NCBI GenBank assembly: GCA_026770705.1
Contig: JANJGN010000031.1
Span: forward strand, 13,020,001 to 13,084,000
Reading direction: 5' to 3'
Length of the DNA: 64,000 nucleotides
DNA from: Isurus oxyrinchus
Taxonomy: Eukaryota
Positions 1-64,000 of the stretch are shown piece after piece (the first letter of the stretch is position 1; every line of letters begins with the position of its first letter). A program made the translations under genes and the position numbers. A model generated the notes under the pieces. The model was not told where the DNA came from, made no database searches, and worked only from the letters and a program-made list of their open reading frames with translations.

Positions 1-539
1 CAAGTTTTGAGAACTCAGCCTTAATGAGGGCCGCATTTCGCTCCTACAGGGGACTTCGAAGTGTCGAAGGCCTGGGGCTGTTGGTTGCCTTCTCCCAGTG
101 TCAGCTGCTTGTACTCATTCCGATGTTTTGTGCCCTCTGCTCCTGTCCTCCTGCCGCTGAGACCTGATGGGTTTGGATGTCGGACCTCCCTTGCAATTGC
201 TCGAGTCCCAGCCCAGTGACGGTTGCTGCCCCTGCCCCTCTTTCCCAATCCACCCCTTTTTTGGGGGGGGGCGGGTGGGGTAGGAACCTTAGTCTTTTGC
301 TTTAACGCGCGCCCCCCTGTTTGCGAACCTTGAGCCTCCTGGTCCATGGATCGATGGAAGCCCCTCTTACACCGGAGGCAGGATTCGCTCGTCCCACGTC
401 AGAGACATTGGGTGGGTGGGTGGGGAGGGGGCGTTGAGGAAATAATTTCGGCTGATGCGACACCGGGTGGTTGGGGAGGGGGGAGGGGGGGGTGTGGGGA
501 GGGAGGGGTGGCGGCTGAGGGACCCTTGTGAACCCTCGA

Positions 540-812
540 GGCCCCAGAGAGTGAGAAAGGATTTTGAAGGCGGCCAGGGGAGTCGTCCCAGCAAAAACCC
601 CGCTCCCCCGCCCCCACCCACCCCCACTCGGCCAATATCTCCCCCTCCGCAAACGTCACAGGAGCCGACTACCCGGTCATTTATTTTGTGGGAGCTTGCT
701 GTGCCGCGCCCCCCGCCCCCCCCCTGCGTTACAGCGCCCCGTTGGCCGTGAAGTGCTTTGCGCCGACCCGAGGTTGTGAAAGGCTGCGGGCGCCTCTCTT
801 ACTTTCTTTCTT
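540..812 (+). mobile_element. Degenerate, GC-shifted DeuSINE (SacSINE1-like) 3' half
   Basis: Retains 'ttttgaag..cagggagt', 'ggccaatat', 'ttgtgggagcttgctgtg' and 'gaggttgtgaaaggc', collinear with the better copy at 27290-27890. Confidence 0.6.
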
Positions 813-983
813 TATTTCCTCCTGAGTCCTGCCCCCTCCCCCCCTCTGTCTCTCGGCCGTGATTGGCTGATCGTGCTGTGCACAATTCGCTTGCTGTGAT
901 TGGCTGGCAGCATTGGGTCTGGTTCAAAAATAACTTTTTTTAGGTTTTGAACATTATGAGGCCAGGGGCCTAACTAACCAGGG

Positions 984-1345
984 GGCGGTGGTGACATCGT
1001 GGGAATATCACTAGACTAGTCATCCAGAGGCCCAGGTTAATGCTCAAGGGGGTACAGGTTCAAATCCCACCATCGTAGAATTTTAAATTCAATTAATAAA
1101 ATCTAGGATATAAAGCTAGCTTCAGTAATGGTCACCATGAAACTACCGCCAGTTGTTGTAAAAACCCATCTGGTTCACTAATCCCCTTTAGGGAAGGAAA
1201 TCTGCCATCCTTACCCAGTCTGGCCTACATGTGACTCCAGACTCACAGCCATGTGGTTGACTCCTAACTGTCCTCTGAAATGGCCTTAGCGAGTCACTCA
1301 GTTCAAGGGCAATACAAGTACTGGTCTTTGCAGCGATGCCCGTAC
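984..1345 (+). mobile_element. tRNA-derived SINE (family A; 3' tail shared with LINE family B)
   Basis: B-box-like 'ggttcaaatccc'; core 'ctggttcactaat..tttagggaaggaaatctgcc..tggcctacatgtgactccag'; tail 'aagggcaa..gcgatgccc'. Paralogs at 19845, 31370, 33110 and on the minus strand. Confidence 0.85.
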
Positions 1346-1440
1346 GTTAAAGAATTTTTAAAAATCTCAATTTCTTCCTTGTTTTCTATCCTGAATTCTG
1401 CCTCCTTAAAGAGGCGATGGTTAGAATCAGAGGTATCAGT

Positions 1441-2233
1441 TGTTATGATCCCCTTGGAGACCGATAACTTTTAAAAAGAGATGAGCTTCCCAAATGACTA
1501 ACGGAAATGACCGAGGGGCAAGATTTCTCGTTTTGAGACTTCTACTGTAACAAACAAACTAAAATCAACAGAGATCAAACATTAATTAACAGGTAACTAA
1601 TACACCAAATTGAAGAAAAGGTACTTTCACATCAACTGACCGCTGCAATTGAGGTATATTTTACCATCACTTGCGTTGTGCACTGTAGTTCCAGCAGCTA
1701 TAAAACATTACAGGATGAAGTCCAATGTTACTCCCAGCTCTCCAGCAGGATTGCTTCTCCCTGCTGTGCTAGTTGCAACTTCCAGTGTCCTTTGAAAGTC
1801 GTTTCACTCAGTCTGAGTCTTCCACATCCAACTTCCACTACCGAGGCCCACCTTGGCGACTCCTTGTTGCTTAACTCTCCAAAAGTCCCATCTGTTCCGT
1901 TCCCTTCCTTTCAAATAGAAAACAAATTCTTACAAGCATCCTGCTTCACCACAACAGTGGCTGCTTTGCTCCTCCATATGGCAGTATCTGCCTTGTCTCT
2001 CTCTCTCTCGGTCTCTTTCAAAAATCAGCTGTTACCTTTCTATGAGTTGCTGTCTAGAGGCAGGACAATTATCACTTGATTTCAATAGGTTTCTGTTTTA
2101 GTTGCGCCCCATGGCAACCAGATCACATAGGCATGTCTCCGAGCTGGAGTGCTTCTGGAATTCACAATTTTACCTTAAGCTAGAGGAAGCATTTTAAAAT
2201 ATAACCATCTTGTAAAGTTCAGCATTTGTAGCA
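1441..2233. mobile_element. Probable solo LTR
   Basis: Begins TGTTATGA and ends TGTAGCA; flanks tcagt/tgagt form an imperfect 5-bp TSD; non-coding. Confidence 0.45.
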
Positions 2234-3104
2234 TGAGTATGTCACAGAAATCACAAAGTCACATTTACATTAGTCCCAATTCTAACTCCCCGAGCCTGCC
2301 TGAATCAGAACATGAATAAAGCTAAAATAAGGGCAGCGATTTATTCCCTGTGGAGCTACCATCACCCTATTGTCATTCCATTGTGTCCCACTGTTAACCT
2401 GCTGGAAGGCAGTGAGCTCCCTTTTAAATATCCAGATCGGGTCCCATTAACAATCTGTTATCTTAACCGGAGCTCCATGCAGTGGAAGTAGTTCCATCCG
2501 ATCTTTGACCTCCACCTGAGAGGGCAGATAGGGCCTCAGTTTTGAAATGTCCTCCAGTAGGTTTTCTTGTGGGCCACAAGGGGCTCCCCTGGCCTCACCG
2601 GAAAGCTTTGGAACTCCCTTACCCCCCAGGCACCCCCTTTGCAATTGCTCCTCCACTTACCTGATTGATGGGGCCTATTGCCATATGTCCCTGGCTGCAG
2701 CCTCCTGAAGCCCTCATTCCCGCTCCTGCTACCCAGGAAGTGGATCCGGCTGCATTTGGGTGGGAGTCCAGGGAGATGTATTCTAACGAGGCCAAGCAGT
2801 TCGGCTGCATGGGGCATCACAGGCAAACAACTTTCGAGGTTTGTGACAGAGCTGTTGATTTCTGACTCCCAGCTGCCATCTGATGGTCACTTCAAGCCTA
2901 GCGACTCGTTAAGTATCTTGTGCTTTAGTTGTGTCTTGACCTGAGTCTGCTTCACCTCTTCACCCAACCAATGTCACTAAAAATACTTTGGCCCTTCCAC
3001 CTTTCTGCTGTTATACCCAAACAGCCCTGTTCATTCCTTCCCTGCCAGATTCATTGGAAAATGAAGTGTCAGATCCTCTACGTGTGCCAGTCCGCAGTGG
3101 GTTA

Positions 3105-3800
3105 AAAAAAAACTTGCATTTTTTTTTTATAGCACGTTCAACAAAATAAAACATTCCAAGATGCTCCTCATGGGACACCGAGACCCATATGGAGATGTCA
3201 GGGAAGATGACCGAAGAAATGGTCAAAGAGGTCGGTTGTAAGGTGTGTCTTAAAGGAGGAAAGTGAGGTCGAGAGGGGGGAGGGGTTTAGGGACGGAATT
3301 CCAGATCTTGGGGCCCAGACAGCTGAAGGCACGGCCGCCAGTGGTGGAGCGATGGGAATCGGGGGGAACGCTCAAGAGGCTGCTTAGAGGAGGGCAGAGA
3401 TCTCGCGGAGGGTTGTGGGCCTGGAGGAGATTACAAAGATAGGGAGGGAGAGAGAGAGGCCATGGAGGGATTTGAAAACAAGGGTGAGAATTTTAAAACC
3501 AGGATGTTGCTGACTGGGAATCCAAGTGAGCCAGGAGGTGGAATAAAACACGGAGAGTGCTGGTAAAACTCATCAGGTCTGGCAGCTTCTGTGGAAGCAG
3601 AGTTCACGTTTTGAGTCCAGTATGACACCTGTTAACCCGTTGAGTCTTTCCAGCACTTTCTGCTTTTTTTTCAGGTCTCCGGCACCTGCAGTATTTTGCT
3701 TTAATTTTAAGTCACTTGGTGAAAGGGATTTGGTGAAAGTTAGGACAAGGGCAGCAGAGTTTTGAGTGGCCTGATGTTTAGGAAGGGTAGAATGTGGGAT
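3105..3800 (-). mobile_element. L2-like LINE 3' remnant interrupted by a Penelope terminal-repeat fragment (~3543-3702)
   Basis: Reverse-complement L2-type 3' end ('..gtgctata..aatgcaagtttt') and body 'aattccagatcttggggccc..gctgaaggcacggccgcc..ggatttgaaaacaagggtgagaattttaaa'. The insert matches the Penelope terminal repeat. Confidence 0.65.
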
Positions 3801-4741
3801 GTGGGCCCCAGTCAAGCTTTATTTCATTATTCGTTCATGGGACATGGGTGTTGCTGGCTAGGCAACTTGTTGCTGACCTCTTTCAAGACCTTCTAATGTA
3901 GTGTCTTTTAAGACAGTTAAACTACCTTTGTCTGTTGTGACCTGTGCAACACCAGCTCCCATTAGACCAGCACCCAAAAGAGCAATTTTCTCAATTTCCT
4001 TCTGTGGTTTTCCAAACGTGTCCTTCTTGCATGTTACTTGACCGGATAAAGTCCAATCAGTGCCTTTGATTCATTTGTCATCACCAGTTCTCCAAATTTC
4101 TGTGATTCATTTACATAACCAGCATCTGATCCCTGCTCTAATCCAGTTTTCACAACCTCAATAATCTTCAGTGGGGCAGGATCTCTAATTGCCCTTGTTC
4201 AGAGGGGCAATAAAGAGTGAACCACATGGCTGTGGGTCTGGAGTTACTCGTAGGCCAGACCAGGTAAGGATGGCAGATTTCCTTCCCTAAAGGACACGAG
4301 TAAAGCCTAGAGGTACCAAAGGCATGGATGAGGGTTTCAGCAGGCTGGGCTGGAAAAGGCTGATGATATGGAGATGGAGATTGGCACTCTTAGCAATGGC
4401 GTGGATTTGTTCCCATTCTCTCTCTGGGCACCACACCCTAAGGGAGCATTGGTGACCATGAGCCTCCATGTTAATCTTGCTCTAGAGACTTGGGTCATCT
4501 TCACTGGTGGTAACATTCATCCAGTTTGTGAGGCTCTTCAGAAAGATCATTCTTTGTCCATCTCGATCTCTTTTATCATCGATCTTTCCCATCAGCATCA
4601 GACTTCCTAAATCATGATTTCTTATTAAGCACCCAAAAAACACCAACTGTCACGTCCTGATCATGGTTAGCAGAGTTCTTTTGGTCTCTGATTTTACTAG
4701 CACCTCGTCATTGGTTGTGTGACTTGGCCAAGATTTTTTTT

Positions 4742-5198
4742 ACTATTTGTTCATGGGACATGGTCTTCGCTGGCTGGGCCAGCATTTATTGCCCATCCCT
4801 AATTGCCCCTTGAGAAGGTGGTGGGTGAGCTGCCTTCTTGAGCCGCTGCAGTCCGTGTGGTGTAGGTACACCCACCGTGCTGTTAGGGAGGGAGTCCCAG
4901 GATTTTGACCCAGCGACAGTGAAGGAATGGCCGATATGTTTCCAAGTCAGGATGGTGAATGGCCTGGAGGGGAACTTCCAGGTGGTGGTGTTCCCATGTG
5001 TCTGCTGCCCTTGTCCTTCTGGGTGGTAGTGGTCGTGGGTTTGGAAGGTGCTGTCTAAGGAGCCTTGGTGAGTTCCTGCAGTGCATCTTGTAGATGGTGC
5101 ACACACTGCTGCCACTGTGTGTCGGTGGTGAAGGGAGTGAATGTTTGTGGATGGGGTGCCAATCAACTGGGCTGCTTTGTCCTGGATGTTGTCAAGCT
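4742..5198 (-). mobile_element. LINE family B (CR1/L2 superclade) 3' fragment
   Basis: Translates KLDNIQDKAAQLIGTPSTNIHSLHHR..SFTVAGSKSWDSLPNSTVGVPTPHGLQRLKKAAH; near-identical to the copies at 9817, 43280 and 50025. Confidence 0.9.
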
Positions 5199-5372
5199 TC
5201 ATTATTCACCTCAAAAAACATATCACTACAGCCTCAATTCTTCCCTGCATTGCTTCACTGATTATCCAGCTCTTGCTTCTGTATGTCAACATTGATTTGA
5301 TGTAGCATTTCAGGATTGTCAGCTTTGTTTTCATAGCGAATTTTGAGTCAATTATAAGCTTTTTCATTTTTT

Positions 5373-6282
5373 TTGTTACAATTATAAGGTTTATAGGATA
5401 GTTATGTTTTAGGACTGTGTCTTTAACTTAGGGTAAGATTAAGGGAATCATGTGACCTGTTCTGAAAGCAGATCTGGGTGACGTGGCTGTTAAAGATTGA
5501 AGGAAAACTCAGATTGTTCTTACTGAGAAGAAGGTGTGAGGTGTTCACACTTAGTCACTTACAATAGTCAGACTGGTAGTCTCAAAGGTCCCAGGAAAGT
5601 GTTGAGAATGTCATGTTGCAACGGGTTATGCTTTAACCTGGCTGTTTGATTCCACAATAGAATAGAGTTGGAGTCTAAAGAATAACTAATCAACGTTCCT
5701 ACCTGGATATAAGGCCCATGTGATTTATGTTGTCATGGAGATGGGTAATGAGAGGAGCAGAGTTTCTAAGGTATCCTTTAAAATCTCAGACAAGTTAGTC
5801 TTCCAGGATCTGGGGGAGAGAGAGCAGCTGGAGGCCAAAAGTCTCTATAGTTTGCTGCACAGGAATACTGGTGGGAGCTCACCCTCGGATCTGAAAGATC
5901 AAATTCATGAGGATTAGGAATGAGCCTGGAAGATTCAGCCAGCTTGAGTTAGAGGGAGAATCACCAGGAAAATCCCTCGACACAAAAGACAGTTCTGGGG
6001 CTAAAAGTTACCAGGCTGGGAAAGTAAAGGAAAGGAAAGGAATGAAAGTAAATCCTTGGGGGGCTAAGAATCACTTTAGACTGGGTCTGGGAAAATCGAA
6101 TGACTATTTAAGGGACAGTGTAAAGCATACCTGAGAAGTGTGTTTTCAGATGGATTAAAGGTAAAAGGGGAAAGTTTTGTTCCATATTTTAAAGTAGAGT
6201 TGCCTACAAAATTAGTGTTTAGTCAATGGTGCTTTTAGTCTGTTTGTTACAGTAAGTGTTTAAAATGTGGAAACTTGCCATG
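5373..6282. mobile_element. Probable LTR-derived repeat
   Basis: Starts TGTTACA, contains 'atcatgtgacc', has no long ORF and ends at a hAT-like MITE. No TSD verified. Confidence 0.35.
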
Positions 6283-6656
6283 TAGGGTTGCCAACTGTGA
6301 TTAAATGTGTTCCTGGAGGTTCCATCACGTGACTCACCCCCCAGGTTCCAGCCATTAGTCGGCCAACCCGTCCATCCTTGTGACGTACGGCCTTCCTACG
6401 CCAATTAGAATGTGAAAAGGCTCATTACCCAATTGGCTGATGCTTGGCTGTCAGCTAAAACAACCTTTCCACTGCCACCCCCACCATTATCTTGATATCT
6501 AGTTAAGAGAAATGTTCAAAAGGAATGACAAAAAAAAAGCAACCTTTCTGAACGTCCGGATGATTTTTCTCTCCAGGGTTGCACACAGCGGTGTCCTGGA
6601 GATTGATCTTCAATCCCTGGAGACTCCAGGTCAGCCCTGGAGGGTTGGCAACCCTA
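6282..6656. mobile_element. Non-autonomous DNA transposon (hAT-like MITE)
   Basis: Perfect 13-bp TIR TAGGGTTGCCAAC ... GTTGGCAACCCTA. Fragments of the same family at ~9597-9665, ~10980-11249, ~21770-21850 and ~35610-35686. Confidence 0.7.
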
Positions 6657-7023
6657 AAAGGTCACATCATCCTTTCTGCTATCAACTTGGCAGTTTGAAT
6701 TTCTTCTTCGAAGTTAACAGTGTCTGTGGAGATTGTGATAACGTGTGGTTGGAAGCTCACTTCAGAATTAGACGTGACGCCAAGGTTCCGGCTCAGCTTC
6801 AGACAGTTGCCGGGGAGATTGATGGAGTCAGTGGTTAGGGGGTGGAGTTTGAGGTGGGGAATGACCCACTCCTGCCTGGTGTAATGTGGCCTGTGTGTGT
6901 CAGCTCTCCTACATGCACAGTACATGCTGGGAGGATGCTGGTTACAGATTGGTATGTCTCAAAGCAGCCCCGTAGTCTTCTGTAGGTTAAGTGTAAGTCT
7001 TTATTGACTAGACCTATTGACAC

Positions 7024-8005
7024 TGTTACCACCGGGATGGGAGAAGTGCACAGATTCTCTAGCTCCATTACTCCACAGGTCAGACCCATTAATTTAAAAG
7101 TTTAACTCACTCACCAGAATGGCCAATTATTTACCTTCACAACTGTTAGACCCAGAATAAAAGAGACTTTAACCAGGCCCCTTTCAATAAACTCAGTATG
7201 ATCAATTTATTATAAAACAAAGCTTCATTTTTTAAAACAAGTTGCAAGGACTAGTTAACACACAATTGCAATCTGGAAGTTTAGCTATCTATCCCCTTTA
7301 AAGTTCCCCAGCACACACACACACACACACAAACAAAGGAGAAACAAATAGGGGTCTCTGCAGACATAGGCAGTTGAAGAGTAGACTTTATATTTAAAAA
7401 AAGGATTAAGTTTGCAGGGTTTCGACGCTGTCAGTCTGGATAGCTCCCTTGCGTGAAGACAGATCGCTAGTCCCAGTAATGGCCTGGATGTTCTCACCAA
7501 AGGAGCTTCGGCCTGGAGGAGAATAGAGCCGGTGCAATCCTCCTTGTCTCTGCCTCTTGGGCTGCCAAGGATGGACAAGTTCCACCAATGTGAGGATTCT
7601 TAGCTGGATATTGACAGTCACACAGTTTCAGGTAAGGCAAAGAGAGTGTGAGCTGGCAGCATTTCCCCTTTCCTGATTCAGTCCCAACTGAATTAAAAAA
7701 ATAACAAGTTCAAAACTTAAAGCTCATCTCTGTCATGTGATTTCCAGTAAATCACTAGCCTTTGCCTTTAAACCAGTGTTTTCCCCATCCATTAAAATAA
7801 TTGCATTGCAAACAGGCAAACATCTCTTTCCCATCAAGTACCATGCTGGTCAGGTGATCTCTTGGAAAAGGCTCCCAGTCCAAAGGTGAACTTATGACCT
7901 TTTTAAAAAAAATTCCAAGTCAGCTTCCAAGAGTTTAAATAATGCCAAGTCCATCCAAATCTTAACAGAAAATATTGGCCCTTAAAGATATGTTTCCCAG
8001 CAACA
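7024..8005. mobile_element. Probable solo LTR
   Basis: TGTTACC...AGCAACA termini, internal (CA)n, non-coding; architecture similar to 55197-56283. Confidence 0.45.
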
Positions 8006-8483
8006 TACAGTACAATAAAGGGTACAGGCTCGGAGCTGTCTCCATGTCTAGGCCTATACACGTCTCTGCTCAACACCATGCTGACCCTGGGTCTGGGTCA
8101 TGTGCCTTCGTGCATCACTACGCGGGTGGTACTCTACTCAGTCCCATATTAACCCCACATATGCCAGTCCCATGTACTGCAGTGCACATGGTTATCAGAC
8201 TTGTATATGCGCAGCAATCTGAGTAAGGTGTATATGCAAACCACCTGACATTTAGACATATTCAGGATGGAGCAGTCCGTGGCCAGTGGTGTGCTCGATT
8301 AGTGAAGGTTTCTTGGTGCAAGTAAACCGAGAGGGAAATTTAAAAAAAAGAAATACGCTGCTGGCAGTAAAAATGACCATGAAGGTGTTGGAATATCAGA
8401 AAAACTCAAATGGCTCACCAACATCCTTTAGGGAAGGAAATCTGTCGTTCAAACTGGCTTGTACATGCCCATAGCAACATGAT

Positions 8484-8715
8484 CAAAGCAAAATACAGCG
8501 GATGCTGGAAACCTGAAACAAGAGCGGAAAATGCTGGACAAACTCAGCAGGTCTGGCGGCATCCGTGGAGAGAGAAGCAGAGTTAATGTTTCGGGTCCGC
8601 TTGACCCTCCTTTTAGCTCCGAAGACGAGTCATACGGAGGTAAAACGTCAACCCTGCCTCTCGCTCCGCAGCCGCTGTCAGGCCCTGCTGAGATTCCCCC
8701 TGCAATTGTCCAGTT
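8484..8715 (-). mobile_element. Degenerate fold-back Penelope terminal-repeat insertion inside a family A SINE
   Basis: Reverse-complement tail 'aaagcaaaatacagcggatgctggaaa', arm 'actcagcaggtctgg..gtttcgggtcc', then a degenerate inverted arm 'gagtcatacgg..aaaacgtc..cctgctgag'. The SINE (from ~8360) resumes at ~8717 and ends ~8860; 'tgcccatagcaac'/'tgccccacagccac' flank it as a decayed TSD. Confidence 0.6.
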
Positions 8716-9816
8716 CTGCCCCACAGCCACGGGTGGCCGACTCTCAGCTGCTCTCTGGAGTAGCCGAACGAGTCAACCAGCTGCGTCAAACCATCGAGGA
8801 GGCCCTCCAGTAGGGCAACAAAGGGTGGGCAACAAGTGCCAGCCTCGCCACATCCCGTACGTCCTCCGTTTGGCCCCTGGGGCTCGTTGTCTGACTCTTT
8901 TGTGGGCGATGGTTGAGCCGGGGCTGACCTCCCACGTGTGAGCAGTTGGCTGAGCTTCTGCGCCACCAGGAACCTGGGACTATCGCTTGCGATCTCTTTG
9001 ATTTGAGAAGAGGCGGAGAGATCTGTTAAACTGTGGCGCGGGCCGCAAACCTCTGGCCGGGCGGTTACCACAACAGCAGACGGGTAAAATGAGCAAGATC
9101 GGACAAAGGGTTTATTGTAATGGTCTGCCTGACCAGAGGTTGGAAATGACCGGGTTGTTTATCCTGCGCTCTTGTCAAACTGCAAATTGTGATTCGGTGC
9201 CTGGACTAATTCTAGGTGGAGGTTCGCTAACGGGAGGATCATTAAAATGCACCATTGTCATCTTTTCAAGGGGCTGGGCAATAAATGCAAAACTGTCAGC
9301 GTTGGCCATGCCCTACGAGCAGGTTAAAGATTCCGCACCATCCCCACTGCTGTCAGCTTCAGAGCGACTGTTATTGTAGATCAAGTCAGTCGGAGAATCA
9401 AAAAAAAGAAGCCCTTTGAAGATGGATCAGAGCAAAGGAACTTCATAAAAAATGCATCTCACGCACCCCATTAGAGCTACAATCAAACTCATAACATATG
9501 AGCGACCTGTCTTTGTACTGAGTGATTTGGTTTTCTTGCTGTGATCCATCATGTGGAAATGTTCCTCATTCAAGAACAGAGGCAGCCCCAAGCACAGGGG
9601 TTGCCAACCCTTCAGGGCTGGCCAGGAGCCTCCAGGACAGATCCATCTCCAGGACACTGTTGCGAACACGCACATCAGGCTACTTAATAAGATAAGAGCC
9701 CATGGTGTTGGGGGTAGTACATTAGCATGGATAGAGGATTGACTAACCAGTAGAGTTGAGATAAGGGGGCCATTTTCAGAATGGCAATCTGTGATGAGTG
9801 GAATCAGTGCTGGGGC

Positions 9817-10420
9817 CACAATGGCTACAAGAGCAGGTCAGAGGCTGGGAATCCTGCGGCGAGTCACTTACCTCCTGACTCCCCAAAACCTGTCCACCAT
9901 CTATAAGGCACAAGTCAGGAGTGTGATGGAATACTCGCCACATGCCTGGATGAGTGCAGCTCCAACAACACTCAAGAAGCTCGACACCATCCAGGACAAA
10001 GCAGCCCTGCTTGATTGGCACCCCATCCACTAACATTCGATCCCTCCACCACTGGCGCACAGTAGCAGCAGTGTGGACCATCTACAAGATGCACTGTAGG
10101 AATTCACTAAGGCTCCTTCGACACACATTCCAAACCCACAACCTCTACCACCTAGAAGGACAAGGGCAGCAGACACATGGGAACACCACCACCTGCAAGT
10201 TCCCCTCCAAGTCACTCACCATCCTGACTTGGAAATATATCGGCCGTTCCTTCACTGTCGCTGGGTCAAAATCCTGGAACTCCCTCCCTAACAGCACGGT
10301 GGGTGTACCTACACCACATGGACTGCAGCGGTTCAAGAAGGCGGCTCACCACCAGCTTCTCAAGGGCAATTAGGGATGGGCAATAAATGCTGGGCCCAGC
10401 CAGAAAAGCCCACATCCCGT
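9817..10420 (+). mobile_element. LINE family B 3' fragment
   Basis: ATRAGQRLGILRRVTYLLTPQNLSTIYKAQVRSVMEYSP..KKAAHHQLLKGN* followed by the tail 'gggatgggcaataaatgctgg..cacatccc'; frameshifted. Confidence 0.9.
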
Positions 10421-10932
10421 GATATACTGGCATTGGAGGCAGCCCAGAGAAGGTTCACTAGGTTGATCCTGGGTATGGAGGGATTTTCTTATGAGGAGAG
10501 GTTGAGTAGGTTGGGTCTGTACTTAATGGAGTTTAGAAGAATGAGAGGTGACTTTATTGAAACATATAAGATTCTTAGGAGGCTTGACAGGGTAGATGCT
10601 GAGAGGTTGTTTCCCCCTGTGGGAGAGTCGAGGACCAGAGGGCATAATCTCAGAGTAAGGGGTCACCCATTTAAGACAGAGATGAGGAGGAATTTCTTCT
10701 CTTAAAGGGTGGTGAATCTGTAGAATTCTTTACCGCAGAGGGCTGTAGAGGCTGGGTCATTAAGTATATTCAAGGCTGAGATAGACAGATTTTTAATCAG
10801 TAAGGGAATCAAGGGTTATGGGGAAGAGGCAGGAAAGTGGAGTTGAGGATTATCAGGTCAGCCATGATCCCACTGAATAGCAGAGCAGACTCGATGGGCC
10901 GAATGGCCTACTTCTGCCCCTATGTCTTATGG
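10421..10932 (+). mobile_element. CR1 LINE 3' fragment (5' piece at 9670-9816)
   Basis: DILALEAAQRRFTRLILGMEGFSYEERLSRLGLY..RRMRGD..RTRGH; 3' UTR 'gatgggccgaatggccta' and tail 'tatgtcttatgg'. Confidence 0.92.
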
Positions 10933-11459
10933 CTTAACTTTGGAGAACAATCATCGTGGCATTAAATAAACTGCATTGTTATAATTTCCTTGGAACATGC
11001 CTGTTAATAGTTACAAAAATATTAGAAGTGGAAAAAAAGCCTGTTTGACTGACGGTTAAGAAATCATCCAATTCGGTCATAAAGAGCCTTTCCGCTTTCT
11101 GATTGGCTGTGGGAAGGGAGTGGGGGGGGTGTGCCATAAGGATTAAGGTGTTGGACAACCAATGGCATGAAAGCCTCTGGGCCAGTTGGAGGCAGGAAGT
11201 CAATCTGCGAAACCTCCAGGATTATATTCAACTATAGTTGGTAACCCTAATAACCAGGCCTCTTGGACAAGATGACATCTCCGCCCTGTCTTCCTTGAGG
11301 TTCACTTGCTCGCTCGGCTGCTTTTCACACATGATTTTCAGATTCCTTCCTCTTGCCGGGGGTTGGGTCTGATGTTGCGCCAGTCACTTCTGCTGTAAGC
11401 AACAGCGATTTTGCGACCAGATTTCATTGTTAACTCTGGGATGATACTCAGTAATCTAC

Positions 11460-11832
11460 ATTGACTCCTGGTCGTGCAACACCTCAATATCCAAATTCTC
11501 ATTCTTGTTTTCAATTCGCCCCTCCCTAGCTCTGTAATCTCCGCCGGCTCTAGAACCCTCTATATCTCAGAACTCTGCCAATTCTAACCTCTTGTGCATT
11601 TCCGATCTTACTCTCACCATCATTGGCGGCTGTGTCTTTAGGTCTCTGGCCCAAAGCTCTGGGACCCTGATATCTATCCCCTTCTCTTCCTCTCTTTCCC
11701 CCTTTAAAACACCCCTTAAAACCTGCCTCTTTGACCAAGCTTTTGATCACCTGATCTAATAGCCTGGTTTTCTGCCAAGTTTTGTTACTGCTCCTGTAAA
11801 ACGCTTTGGGACATTGAAAGTCACTATGTAAA
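11460..11832 (+). mobile_element. L2-like LINE 3' remnant
   Basis: 'aaattctcattcttgttttcaa..cattggcggctgtg..ctctttgaccaagctttt..gctttgggaca..ctatgtaaat'; the same family appears inverted at 3105-3800. Confidence 0.65.
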
Positions 11833-11839
11833 TAATATA

Positions 11840-12062
11840 ACTGGTAATAGTATAAAGTGATGCATTGTCCATGCAAACACCTCTATCAATCAGAGTCCAC
11901 TCGTCAACCAATCCACACTCTCTTCTCATGCAGTATAAATTGTTGTTCCCTTTACAATCTGGTATTCTTGCGAATTGTCCTGATGAGTGCAAGATGAAAA
12001 GTTTTGACAGCCTGTCTCTTTTTTCAGCAATACTCAAGTTCTGCACTATCAAACAGCTATTT
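11840..12062 (+). mobile_element. Second Penelope-like family, 3'/terminal-repeat fragment with a hammerhead-like motif
   Basis: 'tgtc CTGATGA gtgcaagat GAAA agtttt gaca' at 11976-12009. Reverse-complement paralogs at ~42350-42705 and ~55357-55430. Confidence 0.55.
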
Positions 12063-12429
12063 ATAAGTAATATATTCTTATTGAACCCGCAACCTTCTAA
12101 CTCAGAAGCAAGACCCACTACCCACTGGGCCACGGCTGACATTGTGGGAAAGGGTTGCTGCTCATTTGGTGCAGAGCAGGATAGTTTGATGGGCTGAATG
12201 GCCCTCTTTTATGCTGCATGATCCCAGGCCTTTGCTGAGTTAGACAAATTGAGTGAGCGAGGTAGGAAATTAGCAAGCAAGATCTCAGAAGTAATAATCT
12301 TCGACCTGGTGAGCTGCACTTCACTCGGGACTTGGCGGTTTGTTTGCCCACCTTGCTTTGGGCAGTACTCATGGGCATCAGCGCCAGGCCTCACAGACAG
12401 CGCCACATCACTTTTAGGGAGGGTCATGA

Positions 12430-13328
12430 GCAGGTCTCTATGTACCAGACCAGCCGTAAGCGGGGGTGGCTTTTCAATGGCTGCAGTCCTAGGGCTTGCT
12501 TGGGGGAGGGGGCAGAAGTGGCCTCAGGCAAGGGAAGAGGCTGCAGGGCGAGGGCTGGACTGGGGAAGGAGGGTATCCCAGGGTGTGTGGGAGGGGGAGC
12601 ACATGTTGATCTGTACAAGTGGCCTCAAGAGGGTGAGGGCTGAGGATGCAGACTCCAGAGGAGATAAGGCCAGATGGAGATGTGAGGGTGTGTGTGTGAG
12701 AGAGTGAGTGGTGATGTCCCTTGAGCTGGCAGTGAGTGAGATGCCAGTGAGTGTGTGATGGGTTTGTGAGTGTGTGAGTTTAGAGTGATGAGATGGTTGC
12801 CTTACCCTGGGGGCACAGATGAGATCATTCATCCTCTTTCTGCACTGGATGAACAACCTCTTCTGTGCAGCGTTGGCACTGACCCCTACTGCCATCGCCT
12901 ACCGAGCCTGAGTGGTGATGTTGCTGCCCCTCCTGTGGCCAGATCAGGGTTAGGGGACACCACAATGGGCCTCCATGGTGTCCAAAAGGTGCCTGAGGGA
13001 TGTGTCACTAAACCTGGGGGGGGGGGCAGTCTTCCTGCCTTTCGGGGCCATGTTTTATTTGCAGCCTCCCTGGGCTGGGTGCACTCAGAGGTGTGCGCGC
13101 GGCTGTACTTTAAATGTGGCTCCCGGTGTGATGAAGTGGTGAGGTGACGGTGTGGTGGGCAAATCGGACCACGCCCGCCATCGGAACAGCCTGTTTCCCG
13201 GGAATGCCTGATTAACGATGCGGGATGGGGACGGTAAAACGCGAGAAGCCGCCATTGCGGCCGGCGGGTAAAGTGTTGTCCTTCCCGCCCGCTACCACAC
13301 TTGGTGCATCTCTGGAGTGATTCCGCCC
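12430..13328 (-). mobile_element. PIF/Harbinger-like transposon remnant with a Myb/SANT-like DNA-binding pseudo-exon
   Basis: Minus-strand 13051-12806 reads approximately MAPKGRKTAP.RFSDTSLRHLLDTMEA..R*AMAVGVSANAAQKRLFIQCRKRMNDL, then a GTAAG donor. This matches the trihelix Myb/SANT pattern (RFS..L..LL ... QCRKR.NDL). TIR-like end GGGCGGAAT at 13328. Confidence 0.65.
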
Positions 13329-13651
13329 AGTGAGTTTGCTGCCTCTATGGTGAATGACATGACAGCAGAGATTGTCAGTGGAAGGCTGCCTGTTTCATCT
13401 ATGAAGTATTGTTGGAGTTTGCGGGAGTGCTAGGAGGCGGCGCACTGTCGGTATAAAGACGTCGTGTGCAAGAGGCAGCCCAGCAGAAACTCAGCTGTGA
13501 AACCAGGACAGGTTTCAAAGGAAAAGCGCCGGAAGGAAAGAACGGATCAGCTCCTTTACATCTTGTGCGTAACATAGGGAACGACTGGAGACACCCCTGT
13601 CGATGGTGGGTGACCACGGCAGCTCTGAGAGGGAGCTATGTGATGGGTGAC

Positions 13652-15179
13652 AAAACAATAAACAAAAATACCTGGAAAAACTCAGCAGGTCTGGCAGCAT
13701 CGGCGGAGAGGAACACAGTTAACGTTTCGAGTCCGAATAACCCTTCAACAGAACTAAGGAAAAATAGAAGAGAGGTGAAATATAAGCTGGTTTAAGGGGG
13801 GTTGGGACAGGTAGAGCTGGATAGAGGCCAGTGATAGGTGGAGATTGCCAAAAGTTGTCATAGACAAAAGGACAAAGGGGTGTTGACGGTGGTGATATTA
13901 TCTAAGGAATGTGCTGATAGGTGATATTAAGGGTAGAAAGCAGGATCAGCAAGGTACAGATAGCCCTAGTGGGGGTGGGGGGATGGGATTGAAATAGGCT
14001 AAAAAGTAGAGATAAAACAATGGATGGAAATACATTTAAAAATAATGGAAATAGGTGGGAAAAGAAAAATCTATATAAATTATTGGAAAAAGTGGGGGGG
14101 GGGATGGAGGAGAGAGTTCATGGTCTAAAATTGTTGAACTCAATATTCAGTCCGGAAGGCTGTAAAGTGCCTAGTCGGAAGATGAGGTGCTGTTCCTCCA
14201 GTTTGCGTAGGGCTTCACTGGAACAATGCAGCAAGCCAAGGACGGACATGTGGGCATGAGAGCAGGGTGGGGTGTTGAAATGGCAAGCGACAGGGAGGTC
14301 TGGGTCATGCTTGTGGACAGACCGAAGGTGTTCTGCAAAGCGGTCACCCAGTCTGCGTTTGGTCTCTCCAATGTAGAGGAGACCACATTGGGAGCAACGA
14401 ATGCAGTAGACTAAATTGAGGGAAGTGCAGGTGAAATGCTGCTTCACTTGAAAGGAGTGTTTGGGCCCTTGGACAGTGAGGAGGGGGAAGTAAAGGGGCA
14501 GGTGTTGCACCTTCTGCGGTTGCATGGGAAGGTGCCATGGGAGGGGGTTGAGGTGTAGGGGGTGATGGAGGAGTGGACCAGGGTGTCACGGAGGGAACAA
14601 TCCCTGTGGAATGCCGATGGGGGGGGGTGAAGGGAAGATGTGTTTGGTGGTGGCATCATGCTGGAGTTGGCGGAAATGGCGGAGGATGATCCTTTGAATG
14701 AGGAGGCTGGTGGGGTGATAAGTGAGGACAAGGGGGACCCTATCATGTCTCTGGGAGGGAGGAGAAGGCGTGAGGGCGGATGTGCGGGAGATGGTCCGGA
14801 AACAGTTGAGGGCCCTGTCAACGACCGTGGGTGGAAAACCTCGGTTAAGGAAGAAGGAGGACATGTCAGAGGAACTGTTTTTGAAAGTGGCATCATCAGA
14901 ACAGATGCGACGGAGGCGAAGGAACTGAGAGAATGGGATGGAGTCCTTACAGGAAGCGGGGTGTGAGGAGCTGTAGTCGAGGTAGCTGTGGGAGTCGGTG
15001 GGTTTGTAATGGATATTGGTGGACAGTCTATCACCAGAAATTGAGACAGAGAGGTCAAGGAAGGGAAGGGAAGTGTGGGAGATGGACCATGTGAAAATGA
15101 TGGGGGGGTGGAGACTGGAAGCAAAAATAATAAGTTTGCATTCGCAGATTTCCAGCATCCACAGTTTTTTGCTTTTATA
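13652..15179 (-). mobile_element. Penelope-like retroelement, 5'-truncated (RT C-terminus + GIY-YIG endonuclease)
   Basis: ORF 14586-15296 gives SLPFLDLSVSI..HYKPTDSHSYLDYSSSHP..IPFSQFLRLRRICS; ORF 14118-14525 gives CTSLNLVYCIRCSQCGLLYIGETKRRLGDRFAEH..PVACHFN..LQPSGLN. There is a frameshift in a C-run near 14620. 15-bp TSD tatgtgatgg(g/a)tgac at 13637-13651 and 15180-15194. Confidence 0.93.
14118..14525 (-). pseudogene. GIY-YIG (Uri) endonuclease domain of the Penelope-like element
   Basis: VYCIRC..C..LYIGET.R.L..RF.EH motif is intact, but a frameshift separates it from the RT part. Confidence 0.9.
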
Positions 15180-15725
15180 TATGTGATGGATGACTTTTCC
15201 AGAATACCTTACTGGAACATTGAGACTGTGCAGGTTGAAAGCAGATGATGAACTGATGTGTGTTTCCATGACGTATATCCACTTAATGTTTTGCAATATC
15301 TTTACAGATGTAGAAGTTTGTACTTAACTAGAACATGTTTAACAGTTTCAAAAAAGATCCAATTTCATCCCTCCTTTTGTAAAGGCACTGACTCTTGTTG
15401 GGAATTTTTCACTGGAATGAATCATATCTCTGTACCTTGTTTGAGTAGCCATACCATTAAAGGCTTTTGACTGAGTGGGTGGCATCAGAACCGAAATGTG
15501 TCTTCTTAACACCCACACATTTTCCAGCCAAAGTCTCGAAATTATCCCTTTCATCTGCACCTTCTTATTTTCCACTGCTTTAACAATTTCTTCTCTCTCT
15601 TTATTGGAGCAGAAGGAGGCCATTCAGCCCCTTGAACCTTTCCACCCATCAGTGATATCTTGACTGAGCTGCCCCTGAACTCCATTTACCTGCTTGGTTC
15701 CGTATTTCTTATTAACCTTGCCGAA

Positions 15726-16505
15726 GGGGGAGGTTTTTCCCCCTCGGTGGGGGGGGCCTGGGATTGGCCGCGGAGGGGTCCACCTCCCGCGACCGGGCCC
15801 CGATTGGCCAATTAACGGGCGGCCAGCGAGAAACGCCTGCTGCTAACCTTGGCGCTGCCGGTGTGGGGTACGGGAGGAGGGCGAGCGCTGAAGTGTGCCC
15901 GTGCGCGGGGGATGGGCTCAGGGTAAACTCCCCCGGGGGCACAGAGCCGCCTCAGGGAGCTGGCGACTTTTAACACGAGAAATAATTTTAACACGAGAAA
16001 TAAAGATTTGAAAAGTAAGGAAAACGCATCCCCGCATGTCGCATGAACAGGGACTTGTGAAAGATGAGTCTTAAACATTTTTACTGGTTTTTTTTCTCCA
16101 GTCACTGTCCGAAATCTCATCCCCCCCCCCCCCTGGATGAGGCTTCGCAAAAAAATGCAAAGGCCGCCTGGTCTAATCACCCGCCCGCCAACCATGAGGG
16201 TGGACGGGCAGCGAAACATTCAGTTTGATGCAAAGGCCGCCTGGTCTAATCACCCGCCCGCCAACCATGAGGGTGGACAGGTAGAGAAACATTCAGTTTG
16301 ATGCAAAGGCCGCCTGGTCTAATCACCCAGCCGCCGACCATGAGGGTGGATGGGCAGAGAAACATTCAGTTTGATGAATTGATTAAGGGGCTTCACAACC
16401 CTCTTAATTGTCGACTCTCGCGGTGCCCACTGACTGAAATATCACGGGAGTGCGCGATGGTGTCAGGACGCTCGCCAGACATCATCGCACGAAATCCTGG
16501 GCGTA
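15726..16505. mobile_element. GC-rich non-autonomous DNA transposon (Harbinger-like MITE family) inserted in an old CR1
   Basis: Homologous to 18576-19190 and, inverted, to 52257-52932 ('ggccaattaa', 'aaaggccgcctggtcta', 'cctcttaattg', 'atcatcgc'). An old minus-strand CR1 3' end at 15605-15725 resumes at ~16560. Confidence 0.6.
16155..16376 (+). repeat. 3 x 73-bp tandem repeat inside the MITE
   Basis: Unit atgcaaaggccgcctggtctaatcaccc..aaacattcagtttg starts at 16155, 16228 and 16301. Confidence 0.95.
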
Positions 16506-16869
16506 AATCTATCAATCTCAGCTTTAGAAGTTTCAATTAACCTCCCAACTCCCACCCCCAGCCTCAAGAGCTCATTGAAGGGGAGAGTTCCCAGATTTCC
16601 ACTTGCCTTTGGGTGAAGCTGTGCCTCCTATCATCAGCCCTGAATGGCCTAGCTCCAGTTTTAAGGTTGCGCCCACTTTGTTCTGGATTCTCGTGCTAAA
16701 GACATCTAATTCTTCAATCATAAAAACCTCAGTTGGATTACCCATTAATCTTTTGTGTTAATTCATTCTCATGGATCCCCAAATCTCTCTGCTCGTCCCC
16801 AGTTTCAGCATTTCGAAAATACTCCTGATGAACTTTTCTTGGGTCTGAAGTGCAGGACCTTTTTTTTTC

Positions 16870-17120
16870 AATTGATTTATCCATGGGATGTGGGCCTCAC
16901 TGGCAAGGCCAGCGTTTGTTGCCCATCCCTAATTGCCCTTGAACTGAGTGCCTCGCTCAGCCATTTCAGGGGGCAGTTAAGAGTCAACCACATTGCTGTG
17001 GGTCTGGAGTCACATGTAGGCCAGACTGGGTAAGGATGGCAGATTTCCCTCCCTAAAGGGGCATTAGTGAACCCGATGGGTTTTTAATGACATTTGGCAA
17101 TGATTTCATGGTCATCATCA
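16870..17120 (-). mobile_element. Family A SINE
   Basis: Reverse complement of the 984-1345 family ('atgggatgtggg..ccctaattgccctt..gagtcacatgtaggccagac..cattagtgaacc'). Confidence 0.85.
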
Positions 17121-17149
17121 TTTAGAGAGCATCAAACTGGTAAATAAGG

Positions 17150-17535
17150 GAGTGTTGATGCGTGATATTTATATGTACTTCAAGAATTCAAAGAAGGTTC
17201 CAGAGAAGTGGCTGAAGCAAAAATGAAAGTGCACATGATTTGAGGCAACTTAGTGACATAGATAGGGAATTAGTTAGGAGGTAGTTGATACAGAATCAGG
17301 ATAAATGGCACGGACGATGATGTTACTAGTGGTGGCCCCTATATTGGGGCCTCAGCTTTTCACTTTATTTACTAACATCTTCAACGAAGCAACAAAGAGC
17401 TCTATATTCAAGTTTGCTGATGGCACCAAGTTAACTCGCATGGTAAATAGTCTGGAGAGGAGTAGAAAGTTGCAAAGGGACATTGACAGATTAACTGAGT
17501 GGGCAAAAACCCATGGCAGATGGAGTTCAGTGTGA
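17150..17535 (+). mobile_element. Old CR1 RT fragment
   Basis: ILGPQLFTLFTN..IFKFADGTKL..KLQRDIDRLTEWAK. Confidence 0.75.
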
Positions 17536-18575
17536 GGTGTAGATGGGGGTAATGGTGGCGTAGTTGTAATGTCACTGCACCCAGTAAGCCCAGGCTAAGT
17601 CTCTGGGGACATGAGTTCTAATCCCACCACAACCAGCTGGTGGGATTTAAGTAAATCTGAAACTAGTCCCAATAGCCCAAATGAAAGTGCACAAGATTTG
17701 AGGCAACTTAGTGACATAGATAGGGAATTAGTTAGGAGGTAGTTGACACAGAATTGGAATAAATGGCATGGACGATGATGTTACTAGTGGTGAGCAATAA
17801 CATACCACTTTTTTGCTCCTTAGTTTTCTTTCCTGCAAATCCTCATGATTCCCACTGATGGAATATGTGCACCACAGTGCAGTAAACGTGTTCCTTTTCA
17901 GGCCATAGTGCAGGGTGACACATGATTGAAAAGAGTAGGAGAGGAGTGAGGATAGAATGAGTAATAGTGATTAGAGTTAATGGTATGTTAGTTATATTGT
18001 TAGAATGCACAGGTGAAGGCCATTGTTTAATTAAGTGCTTTGAGCACGTATAAATAGGGGACAAACATTTTAATGTAATTTATGTCAGTTTCCTTTAATT
18101 ATTTTTGTCTTCTGCTACAGTGTGCCTTTAAAAGGCTGACACTTCAATCTAACTTGTAAATTAGCTTCTCCTCTGGTTAATTTGTTTCAACCAAAAGAAT
18201 ATAAGTAGGGGACAGCTGGGACACTGGGTGTGATAAGAGAGCTGTGAGACTGAACAAGTCAATAAACTCTCTCAGTACAGAAAAAGGGGCCTGTGCCTTG
18301 GTTTTTACTTCACGGCTTAGATTCTGTTGGCAATTAGCACCAGCTATAACAAGAGTAATGTACCGAATGTGAGGATTTCCAAAAACATCTTCAATAAGGT
18401 ACCACATGGTCCAAGCATGTGGAGTCAGGGTACATGTAGCAGAACGACTAGGAAACTGGCTACAAAACAGGAAACCGAGGGTAGGGCTTAACCGTAGTTG
18501 TTCAGAAAGGGATGTCAGCTTTCCACAGGGATCAGTGTTGGGATCACGATTGTGGGGTAGGCTGGTCCGACACCT

Positions 18576-19190
18576 GGGGGAGGATTTTCTCCCTCGTCCG
18601 GTTGGGCACTTTGGGCGGGTCCAGGAACTGGCGCGAGACCGACTGCTGCCCGCAATCGGGGTCCGGCCACGACTTCACGCTGGCTGGCCAGTCGGTGGAA
18701 CGGGAGAAAAAACCGGAACTGCCTCTGGGAGCTGACCGATTTTAAAATGAGAAAATAAACTTTTCACATACGGTATAAACATGTCCCCACACGTGACTCA
18801 GTCACGTGAAGAAGGGACGTGAAAAGTAAGGATGCTGAATTTTTAGGTTTTTTTCCAGTGAGCGTTGGAAACCTCATCCAGCCCCGTGGGTGAGGTTTTG
18901 TTAAAAACGTAAAGGCCGCCTGGTCTATCCCCACCCCACCCACTCACCCCCCCCCCCTCCCCCCCCCCGCCCACCAACTGAATGGGTGAGTGGGCAGCAA
19001 AAAATGCAACTTAATTAATTACCTAAGGGCCTTAATAGGCCTCTTAATTGTCGGTGGGCGCGCTGCCAACTCCCGTGGGCACCCGCTGACTGAAAGATTG
19101 CGAGAGCGCGCGATGACATTGGGACACTCACCCAACCTCATCGCGCACTATTTCACTCCCACTCAGCTTGGGGGATGAAAATTTCTGCCT
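18576..19190. mobile_element. Harbinger-like MITE
   Basis: Imperfect TIR 'ggggaggattttc' ... 'gaaaatttctgcc'; paralog of 15726-16505. Confidence 0.6.
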
Positions 19191-19339
19191 CTGGGCTTTT
19201 CCTTGCCTCATTTTGCAGGTACTCTCGCGCGTGACAAAACCCACAAAGCCGGGACGCGGATTTGACGGGAGCGAGGCCGGGGGGTGAGGGGCTGATGAAG
19301 CCAGTGCTCTAGCGTGCTCGTAACTTCACCGATTCTGTT

Positions 19340-19582
19340 CCTCTTAAAATATGCGGAGAGACGAGACCCCTTGCCAAAACCCCAAGGGCTGCCAGTGAAT
19401 GTTTGACGTGAAATGTATCTTGTAAATGTCGCCTGGAATTGTAAGTATTGTGGGGCACCTCACCATGCTGTGTACTGTATTGAAAGAAATTGAAGTGTAT
19501 TGCGCTTCATGTAATGTCAAATTTGAACACTTACGTACAAACGTACTTATATAAATGTTATGATTAAAGTACACTTTTTTTT
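19340..19582 (+). mobile_element. Possible L1/Tx1-like LINE 3' UTR
   Basis: AT-rich 'tgtaaat..ggcacctca..atgtaatgtca..attaaagtacac' ending in a T run. The assignment is by resemblance only. Confidence 0.35.
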
Positions 19583-19844
19583 TTAGAACAAATCTGTTTC
19601 TCTTCTCCTTTGACAGTTCCTTCCATTTTTGACATCAGAGTAAGACATCCTCCATTCACCTGACCTTTCCTTTGATGTTAAGTGGCAAGTATTCATTTGC
19701 TCGCTCCAACAGTCTGTAACTTGGATCTATCTATTTTGGAAAAGAGAGCACAGTCCTTGGAACAAAAGGAGTATGAAAAGGATTCTTAAGCACTGTGTCG
19801 TCTGAATTATGAAAAGACTCAAAGCAGAGGGGGGGGGGGGGCGG

Positions 19845-20197
19845 ATGGTGGTGTGGTGATAATGCTTAGTAATCCAGAGGCCCAGGCTAATGGTCTGTAG
19901 GACAGGGGTTCAAATCCCACCACGGGCAGCTGGTGGAATTTGAATTCAACTAATAAAAGCTGGAATTGAAAGTTAGCCTCAGTGATGGTGACATCATTGA
20001 TTGATTGTCATAAAAATCTATCTGGTTCACTAATAGCCCTTTAGGGTAGGAAATCTGCTGCCTTTAGCTGGTCTGGCCTACATGTGACTCCAGACCCCAC
20101 AGCAATGTGGTTGACTCTGAAATGGCTGAGCAAGCCACTCAGCTCAAGGGCAGTTAGGGATGGGCAACAAAGGCTGGCCTTGCCAGCGATGCCCACC
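19845..20197 (+). mobile_element. Family A SINE, near full length
   Basis: A-box-like 'tggtgtggtgataatg', B box 'ggttcaaatccc', core, and LINE-B-type tail. Confidence 0.88.
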
Positions 20198-20973
20198 CTT
20201 GGGGGTGGGTGGAAGAAGATTAAATTGAAACCTAGCTAGCAACCAATGGGGGTCAAGGCTGGGTGACATTGATCTGTAAAATGCATGGCCCTCACCACAG
20301 GCACAGCACTTTAAAAAAAAGTTACGGGAAGCACGTCAGTGCGTGTTGTAGGGTTTTTGATGCTCACTTCGGGGTTTATCTGTCAGTGACCTTAAACTTC
20401 CTAAAAAGGATTGAGAGTCCGTAGCTTGAAGTGGGCCTGGCTTCTATTCCCTTGACTCTGGTGAGACAGAGTTTCCCTTTGTACAAGCTGAGCAGTCGCA
20501 AGATGTGGGGGATTTTCCTTTCTTTCCTGTGGAATTCCTTTGTTCTTGTCCTTGAGGACCTTGTGGTTGAATGCGAGGAGGAGCAGTGCTCATCACACAC
20601 ACCACAATAAAAGTCAAACGCTGAGTTGGCCGGGCACTGACTTGGCACAGCCGCCAGTTACATCCTTCACAAGCTGTTCCCGTGACACTTTTCCATCGTG
20701 TAACACTACACTACACTGCACTTCTTCCAACTACTCCAACCAGAGCTGATCCATTGCTTAATTCCCATTCCCATAAGCCCGAAAGCGCATTGCCAAGATC
20801 TGGATGCAAAAGCTCCAGCGGAGGCTGAGCCAGTGGTTTACAAAGCTCATCACTAACTTCTCTGCTTTTGCACTCCCTGCCCCTGTTTTTAAAGGGCCAG
20901 GGTCCCGTCTGCCCACTCAACCACTTTTTCTACTTGCCCTGCCAGCTTCAACGAATTAAACACACATACCCGC

Positions 20974-21225
20974 TGTACAATCACGTTCCGGGAGGCTTCT
21001 GAGTCAAACAACTTTAACCAATAAACAAACTTTATTTACACCATAGCTCCCAAGGATGCTTGTATCCAGCCAGCCCCTCAGACAGCCGCCATCTTCCTAG
21101 GAAACCTCTCCCTAGAATTTATTCCCCCTGCACATTGATTGGTTGAACAAATCACGTGACCCCCCCCCCCCCACCCCACCCCGTCAATACTCAGTTGAAC
21201 TGATCTTAAAGTGACAGTCACTGCA
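20974..21225 (-). mobile_element. Probable short Gypsy-type solo LTR
   Basis: TGTACAA start; 'tttatt' (reverse-complement AATAAA), CCAAT and E-box motifs, and 'tcttaaag' near the end, as in the LTR at 44766-45081. Confidence 0.4.
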
Positions 21226-21269
21226 CCCCAGAACTGCAATTTGGACAATTGATGAATTATATTCCTTTT

Positions 21270-21422
21270 TAATTTGTTCGTGGGTTTCGCTGGCTGGGCC
21301 AGCATTTGTTGCCCATCCCTAATTGCCCCTTGAGAAGGTGGTGGGTGAGCTGCCTTCTTGAGCCGCCGCAGTCCATGTGGTGTAGGTACACCCACCGTGC
21401 TGTTAGGGAGGGAGTTCCAGCA
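21270..21422 (-). mobile_element. LINE family B extreme 3' end
   Basis: WNSLPNSTVGVPTPHGLRRLKKAAH plus the tail. Confidence 0.85.
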
Positions 21423-22354
21423 TTGGTGCTGATCGAAGTAAAGGACCATGGGATACAGGAGGTCTGATTAGTACCTGGGTTGAACTCCAGACGTTGCTCT
21501 GTAATGTTGGGCATACATGATGTTGTATATATGCTGACATCTTGGAAAAATAATTGCACTGAATCTGAATGGCATGTAAATTTTTGACCCAAGCCTGTTG
21601 CAATATTTAATGCCTTCAGGGAAATGATAATGGTTGGTAACTTGCAAACGTTGACCTTTACGCGAGTGGGTGTAGAGCTGGAGGAACTCTTAAAGCAATT
21701 GTGTTAAGGTGTTTGCAGTCACCTCCTTTTGGTGTAGGAAGGCCGTTCGTCACAAGGACGGACGTGTTGGCCGATTAATGACTGGAGCGTGGGGACGAGT
21801 CATGTGACGGGAACCTCCAGGAATACATTTAGTCACAGTTGGCAACCCAATATAGCCCGGAGGGTACAACCTGCCCTCTGCTCCGTTCAGCGTCCTGACT
21901 AGGCCCCACCTGAAGGCCTGTCAAGAGTGATGAAGATCAGAGCAAGGCCGTGACAGGAAGTCAGTCATGGCCACGAGTTTAAAGGGCCCCCTGCTCTCAA
22001 GGATCGGTCTTCGCTTTTATGGGAGGCTCGGGGGGAGTATCCAGACTGCACAACTGGTCAGTGAGAAACCGGAAAACCACTTCCCGATCCAGCTGCAGTA
22101 GGGTTGGAGATCAGATGAGCAGGCAGGGGCGCAAACAAAGGAGTGAGCTCGTCTTGTCCTTTGGTTGTTGTCCTACCACGGTGGCTTCTGCTGAGTGACC
22201 GAACTCAAAACGATTAGCTGCAGATTTATCCTCGGAGCGTTACTACCTGGAAAGAGAAACAAAACGTCAAGTGAGACCCAGTCTCATGATTCGTGTTAAA
22301 GTGGAATATACATGTTTGAGATGCGTATAAAATAAACACAGCCAACCCCTCATA

Positions 22355-22452
22355 CAAAATAAAAACAGCTGGAAAAGCTCAGCAGGTCTGACAGCATCTG
22401 CGGAGACGGATACAGTTGACGTTTCAAGTCCGTATGACTCTTCACCAGAACA
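22355..22452 (-). mobile_element. Penelope terminal-repeat fragment
   Basis: 'ctggaaaagctcagcaggtctgacagcatc..gttgacgtttcaagtccgtatgactcttcaccagaac'. Confidence 0.75.
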
Positions 22453-22699
22453 TCATATAATATTCTGGTGTTGGCAATGGCTCAGTGAGGTTAGCAACCT
22501 TGCCCCCCCCATCAAAACATTGAAAGGTGAAGTTCCAGTTGAGCACAAAAGCGGAGGGTTGATGACCCCCCTCCAGTGTAACACTGACGGGGTGCTGCAC
22601 TCCCTGGTGTGCTGTCCGTCAGGTGTAACATTAAACCGAGACCTCCATCTGACCTCTCGGGGGGGGGGCCCCGAGAGAGCCAAAGGCAAACAGAATGTT

Positions 22700-23730
22700 G
22701 TGGTTTATTGCGAGGGGAATGGAATACAAAAGTAGGAGGTTCGGCTGCAGTTGGTGAGGCCACATCTGCAAAACTGCCCAGAAGGACAAGACCAGTTCGG
22801 ACCAGCGCTCTTACTTCCCAGTTTTTACTGGTGTTCCATTTTAAGGTGTACAAGACCGGTTGGGACCAGCGCTCTTACTTCCCAGCTTTCACTCTTTTTC
22901 CTTCTGGATTTATAAAGTTTTGGTCTCCCTCTTTAAGAAAGGATATAATTACATTAGAAGCAATTCCAAGGAGGTTCACTCGACTGATCCCTGGGTTGAA
23001 GAGTGTTGGTCTTACGAGGAAAGGATGGACAGACTGGGCCTGTATCCACTGGGGTTCAGAAGAGTGAGGGGTGATCTTATTGTGACATATCGGGCCAGAG
23101 CTTTCGAGGGGTGGCAACCTACAGTCGGAATGCCGCTCTGTCCCTTTTTATTTAGTTGGGAGCTGCACACTCCTCATTGGACCTTCTGACTGGGACCTGC
23201 TGTAAAGCGGCAAGGTTGAAGGTCCCAGCCACTTTGAGAAGCCAGGGAGAAGGTAGGTGTGTAAGGTAAATGGGTGAGGGGCTCGGGTTTGGACAAGCTG
23301 TTGGGGGGGGGGGGTGGGGGGGGGGTGGGGTGGGGGGGGGGGGGGTCGGGTGGTCAGTCAGGAGGGGGGAGGGATGTTGTGGGGGCTTTCAGGGGTGTGA
23401 GGGTAGTTAGGGTATGGGGAGGGTAGTCAGGGGGTGTAGTCAGGGGATGGGTAGGGGGATAATCAGGGAGATGGGGCATGGATTCAAAATAATTGGCAAA
23501 AGGAGTCAAAGTGATGGGAGGAAATTTTTTTTTTTCACCCAGAGAGGGTGGTGGAGGCAGGTTCGATCGAGGTGTTCAAAAGGGAGTTGGATTGCTATGT
23601 GAAAAGAGAGAATGTGCAAGGTTACGGGGATAAGGCAGGGGGGTGGGTCTGGGTGGAAAGCTCTTTCAGAGAGCCAGTGCAGACTCGATGGGCCGAAGGG
23701 CCTCCTTCTGCACAGTAAAGATTCTGTAAC
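22700..23730 (+). mobile_element. Fragmented CR1 3' region with internal insertions
   Basis: KFWSPSLRKDIITLEAIPRRFTRLIPG..YEERMDRLGLY..RRVRGDLI; resumes at ~23475 and ends 'gatgggccgaagggcctcc..gattctgtaa'. Interrupted by a G-rich tract. Confidence 0.75.
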
Positions 23731-23739
23731 CTCTGCCAT

Positions 23740-24240
23740 GAGGCAGAAGTGGCCTCAGGCAAGGGAAGATGCTGTGGCACGAGAGAAATACTGGGAAGGA
23801 GGGTGTCCCAGGGTGTGTGTGGGGGGCACATGCTGACCTGTGCAAGCAGCCTCAAGGTGGTGAGGGCTGAGGAGGCAGTCTCCAGAGGAGATGAGGCCAG
23901 ATGAACATGTGAGGGTGTGTGTGCGAGAGAGTGAGTGGTGATGTCCCTTGAGTTGGCAGTGAGTGAGATGCCAGTGAACGTGTGATGGATTGAGTGTGTG
24001 AGTTTAGAGTGATGAGATGGTTGCCTTACCCTGGGGGCACAGTTGAGATCATTCATCCTCTTTCTGCACTGGATGGACAACCTCTTCTGTGCAGCATTGG
24101 CACTGACCACCACTGCCATCGCCTACCGAGCCTGAGTGGTGATGTAGCTGCCCCTCCTGCGCCCAGAGTGGGGGTAGGGGATATCACAGCGGGCTTCCAC
24201 GGCGTCCAGAGGTGCTCGAGGGCTGCAGTCTTCTTGCCTT
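23740..24240 (-). mobile_element. Second Harbinger-like Myb/SANT remnant
   Basis: High similarity to 12510-13040, including AVVVSANAAQKRLSIQCRKRMNDL and the GTAAG donor at 24025-24029. Confidence 0.65.
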
Positions 24241-24679
24241 GCATCGTTGGCGATGGGCTGAACAGCCTCCTTCTGTGCTTTCTGATTCTGTGAGTTGACT
24301 CCGGCAGCTGAGAAGCTAATAATCTGCCAGTGATGCAGTGCTGGGCACACAGCAGCTCTAACACCACACTCTTCTTTGTACCCCCAGTTGATGTTTTCTC
24401 AAGCATGCTAGTAATCTTCAGGGATTCTGGACTCTGTCAACATCTGTGGCTGAAACCAGAAATCCAAACAACTAGTATCCGGCACAAACAAAATTTCACT
24501 AAGTATCTTCCGCAGTACATCATTAGCAGGGAGATGGACACAGGCAGTTGTAGCGCAGGGAGATTTATATCAGTGAGTTTGCCCTCCATGACTGGAACGG
24601 TGGGGTGGAGGATGGGGAATTGATTGAGATATAAAGCAAAGGCTCACATCCAAAACTTTAACCTCTCTTTCCTCTCAGA

Positions 24680-25020
24680 TCAAGGGATTTGAGCACACAG
24701 CCGAAGGGTGACATGATATTCACGGCCCCTTTCTGAGGATGTCCTGCGCTGAGGGGTGAGGGATTAAACGGGAGGCCCTGCCTGCTCTCCCAGGCTGGTG
24801 TGGAAGATCCCACGGCAGGTATCAAGCGAGCAGCAGAGCTCTGGCGAAATATACCCCTCCACCACGGCCGCTAAAGCAGATTACCTGGCGATAACCCCGG
24901 TGTTTGCCACGCTTTTTTCCGGGAATTTCCTGCATTACAACAGTGACCAGGTTTCAAACTGGTTGTGAATTGCCTTGGGGTGTCCTGAGTGGCGGAAGGT
25001 GCTTTTTTAAGCGCAGGTTC
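24680..25020 (+). mobile_element. Degenerate, GC-shifted DeuSINE
   Basis: 'ttaaacgggaggccc..aagatcccacggca..gcagattacctgg..tttcctgcattacaacagtgac..ttggggtgtcctgag'. Confidence 0.55.
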
Positions 25021-26202
25021 CCCCCCTCTCACCAGGTCCTGGAAGGCTTGGTGTGGCTGGTTCCCCTGCAGTTCTGCTGCTTTGAGTATAGGTGGTGCTG
25101 TTTGCTGTAAGTTGACTCAGACCAACACTCCATCCCTCCTTTTTTAAATGGATCTTTCAGCTGCAGCTATTTAAACACAATATTTTTCTCCTTGCTAGTT
25201 TTAGTGTAAAAGTAGATTTGCCACCACATAGACTCTGCTATTCTGACTTTCCCTCCTTCGCATGCCTTGGTCCGCCTCAGCACCAGCCTGCATTTATATA
25301 GCGCCCGTAAGCTGGTAAAACATCCCAAGGTGCTTCAACCGGAGCGTTGTCACAGATTCCGCGGCGTAGGCTTAGAGAGGGAGATCCACAGCTTGGGGCC
25401 TAAGGCTGCCAATACCCGGGTGGGTGGGTGGTGGGGGGGGGGGTGCTGCTGAGGGTGTGGGGTTAGGAAATTGGGGATGTTCATCAAGAGGGTGGAATTG
25501 GGGGAACGCAAGAGTTCGCCAGAGGCTTTAGGCTGGAGAAGGCGATGGAGCCACGGAGGGATTTGTACACGAGAGTGAGAGTTGCCGGAGTGGAAGCCAT
25601 TGTTGGTCAGCAAGCACAGAGCCGGTAGAAGCAGTGCAGCAAATGGCCAGAGTTCCAGAGTTGGGGGGTGGGGGGGGGGGGGTGGGGGGGGTTGCGGGGG
25701 TGAGGGGGGTGTTGGGGGGGTGGGGGGGGTGCGGGGGGGAGCGGTGGGGTAGGGTTAATAAGGTTTTCACCCTCTCCATTTAGAGCTCCCTCCATAAACC
25801 CCATTCTCAGGCTATTTCCTTCCTAACCTACCAAAGCCTGTTTGAAACCCCATCTCTTTGACTCCCAACTTTTCCCAGCTGTGTCTCAACATCTGTTTGC
25901 ACTTGTATATAGACGTTCGGAGGGTTTTATGATGTTGAAGCTACTATATAAATCCAATTAAGCAGCATTTGAAAAAATAAATAGGGAAATATTTCCCCTT
26001 GGCTGGTAACTGGAGAACATAGATTTACGATTAGCAGTAAAGGAATAAATGAGATTTGTTTTTCACACACAACTGTTTGGATATGTGATGCTTGAAGCTA
26101 AAAAAAAGTGTTTGAAAAAGAATCCATAATAGGAAAATTGATATAAGGAAAGAAGAGGAACAGAGCTAAGGGGATAGCTCCTTATTGAGCCAGTACAGGT
26201 AC

Positions 26203-27200
26203 ATATGAACATACGAACAAGGAGCAGGGAGTAGGTCATTTAGCCCCTCGAGGCTGCTCCGACATTTAATAAGATCATCGCTGATCTGATAGGAACCTGA
26301 AACTTGCATCCCACCTACTCCCCCGATAACCTAATCGATGCCCTGGAGTGACTTTAGGTTATAACATGTGCAAAAACTGTTGCCATTCAGCCCATTGTAC
26401 CTGAAGTCCAGTAGAGTAAGAGGCAATTTAATTGAAACCTCTAAGATCCTGAGGGGTTTTGACGGGGAGGATGTGGGGAGGATTAAAAGCAAAAAACTGC
26501 GGATGCTGGAAATCCAAAACAAAAACAGAAACAGAAATACCTGGAAAACTATCGCATCTATATGGGCAACATGCACACTTCCTGAAATAGCTTAGGATGA
26601 AATTGAAAGATACTGGCATCTTATTAAACTCAATTCTCTACGTGAGGGCTATCTTGCTGACCAAGTATCTATCCACCTCTGCCTTAAAAATATTTAAAGT
26701 CTCTGCTTCCACCACCTTTTCAGGAAGAGAGTTCCAAAGAGTCACAACCCTCTGGGTGAAAGAAATTTCACCTCATCTCTGTTTTAAATGGGCGACCCCT
26801 TATTTTTAATCAGTGACCCCCCCTTAGTTCTAGATTCTTCCACAAGAGGAAACATCCTCTCTACATCCACAGAAACAGAAACACCTGGAAAAAACTCAGC
26901 AGGTCTGGCAGCATCGGCGGAGAAGAGCACAAGTTGACGTTTCGAGTCCTCGTGACCCTTCGACAGAACACAACAGAGAGTTCTGTCGAAGGGTCATGAG
27001 GACTCGAAACATCAACTGTGCTCTTCTCCGCCGATGCTGCCAGACCTGCTGAGTTTTTTCCAGGTATTTCTGTTTCTGTTTTTGTTTTGGATTTCCAGCA
27101 TCCGCAGATTTTTGCTTTTAATCCTCCCCACATCCTCCCTGTCAAAACCCTTAAAGGTTTCAATTAAATTGCCTCTTACTCTACTGGACTTCAGGTACAA
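26203..27200 (-). mobile_element. CR1 3' fragment carrying two insertions
   Basis: Reverse-complement tail 'acatatgaacatacgaaca'; matches CR1 40852-41375; interrupted at 26333-26652 and 26869-27120. Confidence 0.85.
26869..27120 (+). mobile_element. Fold-back Penelope terminal-repeat insertion
   Basis: ~100-bp inverted arms at 26869-26969 and 26980-27079, then a ~40-nt tail. 15-bp TSD atcctc(t/c)c(t/c)acatcc at 26854-26868 and 27121-27135. Confidence 0.9.
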
Positions 27201-27289
27201 TGGGCTGAATGGCTTCCTTTTCTGCTTTTGTGCCTTATACTCAGGAAAGCTATTTTGTTAAGAATTATACCCACTAAAGCGTTTAACTG

Positions 27290-27890
27290 TATCTCAGGTG
27301 GCAACGCCCTAACCTCCAAGTATTGTGGGTTCAAGTCCCACCCCAGGACTTGAGTTTGAAAATCTTGGCTGTCCCTTCAGCGCAGAACTGAGGGAGGTGT
27401 CGCCTTTCAGTGGAGATGTTAAACTGAGGTAAAAAGAAAAAATTCTGGAAATACCCAGCAGGTCAGGCAGCATTCTGTGGAGAGAGAAACAGGGCTGACA
27501 TTTCAGGTCTGTGACCTCTCATCAGAAGTGTTAAAGCGAGGCCCTCTCTTCTCTCCCAGGTGGATGTATAAGATCCCATGACACAGTTTTGAAGAAGAGC
27601 TGGGGTGGTGGGGAGTGGGGGGTGGTGGGGGGTGGGGGGTGGGGGGGTGGTTATCTCTGATGGCCTGGCCAATATTCATCCCAGCCCAACTCCTCATATA
27701 TATATAAAAAAAGCAGATTATCTGGTCATCATCACGTTGCTGCTTATGGGAGCTGACTGTGTGCAAATTGGCTGCCACTTCTCTTACAATGTAACAGCGA
27801 CTATGCTGCAGAGAAAGCACTTAATTAACTGTAAATCACTTTGGGATATCCTGAGGTCGTGAAAGGCGCTATAGAAATGCAAGTCTTCCT
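27290..27890 (+). mobile_element. DeuSINE (SacSINE1-like) with a Penelope terminal-repeat fragment inserted at ~27431-27528
   Basis: B box 'gggttcaagtcccac'; Deu-type core 'taagatcccatg..gaagaagagc..ggccaatatt..cagattatctggtcat..caaattggctgcc'; tail 'gtgaaaggcgctatagaaatgcaag'. Confidence 0.85.
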
Positions 27891-27959
27891 TTATGTTCCC
27901 AAGTGACCGGTCACCCACACCAGCAGAAAATGACATCCAGCGGCTCTTGTGGTCTTAAA

Positions 27960-29060
27960 TCCTGCTGATGACTTATCCTGCGTGACGAAGACCCTTGCGG
28001 ACAGATGCGCCGCACTGTCTCCCAAGCCCCCCTCACTGGGGTGGGGGGGGAGGTGTGGGGGGTGCTGCCGTGGTTGGTGGCCGGGAGGTCATCAGTAAAA
28101 GGCTTAAGGAAAAGTTAACACAAGACATTGTGGTTTCACTCCCTGGATGAAACGATGTTAATTTTTCCCCCTCTCTCTTTGATTTTTCTCCTCGATCCCC
28201 AGCTCCGTCACCCTAAAGAAAACGATTCCTGACTTCCCCGCAAACCCCAACCACCGACCCCCACCGCCAACCCTCACCATCCCTTTCACTCCACATTGTC
28301 AGCCTCTGCTTCCCTACGCACTCGCCGCGCTGCAGAGTCAAATGTTAAATCTGGCGGTAGCTACAGAGCACGTGCGTCACTCGTTGAGAGAAAATGGCTG
28401 AGTAGTGCCTCAGGGAGGAGCTCCAAGCTGCGTCTTGGCCCTTATCTAAACCGTTGCAAATATTTAGCTTTGAATAAATGTCTTTTTTGAAGAAAGACCC
28501 GTAGCCTCCGGCAAGGTTCTCTCCCGGAGTGAGAAACGAATAAATACCGAGAGCGAGCCACAATAACAGGGCCCACGCCACATCCTGGGCCTAACTCTCC
28601 GCTTCTGCCCGTGGCTGTCCTGTGCCTCCGACTGGACGGGACAAACCACGTGCCTCAGGCCGGGACATTCCAGTCCGGCGGAAAGCCGATGGGCTTCTGC
28701 CTGGCCCGTCGCTTCCCCAACAGCGAGGTCAGGAGAACCTGGGCCTTGGCCTGGTGGGCGCAGCTCCAGAGCTCAGGAAGAACTCGTGTTAAAAAAAATG
28801 AGGGAAACCTGGGGGCCGGTCGCTCGTTCAGCGTTACCAAAGCCGCAAGGGACGGCTTAATTGTTTCGTTTCCCTGCATCTCCGGATGGGAATAATCCCC
28901 GACGGCTGCAGTTAGATAATCCTCTGTGAACTCAGGCTGACCCCGCACGTACCTGTTAGAGTCGGAAAGTTGCCGGTGCTGAACTTTAATTTCATGTTTT
29001 ACGGATTTGTGGGACAGTGAGCTGCCTGGAGTTTAACCGCAGAGCTGTCCCGGCGCGGAG
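27960..29060. promoter_or_regulatory. CpG-rich, non-repetitive-looking segment (candidate promoter / CpG island)
   Basis: Visibly high CpG density, CACGTG E-boxes (~28369, ~28647), TGACG half-sites, and a minus-strand CAG|GTACGT donor at 28953/28952. Confidence 0.4.
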
Positions 29061-29369
29061 GGAGGACATTCGGCCCATCCTGTCCATACTGGCTCTCCGA
29101 ACGAGCAATTCACGTCGTGCCAATCTTCCGTCTTCTCCTCGCAACACTGCACGTTCTCCCTCGTGCTGCAGAGACGTATTATTTTAAAAAACATTCTTAT
29201 CCTTGTGTTCTAATCCCTCCATGTCCTCACCCACTCCCTATCCATGTAACCTCTTCCAGCCCTCTAACCTTCCAAGAACTCTGCATCACCCCAACGCTAG
29301 CCTCTTACACATCCCCCATTTCCTTTGCCCCCATCTTTGGTGGCCGCGCCCTCACCACCTTCCTTTTAT

Positions 29370-29640
29370 TTATTCATTCAAGGGGTGAGGGTGTCGCTGG
29401 CAAGGCCGGCATTTATTTGCCGTCCCTAATTGCCCTTGAGTACGTGGTGCTGAGCCGCCATCTTGAACCACGGCGGCCCGAGAGCCAAAAACATTGCTGT
29501 TGAACGTCGGAGGGAAGGTCATTGATGAAGCAGCTGAAGATGGTTGGGCCGAGGACACTACCCTGAGGAACTCCTGCACCGATGTCCTGGGACTGAGCTG
29601 ACTGACCCCCAACAACCACAACCATCTTCCTTTGTATTAG
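29370..29640 (-). mobile_element. Internally deleted LINE family B copy nested in an L2 remnant
   Basis: RT motif AGVPQGSVLGPTIFSCFINDLPS is joined within ~60 bp to the family-B 3' tail; L2-like sequence lies on both sides. Confidence 0.7.
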
Positions 29641-31369
29641 GTAGGGCTCTGGCCTTAGGCCCAAGACCCTAAGCTCTGGAATCCGCCCCCCCCCCTCCGC
29701 CCACCCACTAAACCATTAGGTAAGGTAATTAACTGCTGTTCACAGAGGACTATAGGCATCTTTCTCCTATCGAGGGAGAGACAGTTGGTTACAAAAGACT
29801 TGACAGACACCACTCCGCAAGCGTGGGCAAGGTGTGGAGGAGGCCTAAGCCTCTACCTCCATTTAATGACCCTCCCTCAAGCCTACATCTTTGAAAAAGC
29901 TTTCTGTCACCCATCCTCACACAGTCACATTAATCTGAGGCGGTCGCCTATCTAGTGTTAATAGTTTTCCATTACCAATGGAACTCACTTACAAAGGTGA
30001 CACATGTAATGTATTAAGCATATTACGGCGGGGTTATTAAATCAGTGTTTACCATTTAAGAGGCTGAGCTGATTCCTTGTGTCGAGTTTCATTCAGACCT
30101 GGTTCCGCTCTGGTTACCGATACGATGAGATGCTGGATCCAGCAGCTTGTGTGGTGAAACTTTCTGCCCTTGTTAAATATGTTTAATCGCTGGGCTTTCT
30201 GGTTCCTCCCTTGGTCGAATCGTGTTAACGCCAGCACACGCGGTGCGGGCTGCATCTCCCTCTTTGCCAGTCTGTGTCTGTTTTGTGCCTTTGGGGACAA
30301 TGCTATATGAAGGTAAGCCCCCCTCGTGCTCACCAAGATGGCGGTGCCCTGGGCCGGTGGTCTGGAGAGGGGAGGCACTAAGTCGTGGACGACAACGGCG
30401 AAGATGGTTGAACTGAGGTTTGGGAGGCCGCTCGTTGTCCTCCCTCCCCCCCACCGCCAATGTCGCCAAGTAGGATTCAGCTGCCGGTCCCAGCCCCAGC
30501 GCCTTGTGCAGATCCACAAACATGGCGGCCCTCCACCCTCTGCCCTCCAGCCAGGCTCTGGCCCTCCTGCGGGAACTCCCACCCGCTCGGCCGGGTCACC
30601 GCTATCCAGGATAGCAGCCAGCCTGGCACAAGGCCTCAGGCTCGGCCCCGGTGCAGCTACTCGGGGCGGGGGGGGGGGGGGAGGTGGGGGGGGGGGGGGG
30701 GAGGGAGGCTGCTGCGGCCTAGGCCGGTGTCCACCACTGGGTCCTGGTGGAAGCCTTACGGCCCAGGCTGCAGGTCGTGACCCCGAGTCGTGGGACCCAG
30801 ATTTTGAGGTTACAAGCTCCAAAGCATTGACAGCTGTGAGGTCCCTTTAAAGCCTCAGGGTTCATTCTGTCTATCGGTGGGTGTGGACTGAGGGACTGCT
30901 CTCCGAGGCTCAATTGCAGCTGCAATAAAAGGCCTGTGAATAGGTCGGTTTTTTATCCCCCTCTGTAGAAACCTTGTCTTCTCATCAACTCCCCCAACAT
31001 TTAACCCTCTGTCCTCCCACATCCCCCCCCGCTCAACAACCCAAGTCCACTCAGAGCAGCCCTTGTTTCCCTCAAACCTTCACACGAAACGGTCACAACG
31101 GAGTCTGAGACATTAAGATAGGGTCAGGCCAGGAAAATGTTTGGGAGGCGCCGTAAGGTCCTGGTTCACGTCCTGGAAGGAGTGCTCCCGGATCAGGAAA
31201 GGAAGATTTCTGGTAGCTTCCTTGGTGCTGTCTTACTTCAGGCTGTGTCCTTTGCGGCTGCAGTGAGCACGGAGGAAGACAGGGGGCATCGCCCCATAGT
31301 GGGGGGACGAGAACGTAGTAGAGTGACCTTTCTTTTCCACACGTTTTCTTGCAGCAAAGTGACCCTCTG

Positions 31370-31660
31370 AGGACCCGGGTTCAAATCCCACCATGGCAAA
31401 TGGTGAGATTGGAATTCAATAAAAGCCTGGAATTAAAGTCTAATGATGACCATGAAACTATTGCCGGTCATCGTAAAAAGTCACTTGGTTCATTAATGTC
31501 CTTTAGAGAGTTGGACACTTTAGGGAAGACCTGATGTCCTTACCTGGTCTGGCCTACATGTGACTCCAGACCCACAGCAATGTGGTTGACTCTTAAATGC
31601 TCTCTGAACAAGGGCAGTTAGGGACGGGCAATAAATGCTGGCCCAGCCAGCGAATAAACA
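31370..31660 (+). mobile_element. Family A SINE
   Basis: 'gggttcaaatcccacc..ctggcctacatgtgactccagacccacagcaatgtggttgactc..gggcaataaatgctggccc'. Confidence 0.88.
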
Positions 31661-31977
31661 AAATTAGTGTGTTTTTATTTAGTGCCCCAGTTTTTGGGAG
31701 CACATTAGGCACCCTAAATGAGGGATAGCTGTCCGTGTGTCCAATTAAATTTAGCTCAGTGTGACCCACACCAAGTGCCAGGATGTAGTACAAGGCCTAC
31801 TATTGTAAACAGAGTTGGATACTTTAGGGGAGGCGTTGGCTGTACTGTAATGGGTTAATAGAATAGATAGGCTACTGAATGATGTAGACTATGTTGTTTC
31901 TGTGACATCAGTAGTCATGTATCACAGACAGGCAGCACTCAGAGGGGGTGTGCCTGCTCAGTTACCTGCCTTGTACA

Positions 31978-32824
31978 TGTTGTCTTATTATAATGATATT
32001 ATACTTTGTGCTTATTTACTATACAAGGCACCAGGCACCAGGCACCAATTTCCCATAAAGGATTGGGTAAACAAGTTGTGGGTTCATTCATTAAGACTAG
32101 GTGCATGAGTTAGACCTCATCTGGAGTGGCGTTCTGGGCACCATACTTGAGGAAGGATGTGAAGGCATTGGAGAGAGTACTGAGGAGATTCACAAGAATG
32201 ATTCCAGTGATAAGGAACTGTAGCCATGTGGATAGATTGGAGAGGCTGGGACTGTTTTCCTTGGAGAAAAGAAAGCTGAGAGGAGACTCGTTGGAGGTAT
32301 TCAAGATCCTAAGGGGTATGGACAGGGTAAATGGTGAGAAACTGCCCCCACTCGAGAGCATCAAGAACTAGAGGGCACAGGTTCAAAATAATGGGCAAAA
32401 GGAGTAAAAGTGATGTGAGGAAAATCTTTTTTACCCAGAGGGTGGTTGGAGCCTGGAACAAACTTCCTGAGAGGGTGGTGAAGCCGGGTGCGATCGAGGT
32501 ATTCAAAAGGGAATTGGATTGTCATCTGAAAAGAGAGAATGTGCAAGGTTACGGGGATAGGGCAGGGGAGTTGAATTAGTTAGAATGCTTTTTCAGCGAG
32601 CCAGTGCAGACTCGATGGGCTGAATGGCCTCCTTGTACACTGTAAAGATTCTGTGATTCTGAGAACAGATACGCATAGGTATAAAGCTTGAAGATATCAG
32701 AGCTGTGTGTGTGTGTGTGTGTGTGTGCTCTGCTGAAAGTAAAAGTGAAACTAAGACTGGATCACGTGACACACTTCCCTTCTAGTGATGTCATGCTGAT
32801 ATCCCTTAAAGGCATCTTACAATA
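31978..32824 (-). mobile_element. Solo LTR with a 5-bp TSD, split by a CR1
   Basis: Reverse complement of the LTR at 34142-34419; TSD GTACA at 31973-31977 and 32825-32829. Confidence 0.8.
32110..32660 (+). mobile_element. CR1 3' fragment
   Basis: FWAPYLRKDVKALERVLRRFTRMIP..RTRGHRFKI..FFTQRVVGAWNKLP; tail 'gattctgtgattct'. Confidence 0.92.
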
Positions 32825-33109
32825 GTACATATTGTACATAGTGTAAATAAAATAGTTTTAAGTAAATACCTGAGTCTGGCTACATTCCTTCTTCACAAGA
32901 CACAAGGCCTAGTAGGTCCATTGAACAGTGGTGTAGTGTTCTGGGTGCCATACATGAGGAAGGATGTGAAGGCATTGGAGAGAGTACAGAGGAGATTCAC
33001 AGGGATAAAGAACTGTAGCTATGAGGATAGATTGAAGAGGTTAGGACTGTTTTCCTTGGAGAAAAAATGACTAAGAGGAGACTTGATAGAGGCATCCAAG
33101 ATCCCCAGG

Positions 33110-33445
33110 GGTAATGTCATTGGATCGGTAATCCAGAGGCCCACAGCAGCCGGTGGAATTTGAACTCAATTAATAAATCTGGGATATAAAGCTAGTCTCG
33201 GTAAAGGTGACCATGAAACTATTGTCGATTGTCGTAAAAACTCCATCTGGTTCACTAATGCCCCTTTAGGGAGGGAAATCTGCCGCCCTTACCTGGTCTG
33301 GCCTACATGTGACCCCAGACCCACAGCAAGGGGGTTGACTCATAACTGCCCCCCTGAAATGGCCGAGCAAGACACTCGGTTCAAGGGCAATTGGGGATGG
33401 GCAACAAATGCTGGCCTTGGACAACGACGCCCACCTCCTGTGAAA
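33110..33445 (+). mobile_element. Family A SINE following a CR1 fragment (32912-33110)
   Basis: Same core and tail as the other family A copies. Confidence 0.85.
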
Positions 33446-33804
33446 GGGAACAACACTCCTCCCCTGCCCCCATGCTAGGATGCGTTCTGACCACGGCGAG
33501 TCACTTTGACCCCTGTTTTATGTTTCAATTGCTTTATTATCCTCCCTCTGCGTTTGTTTGCATGCTACTGCACACTGGAAAATACTGATTCCATTCTGTC
33601 ACCTGTTTATTCTGCTGTATCTCCTGCAGCACAATCTGTCATCACACTAGCAATCCTCCCTCACACTAAGTACACAGGAGAGGGAAGAAGGGGCCTCAAG
33701 ACACTAACGGTGCCTGACGATGAGCATGTCTCAGTTGTCTCAGCGATGCAACGAATGAAGTATTTGCCTTCATATGCTCTCTTTCATGACATCTTTCCCA
33801 GCCA

Positions 33805-34130
33805 GTGACATAGTTTTGTAGTGTGGTCACTGTTTTAATGCAGCTAATGCACTTTGCATGTATAAAGCTCCCACAGTGATAATGACCAGATAATCTGCTT
33901 TGAGTGATACTGGTTGAGGGATAAATATTAACCAAGATGGTGGGGGAGTACTCCCCTGCTCATCGTTAAACCATGCTATGGTGTATTTGGCGTTTGGGAG
34001 GGCTCATTTGAAAGACAAGACTCTCCGAAGGTCCAGCACTCCCTCGGTTCTGCACTGGGAGTGAAAGCCTAGATTGAGTGTTCAAGTCTTTGGGGTGGAA
34101 CTTGAACCCAGAGCCTCCTGACTCAGGGTG
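33805..34130 (-). mobile_element. DeuSINE
   Basis: 'aatgaccagataatctg..gagggataaatatt..gcactccctcggttctgcactgg..acttgaaccca'. Confidence 0.75.
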
Positions 34131-34141
34131 AGAGATCGCAC

Positions 34142-34433
34142 TGTTGCAATATGCCTTTAAGGAATATCAGCATGCCATCACTAGAAGGGAAACGTGTCAT
34201 GTGATCCAGTCTTAGTTTCACTTCTGCTTTGAGCAGAGCACACACACACAACTCTGATATCTTCAAGCTCTATACCAATGTATAACTGTTCTCGTGTGCC
34301 TAGTGTTAATAAATTAACCCACAGCGTGTTTACCCAATCCTCTATGAGCAATTGTCTGGTGCCTTATACTTTATACAGTAAATGAGCTCAAGGTTTTATA
34401 CCATTATACTAACACAACATGGTGTCAGCGGTG
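34142..34433 (+). mobile_element. LTR (278 bp) followed by a tRNA-Leu-type primer binding site
   Basis: TGTTGCA...ACACAACA with an internal AATAAA, immediately followed by TGGTGTCAGCGGTG, which is one mismatch from the complement of a tRNA-Leu(AAG) 3' end. Confidence 0.7.
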
Positions 34434-34951
34434 TTAAAACAGGTAGCAGCAGGATTAAGTACAGGTACGACATGGTGAAGCAGCCTTACATTGTGCTACG
34501 TGGCATGAGAAGGCCCTTGACCTTTTGGTCAGAGCACAACTGAGTCACAGCATGAGAGAGTGTTGAAAATACAGCACTCTGTGACTGTGAAGAAAAGCTA
34601 TGATGACATCAGAGCTGTGTGTGTGTGCTCTGCTCAAAGCCAAAGTTCAGGGTCTTAACTGGACTGTACCTGAGCTGCCTGACTGACAGGAGCCTCACCA
34701 GGGTGGACATCTCTGGCTGGACATAAACCTTGGAGGTTGGAAGTGTCATCATGTGACCTCTGACCTACCCGCCACCACCACCCCCCTCCCCAAACACCCA
34801 ACGCACCCACCCTTAATCTGCTCCGCCCGCCCGCAGCCAATTGGATAATTAACCAATGCCCTACTGGATGATTCTCCTACCAGCCAAGCCGTGTTTTTGT
34901 CCCGTGTCTGATCGTTAATAAGGAATAAACAAAACCTTGCAGTCTACCTGT

Positions 34952-35535
34952 GTCAGCCGACGCTCAGGTGTTAGCATTCTCACCTCCTAGTCACGAGGGT
35001 CTGGATTCAAGTCTGACTCCGGGGTTTGAGCACAGAAATCAAGGCCGACATTCCGGGCGCAGTACTGAGGGCGCACTGCACAGTCGGCGGTGCCGCCTTT
35101 TGGACGAGGCCTTAAACCAAGGGCCCCGTCCGCCTTCTTGGGCAGACGCGAGAGAGGAAAAAGCAAAATCCCCAGGCGCCATTCTGAAGAAGAGCAGGGG
35201 GGAGTTATCCCCGGAGCCCCCGGTCAATATTTACCCCTCAGTCGCCACGAAGGAGGGTCATACGGACTCGACACGTTAACTGTTTCTCTTCTCTCCACGG
35301 GACCCTGTTCGACCTGCTGAGCTTTGCCCAGCGTTTTCTGTCCTTTTGCTTCAGATTTCCAGCACCGGCAGAATTTTTGCTTTTATGCCAGCCGCTTGTG
35401 GGATCTTGCTGTGCGTGTGTCCTACGGCGCAACGGGGGGTGGAGGGGGGGGGTGCTGCACTTCACAAACCGGCCGTAGGGCCCTTTGAGACGTTGGGTGG
35501 TTGTGGACTGTCCTTATATAAATGCAAATCTTTCT
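34952..35535 (+). mobile_element. GC-shifted DeuSINE with a Penelope terminal-repeat insertion (~35248-35385)
   Basis: Collinear with 27290-27890. The insert reads 'agggtcatacggactcgacacgttaactg..gatttccagcacc..tttttgctttta'. Confidence 0.75.
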
Positions 35536-36354
35536 AGCTTTAGAATCAGAGGAAAAGCACAGTGTTTTTTTAAGCTGCTACGACTTTTCTGCTGGATTTA
35601 CTTGTAGCGATGTGCCCCGGAGGTTAGCCTTTTGTTCCTGGAGTCTCCAGGGCAATCCTGGGGGGTGGAGGGGGGTTGGCAACCCCACCGCCCATTGCTT
35701 CAGTCTGCTCCCTCCCTGCTCTGGTCCAGCGCCGCCCGTATCTCCACACAGACCAGCTTGGACCTGTCACCAATCAGAAATACATGGACGGGGATGCACA
35801 ATTAATGGAGGTTACATCAAATCCAGGAAGCAGCCATTCCTCGAGTGGTAAGGCCATTAAAGGAAGTAGCTCGATTGTGGCATAGTGTCCGGAACCTCTC
35901 AAGATGCTCAGAATTCTGGCTTTTGCAAAGTCCCTTGCGGAGCTGTGTTCACTGTAAACAAATCTCCCTGACTGTTTACTTGAAGTGTAATCTGCACCAT
36001 GTCAGTGCCAAGGGTTTAATATACACTTATGTGTTTTTCAGTGACACTTTGCCAACTGATGAATTACGCTGCCAATGAGCCGCTACTTTTCTTTATGGAA
36101 ATATATGGCTCCTCCCTTGCAAGCTTGCACTAAACCACATTGGCAAGAGGATCCCTACTTTGGTCCTCCACCTGCATTGAGTGGGTGGAGGGCTGGAGGG
36201 GGGTGGGGTGGGGGGGGGTGGTGCTCGGTTGTTGTGTGTGGAGGTTTCATCAATTGCCTGTGATGTGAGAGGGCAAAGTTGTTGCCACTCCTGGTTGCTG
36301 CCTGCTGAGTGCCTTCAGGTCCAGCAAGCGAGGAGGAAGGCAAGTTAGAAAGCC

Positions 36355-36630
36355 CACTTAGCTGGCACCCCATCCACCACCTTAAACATTCACTCCCTCC
36401 ATCACCGACGCACAGTAGCAGCAGTGTGTGTACCATCTAGAAGATGCACTGCAGCCACTCACCGAGGTTCCTTCAACAGCATCTTCCAAACCCACGACCT
36501 CTACCATCTAGGAGGACAAGGGCAGTGGACACATGGGAACACCAGCACCTTGAAATTCCCCTCCAAGTCACTCACCACCCTGGCTTGGAAATATATCCTT
36601 CACTGTCGCTGGGGTCAGAATCCTGGAACT
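36355..36630 (+). mobile_element. LINE family B fragment
   Basis: MHCSHSPRFLQQHLPNPRPLPSRRTRAVDTWEHQHLEIPLQ. Confidence 0.85.
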
Positions 36631-36842
36631 CAATCATGGATAATATCCACTCAACAGAGGTGTCAGAAGACTATAGATTCCTAAGGAACTGTGCCCTGGG
36701 AAATGTCATGTTCCTCAGGAAAAATCTTGGAGCTAAAGGGAAATTAACTCAATTTCTAAGAGAATTCATCCCTGATTGAAGTGAAGAAAACAAACCCCAA
36801 TTCATCTCTTACCATTCAGTACGGTTTTGGATGGTGTATATA

Positions 36843-37017
36843 NNNNNNNNNNNNNNNNNNNNNNNNNNNNNNNNNNNNNNNNNNNNNNNNNNNNNNNNNN
36901 NNNNNNNNNNNNNNNNNNNNNNNNNNNNNNNNNNNNNNNNNNNNNNNNNNNNNNNNNNNNNNNNNNNNNNNNNNNNNNNNNNNNNNNNNNNNNNNNNNNN
37001 NNNNNNNNNNNNNNNNN
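36843..37017. other. Assembly gap (175 N)
   Basis: Run of n bases. Confidence 1.
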
Positions 37018-37824
37018 GGTGCAGAACAGAGACTGTTTTCCTGTTGATCGCCATTCGAATTCCCAAACATTGTACTTCTGGGAAGCTCTCGACTCCTAGT
37101 TCCTGTCTCCAGTTGTCTTTCTGTAATCGCTATATTCTCACAGCCTTGTTCATACATCAGGGAAAACCATTATTGTCATGGCTGAGCTTAAAAGTCTGAG
37201 TGCTCACTGGAGAATAGTCAATTAAATGAGGAGGCATTGGGGAAGATATCCCAACAGGGCCTGATTCCAACAAGGCTGAGCCCACTAAAGAACAGGTCAT
37301 CCAACTGTCAGGAGCCTGCTAAACAATGCTTCATTACCCTTTATCAGACTGTATCGTTAATTGGAGCTTCTATCCTATAAAGCAGTGTTGTACAATAAAT
37401 GCCCAAGCATTGTAAACGCTGAGGCCATTATCAGCACGCAGTGTTTCATAATATATTAGAGGAATGTTTTGTATCACATACAGGGCTGTCTTTATCCTGG
37501 ACTAATAAGTGCTGTGGATCTTTTTTTTTATCATTTTACAGGATTACATCTACCTTGTAACAGTATCCCTTAATATAGACAGCAGTGTTCCATAAAGTAC
37601 AAAGGAGCCTTCTAAATAATTGGCCCCTATCTCTTCCCCAGCTCAGCATCTCCTTCCATCCCAATGGCTGGGGTTTCGCCCCTTAAAATTGGGCAGCGAT
37701 GGAGGCTGTTGTGAAACTGTGTGAAATGGGGTCTGGTCGGTCCCTCTGATGTCATCAACACTGGAATATGCAACTGTGGCAGGGTCAGATAGCAATCTGA
37801 ATGGGGGCTTTTATAAAAAAATAT

Positions 37825-38650
37825 TCATTCACTGTGGGCATCACTGGCCAGGCCAGCATTTGTTGCCCCATCCCTAACTGCCCTTGACAAACTGAGTGTC
37901 TTGCTCGGTCATTTCAGAGGGGCAGTTAAGAGTTGACCACGTTGCTGTGGGTCTGGGGTCACATGTAGGCCAGACTGGGTAAGGGTGGCAGATTTCCCTC
38001 CCTAAAGGGGCATTAGTGAACCAGCTGGGTTTTTATGACAATTGACAATAGTTTCATGGTCACTACCACTGAGACTCTTTCAATTCCAGGTTTTTATTAG
38101 TTGAATTTAAATTCCACCAGCCACCATAGTGGGATTTGAACCCTTGTCCCCAGAGCATTAACCTGGGCCTTTGGATTACTAGCCCAGTGACATTTGCACT
38201 TTGCCACCATCTCCTCACTCCCCGATGACCCTTTGGAAATGAATGATTAAAGGCCGATTAACATCATTGAGGAGGCAATGGACTGTGATTTTATACCCCT
38301 CTCAGAACTGTGTGAGCAGCAAATGGGCAAGGCCAGCGTTTGTTGCCCCATCCCTAATTGCCCTTGAACTGAGTGGCTTGCTCAGCCATTTGGGAGGGGC
38401 AGTTAAGAGACAACCACGTTGCTGTGGGTCCGGAGTCACATGTAGGCCAGACCGGGTAAGGACAGCAGATTTCCCTCCCTAAAGGGGCGTTAGTGACCCA
38501 GATGGGGTTTATGGTCACTGTCAGCTTTCTAATTCCACATTTTTATTGGATTCAAATTTCACCATCTGCCGTGGTGGGATTTGAACCCAGGTCCCCAGAG
38601 CGTTACCCTGGGTCACTAGCCCAGCAGCAACACCACAGCGCTGCTGCCGC
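37825..38650 (-). mobile_element. Two family A SINE copies (~37825-38210 and ~38325-38650)
   Basis: Reverse-complement core and B boxes 'gggatttgaaccc'. Confidence 0.85.
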
Positions 38651-40851
38651 CCCAGAACGATCAGTCCCACTCCACCCTCCAGACAGGGCCAGCTGAGGCT
38701 CAGACAGATGGCTGTTACTTGGAAGGCCTGACCACCCCTCATGCCTGCCTGATGTCTCCCCCCATGCCCGTTTCCATGGGGACTGGCCCTCGTCACATTG
38801 TGCTCTGGCCTTGACATCCTGGATTGCTGCCAGCTCGAGCTCCATCGGGGTCAGGGTCGGGATTGGGGACCGGTCCATGCTTCCCCCACCCTCCCCCCCC
38901 CCCCCCCCCACCCCCCACCACCCCTCACCCCCCCTCCCCTCCTGTATCCTGTGCCCTCTTCTCCTGTGGAATGGCGGCAGTGGCTGCACTAGAGCGAACC
39001 CAAGGCCTGATCGCTCTGCACCATTGCTACAGGGTCTGTGACGCTGAAGCTGCTCTGGGGAAACCTTGCGCAGGTCAGCATCCGCTGACTGAGCTGCGGC
39101 CATTCCTTCCACAGGTCGGTCTCTCCCTCCGCAGCAACCGCATCATCACACTACCCCATTGGCTGCTCTCGAGAGGAGCCTGGGGTTGGTCGCACCCCCT
39201 GGCAGAATGGAGAAGGTCGTTGAGCAGCTTGCTGCACTGCAGCCAGGTTCTCCGGGAGACTGCTCACCTCCCTCCCTGACCACCATGTGGACACTCTTGG
39301 CTCGCTGGGAAACCCCACCCCTTCAGTCCCCGGGGAAGGGGGCCTCCTGCCTCACCTGGGCAGCTTGGGGAAGACAGGCAGGGGGTCTTCACTGAGCCGT
39401 GGGGCCACCCAGGCTGCTGCTTCCATCATGGCTACAACCGGGTCCCACAGGCTCTCTGATTGGCTGGATCGATGGCGGCTGCTTGTCTGAGGCCGATGTG
39501 GGCTGGGCTACATGTTGTGAGGCAGATGAAGGATGGCAGGAGTCTGAAGACGGGGTAGTCCCAGGCAGATGAGTTCTTCTCTCCGACTAAAAGATTCTGG
39601 AAATATCTGCATTCAGTCCTCAGGTGCTGGTGGCCCTTTAAACATTCTGCCAACATCCTCATCTGCATCAGGTGACGATGTGGCCACTGTCTTACCTCCC
39701 TCTCCCTGGATGGAGATTTGTCAGTGTTGTATTTTAGGTCACGGAGATATGCAGAGATGACACCAGTCTCCATGTCTGAACAGGGGCTTTAAAATGTCTG
39801 CAGTCACTGGCTTACTGTTTGCTTTTAGCTCCTCATTCTCAGTGGCCACACCCAGGCTTGACTAATAGCACACAGAACAGAGTTAGCAGGCACCCAGAAT
39901 CAAACACCGAACAATTGAACAGTTGAAATCTACTGTTGGTGAACTGCTAATTGGCTCACTGGCATGAGGCTGTAACGGGAGAGGGTGGGGGGTCAGAGGC
40001 CTGCACCTAAGGCAGTCAACAAAGCTATCAGTCAGGACAACTACCCACTTCCCAGGATCCGAGAACTATCAGCCGCAGCCTCATTTCATGACTCCACAGC
40101 CTCGATAGCTTTTACATTTGGACTGCAGGTTTTTTTTGGTAATAAACTGCTGGGTTAGATCTTGCTAAATTAGTAGGGTTGGCACGGGCACAGAAGTGCT
40201 CCAAGTGAACCGGTGAACCTGCTGAGTTTCTAGAAAATTCTGCCAGCACCAACTCTAAAGCATGACAACGAACGCCATGAGATGTGAGAGCAAGCTGCCC
40301 ATTCCATGTGGAGTGTGAAACTGAAAATTCAATTTTAAAGCAGCAATTATCCTAATTATAAAACACAGCCTGTCTGGAGCATAGCTTGCCTTTAACAGCC
40401 CAGCCTTAAATCAAATTCTCAAGTGCTCGGGAGAAATAATAGGGCCCTGTCGGGTGTGCGCGTGCGTAGGTTAGTTTTTAATAAAAATAGAAACTGCTGG
40501 AAGAATCAGCAAGTTTGGCAGTGTCGGTGGAGAAGGAAACAAGCCCAGTTCGATCATTTGTCACCTGAACGCTTCAAAAATACCCACCAAGCCTATGGGT
40601 CACCCTTCCTGATGCCTCCCGATGTTCCCCGGTGGTCAGTTTTCTTTGCTAACGCTCTGTTAGCCTGGAACCGCAGGCCGGGGTTTCCCAGCGCCCATGG
40701 CAGGGGCTGGCGAGCTACTGAAATCTCCATTCACGTCGGCGGGACCGGAAAATCCCAGCCGCGGTATCTGTTATTAAAAAGGGTAAGGAAGTAATTATCC
40801 AACAGGATGGACCTGTTTTTGCTTGGAATAATCAGCAATGAGATAATGAGC

Positions 40852-41375
40852 GTATGAACAAGGAGCAGGAGTAGGCCATTCAGCCCCTCGTAGCTGCTCC
40901 GCCATTTCATAAGACCGTGGCTGATCTGATAGTAGACTGAAATCTGCATCCCACCTACCCCCGATAACCTACCCCCCGCACCCCCCCCCCCCCACCCCCC
41001 ACCCGCCACTGCTTACCAAGAATCTATCCACCTCTGCCTTAAAAATATTCAAAGACTCTGCTTCCACCACCTTTTCAGGAAGAGATTTCCAAAGACTCAC
41101 AACTCTCTGAGTGAAAAAAATTGCCCTCATCTCTGTTTTAAATGGGTGACCCCTTATTTTTAAATAGTGACCCCCTAGTTCTAGATTCTTCCACAAGAGG
41201 AAACATCCTTTCCACATCCACCCTGTCAAGACCCCTCAGGATCTTATGCGTTTCAATCAAGTTGCCTCTTACTCTTCTAAACTCCAGCAGATACAAGCCT
41301 AACCTGTCTAACCTTTCCTCATAAGACAACCTGCCCGTTCCAGGTATTAGCCTGGTAAACCTTCCCTGAACTGCT
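40852..41375 (-). mobile_element. CR1 3' fragment
   Basis: SYEERLDRLGLYLLEFRRVRGNLIETHKILRGLDRVDVERMFPLVEESRTRG. Confidence 0.92.
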
Positions 41376-41461
41376 CACAGTGAGTAGAACCAAATTGGGG
41401 TTTGGCTCCATTGAGAAGGGGTAGCATGTAAATATTGTTGTAAATACATTTGGGTAAACAC

Positions 41462-41720
41462 TTGGGGGAGATGTAGTATTAGAGTGTTTGGGACTGTAAA
41501 GGCTAATGTGTGACTGGGGAAGCAGTGCTGCCCACATTATGGTCCAGAGTGACACATGAAGAGAGGCCACTTGGATGAGATATAGGGACGTGGGTGGTAC
41601 TCAATGAATAATGGACAATCATGACAAGGATTGGAAGGGTAAAGTAGAGACAAGAAACTACAGACCTCGGTTGAGAAGCTGTTGCCTCCAAGCTGGTTAT
41701 GTTCAATGTTACCACGTGTG
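41462..41720 (+). mobile_element. Possible PPT plus start of a 3' LTR
   Basis: Purine tract 'gggggaga' directly followed by TGTAGTATT; truncated by a CR1. Confidence 0.35.
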
Positions 41721-41721
41721 T

Positions 41722-42150
41722 ACAAGAACACAAGAAATAGGGGCAGGATTAGACCATCTGGCCCATCGAGCCTGCTCCACAATTCAATAAGATCATGGCT
41801 GATCTTAGACTCCAACTCCACATTCCTCCCCTGTCCCAATATCCCTTGATTCCCCTAGAGACCAAAATTCTGTCTATCTCAGTACTAAATATATCCAACA
41901 ATGCAGCTCTCTGAAGTAGAAAATTCCATAGATTCACAACCCTCTGACTGAAGAAATTTCTCCTCATCTCAGTCCCAAATGATCGGCCCTTTATCCTGAA
42001 ACTGTGCCCCCTTGTTTTTCATTTCCCCCAGCCATGGAAACAATCTCCCAGCGTCTATCTTGTCGAACCCCTTCAGAATCCTGTGTGTTTTAATGAGATC
42101 GCCTCTCATTCTTCTAAATGCCAGACAATATAAGCCCCATTTACGCAGCC
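41722..42150 (-). mobile_element. CR1 3' fragment
   Basis: MRRNFFSQRVVNLWNFL..IFSTEIDRIL; reverse-complement tail 'caagaacacaagaa'. Confidence 0.9.
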
Positions 42151-43279
42151 CCTCTCATCCCAGGATGTCAAATGGAACAAAACATTACAATTTCATGAAC
42201 TTAAAGCAAAACAAGAGTTCTCCTAGGGAAGGCAAGTGACTGTGTTGGGGATTCAGATAAATTTTAAAAAAAGACTTACATTTACATAAAGCTTTTCACA
42301 ACCACTAGGGGTCTCAAATGGCTTTACAAATTACTTTTGAAAAGTCACTTGGTAGTACAGAACTTGAATATTGTTGAAAAGAGAGACATGTTGCTGAAGC
42401 TTTTCATCTGGCATTCAACAGGACAAACACAAGAATATCAAATTTCAAACAATCACAACAATTTATACTAGAGGAGACAAGGGTGCTGATTGGTTGGCAA
42501 GTCAACTCTGATTGGCCACAGCAGTGCCAAGGGGAAAGCAATGGGGAATTATAGGCTCTCTAAGCTCCCAGGTAATTCAAAAATGGCTCAAGGTTTGAAC
42601 ATATTCCTTTTGCTTGCAGAGGATGGGCCCCTGTGTATAAATATATGTCGCCTGTAGCAAGCGCAAATGAGCCATATTATGAGCTCGATTGATTATCTTA
42701 ACAACTAATTTAGGATACATTTATGTTGCCCCATGTACTTTGCAGATTCACCCCTTTAATCACACTTTGGTTTAATGTTTTTAAGTTTCCTTTAAACTTT
42801 GTCCTTGGTTTTACATCTGACCTGACTTAGGGGCTGTGCTTGATTTATCCCTTATTTTGTTAATTTAGTTTAATTGTTTTAACTCCAGAGAGTTACTTTG
42901 CAGATTCTTCTGCTCTCAGTCTTCTTGAGATAGTCACAAACGGTTAGTCCAAAGCCAGCATGGGTAATTTTAGGAAACTCCCCTGCTGTTTGAAGTTTTG
43001 CTGAGATAACCAATGTGTTAGACTGGATCCCACATTGGTCCAACTCGAGAAGCCTTCTTCCGTTCAAAGTGATTTTTATCCCTCTTGAGAGCTGCTTTAT
43101 GCACCTTATTTCTAGGGGCATTGTTTCAATTCAATTGTCCATTAGCAAGGGGCAGATATTTGGAGGTCTTCTGATGCAGTGGGTAGTGTCCCTGCCTTAC
43201 AGCCAGAAGCTCTGGGTTGAAGTCTCCAACAAGAGAGAATCTAACCATCATTCAATGGCATTACCATCGCTGAATCCCC

Positions 43280-43860
43280 CACAGGTCGGAGGCTGGGAAT
43301 CCTGCGATGAGTAACTGACCTGCTGATTCCCCTAAGTCTGTCCACCATCTACAAGGTACAAGTCAGGAGTGTGATGGAATACTCCCCACTTGCCTGGATG
43401 AGTGCAGCTCCTACAACACTCAAGAAGCTCAACACCATCCAGGACAAAGCAACCCGCTTGATTGGCACCCCATCCACAAACATTCACTCCCTCCATCACT
43501 GACGCACAGTAGCTGCAGTGTGTACCATCTACAAGATATACTGCAGGAATTCACCAAGGCTCCTTAGGCAGCACCTTCCAAACCCGTGACCTCTACCACC
43601 TAGAAGGACAAGGGTAGCAGACACTTGGGGAACACCACCACCTGGAAGTTCTCCTCCAAGCCACTCACCATCCTGACTTGGAAATATATCGCCGTTCCTT
43701 CACTGTCGCTGGGTCAAAATCCTGGAACTCCCTCCCTAACAGCACTGTGGGTGTGCCATACCTCACATGAACTGCAGTGGTTCAAGAAGGCAGCTCACCA
43801 CCACCTTCTCAAGGGCAATTAGGGATGGGCAATAAATGCTGGTCTAACCAATTATGCCCA
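43280..43860 (+). mobile_element. LINE family B 3' fragment
   Basis: Near-identical to 9817-10420; ends KKAAHHHLLKGN* plus the tail. Confidence 0.9.
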
Positions 43861-44765
43861 AATTAAGAACAGAAAAAAAGTCCCACTCCAGGACTTGATG
43901 GCCGTGGAAAGTGCATTCATAACGCAGCCAAACAGGTTCAATATCAACCTGCAAATCTTTCCAACAGACACTAATGGCAGGCGGTAAGAGTGGGAGAGAT
44001 CCCTGGTCAGCCCTGTGATGGAAAGAACATTGCAGACTCTATCATCATTATCCATAGCTCCAGACTGTAACATGCAGTGAAAAGTGCGTGTTGCCATAGC
44101 AACTCAGACTCCTTTGGGGGTGGGGATGGGGGAGGGGGTTGCACAGTTGGCCGGTGTGGATCAGGTTGGTGCCTGCAGCCTGGCTGGGCTGGATTCAGGA
44201 CCTGCCTCCTTGCCCTACTCATGGTGGAGGTCGTGGCGCTGTGGGTCAGACTTGCCTTTGGGCAGAGAATTGAGGAAGAAAATATTCAAGGTAATTTCTC
44301 CTATTTCCACCAGTAACTCATCTTGTTACCCGTTGCTTGCCTGTTTAACTTTTACACAGGCAGTTGGCTCACATAATGGGTCATGAGACCATCCACCCCG
44401 CTTATCAGGTCTCGGAAGGCCTTGCTTCAAATCCTGTGCTAGAGACGTTGCATTGGCTGACATAAGAGGCCCCCACCATCCTGTGTTTGACAACTCAGAA
44501 AGATTTCTTCATAGGCGAGAGAGAGAGAGACAGACAGAGAGCGAGAGAGAGAGAGAGCCATATCTGTAATGTTCAAAACATTTCTTAAGATGTTATATGG
44601 TGTATATATGTGTATATATATGGCTGGTCCAGTTCAGTTTGTGATCAATGCTCACCCCCAGATTAATGTTGCAAGACACAACCAATTATAAAGAACATAG
44701 CTTTGCAGGAGGACAGATCACATTCAAACAACCCTTACCTCATTAAAAAATGGCCTTTAACTTGA

Positions 44766-45081
44766 TGTTGTATCCTATATCCTGGTTTGTTGGGACTTAA
44801 GGATCTGCATCCTTGTTTCAAGGTGACCGAGTTGGCACAATAGACAGAGAAGATCAGTACATTGTTCTTAGAAGAAACACATTCTGTTTATTTACAAAAG
44901 GATCTCAGCAGCTACACTTGTGCACTTACAACTCCGAACTCAGTCTTTACGCTTTGCATGCTAACTCAAGACTACTGACTGCAGAGGTAGTCCGTGCTGC
45001 TGTGCTATTGGATACCAAGGTCATGCGATCTGCCATGAACAACCTTCGTCTTAAAGGTATATTACACATCAGATTACTACA
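44766..45081 (-). mobile_element. 3' LTR of a Gypsy element (316 bp)
   Basis: TGTTGTA...TACTACA termini; the adjacent C-run at ~45084-45097 is a polypurine tract on the minus strand. Confidence 0.75.
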
Positions 45082-46890
45082 GTCCCCCCCCCCCTTTAAT
45101 CAGAAATACCTTTTACAATTTTTCTCAAAACACCAACATTTTCACACAGGTAAGAAAGTAAAGTCTGTCTTTCTGGGGGGTCTCCTTATGTGTGTAGAAC
45201 GTCTCAGCTCTACAGCTTCAGATGTTTTATCCGGAACATCCTTCCCTGGAATTGCCTGATCATCAGGCTCTTCCGTAGGTACCTGCAAATCTGTTTCCTC
45301 GACTCTTTCAGCTACAGTCGAACTTTCAGACACACCTGTTCTCAGTTGATTTCTTTCAACAGGAGACATTGACTCAGTCACGAACACGGGTGGAATCAAT
45401 TCTGTCTCTCCTCTTCTTACGTGATCCACATGTCTCCGTGGGACTCGATCTTCCACTTTCACGTGGTAGGAAAGCAGTCCAGTTATTGCACTTATTTCAC
45501 CAAACAACCATGTTGGTCCTTGTCTAAGATTCTTCGCATGTACCTCCCTTCTCACGTTCTCACACGACTGTGCCAGTCATATCCAGTTTTCGGACTTCCC
45601 TGATTTCTTTCCACTTTCCACCCCCCCGAAGTTTGGCATAATTAGGCTCAACCTCGGACACGGCGCTTCATCAACAATTCCGCAGGTGTGACACCTGTTG
45701 TGGTATGAGGGGTGGTCCTATAATGGAAGAGAAAACGTGCTAGTTTAGTCACTTATAGAATCTCCAGGCAATTTCTTCAAGCCAGACTTGAACGTCTGAA
45801 CTGCTCTCTCGGCCTGTCTGTTTGAAGGAGGATCGTACAGTGAAGCTTTTACATGAGCAATACTGCTGAAGCTGATAAATCGGTGAAACTCGGCACTCGT
45901 ATATACCATTCCATTACCTGATACACCCACTTCCGGTAGTCTGTTGATTGCAAAGCTTTGCTGTAGCTTGTCTATTGTAGCAGAAGATGTCGGCGACTTT
46001 ACTTCACCTATGTCCATCCATTTTGAGTGAGCGTCGACGATAAGCAGAGACATTGTTCCCGTGAAAGGTCCCACATAGTTGAAGTGTAATCACACTTTCT
46101 GGCCACCCCCCCCGGGGTGTAACGGAGCTGTTGAAGGTCTTTTCATCCTTTTTGGAGGAACAATCACTCGTGCTCCCCACAATAAGGTACTTTCCTGGCT
46201 GGTTATCTCGTATCTCCCCAGAAAATATGGTTTCATCTCGTCAGATTCCTGTTCTTGTGACCAAACCATGAGGACCTTGTTCCCAGACCCTGGATAATGC
46301 TGGGTCTAGGCTTTGTCCAATCTCTAATCTGTCCAGCACATATCGCTGATCAATCCAGGGAGTTCAACAATAAAACAAATTCTTGAGGAATTGGAACATT
46401 CTCATCGTTTACTTACAAGGGCAAACGACTGAGTGCATCAGTGTTTGCAATTTGACTTCCCAGTCTATGAATGAAGATAAACTCATAAAGCTGCCAAGAT
46501 CAATGTCCATCTTTGTATTCTTGCTGAGGACGTAGTGGGTATAACCTTGTCTTCGCTGAATAATCCCAGCAAGTCCGATATGAAAGTAAAATGACTACAG
46601 GTGAAACTTCTTAACACCAAACTTGATTGACCGGCCTTATTTTTCCTATCAATGAGTGAACCTTTTCTGCTATGTTGAGTATTCTTGATACGTGTCCTAT
46701 AGGCCATTCTGATCCGTTCGATGGGAGACCACTGCTCCCGCTCCATAGGGAGGTATGTCACATGTCAACACCAACTCTTTCTTCAGGTCAAAATGTACTA
46801 GAAGAGTAAATGATTGCAACAACTGTTTCACTTTTGTGAAAGCTTCTTCCTGTGGTGTTTGCCAAGACCAACACTGGTTTTCCTTGAGTG
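45082..46890 (-). pseudogene. Degenerate Ty3/Gypsy pol (RNase H - integrase)
   Basis: IPTTSSARIQRWTLILAA (RNase H end); GPF..LLIVDAHSKW..LPEVGVSGNG..SAEF..PSNRQAERAVQTFK (integrase core with the catalytic Asp residues mutated); C-terminal LRRSTHIRRPP; multiple stops and frameshifts. Confidence 0.88.
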
Positions 46891-47056
46891 AGACATACAG
46901 GGGTGGCAGTTCTGTCTTGCTTTACCCCATCCTTTTGTGTCTTTTTCTTGCTTTTCACTCTCGTCGCTAGTTTGTTGGATCCTGTACCCTGGGTTTACTG
47001 GGACTTAAGAGTCGGGGCTGCACGCTTGTTGCAAGGTGACTGAGTTGGCACATGGA

Positions 47057-47370
47057 GGTTTCGAATCCATATGACTCTTCTTCAGTGCTAAAGAGAAGTA
47101 GAAATGTGACGGATTTTATACTGTTTAAGGGTGGGGGGGGTGCGGGGTGGAGCGGGTGGAGCAAGATAGAAGGTCAGGGATAGGTGGGGGCTCAGGACAT
47201 ATTGACAATGACATCATAGACAGAAGACAAGGGGATTGTTAATGATAGTGGTAAAGACTAAAGTAAGTGCTGATGGTGGTATTAAGTCAGAGCAGAATGT
47301 GTTAATAGCAGAACAAGGGTCAGTGCTCTGTAAAAGCACAACGTGGAAACCAGTGACTGATGTGGGGAGA
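47057..47370 (-). mobile_element. Penelope-like 3' UTR / terminal-repeat fragment (different subfamily)
   Basis: Reverse complement 'CTGAAGA agagtc atatg gattc GAAA'; the purine-rich body resembles 13755-14100. Confidence 0.6.
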
Positions 47371-48231
47371 GGAACAGATGCGCATGATCCTTTTGATCAC
47401 ACATAGAGAGTGTGCTGGCTTAGCACTTTGACTCACCAAATGATGGAAACCCCAGAAATACAGCCAGATTGGGTAGAGCAGTTGCCCATTTAATTAACAA
47501 ATTTTATCCATATGGAGCCACCTAACTGAGATAATAACTTGTTTACATCCCATGTTTAATTCCTCTTGGGAAAAGTATTCCTGCAAAACACCCAGGGAAA
47601 GTGCAAGGGTCAAGCTCAGACTCCTCACAGCTGCAGAAGAGGTGTCAATGTGTTTGCAAACCCCTTATCAGTGACTTCAAGAGCATGCAATGACTGTGAC
47701 CTGATGGGAAGCAAAGATATGTGGTGATTGCAACCAGATACCAATCTGGTCCGTTTAAAAGGGGAAGTAAAGCATAGGATGGAACCTTCTAATCTAAGCT
47801 CCGCTTTGTATTTGGAAATGTGTTTATAAAAATAGCAGAACCCTGAAAGCGTTTAGCGTGATGTGATGCAATGTCAGACAGTTGCAATCTTGGTTCAGTG
47901 CTAGCCATGGCTCTGTGGGCTGTATGGCCTCTGTGTTACAGGGCTACATATACAACCCTATCAGAACCCATCGATCCGGTGTGGAAGCAAGTCATCCTCG
48001 ATCCCGAGGAATTACCAGAGAGAGGAGAGACTTCTTTAAGTTATAAACTCCAAACCTTTTTTACTCTATCCTAATATCTAAGGTGCTTTACAATATGAAT
48101 TAGTTGAATGGGCCCTTCCTCTGCACCCTTTCCAGAACCTTAATATCACACATTACATGAGGTGGTCAAAACTGGACACACTATTCCAAATGAGGCCTGA
48201 TCAACATCTGATACCAGGACATAGACTTAGG

Positions 48232-49715
48232 ACCATAGAACCATAGAAAAGTTACAGCACAGAGGGAGGCCATTCAGCCCATCTTGTCCATGCCAGCCCG
48301 AGGACACCCAGGTGCCCTTTCTAATCCCACCTTCCTGCACCCGGCCCATAGCCCTGCAGCTTACAGCACTTAAGATGCAGACCCAGGTACTTTTTAAAAG
48401 AGTTTAGAGTTTCTGCCTCTACCACCAACTTGGGCAGCGAATTCCAGACACCCACTACCCTCTGTGTAAAAAAGTTCTTCCTTGTGTCCCCCCTACAACT
48501 TCTGCCACTTATCTTGAATCTATGTCCCCTGGTTCTAGAATTCTCCACCAAGGGAAACAATTTTATCCTGTCCACTCTATCTGTTCCCCTCATAATTTTG
48601 TACACCTCAATCAAGTCACCTCTCAGCCTTCTTTGTTCTAAGGAAAATAACCCCAACCTATCCAATCTCTCCACGTAGCTACACTTTTCTAACCCTGGCA
48701 ACATTCTTGTAAACCTCCTCTGCACTCTCTCCAGAGCTATTACGTCCTTCCTGTAATATGGTGACCAGAACTGCACACAATACTCCAGTTGTGGCCTCAC
48801 CAGTGTTTTATACAATTCCAACATTATATCCTTATGTTTATATACTATACCTCTACCAATGAAGGAGAGCATTCTATATGCCTTTTTTACAACCTTGTCT
48901 ACTTGAACTGCTGCCTTCAGGGACCTGTGTACTTGTATACCAAGATCTGTCACTTCATCTACCCCACTTAGTATATTCCCATTTATTGTGTGATCCCTGT
49001 AACTGTTTGACCTCCCTAAATGTATGACCTCACACTTCTTTATGTTAAAATCCATCTGCCACTTTACCGCCCACTCCACCAACCCATCTATATCGTTTTG
49101 GAGATTATGGTTATCCTCTCCACTATCCACTACTCGGCCAATCTTTGTGTCATCTGCAAATTTCCCAATCGTGCCCCCCACATTCACGCCCAAATCGTTA
49201 ATATATAACACAAACAGCAAGGGTCCCAACACCGAGCCCTGTGGAACACCACTTGAGACAACTTTCCGTTCACAAGGGCATCCATCGACCATTACCCTTT
49301 GTTTCCTGTTACAAAGCCAACATTTTATCCAGTTTGCCACATTACCCAGAATCCCATGGGCTTTGACTTTCCTGACCAATCTGCCATGTGGGTCCTTGTC
49401 AAATGCCTTGCTAAAATCCATGTACACAACATCCACTGCACTACCTTCATCAACCCCTGCCACTTCCTCAAAGAATTCAATCAAATTCCTTCCTTTAATA
49501 AATCCATGCTGACCACCCTTGACTAGTCCATGCCTTTCCACATAACAGTTAATCCTATGTAAGACTAACTAGCCTATAATTGTTTGGCATTTCCTTTGAT
49601 CCCCTTTTAATCCCCTTAAATGGAACTACGCTTGCATTTCTCCAGTCCTCAGGTACCTCCCCTGTATCTCGTGAAGATTGGAAAATCATCCTCAGAGCAT
49701 CTGCTGTCTCCTCCT
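48232..49715 (-). mobile_element. CR1 LINE, 5'-truncated, relatively young
   Basis: Contains the 406-aa ORF; minus-strand 3' tail ctatggttctatgg. Confidence 0.95.
48321..49541 (-). CDS. CR1 ORF2 reverse transcriptase and C-terminal domain (406 aa open; truncated, probably not expressed)
   Basis: QHGF, VDVVYMDFSKAFDK, SGVPQGSVLGPLLF.LYINDL, KFADDTK, LVRPQLEYCVQFWSP, RRLRGDLIEVYKI, FFTQRVV..WNSLP. A small deletion follows QHGFIKGR and the APE endonuclease is absent. Confidence 0.85.
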   Translation of the reverse strand: MERHGLVKGGQHGFIKGRNLIEFFEEVAGVDEGSAVDVVYMDFSKAFDKDPHGRLVRKVKAHGILGNVANWIKCWLCNRKQRVMVDGCPCERKVVSSGVPQGSVLGPLLFVLYINDLGVNVGGTIGKFADDTKIGRVVDSGEDNHNLQNDIDGLVEWAVKWQMDFNIKKCEVIHLGRSNSYRDHTINGNILSGVDEVTDLGIQVHRSLKAAVQVDKVVKKAYRMLSFIGRGIVYKHKDIMLELYKTLVRPQLEYCVQFWSPYYRKDVIALERVQRRFTRMLPGLEKCSYVERLDRLGLFSLEQRRLRGDLIEVYKIMRGTDRVDRIKLFPLVENSRTRGHRFKISGRSCRGDTRKNFFTQRVVGVWNSLPKLVVEAETLNSFKKYLGLHLKCCKLQGYGPGAGRWD

Positions 49716-49754
49716 TATAATCAAAGTCTTATTATCTGGGTCATCAGCTCAAAG

Positions 49755-50740
49755 CTCAAGGCTGACACTCCGGTGAAGTACTGAGGGAATGCTGCACTGT
49801 TGGAGGGTGCTGCATTTCGGATGGGACATTAAACTGCCTGCTCAGTAAAAGATCCCATGTCACTATTTTGCAGAGGAGCACAGATTTCCCCCCTGTTTCC
49901 TGGCCAATAAGTATCGAAAACCAACGTCACAAAAAACCAGGTGTTCTCATTGCTGTTTGTGGGAGCTTGCTGTGTGCAAATTGGCTGCTGTGCTTCCTGC
50001 TTTACAACAGTACTTAATCGTCTCTTGACATTCAATGACATTACTATCACTGAATCCCCCATGATCAACATCCTGGGGGTTACCATTGACCAGAAACTGA
50101 ACTGGACCAGCCATATAAATACTGTGGCTACAAGAGCAGGTCAGGGGATAGGAATCCTGCAATGAGTAACTCACCTCCTGACTCCCCAAAGCCTGTCCAC
50201 CATCTACAAGGCACAGGTTAGGAGTGTGATGGAATACTCCCCACTTGCCTGGATGAGTGCAGCTCCTACTACACTCAGTAGGCTTGATGCCATCCAGACA
50301 AAGTAACCCTCTTGATTGGCACCCCCCTCCACCAACTTCAACATCCACTACCTCCACCACCGATGCACAGTGGCAGCAGTGTGTGCCATCTACAAGATGC
50401 ACTGCAGCAACTCACCAAGGCTCCTTTGACAGCACCTTCTAAACCCATGACCACTTCTATATAGAAGGACAAAGGCAGCAGACACATGGGAACACCACCA
50501 CCTGGAAGTTCCCCTCCAAGTCACTCACCATCCTGACTTGGAAATATATCGCCATTCCTTCACTGTCGCTGGGTCAAAATCCCGGAACGCCCTCCCTAAC
50601 AGCACTGTGGGTGTACCTACACCACAGGGACTGCAGCGGCTCAAGAAGGCAGCTCACCACCACCTTCTCAAGGGGTAATTAGGGACGGGCAATAAATGCT
50701 GGCCCAGCCAGCGAAGCTCACATCCTGTGAATGAATTTTT
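49755..50740 (+). mobile_element. DeuSINE fragment (~49755-50015) followed by a LINE family B 3' fragment (~50025-50740)
   Basis: Deu core 'gctgacactcc..actgagggaatgctgcactg'; then INILGVTIDQKLNWTSHINTVATRAGQ.. and the tail. Confidence 0.85.
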
Positions 50741-50759
50741 AAAAAATGTCTTACCTGAC

Positions 50760-51068
50760 TGTAGCCTCATCCCCACATTCCTGCCTACCCTCGATAACCT
50801 TTCACCCCCTTGATCAAGAACCTTTCTAGCTCTGCCTTAAAAATATTCAAAGACTCTGCTTCCACCGCCCTTTGAGGGAAAGAGTTCCAAAGCCTCATGA
50901 CCCTCTGAGAGAAAAAAATCCTCCCTGTCTCTGTCGTAAATGGGCAACCCCTAATTTTTAACCAGCGATCCCCTAGTTCTAGATTCTCCCACAAGAGGAA
51001 ACAGCCGCTCCACATCCACCCTGTCAACTCCTCTCAGGATCTTAAAGGTTTCAATCAAGTCACCTTTA
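50760..51068 (-). mobile_element. CR1 3' fragment
   Basis: FFSQRVMRLWNSFPQRAVEAESLNIFKAELERFL. Confidence 0.88.
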
Positions 51069-51099
51069 CACATAGAATTACTCTATGTAAAGACTATAT

Positions 51100-51740
51100 G
51101 GCTGGAATTTTCCAGCCCCCCCCCCCCCCCCCCCCCCCCCCCACACACAGTGGTTTCCCCCATGGTTGGGGCCGCTGAGCCAATGAAATTTCCGTTCGCG
51201 TCAGTGGAACCGGAAGATCCCACCGGCGTGAGGGGCTGGAAAATTGCGGGGGTTCCCTCCACATGCTGGCCTGTTGCTGCTGGCACCCCCAGGCAGGCAG
51301 GGAGGGCCTCGAAGCCTGCCTGGAGTGGTTGTCGCCCAGGGCAACCACCAGAAGGGTCACCTCCAAGCAGCTAAGCTGCCCCGAGGGCCTTTGGGAAAAT
51401 TCGAACTAGCCTCCTTTAAGTTGGCCTTAAGTGGCTCTTAATGAGCTTGTAAACCAAAAGCCATCTCCGCCTCCGGGGGTAGGATGGAGCTGGGGAACAG
51501 GCAAAGCGGGCCGCGGAACTATTTTTAGCGCCTGCGCTCCTCTGTTTCCATCCCCGGTGGGTGTCCAAAGCCCAGGCCCAAATCGTTTCTGTCTAATGGA
51601 TTGGAAATGAGACCCTCCCCACATCCCCAGTTTGCCTAGCGGGCAACTTTAACTTTAACCCGCAACTACTGGGTGAACAGGGCTACGCTGCCTGAATTGT
51701 CCCCTCACCCTGTTTGTGGGAAGGGGGAGGGAAAATGGCC
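51100..51740. mobile_element. GC-rich MITE-like element
   Basis: Left end GGCTGGAATTTTCC; degenerate right end 'ggaaaatggcc'; a related terminus 'ggaaaatcccagcc' occurs at ~40747-40760. Confidence 0.45.
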
Positions 51741-52256
51741 TCGTCTTGCAACAGGCTGTTAGCGGATTTAAGCGGGTGGATCACTGTGTCAAAAACGACT
51801 TTGAATGGTTTAAGAGTCATTTGAGGATTAAACCGTTGTCAGGCGTTCTTGAGTGGCTGCTTTTTATATAAGCATGCATGCCCGAGATATGGAGGAGGCT
51901 CAACATATCAGATTTCTGGCCCTGTCTTCTATTAATCTCTTGATAGCTTGCTGGTTCCTGGATAATTCACTCACCTCTTTCTGTCACCTCTCCCTACACT
52001 TACCACAAGTTTGTAACAGGGGCGGGGTGGGGGGGGGAGGCGGGGGAGGGTAGAGAAATCTTTGGAAGGAACGGTAAGATATTCAGTAAAGAGCATTCAC
52101 GGTCAGAACTGCATGCGGATTCCCAAGAAGTCATATCGCACTCGAAACATTAACTCTTCTTTCTTTCTCTCCACAGACGCTGCCAGACCGGCTGAGCTTC
52201 TCCAGCACCTTTGGTTTTTGTTGGTTTCAGAGCTGCGCCTGCTGTAGAAACATAGT

Positions 52257-52932
52257 GGGGGGCAGAGTTTTATGTCCCGCGGGGCGGGCGTGTGCCTGGC
52301 CTGATCGGGCGTAAAATAACGCGTGATGACTCCGGGCGAGAGCAAGAGTGAGAGCCGGCAGCTCGTCCGCCGGCAGTTAAGAGGCCAATTGAGGCTGTTA
52401 AAGCTTCAATCAATGTGGACTTTTCTGTGCCCACCCAACCTTATAGTTGGCGGGCAGTTGGGTGAATAGGCCGACGGCCTTTGCGCTTTTGGGGACACCT
52501 CGTCCAAGGGTGGGATGAGGTTTCCGATATTAATTTTAAAAAAATAAAAATGTCTGGGCAGAATTTTTATTACCTATATGTTCAGGCGAGCGAGTCCCAT
52601 GTGGGTGCATTTATTCAGAATTTCATTCTTGTTATTTTTGGATTTAAAATTCTTCGGCTCCCTGAGTCAGCCCTCTTGTCTTCAGGGGGCTTTCATGGCG
52701 CGCTTCACCCCCCCCCCCCAGCGCCAGCTCTGACTTCAGCGCTCACCCTCCTCCCGCCCTCACCCCGGCAGCGCTGAGATTTTCATCGCACGTTTCAGCC
52801 CCGCCTTTCACGCAGGCTGGCCATTAATTGGCCAACCGGCGAGAAATTGTGGTCAGGGGCCGATCACGGGCAGCGGCCTATTTCCCGGCTGCTCCAGGAC
52901 CCACCCACTGCGCCTGCCCGATGATCCTGCCC
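52257..52932. mobile_element. Harbinger-like MITE
   Basis: Termini GGGCAGAGTTTT ... ATCCTGCCC; inverted paralog of 15726-16505 and 18576-19190. Confidence 0.6.
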
Positions 52933-53041
52933 ATAGATTCTTTTTTAAATTCCCTTCTAGACAAACCCCATTCTGGTGTATGTTTGCCTTAAGTGGACAA
53001 AATACACATTGCAATTTTCAATACGCTACACAGGAGAAGGG

Positions 53042-53402
53042 TCATAGAGTCATAGCGGTCTACAGCACAGAAAAAGACCCTTCAGCCCATTGGGTCTGCG
53101 CTGGTCAAACAAGTACCTAACTATTCTAATCCCATTTTCCAGCACTAGGCCCATAGCCTGTATGCTATGGCATCGCAAGTGCACATCCAAATACTTCTTA
53201 AATGTTTTGAGGGGTTCTGCCTCTACCGACCTTTTAGGCATTGAGTTCCAGATTCCCACCATCCTCTGGGTGAAATAATTCCTCCTCACATCCCCTCTAA
53301 GCCTTACCTTAACTCTATTGCCCCCTGGTTATTGATCCCTCTACCAAGGAGGAAAAGCCCACCCTGTCTACCCTATCTAAGCCCCTCATAGTTTTATGCA
53401 CA
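53042..53402 (-). mobile_element. CR1 3' fragment
   Basis: RRNYFTQRMVGIWNSMP..FKKYLDVHL; minus-strand tail ctatgactctatga. Confidence 0.88.
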
Positions 53403-53542
53403 GGGGAGAGGGGGAATGAAGGAAGACATCAATCTCATCAGTTCACAGGAGCAATGATGACCACTCCTAGCTGGCTTCTCAATTGTGGTGTGTCGAACCG
53501 CAAACCCAGAAGGAAAATCCAGTAAAACCTGGAATTGGCCAG

Positions 53543-53770
53543 AACAAAAACAGAATTACCTGGAAAAACTCAGCAGGTCTGGCAGCATCGGCGGAGAAGA
53601 AAAGAGTTGACGTTTCGAGTCCTCATGACCCTTCTGTCGAAGGGTCATGAGGACTCGAAACGTCAACTCTTTTCTTCTCCGCCGATGCTGCCAGACCTGC
53701 TGAGTTTTTCCAGGTAATTCTGTTTTTGTTTTGGATTTCCAGCATCCGCAGTTTTGTTTTGTCTTTATCT
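53543..53770 (+). mobile_element. Perfect fold-back Penelope terminal-repeat insertion
   Basis: 92-bp perfect inverted arms at 53543-53634 and 53639-53730, a 4-nt loop and a 40-nt tail; perfect 14-bp TSD ctggaattggccag at 53529-53542 and 53771-53784. Confidence 0.95.
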
Positions 53771-54689
53771 CTGGAATTGGCCAGTACCAGTCCAAACTGG
53801 AGTTACATTGTAAGGTACACAAGGCCAGTTCAGACCAGGACGCATTTCCTAGTTTTACTGGCTTTTCTTTCTGGGAATGGAAGCCCTGGTGGGAGACAGC
53901 TTAATGGTGTGTTCTCCGTTCTCAAAACCTTGGACTGAAAAGTACTGGATGGATCGATGGAATTAAAAGTGTGGATTAGGGGAGTTTAAGACCTTGGCAG
54001 AAGGTAAGGATATCACAAGCATTTATGATTGCAAAGTCATTTAATTTTGGCGTAGGTTTCGCAGAATGTGTTTAAGACACTCAATTAAATTGATTTAGCC
54101 CGACAAAGAGAATTCTTCTCCTCTTAAGTGCCAGAAATAGAGGTAGAGGGTCAAGCTTGCCAAAAGCTGAGGTTGGGATTCCAGGGGTGACATTAGTTAG
54201 GAGCCCCAAGGAAATCAGAGGCTAATACTCAGGCTTCCTGTCTTTCTATAATATGCTGGAATAAGTAGATGAGGATTGGGTCGGTGTTTAAATCATTGAC
54301 TGATACAGCACTCAGGCCTGTCAATCCTGCCTGTGGATCTTTGAAGGAACTATCCCATTAGTCTCACAAGTTCCCCACAGCCCTGCCAATCCTCTTCTCT
54401 CCAACTGCCTTTTTGAAATTTGCCACTGACTCTCCAACCTCCCTCAGGCAGAGCATTCCAGATGATAACTTGCCACAATAAAAACATTCTCCTCATCTCC
54501 CCTTGAGTTCTTCGACGAATTATCTTAAATCTGTGGTACCTACGCTACTTCCAATGGAAACTGTTTCTCCTTAGAGACATTCATAATTTTGAATATCATC
54601 ATTAAATCTCTAGTCTCTCCATGAAACTGAAGTCCCTCACTCCTGATATAACTCTGGTAAATCCCCTTTGTGCTCTTTCTTTGACATCA

Positions 54690-55129
54690 GAGAGGTTGGA
54701 TAGACTTGGGTTGTTTTAATTGGAGCAGAGAAGACTGAGGGGCGACCTGATCGAGGTGTACAAGATTATGTGGGGCATGGACAGGGTGGATAGGGAGCAG
54801 CTGTTCCTCATAGTTGAAAGGTCAGTCACAAGGGGACATAGGTTCAAGGTGAGGGGCATGAGGTTTAGGGGGGATACGAGGAAAAACTTTTTTACCCAGA
54901 GGGCGGTGATGGTCTGGAATGCACTGCCTGGGAGGGTGGTGGAGGCGGGTTGCCTCACATCCTTTGAAAAGTACCTGGATGAGCATTCGGCACATCATAA
55001 CATTCAAGGCTATGGGCCAAGTGCTGGTAAATGGGATTAGGTAGGTAGGTCAGGTGTTTCTCACATGTCGGTCCAGACTCGATGGGCTGAAGGGCCTCTT
55101 CTGCTCTGTGAGATTCTGTGATTCTGTGA
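54690..55129 (+). mobile_element. CR1 3' fragment inserted in an older antisense CR1
   Basis: EQRRLRGDLIEVYKIMWGMDRVDRE..FFTQRAVMVWNALP; tail (gattctgt)n. The older CR1 lies at ~54310-54689 and 55130-55196. Confidence 0.92.
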
Positions 55130-55196
55130 TCATTCCTAAAATGTAGTTCCCAGAATTGGACATAATACACCAGTGACATGTACAGGTTTAGCATAC

Positions 55197-56283
55197 TGTT
55201 ATGATCAGGTGAAGAGGGGTAGAACTCTTTTCCCTCCCCTCGTTTGACTGTAACAAGTTTAACTGTTTAGGTGCTGCCATCATAAAAGACACACACACAG
55301 AGACAGTTTTCCTTATAAATTTTCAAAAAGAAGGGAATCATATTTATTGTTGTTTGGCAGCACGGAGTTTGAGTAATGCTGAAAAGAGAGACATGTCAAA
55401 GCTTTTTGCCTCACACTCATCACACTTGCAAAGTGTTTCTTGTGCTTAACGCCCAGTCTAAATAAAATAATGTCTCAACTCTCACACATATATGCACAAG
55501 TAAATTACAGGGTTGGAGGATAGATTAAGCAGTTTTTTAAAAAGTCCAATAAAAACTAGGGATGTATGGATCTTGTAGATTGGCGACTTGGATGGTTTCA
55601 GGCTGGACTCGATGGTCCCTCAGGATTTGGCATCGAGACAGTTTAAAGATGTCGATGGACAATGTATTTGTTCTCCTGGAGGCAGTAGTTGCTGGATCGG
55701 CTCTTAAAACAATGCTTGCAGTGATTGTATGGTCAAACAATGGGCAGGGCTCGAGATTACAGAATGGGTGGGGAGAGACAGAGTGTGTGCTCACTCAGAG
55801 ATCTTTCCTCTCTGGCGTCCCTCCTCCTGATTTGTGGCTTCTAAATCATCACATAATTCCCTCTCACCAACTGACCAGTTACCCAAACATGGTCATAGCA
55901 TGTTGACTCCAGGTCCATGGCTTAGACATGATTAGATTATGGTTGGGCAATTTGCTTTCCCGTCAGAGTCCATTGTCCAAAGTGATTATGTCTAATGGCT
56001 TGTTCTTCACCCAGTTGAGCACAGAGGTGGTTGTTTGGATGTTTTGGGAATGGGCCAGGAGATGGTCCATTCATTCTCCTCCAAGGCGGTTGTCTCTGAT
56101 GGGGTTTTCTAGACCTTTCTAGGCTTTGGAATGTGTAAGGTACAGTCATTCAATCACTCAGCCATTGTAGAAACTGCTATTTTATGTCTCTGGAATGCTA
56201 TTTCAACCTTTTACACCCAACTGGTGGTTTCAGACAAATAATTAAATAATGTCATTTTTGGTATAATGCATGGTTTTATAACA
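55197..56283. mobile_element. Probable solo LTR (~1.1 kb)
   Basis: Inverted termini TGTTAT...ATAACA; non-coding; contains a small Penelope family 2 fragment. Confidence 0.55.
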
Positions 56284-56529
56284 AACCTTAAAATTGAACA
56301 ACCTTAGAACATCCCAGGTCAGTTGAGATTGTTTTAAATTGGTGGAGGGTTGTGGGGGAGAGAGTATGTTTACAATCTAGAATACAAGGCAACTACTGAA
56401 TCAGAATAAAGTATCTGATCAAGAACCTAGACAAACAGAACTTTTCTAATAATCCAATCCCTCAGTGCTATGCAGGAGGAATACGGGCTCAATTTGGCAG
56501 AGTGTGTCCATGATAACCATAGTGTCACT

Positions 56530-56925
56530 GTTAACCCTGAGACACAGGGTTCTGGGTTAAAGTCCCACTCCAGAACTTAAGCACAAAAATCTAGGCTGAC
56601 ACTCCAGTGCAGCGCTGAGGGAATGCTGCATTGTTGGAGACGCTGTCTAATGTGTGACATTAAACCGAGGCCCCATCTGCCTGATTGCATAGATGTAAAA
56701 GGTTCCATGGCATTATTTCAGAGAAGAGCAGGGGAGTTATCTGCAGTGTCCTGGCCATTGTTTATCCCTCAATCAACATCACAAAAAAAGATTATTGGGT
56801 CATTCAAGTCCCATCCTAGAGGCTTGGGTACAAAATCCAGGCTGACACTCCCAGTGTAGAACTGAGAGAGTGCTGCACTGTAGGAGGTGCAGTTCTTCCT
56901 AATGAAATGTCAAACTGTCTGCCTT
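56530..56925 (+). mobile_element. DeuSINE with a repeated 5' portion
   Basis: 'aagtccca..aaaatc.aggctgacactcc..ctgag..tgctgca' occurs twice (~56560 and ~56806). Confidence 0.75.
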
Positions 56926-57033
56926 TAGTGGTAGGTGTTTCAGCATGGAGGTTCATTAAACTTGAGAGGAGGTTAGACAGTGATCCACAACATTATGTAC
57001 CTGAATCTGGGGTGTTGTTTGTGTTCTTGTTGC

Positions 57034-60000
57034 TGTCGGTGCGACCATAGGGCCTCCAGGCGTGTGTCAGCGTGTACATAGGGCCTACAGGCGTGTGTCA
57101 GCGTGTACATAGGGCCTACAGGAGTGTGTCAGCGTGTACATAGGGCCTACAGGAGTGTGTCAGCGTGTATATAGTGTCTACAGGAGTGTGTCAGCGTGTA
57201 CATAGTGTCTACAGGAGTGTGTCAGCGTGTACATAGGGCCTACAGGAGTGTGTCAGCGTGTACATAGGGCCTACAGGAGTGTGTCAGCGTGTACATAGGG
57301 CCTACAGGAGTGTGTCAGCGTGTACATAGGGCCTACAGGAATGTGTCAGCGTGTACATAGGGCCTACAGGAGTGTGTCAGCGTGTACATAGAGCCTACAG
57401 GAGTGTGTCAGCGTGTACATAGGGCCTACAGGAGTGTGTCAGCGTCTACATAGGGCCTACAGGAGTGTGTCAGCATGTACATAGGGCCTACAGGAGTGTG
57501 TCAGCATGTACATAGTGTCTACAGGAGTGTGTCAGCGTGTACATAGGGCCTACAGGAGTGTGTCAGTGTGTACATAGGGCCTACAGGAGTGTGTCAGCGT
57601 GTACATAGGGCCTACAGGAGTGTGTCAGCGTGTACATAGGGCCTACAGGAGTGTGTCAGCGTGTACATAGGGCCTACAGGAGTGTGTCAGCGTGTACATA
57701 GGGCCTACAGGAGTGTGTCAGCGTGTACATAGGGCCTACAGGAGTGTGTCAGCGTGTACATAGGGCCTACAGGAGTGTGTCAGCGTGTACATAGGGCCTA
57801 CAGGAGTGTGTCAGCATGTACATAGGGCCTACAGGAGTATGTCAGCATGTACATAGTGTCTACAGGAGTGTGTCAGCGTGTACAGAGGGCCTACAGGAGT
57901 GTGTCAGCGTGTACATAAGGCATACAGGAGTGTGTCAGCGTGTACATAGGGCCTACAGGAGTGTGTCAGCATGTACATAGTGTCTACAGGAGTGTCAGCA
58001 TGTACATAGGGCCTACAGGAGTGTGTCAGCGTGTACATAGGGCCTACAGGAGTGTGTCAGCGTGTACATAGGGCCTACAGGAGTGTGTCAGCATGTACAT
58101 AGTGTCTACAGGAGTGTGTCAGCGTGTACATAGTGTCTACAGGAGTGTGTCAATGTGACCATAGGGCCTACAGGAGTGTGTCAGCGTGTACATAGTGTCT
58201 ACAGGAGTGTGTCAATGTGACTATAGGGCCTACAGGAGTGTGTCAGCATGTACATAGTGTCTACAGGAATGTGTCAGCATGTACATAGTGTCTACAGGAG
58301 TGTGTCAGCATGTGCATAGTGTCCACAGGAGTGTGTCAGCGTGTACATAGTGTCTACAGGAGTGTGTCAGCGTGTGCATAGCATCTACAGCAGTGTGTCA
58401 CTGTGTACATAGTGTCTACAGGAGTGTGTCAGTGTGAACAAAGGGCTTACGGGAGTGTGTCAGCATGTATGTAGGGCGTACGGGAGTGTGCCAGTGTGTA
58501 TATAGGGCTTACAGGACTGTGTCAGTGTGTATATCAGGCCTACAGGAATGTGTCAGTGTATATAGGGCCTATAGGAGTCTGTCAGTGTATGTATAGGATG
58601 TACGGGAGTAGGTCAGTGTATATAGGGCCTATAGGAGTCTGTCAGTGTGTATATAGGGCCTACAGGGATGTGTCAGTGTGTATATAGGGCCTACAGGAGT
58701 GTGTCAGCGTGTACATAGGGCCTACAGGAGTGAGTCAGCGTGTACATAGGGCATACAGGAGTGTGCCAGTGTGTATATAGGGCTTACAGGAGTCTGTCAG
58801 TGTATGTATAGGATGTACGGGAGTAAGTCAGTGTATATAGGGCCTATAGGAGTCTGTCAGTGTGTATATAGGGCTTACAGGGGTGTGTCAGTGTGTATAT
58901 AGGGTGTACAGGAGTGTGTCAGTGTATATTGGGCCTACAGGAATGTGTCAGTGTGTATATAGGGCTTACAGGGGTGTGTCAGTGTGTATATAGGGTGTAC
59001 AGGAGTGTGTCAGTGTATATTGGGTGTACAGGAGTGTGTCAGTGTATATATAGAGCCTAAGGGAGTGTGGCAGTGTGTATATAGTGTCTACAGGAGTGTG
59101 TCAGCATGTACATAGTGTTTACAGGAGTGTATCAGCGTGTACATAGTGTCTACCGGAGTGTATCAGCGTGTACATAGTGTCTACAGGAGTGTGTCAGCGT
59201 GTACATAGTGTCTACAGGAGTGTATCAGCATGTACATAGTGTCTACAGGAGTGTGTCAGCATGTACATAGTGTCTACAGGAGTGTGTCAGCGTGTACATA
59301 GTGTCTACAGGAGTGTATCAGCGTGTACATATTGTCTACAGGAGTGTGTCAGCATGTACATAGTGTCTACAGGAGTGTGTCAGCATGTACATAGTGTCTA
59401 CAGGAGTGTGTCAGCATGTACATAGTGTCTACAGGAGTGTGTCAGCGTGTGCATAGCATCTACAACAGTGTGTTACTGTGTACATAGTGTCTACAGGAGT
59501 GTGTCAGTGTGAACAAAGGGCTTACTGGAGTGTGTCAGCATGTATGTAGGGCGTACGGGAGTGTGCCAGTGTATATATAGGGCTTACAGGACTGTGTCAG
59601 TGTGTATATCGGGCCTACAGGAATGTGTCGGTGTATATAGGGCCTATAGGAGTCTGTCAGTGTGTATATTGGGCATGCAGGAGTGTGACAGTGTGTATAT
59701 AGGGCCTATGGGGGTGTGTCAGTGTATATAAAGGGTGTACAGGAGTGTGCCAGTGTATATATAGGGCATACAGGAGTGTGCCAGTGTGTATATAGGGCTT
59801 ACAGGAGTCTGTCAGTGTATGTATAGGATGTACGGGAGTAAGTCAGTGTATATAGGGCCTATAGGAGTCTGTCAGTGTGTATATAGGGCTTACAGGGGTG
59901 TGTCAGTGTGTATATAGGTTGTACAGGAGTGTGGTCAGTGTATATTGGGCGTACAGGAGTGTGTCAGTGTGTATATAGGGCCTACAGGAATGTGTCAGTG

Positions 60001-63000
60001 TGTATATAGGGCTTACAGGGGTGTGTCAGTGTATATATAGGGTGTACAGGAGTGTGTCAGTGTATATTGGGTGTACAGGAGTGTGTCAGTGTATATATAG
60101 AGCCTAAGGGAGTGTGGCAGTGTGTATATAGTGTCTACAGGAGTGTGTCAACATGTACATAGTGTCTACAGGAGTGTATCAGCGTGTACATAGTGTCTAC
60201 AGGAGTGTATCAGCGTGTACATAGTGTCTACAGGAGTGTATCAGCGTGTACATAGTGTCTACAGGAATGTATCAGCGTGTACATAGTGTCTACAGGAGTG
60301 TATCAGCGTGTACATAGTGTCTACAGGAGTGTGTCAGCGTGTACATAGTGTCTACAGGAGTGTATCAGCGTGTACATAGTGTCTACAGGAGTGTGTCAGC
60401 ATGTACATAGTGTCTACAGGAGTGTATCAGCGTGTACATAGTGTCTACAGGAGTGTGTCAACATGTTCATAGTGTCTACAGTAGTGTGTCAGCATGTACA
60501 TAGTGTCTACAGGAGTGTGTCAGCGTGTGCATAGCATCTACAGCAGTGTGTCACTGTGTACATAGTGTCTACAGGAGTGTGTCAGGGTGAACAAAGGGCT
60601 TACTGGAGTGTGTCAGCATGTATGTAGGGCGTACGGGTGTGTGCCAGTGTATATATCGGGCTTACAGGACTGTGTCAGTGTGTATATCGGGCCTACAGGA
60701 ATGTGTCAGTGTATATAGGGCTTATAGGAGTCTGTCAGTGTGTATATTGGGCATACAGGAGTGTGACAGTGTGTATATAGGGCCTACGGAGGTGTGTCAG
60801 TGTATATATAGGGTGTACAGGAGTGTGCCAGTGTATATATAGGGCATACAGGAGTGTGCCAGTGTGTATATAGGGCTTACAGGAGTCTGTCAGTGTATGT
60901 ATAGGATGTACGGGAGTAAGTCAGTGTATATAGGGCCTATAGGAGTCTGTCAGTGTGTATATAGGGCTTATAGGGGTGTGTCAGTGTGTATATAGGGTGT
61001 ACAGGAGTGTGTCAGTGTATATTGGGCGTACAGGTGTGTGTCAGTGTGTATATAGGGCCTACAGGAATGTGTCAGTGTGTATATAGGGCTTACAGGGGTG
61101 TGTCAGTGTGTATATAGGGCGTACAGGAGTGTGTCAGTGTATATTGGGTGTACAGGAGTGTGTCAGTGTATATATAGAGCCTAAGGGAGTGTGGCAGTGT
61201 GTATATAGTGTCTACAGGAGTGTGTCAGCATGTACATAGTGTCTACAGGAGTGTATCAGCGTGTACATAGTGTCTACCGGAGTGTATCAGCGTGTACATA
61301 GTGTCTACAGGAGTGTGTCAGCGTGTACATAGTGTCTACAGGAGTGTATCAGCATGTACATAGTGTCTACAGGAGTGTGTCAGCATGTACATAGTGTCTA
61401 CAGGAGTGTGTCAGCGTGTACATAGTGTCTACAGGAGTGTATCAGCGTGTACATATTGTCTACAGGAGTGTGTCAGCATGTACATAGTGTCTACAGGAGT
61501 GTGTCAGCATGTACATAGTGTCTACAGGAGTGTGTCAGCATGTACATAGTGTCTACAGGAGTGTGTCAGCGTGTGCATAGCATCTACAACAGTGTGTTAC
61601 TGTGTACATAGTGTCTACAGGAGTGTGTCAGTGTGAACAAAGGGCTTACTGGAGTGTGTCAGCATGTATGTAGGGCATACGGGAGTGTGCCAGTGTATAT
61701 ATAGGGCTTACAGGACTGTGTCAGTGTGTATATCGGGCCTACAGGAATGTGTCAGTGTATATAGGGCCTATAGGAGTCTGTCAGTGTGTATATTGGGCAT
61801 GCAGGAGTGTGACAGTGTGTATATAGGGCCTATGGGGGTGTGTCAGTGTATATAAAGGGTGTACAGGAGTGTGCCAGTGTATATATAGGGCATATAGGAG
61901 TGTGCCAGTGTGTATATAGGGCTTACAGGAGTCTGTCAGTGTATGTATAGGATGTACGGGAGTAAGTCAGTGTATATAGGGCCTATAGGAGTCTGTCAGT
62001 GTGTATATAGGGCTTACAGGGGTGTGTCAGTGTGTATATAGGGTGTACAGGAGTGTGTCAGTGTATATTGGGCATACAGGTGTGTGTCAGTGTGTATATA
62101 GGGCCTACAGGAATGTGTCAGCGTGTATATAGGGCCTACAGGAGTGTGTCAGTATATATTGGGTGTACAGGAGTGTGTCAGTGTATATATAGAGCCTAAG
62201 GGAGTGTGGCAGTGTGTATACAGGGTGTACGGGAGTGAGTCAGTGTATATAGGGCCTACAGGAGTGTGTCAGTGTATATATAGGGTGTACAGGAGTGTGT
62301 CAGTGTGTATATAGGGCTTACAGGAGTCTGTCAGTGTATGTATAGGATGTATGGGAGTTAGTCAGTGTATATAGGGCCAATAGGAGTCTGTCAGTGTGTA
62401 TATTTGGCGTACAGGAGTGTGTCAGTGTATATATAGAGCCTAAGGGAGTGTGGCAGTGTGTATACAGGGTGTACGGGAGTGAGTCAGTGTATATAGGGCC
62501 TACAGGAGTGTGTCAGTGTATATATAGGGTGTACAGGAGTGTGTCAGTGTGTATATAGGGCTTACAGGAGTCTGTCAGTGTATGTATAGGATGTATGGGA
62601 GTTAGTCAGTGTATATAGGGCCAATAGGAGTCTGTCAGTGTGTATATTTGGCGTACAGGAGTGTGACAGTGTGTATTTAGGGCCTACGGGGGTGTGTCAG
62701 TGTGTATATAGGGCCTACAGGAGTGTGTCAGTGTGTATATAGGGCCTACAGGAGTGTGTCAGTGTATATTGGGTGTACAGGAGTGTGTCAGTGTATATAT
62801 AGAGCCTAAAGGAGTGTGGCAGTGTGTATAGAGGGCGTACGGGAGTGAGTCAGTGTATATAGGGCCTACACGAGTGTGTCAATGTATATTGGGAGTACAG
62901 GAGTGTGTCAGTGTGTATATAGAGCCTAAGGGAATGTGGCAGTGTGTATATAGGGCGTACGGGAGTGAGTCAGTGTATATATAGGACCCACAGGAGTGTG

Positions 63001-63039
63001 ACAGTGTGTATATAGGGACTACAGGAATGTGTCAGTGTG
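57034..63039. repeat. ~6 kb minisatellite/satellite, 31-bp unit GTGTGTCAGCGTGTACATAGGGCCTACAGGA (with 29-bp variants)
   Basis: Directly visible tandem array of roughly 195 units with no unique spacers. Confidence 0.98.
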
Positions 63040-64000
63040 AGCTGTACAATTAGTCATTTTCTGCTCCGCCTGTTCTAATACCTGTTCTCCAATCTCCTCC
63101 AGGCACTTGGGGACATGTTCATTGCAAAAAGTAGCCTTTTGTTTTCAGTTTACAGTGGAATACTTGAATATTTTTGAATACTTTCCCCAGCTTCTTTGAC
63201 TCTGTAATTATTCTCTGAACTTGCTCCTGACAGCTTCTTGGAATCACTGGCATCATTTTGCCTCTATTTAGCTCCCTTTGCGGCTGTATCCACTTCCGTT
63301 AACGGACATCTCAAATGCTGGCTCCTTGGTCTTCAAACAAGCCGCAAAGGGAGAGAGTAGAGCATCCAACTCAAGCTTAGTCCGTGTCTAACCTCCTGCC
63401 TCTCCGGAGTTAGCACTGTGAATTACTTCGGCCTTGAGGTTCCCGTGGGAGTAATGGTTAGTCCCTAGCCTTCATCTTGAGGCCTGCTTGGCTTGGCTTG
63501 GCTTGGATCTCCACTCAGCCCTGTCAGGCCATGACGTGTCCCTGAGCTGAAGCTTAGAGCTGTTCTTGTTTCTAGCTCGGTGACAACAGGAGGCCCAGGA
63601 TTAAGAGGTAAGCCTCCACATAGTAACCCAACGGGCCCCTTTTAACTTAGAGCTACCACCCTGTAGAGGCCTGTGGCCTCAGGCCTCCTGAGAACTGTCT
63701 GTCTTGAACACATTGCATGCTATCTCACGGCGCTCCAACCCCGCACTTCACACTTAGAGAGGGGGGGCTTGAAAAGGGTGAAGCTGCACAAATTCAAATT
63801 CTTGATGTGGCCAACGCCCAATCAGGTTCAGAAAAAGTGACAATGTTCAGAGTGAACTGGTTGCAACAGCCGAGAACTACAATAATTCAAAAAAAAACAC
63901 CACCCAGAGCAAGTGTTTTGTCTGACTGAAATGAAACAGAGCGCATTAACCTTTCTGAGTGTTGCGTGTCATTTGAAACTTTCACGCTTGTTTATGGCTA

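Follow-up and report, generated by a model that had tools for sequence, protein, structure and literature searches.

Palindromic stubs of an abundant Penelope-like retroelement in Isurus oxyrinchus, and their possible origin by double target priming

When a retroelement leaves a palindrome at its insertion site, the question arises whether the palindrome was formed anew at that site or copied from a master hairpin, and which step of the element's replication could have produced it. The locus considered here lies in a window of 64,000 nucleotides of the Isurus oxyrinchus genome (contig JANJGN010000031.1, positions 13,020,001 to 13,084,000; positions given below are those of the window). The insertion at 53529..53784 consists of two arms that are exact reverse complements over 92 bp, with 0 mismatches, separated by the loop TGTC (53635-53638) and followed by an unpaired 40-nt tail between the right arm and the right target site duplication (TSD). 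The TSD, CTGGAATTGGCCAG, is exact over 14 bp, with no further match on either side (Table 1). A previous sequence-only reading had described mismatch-free arms, a 4-nt loop, a perfect 14-bp TSD and a non-coding insertion; all of these were confirmed on the window sequence, and no ORF was found within the insertion. The long arm (136 nt, 53635-53770) matches the terminal repeat of the full-length unit L160 at 100% identity, and the palindrome is therefore not a product of chance. It can be taken as a Penelope-like stub with near certainty, and as a real but ordinary case of an insertion type that is already known. It represents a dead end left by an endonuclease-positive Penelope-like retroelement that is abundant in the genome, with no function indicated. 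Element coordinates are counted from 0 at window position 53708. The parent sequence at the junction reads AGTTCTGTCGAAGG, and thus already contains TTC-TGTC-GAA, while the CTG that opens the right TSD equals the continuation of the element (ATCT-CTG, as read in tandem copies), giving a 3-nt priming microhomology.

Table 1. Features of the palindromic insertion, its surroundings and other Penelope-like copies in the window.
Feature	Position	Strand	Basis and remarks
Older short hairpin-like host repeat, split by the insertion	53506..53881	.	Right part matched 49 times at 76-87%, counting the window and C747
Left TSD, 14 bp	53529..53542	+	Exact match to 53771-53784; motif single in empty-site paralogues of the host repeat; family mode 14
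Inverted arm without tail	53543..53634	-	Element coordinates +22 to -69; putative cDNA primed at the inner RT start site
Junction TTC-TGTC-GAA	53632..53641	+	Self-complementary 3-nt microhomology flanking the 4-nt loop; native to the parent sequence
Minimal hammerhead-like motif	53634..53668	+	Core CUGUCGA, bulged A, 5-bp stem II, GAAA, palindromic ACGU; read against the min-HHR description in the accessible text of PMC4209133
Sense arm, 3' part of pLTR	53639..53730	+	Exact reverse complement of the inverted arm; within the stretch identical to L160
Penelope 'tail', 40 nt	53731..53770	+	At one end only; putative outer RT start site at the tail 3' end
Right TSD	53771..53784	+	Exact match to the left TSD; initial CTG also fits the element continuation ATCT-CTG
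Fold-back stub, related subfamily, 10-nt spacer	26869..27118	+	92.5% self-inverted; also in C747
Decayed fold-back stub, older family	8484..8700	+	Decayed arms readable by eye; CUGAAGA-type core
Decayed, asymmetric fold-back stub	3541..3702	+	Weak: 76% self-inverted over 38 nt
Decayed 5'-truncated Penelope-like copy, related subfamily, GIY-YIG end	13651..15200	-	Pfam GIY-YIG E 2.3e-4

In regard to the parent family, its 42-nt tail-bearing 3' end has 42,028 exact matches in the 4.98-Gb assembly and the window's own tail variant 1,118, both counts being inflated by haplotigs. [quoted passage not shown] The Penelope origin proposed earlier is borne out by this parent and by the GIY-YIG relative within the window, which shows 83% identity to L090 over 1565 nt. 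Several features of endonuclease-positive (EN+) Penelope-like elements (PLEs) were found in the family, namely RT and GIY-YIG in a single ORF, partial tandems, an inverted 5'-truncated copy, a tail at one end and a TSD. According to the available portions of PMC3846280 (Adineta vaga Pen2a), PMC8557442 and PMC2377424 (D. virilis Penelope), EN+ PLE insertions likewise carry an inverted 5'-truncated repeat beside a direct one, and share the palindromic junction, the one-end tail, the TSD, the partial tandems and the parent with RT and GIY-YIG; the tail there is optional and 30-40 nt long. In contrast, the palindromic stubs studied here lack the internal part, they make up about one third of the sampled copies, and their ends pile up at one site.

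Tail-bearing copies at the places listed first for contigs C1 and C2 made up the sample, which is not random. After removal of 3 duplicates and one double-counted two-tail locus, it comprised 171 distinct copies, 169 of which were parsed; 4 duplicates among the 34 rows of a second inverted-locus set were dropped, and copies cut by the fetched length were excluded from the counts of ends. A head-to-head inverted arm was present in 86 of the 169 parsed copies, and 63 of the 169 were short palindromes. In some long copies (L153, L204, L195, L202, L154, L063, L079, L111), the adjacent inverted piece maps within the ORF; some of these end at the fetched length, and others may be L1-like inversions.

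The starts of the arms point to two sites. The outer end of the inverted arm falls at +17..+28 in 68 of the 86 loci, and among solo copies with a TSD (9 of the 17 solo rows), 5 end at +24..+28 and 4 at +57..+60, so that both sites appear able to start an insertion. Exactly one tail was found in 59 of 60 inverted loci chosen regardless of tail (30/30 and 29/30), which speaks for paired use of the two sites, as independent choice would yield one tail in about half of the loci. The two arms also seem to derive from one template: 51 non-CpG variants are common to both arms, against a permuted mean of 5.6 and maximum of 18, and the arms agree at site -57 in 60 of 62 callable loci, although flips after the insertion can be an alternative source of common variants. 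Arm lengths are coupled as well, with both arms short in 55 loci, both long in 26 and only 5 discordant (Fisher p 1e-16). As presented in the accessible text of PMC11167929, the Poseidon element of Anolis carolinensis (PAc) extends both target strands in vitro, two RT start sites bound its tail, which corresponds to the interval between them, and the hammerhead is dispensable; that text holds no explanation of inverted insertions. Two start sites bounding the tail are common to PAc and the family described here, while the sites lie inside the ORF in PAc and upstream of the likely start codon (+97) here.

We consider it probable, judging from the arrangement of the copies, that such insertions arise by double target priming on one RNA at the two start sites, with 5' run-off about 30 nt below a TATA-like box and subsequent joining of the cDNAs. 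In this process, the GIY-YIG nuclease would nick both target strands 14 nt apart, and reverse transcription of a single transcript would be primed by both 3' ends, by one of them at the end of the tail (~+60) and by the other ~38 nt further in (~+22). If priming occurred at the copy of these sites near the RNA 5' end, the template would end for both cDNAs at about -78 to -82, where transcription likely starts. The free cDNA ends could then be joined head to head through microhomology or short inserts, TTC/GAA in the case of the window, and later template switching between the arms could flip the loop and might keep the arms identical. The hairpin would thus be a by-product, and ribozyme cleavage would not be needed. 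In L1 twin priming, a single RNA likewise serves two target strands as the template for priming, and microhomology joins the cDNAs. The copied parts of the RNA do not overlap in L1, and an inversion results, whereas here the arms overlap and a palindrome is formed.

According to a different explanation, which we find unlikely, a single tail-primed cDNA would fold over at its 3' end, with GAA pairing to TTC, and be copied back to ~+22, the nuclease would resolve the structure, and later central deletions and spacer flips would diversify the junctions. Such snap-back accounts at once for shared variants, coupled lengths and single tails, and it predicts the orientation seen in the window, with TGTC on the tailed strand. 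Self-priming is a proposal of PMC3846280, and resolution of the tail by the nuclease one of PMC8557442, as far as their accessible text goes; an apparent loop flip at the window locus, described below, points to rearrangement after the insertion. Flips, however, could only bring the arm-length ratio closer to 50:50. Counting differences of more than 10 nt, the tail-less arm exceeds the tailed one in 32 loci and falls short of it in 10 (p 0.0009), which simple snap-back cannot give. Between 11 and 30 nt the counts are 18 and 2; above 30 nt the bias loses significance (14:8, p 0.29), and above 100 nt it stands at 10:7. Use of the +24..+28 site alone in TSD-flanked solo copies, and the commonness of fully symmetric zero-loop junctions and central inserts, likewise argue against snap-back.

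Double priming could also be combined with another cause of the inner arm ends. Among 245 arm ends, 66 lie at -83..-76, the 5' edge of hammerhead helix I, and 6 at -91..-84. In 66 of 69 long copies, the TATA-like TATATTTCA precedes the AG at -78 by 29-32 nt although the spacers diverge, and in an older Penelope-like family TATAAA or TATAAC stands 31 nt before the equivalent A in four long copies among 30 loci (L293, L298, L299, L305). In that older family, a TATAAA-type box is thus located 31 nt before hammerhead helix I. From the sequence arrangement, we infer a putative polymerase II start at -78 or -79 with run-off of the cDNA. The RNA runs, available as contigs only, list no start pile-ups, and the deep contig coverage that they show at the pLTR end does not count as evidence of a start. 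The accessible text of PMC2377424 assigns to D. virilis Penelope a TATA-less internal promoter with a start upstream of an intron, so that a promoter reading does not simply transfer between the elements. Alternatively, the pile-up at -78..-82 could mark stalling or release at the 5' edge of a folded hammerhead instead of a transcription start, which we regard as improbable. The boundary and the 5' strand of helix I fall together, which would also explain the conserved AG, and a cap-derived extra G was not found, G being present in 1 of 9 solo copies; a G excess among the first 100 matches listed, of which 57 have a G, traces to junction microhomology. Independent stalls, on the other hand, would yield far more than 5 discordant loci in 86, the TATA-like spacing is conserved in two families, and the folding energy of the hammerhead with its 5' region is no better than that of shuffled sequences (z 0.8 to 1.1). 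A spliced exon 1 as the cause of the AG/TT boundary was rejected: no shared sequence extends beyond the ends, and 33 arms reach -79..-82 in genomic sequence. L090 has at +6..+93 a donor-like CAG/GTAATT and an acceptor-like site before the likely start codon, enclosing both RT start sites; no splice joint for this candidate intron was present among the best 15 of 19 matches in four RNA contig sets.

Returning to whether the hairpins were copied from one another, 57 distinct junctions were counted among the 63 short palindromes, which agrees with the previous proposal of de novo formation. Two overlapping genome searches gave 6,343 and 4,146 near-symmetric junction loci, and the proposal that palindromes are deposited routinely also holds. 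The junctions of the 86 inverted loci comprise 36 with microhomology, 13 blunt and 37 with inserts, and the TSD length has its mode at 14 in the family, with 13-15 bp in 64 of 135 tested copies. Many copies with identical junctions had been named beforehand as a sign of a conventional MITE or SINE family. Such copies do exist, as the exact 40-nt window junction occurs at 306 places in the genome, and these matches are what would favour a non-autonomous master hairpin amplified to hundreds of copies. They nevertheless make up only ~5% of the 6,343 loci, and the same-junction loci differ in TSD, in short-arm length and in subfamily variants, the latter present in both arms. Since the parent already reads TTC-TGTC-GAA, recurrent use of a 3-nt microhomology explains the sharing. 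Together with the distinctness of most junctions and the window's tail subfamily, which spans the whole range of structures, this makes a master hairpin very unlikely. Some same-junction loci (L005, L006, L012, L022, L029) carry short tandem re-copies that restart at GAAGGG after the junction, which suggests repeated template jumps.

The MITE and SINE-like classes were rejected as well. A MITE disagrees with ends made asymmetric by the tail, with the diversity of junctions and with a TSD that is variable, mostly 13-15 bp, rather than short and fixed. A SINE- or retrozyme-like master would require a fixed structure derived from few masters, which is not seen, and the short re-copies (L005, L006, L012, L029) are not hammerhead arrays. 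Regarding a miRNA precursor, the window gave no Rfam match at gathering score.

Fold points do cluster at the hammerhead-like motif, as noticed previously. The further proposal that templates are ribozyme-cut RNAs is hardly credible for this family, with 3 of the 245 arm ends at the predicted cut (-47..-40) against the 66 at the 5' edge of helix I. The predicted cut of the window copy lies at 53664/53665, helix I has only 2 bp there, and the arms run ~30 nt past the cut, so the template of this insertion was uncut. The core CTGTCGA, with U at position 6, is present in 95 of the 111 arms that span the motif, and the Rfam scan of the window gave no hammerhead match, only a chance stem match. U at position 6 of the hammerhead core impairs cleavage. 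By its sequence, the core of the family is probably inactive. Ribozyme-cut templates find a weak hint in the older family with a canonical core, where the predicted cut is the point at which ~3 of 30 arms stop, in a set selected differently from the 245 ends; the cut site GTTAAC of that family is, however, itself a palindromic microhomology, and the dispensability of the hammerhead in vitro (accessible text of PMC11167929) also argues against them. Minimal hammerheads of metazoan PLEs, as described in the available part of PMC4209133, have in common with the motif found here the bulged A before stem II, palindromic 15.2-16.2 and a short helix I, and their occurrence in opposite-strand pairs 100-700 bp apart was already noted there. 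The core CUGUCGA (U6), and a junction that cuts through the core, are different here.

Four fold-back insertions had been counted in the 64 kb. The palindrome at 53529 and the copy at 26869 are clear, the latter with a flanking repeat of only 8 nt, while the copy at 3543 is weak and the one at 8484 has neither a self-inverted BLAST match nor a TSD. The four do not form one family, as the 8484 copy belongs to the older one with the CUGAAGA-type core, and the 3543 copy looks similarly old. More decayed fragments of Penelope-like terminal repeats were recovered by BLAST with the element arm at 22352-22443, 35254-35383, 52140-52222, 27445-27504, 40480-40539 and 26493-26548. An unrelated LINE-like fragment with a 415-aa open frame (RVT_1 E 5.6e-20) occupies 48321-49568 on the minus strand.

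The insertion site itself gives information about age. In six paralogues of the host repeat, the TSD-like motif is present once, and the left and right parts are joined without an insert, these being empty sites. The host repeat (also L273-L282) makes up a family of short inverted repeats, whose internal unit of ~63 nt is tandemly repeated at some loci (C32, C3, C11). Contig C747 (290 kb) is collinear with the window over the alignable 31.5 kb, with 292 mismatches (0.93%); it is probably the second haplotype and looks like an unpurged haplotig of C31. Its copy of the locus (L272, G000:C747:28446-31575) has the same insertion and TSD, identical arms and one change in the tail, and the insertion is therefore older than the split of the two copies. 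The loop is inverted between them, GACA in C747 and TGTC in the window. Arms of at least 90 nt are perfect in 10 of 31 same-junction loci, which makes the absence of mismatches unremarkable. The very recent event of the sequence-only reading is thus not supported.

The loop may have flipped after the insertion by template switching, which may also keep the arms identical. Inversion of hairpin loops and repair of stems by this route are described in the accessible text of PMC8794818, with the loop inverted, the stems unchanged and the same process able to repair them; there the phenomenon is known from rRNA genes, while here it concerns one case in two copies of one locus. The flip is a warning not to date such hairpins from arm identity. 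As it also indicates that spacers can invert after the insertion, the loop-orientation split of 18:12 among inverted loci was dropped as evidence for two cDNAs. A consensus error in one contig could also underlie the loop disagreement, but an assembly artefact is next to impossible for the insertion as a whole, given the exact TSD, the empty-site paralogues, the same insertion in the independent contig C747 and the TSD-like repeats, 11-16 bp long, that 27 of 30 same-junction loci carry.

The layout of such insertions is already in print (accessible text of PMC3846280, PMC8557442 and PMC4209133), and the earlier suggestion of an under-described system is not supported. The available portion of PMC3846280 presents the inverted pLTR, the tail, the TSD, the junction palindromes and a proposal of self-priming, and that of PMC8557442 a general scheme of PLE insertion, with the mechanism called unresolved. 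No published statement of double or twin priming for PLEs was found in our search, which covered literature outside subscription journals, Repbase and supplements. The accessible parts of a preprint from 2026, which treats retrozymes as non-autonomous sequences of PLEs, hold no passage on palindromes or tails, and those of PMC5753468 nothing to add on known PLE insertions.

While the single insertion is ordinary, the family matters, because the formation of inverted and tailed PLE insertions is stated as open in the accessible text of PMC8557442 and PMC11167929. For the in vitro system that already exists, sharp predictions follow from the present counts: every inverted insertion should have exactly one tail, its two arms should come from one RNA, and run-off should occur at a single site. 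Extrapolation of 31 of 85 to the 42,028 tail-bearing ends gives roughly 15,000 short palindromes from this family, a figure to be read with the non-random sample and the included haplotigs in mind, and such palindromes are a possible source of dsRNA and cruciforms. More tentatively, and with slightly less confidence than an even chance would call for, the stubs could be read as a record of the replication cycle, in which a dimeric RT-nuclease primes the two target strands on one RNA at sites ~38 nt apart, the leading cDNA is displaced by the enzyme that trails, and both cDNAs run off at the hammerhead's 5' edge, where a TATA-directed start would lie. If this were true, palindromes, tail and inverted pLTR would be covered by one model for all EN+ PLEs, a family could reach more than 40,000 copies although its hammerhead core is probably inactive, and the hairpins would continue to flip and repair themselves in the germ line.
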